Below are positions 1-15,151 of a DNA stretch of 15,151 bases, piece after piece. The DNA lies in the NCBI GenBank assembly GCA_964631415.1, contig CAZVZC010000046.1:1-15151 (forward strand), written 5' to 3'. The position numbers and the translations under genes were made by a program. Numbering within the stretch: position 1 is the stretch's first letter; every line of letters starts with the position of its first letter. This stretch comes from an uncultured archaeon. GTDB lineage: Archaea; Asgardarchaeota; Thorarchaeia; Thorarchaeales; Thorarchaeaceae. The notes beneath the pieces were generated by a model, which worked only from the letters and a program-made list of their open reading frames with translations, made no database searches and was not told the DNA's origin.

Positions 1-137
1 TGAGTCTGGCTTCAATTGAACCCACACGTCCTGATTCAGCTGGCCCCTTGATTTTTATTTTGTTGTCAGATGATGGAGCCGCCTTAATTAGGGGGGCTGG
101 TCAGTCCAGCTCAAAGCATTCATGGGTGATATCCTAG

Positions 138-719
138 ATGCGATATATCATTCTCAGTTGGCAGGACGTCTACAACCTGACGCTCCAGCTCTCTGAACGT
201 ATTGTTGAGAGCGGTTTCAAGCCGAACGTGATAGTCGGCATTGCCAGGGGCGGCTGGATTCCGGCAAGAATTCTGTCCGACGTGCTTTACACAAGTGCAA
301 TGTTCAATGTGCGCATCGAGTACTACAGTGAGATTGGCATAAAGGGTCCGGAGCCCAAGGTCACCCAGCCACTGTCTGTCCCAATAGACGGCAAGAAGGT
401 CCTGCTGGTTGACGAGATCGCAGACACAGGTGAGAGTCTAGTCCATGGAATTGACTACATAAAGAAACTCGGAGCCGGTGAGGTTCGTTCTGCTGTTCTG
501 CAACTCAAACCCGCATGTAAGATCACGCCTGACTACTACGTACAGAAAGTGGATGCTTGGACGGTCTATCCTTGGGAGAACAGGGAATCTATCATTTCTC
601 TAGTGAAGAAGTTCAAGTCCGAAGATGCATCAATGGACATGAAACGCATCCGGGAGAAGCTCGTGTTCGAGGTCGGCTTTGATCCAACTGTGACTGACTA
701 CTTCATCAAGCGACTGTAG
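138..719 (+). CDS. Type I phosphoribosyltransferase (archaeal purine PRT-like)
   Basis: IVGIARGGWIPA loop, PRPP-binding motif VLLVDEIADTGESL and C-terminal PDYY...WTVYPWE. SD-like GGTGA at 125-129. Confidence 0.92.
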   Translation: MRYIILSWQDVYNLTLQLSERIVESGFKPNVIVGIARGGWIPARILSDVLYTSAMFNVRIEYYSEIGIKGPEPKVTQPLSVPIDGKKVLLVDEIADTGESLVHGIDYIKKLGAGEVRSAVLQLKPACKITPDYYVQKVDAWTVYPWENRESIISLVKKFKSEDASMDMKRIREKLVFEVGFDPTVTDYFIKRL

Positions 720-723
720 CCGC

Positions 724-1329
724 TTGGACGCACTTGGGGCTAGACATATGCTGCTAGAGAAGCTGATGCGGGGGGACTCCTCCCTCGATGTGGGGATAGC
801 ACATCTGAAGAACAGCAAACACCTAGGCAAGACCGCCCTAGTCGGCCTTGCCTCACAGACACGTCCGCACATCTTCGCAGTCCAGTTTCTCAACCCAACG
901 CTCATTGTGTGTGCGCTCCATGTTCTCTCTGCCGCGCAGAATGCCACGAATTCGTGGTTTGGGGGCTATGCAGTTTCAAGAGGATTGGACATTGAGATAG
1001 CCATCTATGTTTCTGGACAGAGGCAGATTGGTCCTGCGCTTGACGCCGTGGGGGTCCACGACGGAATGTCCTCTCTTGCTCTCGTAGTGATTGGAGAAAG
1101 CCCGGAGGTCGTCCAAGAAGTGGTACGCAGCATCGCACGACAAACAGGTACTGAGATTGACCCTCCTTTCGTTCTCGATGAGGAGCGGTGTCGCATTATC
1201 ATGCAGCATTTCAGTGTCGGCGAGGTTGAACTGCGGGCGATAAGCGAGTCAGACGACCCAAAGGCAGTCTATTCAGCGCTCTGCAGATGTGTTGCCAGCC
1301 GGGTTTCGATGGTCGCGATTGACACATGA
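724..1329 (+). CDS. cgi121: KEOPS complex subunit Cgi121
   Basis: AVQFLNPTLIVCALHVLSAA and SRGLDIEIAIYVSGQRQIGPAL match the Cgi121 pattern (Q..d....H...A; E.l.y.SG.RQI..A). The start is uncertain: TTG 724, ATG 748 or ATG 766. Confidence 0.85.
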   Translation: MDALGARHMLLEKLMRGDSSLDVGIAHLKNSKHLGKTALVGLASQTRPHIFAVQFLNPTLIVCALHVLSAAQNATNSWFGGYAVSRGLDIEIAIYVSGQRQIGPALDAVGVHDGMSSLALVVIGESPEVVQEVVRSIARQTGTEIDPPFVLDEERCRIIMQHFSVGEVELRAISESDDPKAVYSALCRCVASRVSMVAIDT

Positions 1330-1355
1330 GTCCGGGTTTCCATGCAGGAGGTTAG

Positions 1356-1889
1356 TCAGTGCTTACAGCCCTGCAAAGTCGCTATTGACAGGATGTCTTT
1401 CTCGGGCACGAGTATAGAAACTCCTGTCAGGTCACCAATTATCTCAATCCACACGGTCTTGTCAGGGTTCTTTAGGTCTACCCTCTGCGAAATCAGACCT
1501 GCTACACTCCGCACCACCTTCATGCTGTCAAGGGCAGTACGTCGGTGTCTGACTGTCACTCTGAACGATTCACTCTCGCCCATCTTGTTCTTCAGTTTCT
1601 CGGTTGCAGCCATGATATCACCAATGGTTGATGGCACACAGCATTCGACAGGCGTGAATCTTATGCTAAACCTGAATTGATAGGGGTTCTCGAGGGCGAA
1701 GCTGGACAGGCGGTGAACAACAAGGAACGGGTCGATTGTGGTGGAGCACGTGAGAAGGCCCGATGCAGGTGCGCCAGTTGCGACAAGCCCCTGGTCATCG
1801 AGCAGGTCTCCCACGAAGTACTGCACTTCGGACCTCGCCGCGTGCTCCCGTTCACGTGGACACCCCACAAGTAGGTTGAACCTCTGCAG
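1356..1889 (-). CDS. Stand-alone THUMP-domain RNA-binding protein (Tan1/THUMPD1-like)
   Basis: SFRVTVRHR and VDLKNPDKTVWIEIIG...GVSIL are THUMP hallmarks. The frame extends upstream of the track's GTG 1868 through FNLLV to CTG 1889, with an in-frame TGA at 1890-1892. Confidence 0.85.
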   Translation of the reverse strand: MQRFNLLVGCPREREHAARSEVQYFVGDLLDDQGLVATGAPASGLLTCSTTIDPFLVVHRLSSFALENPYQFRFSIRFTPVECCVPSTIGDIMAATEKLKNKMGESESFRVTVRHRRTALDSMKVVRSVAGLISQRVDLKNPDKTVWIEIIGDLTGVSILVPEKDILSIATLQGCKH

Positions 1890-1899
1890 TCACAATCCC

Positions 1900-2604
1900 T
1901 CACATGTCTGCGTACACGATTCGCTTGGTCCAGAAACGCACAGCATCTGCATCAACCTTCAGGATTTCGTTCAACCGCTCAACCGTGATGTCTCCCTCTC
2001 GGTACACCTTGATGTTGCCAGGCGCACCGGGCTCCACTCCTACTATTGTCGAGTTCAGTCTGCTTTTTGACGGGCCTCCGTCGATGTATAGGTCTACAGA
2101 GCTGCCGAGCTCTTCCATTGCCACGCTGACATCGAATGGGCTAGGCCCACCGTGGAGGTTCGCGCTCGTTCCAACGATTGGCCCTTTGACCTCCTTGGCG
2201 ATAGCCCTTGGAACAGGGTGATCTGGAACTCTGACTGCTATAGAGTTTCTTTTCCCGGAAACCTTCGCAAGGACTGGGTGGCTTGCAGTGACAATGAGTG
2301 TGAGTGCGCCGGGCCAGAATAGCCTGACCAGGATTCTTTCGAGGTCACCGAAGTCGTGATAGGTTTCGACTTGATTATAGTCTGCAAACAACAGCGGCAC
2401 ACCTAGGCCTGGATCCCGTTTCTTTGCGGCAATGAGTCTGGTCATGGCATCCTCTTGTGTCGGATCACAGGCCAGCCCATAGCTGGTGTCTGTGGGATAG
2501 ACGACGAGCCCTCCGGACTTGATGATAGAGGCCGCTCTTTGAACTGCGGTGTCGAAGTCCTGCGCCGAGTCGAGTTTAAGGGTTTCAGTCGGCACTCTGG
2601 TCAC
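1900..2604 (-). CDS. tsaC: L-threonylcarbamoyladenylate synthase, single-domain TsaC/YrdC type
   Basis: VVYPTDTSYGLAC, KKR (KxR), FWPGALT, IAVRVP, GTSAN and STIV motifs. Likely start is GTG 2604 or 2595. The longer 2880 start overlaps the opposite-strand gene. Confidence 0.92.
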   Translation of the reverse strand: MTRVPTETLKLDSAQDFDTAVQRAASIIKSGGLVVYPTDTSYGLACDPTQEDAMTRLIAAKKRDPGLGVPLLFADYNQVETYHDFGDLERILVRLFWPGALTLIVTASHPVLAKVSGKRNSIAVRVPDHPVPRAIAKEVKGPIVGTSANLHGGPSPFDVSVAMEELGSSVDLYIDGGPSKSRLNSTIVGVEPGAPGNIKVYREGDITVERLNEILKVDADAVRFWTKRIVYADM

Positions 2605-2671
2605 TGAATGGGGCTGCTGCAAACACACATATGGCCGTTGCGCTTCACCTTCTCCAAAGGAGGAATTCTCA

Positions 2672-3712
2672 ATCCGCGCAGTGATACTGGCCGCCGGCAG
2701 AGGCACGAGGATGAAGCCTATCACCGACTCTGTGCCGAAGGCGCTTCTTCCTGCTGCAGGCAAGACGCTGGTTGAGCGGCTCATCTCATCATTCCATGCT
2801 GCTGGAGTGACCAGTTTCACGGTCGGCGTTGGCTGGAAGGGCGACATGGTCCGAGAGCATCTTGAGAACTTGTCGGGCACCGACAGGATACAGACTGTTG
2901 ACGTCCCGGACTACTCTCGCGGGCCTCTTCAGACACTGGTGACTGCACTGTCAGAGGTCGAGGATGAAACCTATGTAGTTTCTGCAGTTGACTATGTCGT
3001 CGAACCCGAGTCAATATCCCGAACCGTGACGAATCACCTTCACGGACCCAGCTCACGTGCGATAACTCTGCTACTGGGTCCCTGGAAGCAATCAGGTACA
3101 CCTGTGTTCGCCCAAGAGAATGGACAGGTTGGCGGAATTGGTGAGCATGTTCTGCCATCCGAAAGGATTGGCTGTAGTGCCATGCTGTTGGTTGTCAGCA
3201 GACCCTTTGGTGAAATCTGCCGAAACGCGCTTTCCCGTGGAACGACCAGCGTCCCGCCTGTCGTAAACAGCATGATCTCAGATGGTTTGTCTATACGTTA
3301 CGTCATGACCGAACAAGAATGGTTCGATGTTGATGACATCTCGTCCTTGCTAAACGCCAATCACTACCTCCTGCAGCAGATGACCGCCAGCTCCAGTAGC
3401 CAGTTGCTGGTACCACACGGGTCACGCCTTGCTGCCGGACGGCACATGCGCCACAAACATACCATTGTGCTGGAGGCAGGGGCTGAGCTGGTGGGTCCAG
3501 TACTCATTTCACAACGATGTCGAGTGGGCAAAGGCGCCATCGTAGGTCCTTTCGTGACTATGGATGCAGGGTCTCAAGTGGGCGAGCGCTGCTCGGTGGA
3601 GCGATCAGTGCTCTCCGCGAAGGGGTCTTTGGTTCACAATACTCAGATTAAAGACTCGATCGTATTTGGAACGAGTGTCTACGGGATGGGCTCCGATCAT
3701 GTCGCCGAGTAG
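2672..3712 (+). CDS. Sugar-phosphate nucleotidyltransferase with C-terminal left-handed beta-helix repeats
   Basis: RAVILAAGRGTRMKPITDSVPKALL, WFDVDD...LLNAN and hexapeptide-like repeats (VGKGAIVGPFV, VGERCSVERSV). Start placed at ATC 2672 after AAGGAGG, with GTG 2681 as the alternative. Confidence 0.85.
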   Translation: MRAVILAAGRGTRMKPITDSVPKALLPAAGKTLVERLISSFHAAGVTSFTVGVGWKGDMVREHLENLSGTDRIQTVDVPDYSRGPLQTLVTALSEVEDETYVVSAVDYVVEPESISRTVTNHLHGPSSRAITLLLGPWKQSGTPVFAQENGQVGGIGEHVLPSERIGCSAMLLVVSRPFGEICRNALSRGTTSVPPVVNSMISDGLSIRYVMTEQEWFDVDDISSLLNANHYLLQQMTASSSSQLLVPHGSRLAAGRHMRHKHTIVLEAGAELVGPVLISQRCRVGKGAIVGPFVTMDAGSQVGERCSVERSVLSAKGSLVHNTQIKDSIVFGTSVYGMGSDHVAE

Positions 3713-4295
3713 GTTTCGTGTCAGGTTGGTCTTCAGGAGACCTGTCCTTTTCGTTGCGCACCTGTTCGTAAGAGCCGGTGTGCGTCCTGACACCATCACC
3801 TATCTGTCTCTATTCGTCGCGGTTCTAGCCTGGCTTCTTCTGATGATCTTGCGCATCCCCATAGTCTATGGAATCCTAGTCTTCACTGTGGGATTCTTGG
3901 ACGGGGTTGATGGCGCCGTGGCCAGAGGGGGCGGCACTGCTTCAAACAAGGGTGCCTTCACAGACTCATTTGTCGACAAAGTGTCAGAGGCAGTGATTCT
4001 GCTGGCAATTGGGGCGGCAAACTCTGATGAGTACTTCCTAGGATTGAGCGTCCCCCTGTGGAGCGGTGTCTGCTTGTCTGGTTGGCTGCTCACGAGCTAT
4101 GCTAGGTCCAGAGCAGAGGTCTTGGGTGCAAAAGACCTTGATATCGGGCTCGGAGGGCGATCAGAGCGCCTGCTCATACTATCGGTGTTCTCAGTCTTCG
4201 GTCTACTGCTTTGGGGTTTGTTCGTCGCGACCCTAATAGGGCTTCTCACTGCTGGGTATCGGTATTCAAGCTACAAGTCAGAGATACCCGGCTAG
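3699..4295 (+). CDS. CDP-alcohol phosphatidyltransferase, archaetidylinositol-phosphate synthase/PgsA-like
   Basis: Complete signature DGVDGAVAR-x8-GAFTDSFVD, plus PDTIT, SYARSRAE and GGRSERL, and hydrophobic helices. ATG 3699 overlaps the upstream gene by 14 nt. Confidence 0.92.
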   Translation: MSPSRFRVRLVFRRPVLFVAHLFVRAGVRPDTITYLSLFVAVLAWLLLMILRIPIVYGILVFTVGFLDGVDGAVARGGGTASNKGAFTDSFVDKVSEAVILLAIGAANSDEYFLGLSVPLWSGVCLSGWLLTSYARSRAEVLGAKDLDIGLGGRSERLLILSVFSVFGLLLWGLFVATLIGLLTAGYRYSSYKSEIPG

Positions 4296-4416
4296 ATTCA
4301 TCTACACCCATCCCAACATGCCATTCTCTGGAGCAGCTGGGGCACGGAGCACCATTATACTTAAGAGTCGAGCGCAGTGCCTCGGCTCCCGACAATGACA
4401 CCGGAGCCTTACCTCA

Positions 4417-4833
4417 ATGACCATCTTTAGGGCAGATCACTATCTTGTTGCGGAGTTTGAGAAACCCGACCCTGTTTCAGACAGTAAGAAGGTCCTAGAG
4501 GCACTCCAAGAGATAAAAGAACTCAAGGACTTGGCTATTGTTTCCAGAAAGCTTGAAGGTCGGCAATGGTCAGAGATCTTGGGTCGAGCGGTCATACCGG
4601 TGGGGTCGAGAGAGTTCTGGGTCATGGTAAAGAAGGACGTGACACCGCGTGAACCCTACAACCTCTTCATCAGGGTTGACATCAATTCTGAGGGCCCAAC
4701 CATAGACGCCGCGCGGGCCGCAGTGAAGGGATGGATTGAACGCGAGTTTGTCCCAAGGATTCAGGCGAAGGTTCCCCTTAGGTCAGTAAGAGTTCTCCAG
4801 CCGGATGAGCTGTATATGCCGAAGATTGCCTAA
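4417..4833 (+). CDS. Hypothetical alpha/beta protein (138 aa)
   Basis: Clean ORF with globular protein composition, a TATA-like TTATACTTAAG about 55 nt upstream and GGAG before the ATG. No family recognised. Confidence 0.75.
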   Translation: MTIFRADHYLVAEFEKPDPVSDSKKVLEALQEIKELKDLAIVSRKLEGRQWSEILGRAVIPVGSREFWVMVKKDVTPREPYNLFIRVDINSEGPTIDAARAAVKGWIEREFVPRIQAKVPLRSVRVLQPDELYMPKIA

Positions 4834-4840
4834 GCGGCTT

Positions 4841-5845
4841 TTACTCCGTCGCTGTGATCAGGCTGATGGTGTTGCCCACAGCCTGCACGATTTCGGCTTC
4901 GCCATCTCCGTTCACATCACCAAACGCAGCCAACGACTCGACAGACTTCTTCTTCGTCTTGATTGATGCTTCCTGAGTGAGTTGATGTCCGTCATAAGAC
5001 AGAAGCATCACTGTAGAGTCGCCCAGACCGACCATGATGTGTGCCTGCTTGGAGTCCCTGTGGAGTCTGCCTATTCTCACTGAGGTGATAGGTGAAGAAG
5101 CCTTCATGGTGGCCCGAACCTCCAGTCCATTCTGGCCAATCGCAAGCAGATTTAGGTTGATGCCGTCAGACACCGTGATGATGTTGTCATTCCTGCCACC
5201 CGTGACACTTCCAGTTGCCACTAGGTGTACGTCCCCGCCAAGACCCATTCTCGATATTTCATGAAGTCTGTCGTCAGCGTACTGATAGACATAAAGGTGG
5301 CCCGAGTCGTCCCCAAAGACCAGTCTGCTATAGGGTAAATCCTTGCTTCTTAAAGGCTGCATTGAGAAGACCGGTCTGTCTACAACCTTGTGAGCCAGTT
5401 TGTCCAAGCATGCATCAAACCAGCCGTAGCATCTCAGTGCTCGATCATTAGTTGCAACAACGATTTCTGAAGCCTCATCACCAACGACATTCGTCACACA
5501 GACTGCGGTCGGAAGCGTACCCAGCTGAGTGGTGTCCTTGACTGCAAGACTCCCGTCCGAGAGGGAAATCACACGAATGGTGTTATCGAGGCCTCCAACC
5601 ACGAGGTCTGGTATATTGCCGCCCAAGACACTGCCGATTGCGAGGGTCACGATAGGAGGAAGACCACTTGCCTTTACCACCTGAGTCAGTTTCATCTTCT
5701 TGCCAGACTCAAGTTTCAGAATCCTTACGTCTCCTTCTATTGTTGACAGTACGAGATCGCATCGATCACTGTCATCGATGGTTGCCACCTCCAAGGACGT
5801 TATGGCCTCCTTGAATATGAAGTCTGAAATCACCCCGAGATTCAT
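4841..5845 (-). CDS. Seven-bladed FG-GAP-type beta-propeller without signal peptide
   Basis: Seven repeats of about 45-50 aa: IDDSDRCDLVL, GSVLGGNIPDLVVG, NVVGDEASEIVVA, LPYSRLVFGDDSG, GSVTGGRNDNIIT, GRLHRDSKQAHIMVG and GDVNGDGEAEIVQA. Confidence 0.82.
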   Translation of the reverse strand: MNLGVISDFIFKEAITSLEVATIDDSDRCDLVLSTIEGDVRILKLESGKKMKLTQVVKASGLPPIVTLAIGSVLGGNIPDLVVGGLDNTIRVISLSDGSLAVKDTTQLGTLPTAVCVTNVVGDEASEIVVATNDRALRCYGWFDACLDKLAHKVVDRPVFSMQPLRSKDLPYSRLVFGDDSGHLYVYQYADDRLHEISRMGLGGDVHLVATGSVTGGRNDNIITVSDGINLNLLAIGQNGLEVRATMKASSPITSVRIGRLHRDSKQAHIMVGLGDSTVMLLSYDGHQLTQEASIKTKKKSVESLAAFGDVNGDGEAEIVQAVGNTISLITATE

Positions 5846-6005
5846 CTGGTGACAACCTCTCAGGCTGCGGGCTGCGGCGGAATGGGTGAAGGGCAGTTAC
5901 ATCATTTAAGACTTGTTCCAATGAGCATCGGTAGAACCTGCCAGCTGGTCATTGGGAGTGCATCTGTCTACTGATGAGCTTAAGACCGAGAGTCGACCAC
6001 AATAA

Positions 6006-6602
6006 TTGGAGTCCGATATGAACGAGCAGAAGGCTCCCATGTTTCTAAGTCACGGCGATTGGAATGAAACCCCTGAGGGGGTGGCAAGAGAACTACACTC
6101 GTTCATAGATGACTTCCAGTCATTCACACCCGAGTGGTTTGCAGAAGTCAAGTTCCATCTTCTGAAGCAGTCAGGGTTGACCAAGGACACGAGAGATGAT
6201 CTCTGTCGAGTGTCGATTCACGGAGAATACTGTGACAGATGCGAGTCACTGTACAAAGCCAAGAACTGTCTACTGTGGTCACATCTGTTCTCGATGGCCA
6301 AGGCTGTGGTTGATGACCGATCTCCTCCCTGCATCAGACTTGCACTTCGGAAAAACAGCATCAGAACAGTTGCCAGCTTTCTTACCAGTGCAGACCTAAT
6401 CGAGGCACCTTTCTACAGGAGGCGCAGAGCCTCGTCCTGCAGGATGATGGCTCAATGGGGGTATTGTAGACCAGACGAGTACTGTCGTCACATTCCGGAC
6501 AACAACGCCAATCCTCTCCAGTACATCATTGCGCGTGAGAGAGTCAAACTCTCTCGGGCCGTCCGGCCAAGCACAGGCCGGCCTGGCTCCATCACTCCTT
6601 AA
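6006..6602 (+). CDS. Shortened protein with a primase large subunit (PriL) C-terminal Fe-S-like domain
   Basis: SPPCI...ASFL...SSCRMMAQWGYCRPDEYC...NPLQY follows the PriL-CTD pattern PPC...PSC..m...G.C.pd..C...PL.Y with four Cys. Start is TTG 6006 or ATG 6018. Confidence 0.68.
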   Translation: MESDMNEQKAPMFLSHGDWNETPEGVARELHSFIDDFQSFTPEWFAEVKFHLLKQSGLTKDTRDDLCRVSIHGEYCDRCESLYKAKNCLLWSHLFSMAKAVVDDRSPPCIRLALRKNSIRTVASFLTSADLIEAPFYRRRRASSCRMMAQWGYCRPDEYCRHIPDNNANPLQYIIARERVKLSRAVRPSTGRPGSITP

Positions 6603-6640
6603 GTAGACATGAAAGCATAGCGCGAGTAGGTTTCAGGTCC

Positions 6641-8194
6641 ATGCTCGCAAACAAGAGGAGATGCTCCGAGAATGAGGAATCCGTGTACGATAATGTGGAC
6701 ACGGAGATGGTACGACTCATTCGTTTGACGGGGATGCGTGAGTCTGAACTGGCTCGTGCTAGACAGAAGAAGGATGAAACATGGCGGAAAGTCAATGGAA
6801 TACTCGCTGAACACGCGCGTCTGGTGGCTATTGGTGACAGGCACACGCGTCAGAAGGCAATCCAAGACCCGGTCCATGGCGCAATACTCCTGGACCCTTG
6901 GGAGCTCGACCTAGTTTCGAGTTGGGAGATGCTCAGGCTCCGGTTTGTCAAGCAGCTGGGTCCTGCACACATAGTCTATCCCGGTGCAACGCACACAAGG
7001 TTTGAGCATTGTCTGGGAACAGATCACTTGGTCCAGAAGTGCATCCGTGTCGTCAATTACTGTGATGATCCTAGCCACGCTTGCTTCAAGCCTTTCTCGG
7101 AACTGCTCAGCGACTATCAACAGAAGATCTTCAGGGCAGCTGCATTACTGCATGATGTGGGGCACCCGCCGACTTCTCATACAATTGAGTTTCCCATCAA
7201 GTGCTGGGTCGGACTCAGCCACACGGACTTGGGTCAGTTCCTCATCATGCACAGCGGCTTGACTGAAATCTTGGAGGCGAGTGGCATTGAGCCAAAGGTG
7301 GTCGTTGACGTTCTCAAGCGGAGGTCGACTGACCCAATCCTCCAGCTCCTGTCAGACTTCTTAGATTCTCCTCTAGACTTGGACAAGACGGACTACCTGA
7401 TTCGTGATGCGCATTTCAGTGGTGTCCAACTCGGGGTGTTCCCTGCCGAACGCGTGATGTTGACAAACCGCGTCGTAAAGGACTCAGAAGGTCGATACAT
7501 CAGGGCCTTCATGCTGAAAGCGCTCCATTCTCTTGAAGCGCTGATTCTCAGCCGCAACTGGATGTTCTCGGATTTGTATCTTCATCATGCAGTGAGGGTT
7601 GCCGAAGCACTCACGTCCAAGGCCACATACTTTAGGATGAAGGAAGAAGCCCTGACCAAGAATGAGTGCATTGGTCTATTCACCAGAATGACGGATGGAG
7701 ACCTCTATCGTTGGCTGGCAGAGTCAAAAACAGATTTCGTCCGTGAGTATGCTGCGAGGATTAGGTACCGACGGCTGTTCAAGGTGGCAATGTCACGGCC
7801 TATAGCCGCGTTTGAGGCGGGCTCTAGAAAGCGGCTGCATGAGATGCAGGTCGACATCAACAAGCTGCTTGAGGCCGAACTCCAACTGAATGACGACCCG
7901 GGCAAGGCAATCATAGACATCGTCAACCCGGAGCTTGGTTTTAGATTCCTGTCCACAATCCCGCTACTCATCGGTGGCGAGGACTCAAAACTTGAAATCG
8001 TGAGCCTGAAGGACGCCGATGAAGGAAAGCCCCTTGTGCAGGCGCTCAGTCAGCAGCGGTTCACAATACCCTCTGTTAGAGTTTACTCGGATCCAGACAT
8101 CGCAGATGACGTTCGGAAGCGGTTCGAGAGAGAGTTTCCAGCGGCTGCCAAGGCAAGAGAGTCGCAGACAGACTTCGACATGACTGAGTGCTAG
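6641..8194 (+). CDS. HD-domain phosphohydrolase, SAMHD1-like dNTP triphosphohydrolase family
   Basis: IQDPVHG, RLRFVKQLG, YPGATHTRFEH, LLHDVGHPPTSH, LDLDKTDYLIRD and LYLHH motifs. The true start may be later, for example ATG 6707. Confidence 0.9.
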   Translation: MLANKRRCSENEESVYDNVDTEMVRLIRLTGMRESELARARQKKDETWRKVNGILAEHARLVAIGDRHTRQKAIQDPVHGAILLDPWELDLVSSWEMLRLRFVKQLGPAHIVYPGATHTRFEHCLGTDHLVQKCIRVVNYCDDPSHACFKPFSELLSDYQQKIFRAAALLHDVGHPPTSHTIEFPIKCWVGLSHTDLGQFLIMHSGLTEILEASGIEPKVVVDVLKRRSTDPILQLLSDFLDSPLDLDKTDYLIRDAHFSGVQLGVFPAERVMLTNRVVKDSEGRYIRAFMLKALHSLEALILSRNWMFSDLYLHHAVRVAEALTSKATYFRMKEEALTKNECIGLFTRMTDGDLYRWLAESKTDFVREYAARIRYRRLFKVAMSRPIAAFEAGSRKRLHEMQVDINKLLEAELQLNDDPGKAIIDIVNPELGFRFLSTIPLLIGGEDSKLEIVSLKDADEGKPLVQALSQQRFTIPSVRVYSDPDIADDVRKRFEREFPAAAKARESQTDFDMTEC

Positions 8195-8241
8195 ACGTAA
8201 CACTTGAGCACTAGAACTCCACCATGGGGCGATGTGCACAC

Positions 8242-8940
8242 TCACACAGGTGGAGTCTCCAGATGATGTATCAGTTTCTTGACCTCATTCAGTCCGAAGT
8301 CAACGTAGATGATTCCGTACACTGACTCAAGCAGTGTTCCCTTGATGTGATCTATTTCCGACTTCGTGGAACTGGGTGGATCAAAGTGAATACGATGCTC
8401 ATAGAGCCCCCACTGATCGCAGAGCCAAGCAAGATGCTCATTGCTCACGAGCTCCGCTTTGCGTTGAGTGAGAAGCCCTGCATTGGAGGGGCTCGGCCGC
8501 CAGAGATGGTGAAGCACAGCTAAAGAGATGGCAGCATCACCTACCAGCGCAAGAACCCTGGCCATGTCGCTCAGCGACGCAAGGTCAGTGAATGCCTCTG
8601 GCTTGACGGACACGCTTGCGGTGGCCCGATAGTGTGTTTCAATCTCAAGGAACAGGTTCCTGGTGCTCGGCTGAAACATCGCGACGGAGAGCAACTCATT
8701 TCCGACTATCGGGAGCCCAAGTACGCCTTCGAGCCGCGGCGCCAGCGATTCATGAACCTTGGACAATGAGGTGATTACGCCGTCCAGCCCGAGTATCCAG
8801 CGATCAATCTTTCCCCGCAGTCGTGTGTTCTCATACGGCGTGAGCGCTTGGGTCTTTCTGACAATCTCCAGCAGCGCTTGTAGTTTTTCATCAATTCCTA
8901 CGGGGTTCCATGCAAGCTGTTTTTCATGGTGAGAATTCAT
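8242..8940 (-). CDS. Ribonuclease III-domain protein lacking a dsRBD
   Basis: LEGVLG...ELLSVAMFQPS (N-terminal helices), LALVGDAAI (signature), GLLTQRKAELVSNEHLA and GTLLESVYGIIYVDFG. The protein ends right after the nuclease domain. Confidence 0.85.
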   Translation of the reverse strand: MNSHHEKQLAWNPVGIDEKLQALLEIVRKTQALTPYENTRLRGKIDRWILGLDGVITSLSKVHESLAPRLEGVLGLPIVGNELLSVAMFQPSTRNLFLEIETHYRATASVSVKPEAFTDLASLSDMARVLALVGDAAISLAVLHHLWRPSPSNAGLLTQRKAELVSNEHLAWLCDQWGLYEHRIHFDPPSSTKSEIDHIKGTLLESVYGIIYVDFGLNEVKKLIHHLETPPV

Positions 8941-9734
8941 ATCATGCCCTCTCCGGGTACGATATGAGTTATGGCAGTCCTCTCGGCCTCATAGTGCTGG
9001 ACGTAGATGGCTGTGAGGGAGTACTGCATTGCAAGCAGACTAAGAGCCATGAGAATCAATGGCGGTCCTGTAGACAGGTTCACGATTGGCTCGGTCTGTG
9101 GCAGTATTTCGAGGATTATCTTCTCAATATGCGAGTAGGTTGCCATGAGGTCTCCCCGTATGCGCCCCTCGTCGTAGCCCACCACCTTCACTGGCAGCTC
9201 ATGCCAAGTAGTCTGCCACTTCTTCTCAATCCCTTCCGGCACGTACCTGTCGACGTTCTTGGAAACTCCCCTTGCGAAGCGTTCCTGTTCAACTACCATG
9301 CGAAGGAATGCGAAGTTGAAAGTCGCCTCCTTGGTGAGCCACATGACGAGAGGACGGGCCTCTTCGGGGTGTGCAATAGATGTGAAGAGAGTCTTCGGTC
9401 TAGTAACTTTCAGTGCCCTTCTCACAGACTGGATAGCCCTCGGATGCAGTTCGAATATGCGTTGTTGGGAGTCCTTCCTGCTCACGATTATCCCGAGATC
9501 CTCAAGTTGCTTTGTGTTGAAGTAGAGCTTGGGGTCTGTGACCTTGTAGTCTTCGGGCTTGACATTCCTCACACCCGACTGGACTGCCTCAGCAACCATG
9601 TTCTTTCTGATGCTCTCTCTCAGCTCGGCACCTGTCTTTGCTCCACCCTCCAGCTGGTCGAGTATGACCTTGCGAGCTACGACGCTCTCGACCTCCCTTC
9701 TGACGATGGTGTCAATCGTGTTGGAGAACATCAT
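8937..9734 (-). CDS. Winged-helix transcription regulator with C-terminal CARF-like Rossmann domain
   Basis: N-terminal ILDQLEGGAKTGAEL...LYFNTKQLEDLGII...RIFEL is ArsR/PadR-like. C-terminal KTLFTSI...DLMATYSHIEKII...PIVNLSTGPPLILMAL...AIYV follows CARF secondary structure. ATGA overlap with the RNase III gene. Confidence 0.7.
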   Translation of the reverse strand: MMFSNTIDTIVRREVESVVARKVILDQLEGGAKTGAELRESIRKNMVAEAVQSGVRNVKPEDYKVTDPKLYFNTKQLEDLGIIVSRKDSQQRIFELHPRAIQSVRRALKVTRPKTLFTSIAHPEEARPLVMWLTKEATFNFAFLRMVVEQERFARGVSKNVDRYVPEGIEKKWQTTWHELPVKVVGYDEGRIRGDLMATYSHIEKIILEILPQTEPIVNLSTGPPLILMALSLLAMQYSLTAIYVQHYEAERTAITHIVPGEGMI

Positions 9735-9765
9735 GTGTGTTCGAGTAAGAATGTTTCATTGACGA

Positions 9766-9775
9766 CATATATATG
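9766..9775 (-). promoter_or_regulatory. Putative TATA box of the wHTH-CARF/RNase III operon
   Basis: Palindromic CATATATATG about 32-40 nt upstream of ATG 9734, consistent with a short-leader archaeal transcript. Confidence 0.55.
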
Positions 9776-10003
9776 GTATGTATGTTTGTCCAGAGAAGGT
9801 TCTGTCTAACGGAAGGACATACGGAGGGAATATCATTCGGTCCGTTGCTCGCAAGTAGGACAACAGTGCCCCATCACGCCCTCCTAGAGGTCATCTCAGA
9901 GGGCCAAGCTCGCTCGCCCTTATCGACAAGAGAGGTCTGCATATACGATATACATAGGTAATGTAGTTCTTTGTCTGAAATGGCGATTTTTCGTGCCTTA
10001 TAC

Positions 10004-10019
10004 CGTGAAGGCTTAAATA
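10004..10019 (+). promoter_or_regulatory. Putative BRE/TATA promoter of actin
   Basis: Purine-rich GTGAAGG followed by CTTAAATA (10012-10019), about 95 nt upstream of ATG 10115. Confidence 0.5.
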
Positions 10020-10114
10020 CGCGGCTCAGGGACTTACTGCTTGAACAGGGTTGCGGACACCATGCCAAAGACTCTGACACAACGACAAGCAAGAAAAAGA
10101 GGACCGAGTACAAA

Positions 10115-11254
10115 ATGGCTGAAGACGAGTTCGCTGGAACCAAGCCAGTTGTCATAGACAACGGCACTGGCTTGAGCAAGAATGGGTATGCTGGCGAGGA
10201 CCAACCGCGAAGTGTCTGGCCTACGTTGATCGGCTATCCACGTTACGAGTCAATCATGACTGATGTCGATCACTACACCCGTGACTACTACATCGGGGAA
10301 GAGGCCATCAACCTGCGAGGTGTCCTGCGTCTTGTATATCCAATCACGCACGGTGTGATTGATGACTGGGACGCCATCGAGAAGATCTGGTCGTACACAT
10401 TCTACAACTACCTGAAGGTGGACCCAAGCGAGAACCCGGTGCTCCTCACAGAGGCTCCATTCAACCCACGTGAGAACAGGGAACGAATGGCATCGGTGAT
10501 GTTCGAGAACTTCGGAGTCCCAGCAGTCTATGTTGCGACTCAGGCAGTCCTGTCACTGTACGCATCCGGTAGGACAACCGGTCTGGTCATTGACTCAGGC
10601 GACGGTGTGACACACATAGTCCCCATTTACGAGGGCTTCGCTATCACACACGCCATCAGGAGGATTGACCTAGCTGGTCGTGACATCACCGAGTACCTAC
10701 GCAGGCTGCTCAGGCAGAGGGGTTACTCCTTTGTGAGCGGTGCTGAGAAAGAGATTGTGAGGGACATCAAGGAGAAGCTCTGCTACGTCGCACTCGACCC
10801 CGAGCGCGAGAGGACAGTGGCTGACAAGGCCGGTGTCGACAAGCCCTACATGCTGCCAGACGGTGAAGTGATCACTGTAGGCGCTGAGAGGTTCCAAGCA
10901 CCGGAGCTGTTCTTCAACCCAAGCGCGATCGGTCTTGACACCTCCCCACTCGACGACCACATTGTCGAGTCAATCAAGGCCTGTGATGTGGACCTGCGAC
11001 GTGACCTGTACGCAAACATAGTGCTGTCCGGTGGTTCCACAATGTTCCCCGGACTCAAGGAGCGACTCCACAAGGAGATCACCGAGCTGGTCCCAGAGAA
11101 CATCGAAGTGCGGATCATCGCACCACCCGAGCGACAGTACTCAGTGTGGATAGGCGGCAGCATCCTCGCATCACTCAAGACATTCCAGAAGATGTGGGTG
11201 TCCAAGAAAGAGTTTGAGGAAGCAGGCCCAGAAGTCATCCACCGCTGCATCTAA
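10115..11254 (+). CDS. Actin (Asgard/Lokiactin-type, 379 aa)
   Basis: [84 protein letters not shown] and C-terminal HRCI align with eukaryotic actin along the full length. Start set at the ATG encoding MAEDEF. Confidence 0.98.
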
Positions 11255-11269
11255 GCACGAATAGTTTCC

Positions 11270-11316
11270 GAAGGAGCGGCTGCAAAGCCCTCCTTCAAAC
11301 CTTCTTTTCTTTCTTC
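11270..11316 (+). terminator. Hairpin plus pyrimidine tract after actin
   Basis: GAAGGAG(C)GGCT-GCAA-AGCC-CTCCTTC forms an 11-bp stem with a GNRA loop, followed by CTTCTTTTCTTTCTTC. Confidence 0.75.
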
Positions 11317-11425
11317 GAACTCGTGTTTTCGAGCGGAGAGCACACCTGCGCTGCCCAGTGGAGCAGCTAGAGGTCGGTTTTTATTGCTGCATATTGCCCC
11401 ATGGAAGCCGAGGTAAACCCCAGCT

Positions 11426-12382
11426 GTGCCAAGACCTGCAGTCTACTATGCGCTCCTGACAATCACAATGGCCATCTGGGGTGGAGGGTGGGTTGCCAAG
11501 AAAATCTTGGTTTCGGTTGTGACCCCATTCATAGCAGGTTTCCTGCGGTTTACCATCGCAGGTATCCTGCTAGCTATACTTCTGCTGGTCAAGCGCGAAG
11601 TCCCCCAGAAACCGGTCAACTGGTCTCTCGCTAGACTAATCCTCGTTATTGGAGCACTCGGGATCTTTGTCTATGCAACATTCGAGTTTGTCGGTGTGGG
11701 CTTGGCGACTGCAGTGCAGGGGTCTATAATCGACGGCTTCTGCCCGACCAGTATTGCCTTGTTTGCCATTCTAATGCATGGCGAGCGATTCAGCAACAGA
11801 TGGAAGTACCTTGGATTTCCGGTGAGCTTCCTCGGCGTCCTATTCGTGGTCGGTATTCAGGCTCTTGTTGATTTCAGACCTGAGTACTTCCTAGGTGACC
11901 TAGTTCTCTTGGCGGGGGCCTTCCTGTGGGGCTTCTATTCCTCTCTTGTCAAACGTGGAGTCAAATTCACGAGCCCATTCAAACTCACCACGGGGGCCGT
12001 TCTCGTTGGAGCCACACTCTTCGGAATCTCTTCCTTCCTAGAGGGGTCCTTCAGCACGATGACTGCGCTCGACTCGACCGTGTGGTTTTGCGCTCTCTAC
12101 CTTGGAGCGGGGTCTACGTTTGTGGGGTTCGTGATATACTACAGTGGCATCAAGAGTCTAGGCGCGACCCGGGCTGGCATCTTCCTGAATCTAGTCCCGG
12201 TCTTTGGAACGGTGTTCTCAGTTCTGGTCTTAGGCGAGCAAGTCTACATAACCTTCATCCTTGGGCTTGTCCTTGTTGTGCTGGGCGTTGTCATGATTAG
12301 CCTACCAGAGAAAGCGCCCGAACTATCCAGCCCTCCTAGGATGAATGGCATACATGCTCGTGAAGACTACCACGACCAATGA
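11426..12382 (+). CDS. EamA/DMT family transporter
   Basis: AIWGGGWVA, FLRF, LMHGERF, GDLVLL...WGFYS, LNLVPVFG and LVLGEQ, with two repeats and about 10 hydrophobic helices. Confidence 0.93.
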   Translation: MPRPAVYYALLTITMAIWGGGWVAKKILVSVVTPFIAGFLRFTIAGILLAILLLVKREVPQKPVNWSLARLILVIGALGIFVYATFEFVGVGLATAVQGSIIDGFCPTSIALFAILMHGERFSNRWKYLGFPVSFLGVLFVVGIQALVDFRPEYFLGDLVLLAGAFLWGFYSSLVKRGVKFTSPFKLTTGAVLVGATLFGISSFLEGSFSTMTALDSTVWFCALYLGAGSTFVGFVIYYSGIKSLGATRAGIFLNLVPVFGTVFSVLVLGEQVYITFILGLVLVVLGVVMISLPEKAPELSSPPRMNGIHAREDYHDQ

Positions 12383-12985
12383 TGAGGTGGCTAGAACGGC
12401 GAAGCACATTCCAGCAATCACTCTCGCCAACATCAGGAACAATGTCAATGCCATGGTCAGCAGGCCAAGGCATAGTCCCAGAGCAGTTAGAACCGAATGA
12501 GGGTCTTCTCTCAGCTGATTGACCCGTTTCATCCTTGGTTGGACCAGAAGTAGCAGGCCAAAGATGGAGTAGAGGAACCAATAGGGTGTTTCTATGCCCA
12601 GCGCCGTGACTGGCTCGTCATGAAGGTCTGTCGTATTGATAATCATGAATGGATAGATGAGCAGAACAAGTCCCGCGCCCTGCACTAACGCGTCACGCAT
12701 CTTGTCCATTCTAACTGGAAGTATCCAGTAGACTGCCACTAAGAGCAGAGCAGTCAGGCCCAGACAAAACAAGAAGCTGATGAAGTAGTGTACCTGTAGA
12801 TGAATCACACAGAAAAGGGAATCCGGGAGCCAGTAGACTACGAAGGTGAGGCCTATGAGAATGGACGAGGACAGCACGATGAACACGATCCCGCCAAGCA
12901 TCCAGAACAGGTCCATCACCGGTCCAAGCTTACCTGTGAGACTATCGGCTCTTGCAGCCTCCTCCTGCGATTGCGGGCCCTCCAT
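12323..12985 (-). CDS. Hypothetical integral membrane protein (about 6 TM helices)
   Basis: ATG-initiated ORF with about six long hydrophobic segments, filling an otherwise empty region. Confidence 0.7.
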   Translation of the reverse strand: MEGPQSQEEAARADSLTGKLGPVMDLFWMLGGIVFIVLSSSILIGLTFVVYWLPDSLFCVIHLQVHYFISFLFCLGLTALLLVAVYWILPVRMDKMRDALVQGAGLVLLIYPFMIINTTDLHDEPVTALGIETPYWFLYSIFGLLLLVQPRMKRVNQLREDPHSVLTALGLCLGLLTMALTLFLMLARVIAGMCFAVLATSSLVVVVFTSMYAIHPRRAG

Positions 12986-13225
12986 TCAGTTTCCCAGTCT
13001 AAACACGCGTCCCTTTGCTTTCAATCTTGCGTAATGGCGGACCCGGCGCCAATCTTCTTTCGAACCGAAACACTGTACAGGAATCTTGTTTCCGCATTGT
13101 GTTCATGGCGGCGGAGCACTCTTGATTCCAGATAACCTGCCCATCCGCAAACTTGGGTACGCCTGTGCCTTTGCCGCACCTTAGCATCTCAACGGAAAGG
13201 GTGGGTCTTGTCCGTAAGCAGAAGG

Positions 13226-14197
13226 CTACACCAGAACGCTTGGATAATGATCTATGCTGTTCGCTGAGCCCGGCACCGCATAAGAGCCGCTTCCAGAGTA
13301 ATCACTCCAAGAGTTGCCCCGGCTGACCCCATCGTCCCAACTGTCATCCGCACCGTCATCCCACGCATTACTCCCTTCATTCCAGCCTAGGTTGTTGTCA
13401 TACACGATAGTCCCGCTGGCATCCGAGTATACTTTCAGTCCAATTCCTGAGTTGTACAGCACATCGTTTCTCGTTACAGTCCAGTTGACGCAACCGATCT
13501 GTAGTTCGATGCCATTGCCGTTCTCTGTGACATTGTTGCCGTCCAAATGGCACCCGTGGGAGGACCATGCCATCACTCCCCATTCATTATGGTACACGGT
13601 GTTGTTGCATATATCGGTGAGATTGCTGCCACAGAGAGTGATTCCAAATGTGCGGTTGCCAACGGTGTTGCCCGAAATTCGCGTTTCCGGTGAAATGCTA
13701 GCGTTGATGCCAAAGCAGGAATACTTGACCTTGCAGTCTTGAACAGAGCATCTCTCACACTGGAAGAGTTCAATGCCAGACAGACTGCCTTCAGTCCGGC
13801 ATCCACTGACTGTTGCTTCGTGGGCTTCAGAGAGATACAAGGCGCGTCCGTTCGTATCTGTAGCTCGCAGTGCACAGTTCCTGATGACGAAGAATGCCTC
13901 CGCAGATCGAATCTCGATACAGTAGATGGATGAAACGATGCTCAGGTTCTCAATCACATAGGGGTCCGATTGAGTTCCGTTTCCAGGCCACCCTTTCACT
14001 TCTGCCTGCTCTGCGAAATCGGTGTCATCAACGATATGAATGGGTTCATCTCTGCCCTCTATCGGATTATCCGTCCCGTCATCATTCGTGGTATTCAAAA
14101 GATTCGAGAACGTGTACAGGGTCGCAGCGGCCGCTACTACGAGAACTACTATGACCACGGCTGCGACCTTGCCCGACTCACCATGGGTGACTTCCAT
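13226..14197 (-). CDS. Membrane-anchored right-handed parallel beta-helix protein (NosD/CASH-like)
   Basis: N-terminal TM segment (VAAVVIVVLVVAAAA), GWPGNGTQSDPYVIENL, repeated NxxGI/NN turns and the WDDG..GN.WSDY...D.YP tail. SD GGAGGT upstream of ATG 14197. Confidence 0.88.
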   Translation of the reverse strand: MEVTHGESGKVAAVVIVVLVVAAAATLYTFSNLLNTTNDDGTDNPIEGRDEPIHIVDDTDFAEQAEVKGWPGNGTQSDPYVIENLSIVSSIYCIEIRSAEAFFVIRNCALRATDTNGRALYLSEAHEATVSGCRTEGSLSGIELFQCERCSVQDCKVKYSCFGINASISPETRISGNTVGNRTFGITLCGSNLTDICNNTVYHNEWGVMAWSSHGCHLDGNNVTENGNGIELQIGCVNWTVTRNDVLYNSGIGLKVYSDASGTIVYDNNLGWNEGSNAWDDGADDSWDDGVSRGNSWSDYSGSGSYAVPGSANSIDHYPSVLV

Positions 14198-14531
14198 CGG
14201 CGCTACCTCCTCTAGACGATGGATCCTTGTTCGCTTTGAACCCACTTTAACTTAAGCAATCCCGCTGCATCATGCAGGTCGCTGTCCGAAATATCCGGGC
14301 AGTCCATCGAAGCAAGAAGCACATCTCTCTGTTCCTTGAATGCTTGCACCATGCTGCATCTTGGTTGACAATGGCCTGTTTCTTCTTCGAACTAATACGT
14401 CTTATTAGTAGCGTTCCTGCAACCGCATGGGCCCGGTTCTAACCTAGAGGAAACGAAGAGACAACTCTCTTCTGACTACTACACTAGGAACCCGAGGTGA
14501 CATATCCAAGACCGATCAAGTGATAGAAACA

Positions 14532-15151
14532 ATGTCAGATACCCGCCACTTAGCCCTACTCCTTTCTCCTCTCTGGAGGATTCTTGCCCAGCGTCTGGCC
14601 GGGAGATGTAAGGAGTGCGGACAAGAAAGACTGCTCTCGGCTTTCGAGATATACTCAGGAGGTCGACGTCTTTCCTGTAAGAGCTGCTCACTGACGTCGA
14701 AACCCATGATGCCCCTGATTCGTCTTCTGTTCTTCAGGCTGGGCATCAGACACTACACGGCAAGGTCCCTGCTGAGCGATTCAACTGTTCGCAAATGCAT
14801 GCTCAGTGTCGTGAAGGGAATCGCGAGCTTCGGAACAAGGTTTCCGCAGCCGACCGGTGCACCAATAACCATTGTATGGAACGTCACCAACAGGTGCAAT
14901 CTGAACTGCATCCATTGCCATCAAAACTCGTCGCCCGCCTGCTCCGACCCAGAACTCACGACATCTGATGCGTTCAAGGTGATTCATAACATGAGCGAGG
15001 CGGGGGTTGTGACACTGACCTTCTCGGGAGGCGAACCACTAGTCCGCAGTGATCTCTGCGATCTCATCAAAAGAGCTGACGATAGCGGTATGCTGTGCAC
15101 AATCGCATCCAACGGTACTCTAATGACTGAACAGACTGTGCGAAGGCTCAA
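14532..15151 (+). CDS. Radical SAM protein, 5' part (runs off the window)
   Basis: Manual translation gives MSDTRHLALLLSPLWRILAQRLAGRCKECG...SCKSC...VKGIASFGTRFPQPTGAPITIVWNVTNRCNLNCIHC (CxxxCxxC at 14895-14918), FSGGEPL and IASNGT. No stop occurs from 14448 to the window end. Confidence 0.92.
   Translation, partial: MSDTRHLALLLSPLWRILAQRLAGRCKECGQERLLSAFEIYSGGRRLSCKSCSLTSKPMMPLIRLLFFRLGIRHYTARSLLSDSTVRKCMLSVVKGIASFGTRFPQPTGAPITIVWNVTNRCNLNCIHCHQNSSPACSDPELTTSDAFKVIHNMSEAGVVTLTFSGGEPLVRSDLCDLIKRADDSGMLCTIASNGTLMTEQTVRRL

Follow-up and report, generated by a model that had tools for sequence, protein, structure and literature searches.

Two convergent gene pairs beside an actin gene in a Thorarchaeota family: probably separate units of core genes, one pairing a CARF-domain regulator with an RNase III

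The four neighbouring genes P1 to P4 of this Thorarchaeota genome, analysed within a stretch of 15,151 nucleotides (the window), are probably vertically inherited single-copy core genes, arranged as two separate convergent transcription units rather than as one system. A tight, family-specific putative operon of a CARF regulator and an RNase III (P4-P3) survives the analysis, and an operon of an Fe-S protein and an HD protein (P1-P2) is possible. The preliminary description of this DNA had proposed an antiviral or nucleotide-stress module in an Asgard archaeon. This interpretation is partly supported: the gene calls and three of the four domain assignments hold, and the host is an Asgard archaeon with an actin gene next door, while the supposed module looks like a set of inherited core genes within a housekeeping block of 13 genes.

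On the + strand, P1 (6006..6602) encodes 198 aa when read from the TTG at 6006, but the ATG at 6018 is the likelier start because the orthologue alignment begins there. It is followed, after a gap of 38 nt (6603-6640), by P2 (6641..8194, 517 aa). On the - strand, P4 (8937..9734, 265 aa) precedes P3 (8242..8940, 232 aa), and the junction reads ...ATGATATGAATTC..., giving an ATGA overlap in which the P4 stop TGA (8939-8937) shares letters with the P3 start ATG (8940-8938). The convergent stops of P2 and P3 are 47 nt apart (8195..8241), and the actin gene (10115..11254, + strand; Pfam Actin 2.2e-133) lies outside the four-gene coordinates. This geometry of two tight convergent pairs confirms what had been described. 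Direct reading of the sequence revealed no oligo-T tract on either strand of the 8195-8241 spacer, the nearest run of at least four T being at 8884 downstream of P2 and at 7987 downstream of P3, and the distance between the convergent stops ranges from -32 to +28 nt in the orthologous loci. The missing T tract and these stop distances suggest that the P2 and P3 transcripts likely have overlapping 3' ends.

The same P1-P2-P3-P4 layout was found in about 22 of the 24 genomes of the family (GTDB family f1), representing 16 genera, and the chance adjacency that the preliminary description had allowed for does not apply within the lineage. However, this synteny is not specific to P1-P4, since the whole stretch from the phosphoribosyltransferase (PRT) gene to actin is equally collinear in the family. 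The 13-gene order PRT-Cgi121-u112-Sua5-NTP transferase-CDP-OH transferase-u138-FG-GAP-P1-P2-P3-P4-actin was kept in all 20 family loci fetched, with the nine flanking genes as collinear as P1-P4, placing the four genes among KEOPS/t6A genes, lipid-synthesis genes and actin. P1, P3 and P4 occur in single copy per genome and in 24/24, 43/43 and 42/43 family genomes, respectively. P2 is dispensable, with two losses within the family: it is deleted in genome G018 and swapped for a CitMHS transporter in genome G014, P1, P3 and P4 being retained in both.

A block that mixes such unrelated functions (KEOPS subunits, lipid enzymes, actin) could also reflect pure hitch-hiking, in which P1-P4, P4 and P3 included, would be functionally unrelated and slow genome rearrangement alone would explain their adjacency; the lack of conservation of both the P1-P2 and the P4-P3 pairs outside the family is consistent with this. 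We consider it improbable. Of the 18 family loci in which the distance from P4 to P3 was measured, 16 show either the 4-nt overlap or a very short gap (distance <=13 nt) and the other two are doubtful ORF calls; such overlaps and short gaps argue for co-translation of P4 and P3. In addition, in every locus where P1 and P2 are both intact, they share a strand and are separated by 38 to 132 nt.

The comparison across Asgard archaea, for which 201 genomes were sampled per search, many of them incomplete MAGs, detected P1-P4 linkage in family f1 and in none of the other families searched. Homologues of P4 occur mainly in families f1, f2, f3, f6, f7, f8, f12, f13, f15, f19 and f21 and are adjacent and divergent to actin in at least 10 families, namely all of these except f7, where the homologue is not beside actin; the lasting neighbour of P4 in Asgard archaea thus looks like the actin gene. 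Outside f1, a CDP-OH transferase gene and an NTP transferase gene are found directly downstream of the P4 homologue, with P1, P2 and P3 not between, and in the sister family P4 is directly followed by the FG-GAP gene. P1, P2 and P3 are innovations of family f1 and sit together in the single interval that separates P4 from FG-GAP. RNase III (PF00636) matches were obtained in f1, f2, f5, f9, f14, f16, f22, f24, f25 and f26, and genomes outside f1 with both a PF00636 match and a P4 homologue carry them on separate contigs (C35 vs C49 in G025 of the sister family). Distant relatives of P1 have no adjoining HD gene.

P4 combines an N-terminal ArsR/PadR-like winged helix with a C-terminal CARF Rossmann-like domain, in line with the earlier wHTH-CARF assignment, and matches the PADLOC profile CARF_m5 of a minor CARF clade (PADLOC-DB PDLC01987; 1.1e-18, residues 64-247). 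Its AF2 model (pLDDT 88.8, pTM 0.84), compared with the PDB using Foldseek, matched the CARF domains of Cam1, Csm6, Card1, Can2 and Cdn1 (1e-5 to 1e-3) and also SqrR/PadR winged helices; based on this model and the matches to Cam1, Csm6 and Card1, the CARF assignment holds. Like Csa3, the transcription factor of CRISPR loci, P4 pairs a CARF sensor fold with a DNA-binding winged helix, and we expect it to be a ligand-responsive transcription factor, probably of the homodimer type. In contrast to Csa3, the domain order is reversed (wHTH then CARF), there are no cas genes nearby, and the conserved neighbour is actin and not CRISPR-Cas.

P4 and actin are transcribed divergently, and the intergenic region that they share (9735..10114) holds two exact copies of the box ATAYATA-N4-ATGTA (9767-9782 and 9950-9965), the BRE/TATA-like element GGCTTAAATA of actin around 10012-10019 and, ~15 nt upstream of the actin start codon (ATG), a conserved GAGGACCGA, all recognized by k-mer conservation across 21 family loci. 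No exact copy of the box was found elsewhere in the window, nor upstream of P1, and the two spacer copies are the only exact matches in the 2.16-Mb assembly, a test that is partly circular because the pattern was derived from those two sites. P4 would most likely bind this repeated box and tune both its own operon and actin, which is presumably an old and broadly conserved partner of P4; it would do so on sensing a small nucleotide-like ligand that would not come from type III CRISPR.

The second product of this unit, P3, was confirmed as an RNase III-domain protein (Pfam Ribonuclease_3, 7.4e-13, residues 129-216). It gave no Pfam dsrm match, thus lacking a dsRBD, and reached 36.9 bits against TIGR02191 (cut-off 166). 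The segments FQPST, G134-D135-A136, VSN, RIHFDP, E195, H198 and KGT-L-E205 are invariant in 18 orthologues. P3 therefore shares with Rnc the catalytic domain with its invariant GD(A) Asp and ExxxG Glu, but the second Glu and Asp of Rnc are replaced by Ala and Thr (at the equivalents of E. coli E41 and D114), while the Rnc of the sister family retains E and D. We take this Ala/Thr pattern to be a likeness to Mini-III (MrnC), which also lacks a dsRBD, although P3 resembles solved Mini-III only weakly in sequence (E 0.077). P3 differs from both Rnc and Mini-III in having ~125 residues ahead of its signature motif (~70 aa of helical extension at the N-terminus plus an insert), in its own family-specific invariant segment RIHFDP...E..H.KG, and in its putative co-translation with a CARF regulator. 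PF00636 has one match per family f1 genome, and no RNase III other than P3 was found in the present one; since the same goes for the family's genomes, P3 probably has a general role in the processing of dsRNA or structured RNA.

The P4-P3 pair also invites comparison with the cOA effectors of type III CRISPR (Csm6/Csx1, Can1/2, Card1, Cam1), as the sensor fold is common to both and a nuclease gene is likewise co-encoded with the sensor. A ligand on the P4 CARF domain might directly switch the P3 RNase III via a protein complex, forming an analogue of CARF-HEPN (Csm6/Csx1) in trans with the transcription-factor role of P4 secondary. The ATGA translational coupling conserved across the family, the N-terminal extension of the dsRBD-less P3, which could dock a partner, and the resemblance of the P4 CARF fold to the cOA-binding domains of Cam1, Csm6 and Card1 would fit such a split effector. 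We nonetheless regard it as unlikely, given the complete winged helix of P4, the repeated boxes in its promoter region, and the pairing of the P4 family with actin but no adjacent RNase III in 10 other Asgard families, which indicates that the ancestral function of P4 does not need P3. The known effectors have a fused HEPN or PD-D/ExK nuclease rather than a separate RNase III protein; here no signal synthase is linked or was found in the genome, and P4 and P3 are distributed as core, not accessory, genes.

In the opposite unit, P1 has eight Cys invariant in 19 orthologues, four (C67, C76, C79, C88) in a winged-helix-like N-terminal part and four (C109, C145, C154, C160) in a shortened PriL-CTD-like C-terminal part, with C109 within a PPC motif. 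No Pfam, NCBIfam or PADLOC match was obtained for P1, including PF04104, and its AF2 model (pLDDT 84.8) had no Foldseek match in the PDB, but VIA-align related residues 16-81 to winged-helix folds (Z 5.8) and residues 91-182, weakly, to the Fe-S domain of human p58C (5dqo; Z 4.4, rmsd 4.5, 87 aligned, rank 22). In hhalign, P1 matched an Asgard PriL-CTD profile with E 5.9e-5 and 65% probability over 41 columns, taking in three Cys and the PLxY motif, and aligned with the sole PriL of the same genome at all four Cys (E 0.12). The PriL-like Fe-S identity given in the preliminary description has therefore moderate support. The order of the four Cys in P1 is that of PriL, and P1 also has the PPC[IM] motif and a C-x8-C...C...PLxY tail, but it differs from PriL in a helical core shortened to ~35 residues from the first Cys to the second, in the lack of the N-terminal (PriS-binding) domain, and in its fusion to the winged-helix/Cys4 module; a normal 380-aa PriL is present alongside it. 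It is comparable to Sulfolobus PriX, a stand-alone PriL-CTD derivative that is not known to carry an Fe-S cluster. Only 16 relatives of P1 were found among 1.84 billion representatives, and the same type of winged-helix/Cys4 module also heads VapE/D5-like helicase proteins of ~720 aa.

Judging from its sequence, P2 is an HD phosphohydrolase of the SAMHD1/EF1143 family, as first suggested (Pfam HD_assoc_2 2.9e-18, HD 4.5e-5; best PDB sequence matches 2hek 1.7e-32, EF1143 (2o6i) 3.6e-29 and SAMHD1 ~4e-20), although it scores under the dGTPase thresholds of NCBIfam and PADLOC. As in SAMHD1, EF1143 and Aq_1910-type proteins, all metal-binding and catalytic His/Asp motifs are intact, and RFEH 120-123, HD 171-172, GH 174-175, SH 179-180, D246/D248/D251 and RD 255-256 are invariant in 17 orthologues (mean column identity 71%). 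P2 lacks the SAM domain of SAMHD1, carries an additional family-specific N-terminal arm of ~70 aa with an invariant TG, and is a Thorarchaeota-specific paralogue, next to two ordinary copies of ~435 aa elsewhere in each genome.

Nucleotides or nucleic acids are plausible targets of all four products, and the tightly packed layout conserved in the family, together with the lineage-specific P1, P2 and P3 in one insertion gap beside P4, could point to a Thorarchaeota-specific nucleotide-surveillance or antiviral module. In such a module, P4 would sense a nucleotide signal, P3 would cleave viral or antisense dsRNA, P2 would deplete dNTPs, and P1 would sense primed or 5'-triphosphate nucleic acid. 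We find this highly doubtful. No PADLOC system was detected at P1-P4, where the output was limited to the CARF_m5 domain profile and a dGTPase match of 15 bits, and the flanking genes yielded nothing real. Cas10/Cmr2 is patchy (9/61 family genomes), and searches of the present genome for Cas10, Csm1 and SMODS revealed no cyclase. The P4 box is missing from the P1 promoter. A four-gene immune module is also countered by the 13-gene collinearity, the absence of linkage outside f1, the single-copy, family-universal genes in a housekeeping context, and the two P2 losses with the other three genes kept. The genes thus largely behave as the single-copy housekeeping genes that the preliminary description had named as evidence against its own proposal.

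As a counterpoint to the two-unit reading, P1-P4 remain closely spaced in all 16 genera, and their convergent stops abut or overlap. With no terminator-like run of T separating P2 from P3, the two units could also be coupled in antisense by way of dsRNA, the type of substrate expected for P3. P1, P2 and P3 are family-specific and share one gap, and FG-GAP directly follows P4 in the sister family; for this reason, a single joint insertion of the three genes with some shared function is conceivable.

Under the favoured reading of two separate units, the + strand unit (P1 then P2) would combine a small nucleic-acid-binding protein, built from a winged-helix/Cys4 module joined to a PriL-CTD-like [4Fe-4S] module of reduced size, with an intact SAMHD1/EF1143-family (d)NTP triphosphohydrolase paralogue that probably trims nucleotide pools, P1 being a possible accessory or regulator of P2. 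In the - strand unit (P4 then P3), the dsRBD-less RNase III would have arrived directly downstream of P4 in the ancestor of family f1 and become translationally coupled to it, tying the dosage of P3 to the P4 promoter.

The four genes at positions 6006–9734 are best read not as one module but as two units, namely a CARF-regulator/RNase III operon specific to one Thorarchaeota family and grafted onto an ancient CARF–actin pair, and a separate pair encoding an Fe-S protein and an HD hydrolase. The host assembly is a 2.16-Mb Asgard MAG that is 85% complete, and the window is its contig C46. All four ORFs sit exactly where the preliminary description had placed them. On the forward strand, P1 (6006–6602, a Cys-rich protein, whose translation more probably starts at the ATG at 6018) is followed after a gap of 38 nt by P2 (6641–8194, a SAMHD1-like HD hydrolase). 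On the reverse strand, the stop of P4 (8937–9734, a wHTH-CARF protein) overlaps the start of P3 (8242–8940, an RNase III-domain protein) in the ATGA at 8940–8937, and the convergent stops of P2 and P3 are separated by 47 nt.

The interpretation in the preliminary description was borne out only in part. Synteny at first seemed to argue strongly for a unit, as P1–P4 were adjacent and identically arranged in about 22 of the 24 genomes of f1, the GTDB family of the host genome (16 genera). However, the flanking genes proved equally collinear, and the four are unlinked in the other Asgard families searched. A stretch of 13 genes, in the order PRT, Cgi121, a 112-aa ORF, Sua5, NTP transferase, CDP-alcohol phosphatidyltransferase, a 138-aa ORF, an FG-GAP propeller, P1, P2, P3, P4 and actin, was collinear in all 20 f1 loci fetched, and thus synteny at the level of the family does not single out the four. 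P2 is the sole gene lost anywhere in this stretch across the 20 f1 loci. In the f1 relative G018 it has been cleanly deleted, with P1 converging directly on P3 (L015:1346–2630), and in another, G014, a stop-riddled remnant is left, with a CitMHS/TrkA-C transporter gene in its place (L011:8649–10430). Beyond f1, a profile search detected full-length homologues of P4 in many other Asgard families, while the families in which RNase III domains occurred largely complement these, and in those families matching both the two genes were located on different contigs.

Defence islands are expected to be patchy and accessory, to lie in variable regions and to be co-transferred as a unit. The four genes are instead present in single copy in nearly every f1 genome. 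Their position is fixed, with genes for KEOPS, lipid synthesis and actin around them, and single-copy, near-universal genes of fixed position are unlike a defence island. The antiviral or nucleotide-stress module suggested in the preliminary description is therefore unsupported, since it would consist of single-copy, near-universal genes within a housekeeping block that are unlinked in the families searched outside f1. In addition, a PADLOC search of the four proteins returned no defence system, but only the CARF_m5 domain profile and a 15-bit match to a dGTPase. The flanking genes had no PADLOC match save that of a generic radical-SAM gene (14520–15149, cut by the contig end) to pVip (1.3e-17). 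This viperin lead was dropped because the full-length orthologue of the gene (L001:12123–13571) is an AhbD/NirJ-like radical SAM/SPASM enzyme.

The assignment of P4 as a wHTH-CARF protein is upheld. The 265-aa protein matches the PADLOC profile PDLC01987 (CARF_m5) with an E-value of 1.1e-18 (residues 64–247, profile positions 29–188 of 195). Its AF2 model (pLDDT 88.8) comprises an N-terminal ArsR/PadR-like winged helix (residues ~7–108) followed by a Rossmann-like domain (~114–259), and the latter matches the cOA-binding CARF domains of Cam1, Csm6, Card1, Can2 and Cdn1 in Foldseek (E 1e-5 to 1e-3, probability 1.00). Neither the Pfam search of P4 nor the hmmsearch of its profile against PDB sequences yielded a useful match. 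P4 differs from Csa3, in which the CARF domain is N-terminal and the wHTH C-terminal and which occurs in CRISPR-Cas loci, whereas P4 has the reverse order and the window contains no cas genes, as already observed in the preliminary description; the PADLOC Csa3 profile reached only E 0.015 on P4, over the wHTH part. P4 also has conserved features that resemble CARF motifs, namely a TS behind its first strand and the loop [DN]L[ST]xGPP. They point to no particular ligand of P4, which is a predicted ligand sensor. Profiles for a Cas10 or cyclase signal source (TIGR02577 and TIGR02578, for Cmr2 and Csm1, and SMODS) had no match in the 85%-complete host genome, and P4 is present in 42 of 43 f1 genomes, against 9 of 61 for Cmr2-type Cas10. 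Thus no signal source of the kind expected for a role of P4 in type III CRISPR cOA signalling was found alongside it in the host genome.

The partner of P4 that is most widely conserved is actin. In the window, the actin gene (10115–11254, forward strand; Pfam Actin 2.2e-133, eukaryote-like) is separated from P4 by the spacer at 9735–10114, and a head-to-head arrangement of a P4 homologue and the main actin gene is seen in at least 10 families of Asgard archaea (f1, f2, f3, f6, f8, f12, f13, f15, f19 and f21), with family f7 as the exception, in which the P4 homologue lacks an actin neighbour. The CARF–actin linkage is far deeper than any among P1–P4. In several of those families, a CDP-OH transferase and an NTP transferase lie directly on the other side of the P4 homologue. 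The pair of NTP transferase and CDP-alcohol phosphatidyltransferase genes is found at 2549–4295 in the window, and stands beside CARF–actin also in the relatives' loci L025, L026, L028, L032 and L033. Considering that this pair has been kept beside CARF–actin across several families, the ancient block is larger than the CARF–actin pair, and ancestrally it comprised, in this order, an NTP transferase gene, a CDP-OH transferase gene, and a CARF gene convergent to them and divergent from actin. An FG-GAP/BBS-like gene encoding a cytoplasmic seven-blade propeller is also conserved (4841–5845 in the window), and in the sister family it lies immediately downstream of the CARF gene, in the same orientation (L031:6023–7000). 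This gene was added downstream of P4 in the order containing f1 and f2, and f1 then gained P3, P2 and P1 in the gap between P4 and the FG-GAP gene.

The spacer between P4 and actin contains the box ATAYATA-N4-ATGTA twice, at 9767–9782, and at 9950–9965. One box is located ~35–45 nt upstream of P4 and the other ~45 nt upstream of the TATA-like element of actin. These are the only two exact matches in the 2.16-Mb assembly, for a pattern that was derived from these same two sites, and the box was found neither upstream of P1 nor elsewhere in the window. Related AT-rich boxes occur at equivalent places in other f1 members. We consider the box a candidate P4 operator, and P4 probably acts on the shared spacer as a ligand-responsive repressor or activator that controls both actin and its own operon.

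In f1, that operon consists of P4 and P3, which were at most 13 nt apart in 16 of the 18 f1 loci measured, the two outliers being doubtful ORF calls. P3 is a protein of 232 aa whose C-terminal half contains the RNase III catalytic domain (PF00636 7.4e-13, PF14622 2.1e-9), which confirms the earlier domain call, and no further RNase III domain was found in the f1 genomes. No dsrm match indicative of a dsRBD was obtained, and the protein stops a few residues past the catalytic domain. Against the Rnc equivalog TIGR02191, P3 scored 36.9 bits, far below the cut-off of 166.25. Of the four acidic active-site residues of the E. coli enzyme (E41, D45, D114 and E117), P3 keeps only the equivalents of D45 and E117 (D135 and E205). 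All 18 orthologues have Ala at the E41 position and Thr at the D114 position, where the sister family's canonical Rnc retains E and D. Mini-III (MrnC) consists of the catalytic domain alone (~140 aa), without a dsRBD and with a reduced acidic set. P3 shares with it the missing dsRBD and the reduced acidic set, but has ~125 extra N-terminal residues, and its profile match to the solved Mini-III 4oun has an E-value of only 0.077. The best solved-structure matches of P3 were to human Drosha, both with the single sequence (E 5.7e-10) and with the family profile (4.7e-14), compared with 2.8e-7 at best for bacterial RNase III structures. The matches to Drosha are not read as evolutionary evidence, because both of its RNase III domains add to the score, which accounts for part of its lead.

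Other forms of RNase III exist in Asgard archaea. According to the Asgard Argonaute preprint, genes for Rnc with a dsRBD adjoin asAgo and a helicase, and this form differs from P3. In the sister-family genome G025, where the RNase III gene and the P4 homologue are on different contigs, a canonical Rnc with both an RNase III domain and a dsRBD (L035:5167–5838) is separated by 28 nt from the Lhr-type DEAD/DEAH helicase upstream of it (L035:2308–5139), a pairing of Dicer-type domains. The Lhr orthologue of the host genome has a GTPase gene downstream, not Rnc.

The shared operon suggests that P3, as the sole RNase III of the lineage, would be made in a fixed ratio with P4, and it probably processes structured or antisense RNA. 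It is also possible that the two proteins form a direct complex, that is, a split CARF effector. The tight spacing of their genes is compatible with such a complex, and the complex prediction for P4 and P3 (alignments A2 and A3) gave a score of 0.00, which tells nothing either way.

P1 and P2 form the second unit, being encoded on the same strand with short spacers that have been kept. The relation of P1 (198 aa) to PriL, as proposed in the preliminary description, was partly retained. The orthologue alignment contains eight invariant cysteines in two sets of four. P1 had no family match among Pfam (PF04104 included), NCBIfam-type and PADLOC profiles, and only 16 relatives were present among 1.84 billion representative proteins. 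Foldseek against the PDB with the P1 model (pLDDT 84.8) as query found nothing, and hmmsearch of the P1 profile against PDB sequences gave no useful match. With VIA-align, the N-terminal part appeared winged-helix-like (Z 5.8), and residues 91–182 weakly matched the Fe-S domain of human primase p58C (Z 4.4, rank 22). An alignment to the Asgard PriL-CTD profile (hhalign E 5.9e-5, probability 65%) covers 41 columns, corresponding to the last three Cys and PLxY. C109 (in PPC), C145, C154 and C160 are invariant and follow the PriL order of cluster-ligating cysteines, and all four, PPC included, line up with cysteines of the host genome's own, normal PriL (380 aa), which is encoded elsewhere (contig C32). 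On the other hand, a whole PriL has an N-terminal PriS-binding domain and a length of ~350–450 aa, whereas the N-terminus of P1 is unrelated, and P1 is therefore not a member of PriL itself. We lean towards the C-terminal part of P1 being a reduced PriL-CTD-like Fe-S domain, a homology that is likely but not proven, and the protein may be an accessory or regulatory Fe-S protein that binds nucleic acids.

The winged-helix/Cys module at the N-terminus of P1 (residues ~8–86) is also found at the start of metagenome proteins of ~712–740 aa (P0135–P0137; L067). These carry a Walker-A NTPase region, and one of them weakly matches VapE/D5-like NTPases, which feature in replication proteins of mobile elements. 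Distant relatives of P1 are not adjacent to HD genes. On three contigs (L068:956–1774, L069:318–1136 and L022:3986–6139), such relatives (156–169 aa) have a gene for an archaeal histone beside or close to them, a hint that the P1 family has to do with chromatin or DNA.

P2 (517 aa) was correctly described as a SAMHD1-like HD protein, as it matches PF01966 (HD) and PF19276 (HD_assoc_2), and among solved structures it is closest to Aq_1910 (2hek), EF1143 (2o6i) and SAMHD1 (PDB matches 1e-32 to 1e-20). None of the other three proteins is as well conserved as P2, which has a mean column identity of 71%, and H123, H171, D172, H175, H180, D251 and D256 are invariant among 17 orthologues, so that all metal-binding and catalytic motifs of the HD family are kept. 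P2 is a Thorarchaeota-specific paralogue, with two copies of ~435 aa elsewhere in each genome. Membership of the defence dGTPases is not indicated, as the match to PADLOC PDLC02374 (E 0.0029, 15 bits) extends over 64 residues only, and P2 scored 17 bits against TIGR01353, for which the cut-off is 152. The protein is predicted to hydrolyse (d)NTPs.

The two units may still meet at their 3' ends. Neither strand of the 47 nt that separate P2 from P3 contains a T tract, and in relatives the two stops are directly adjacent or even overlapping. Judging from the sequence, the two convergent transcripts thus probably overlap. A far more elaborate scheme, which we regard as very unlikely, is that the actin-linked CARF regulator has been rewired in Thorarchaeota, being co-translated with, and perhaps gating, an RNase III without a dsRBD, and that the terminator-less Fe-S/HD operon is coupled to it via antisense dsRNA cut by this RNase III. 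If true, a single nucleotide-like signal would govern the expression of a cytoskeleton gene, the processing of RNA and the supply of dNTPs.

The main value of these results is a correction. The set of SAMHD1-like, RNase III and CARF proteins resembles an immune cassette of eukaryotic flavour, but is better explained as neighbours within the core genome, and is therefore not to be counted among Asgard defence systems. Our literature searches yielded no paper dealing with CARF_m5, with an association of CARF and actin in Asgard archaea, or with CARF and RNase III together, nor any describing the P1, P3 and P4 protein forms. Three undescribed forms thus emerge: P1, a miniature, putatively PriL-CTD-like Fe-S protein; P3, the only RNase III found in the Thorarchaeota family, which lacks a dsRBD, has a reduced active site and carries a new arm at its N-terminus; and P4, a CRISPR-independent wHTH-CARF regulator. 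Considering its deep partnership with the actin gene, P4 is a candidate for a switch that controls actin expression in archaea.
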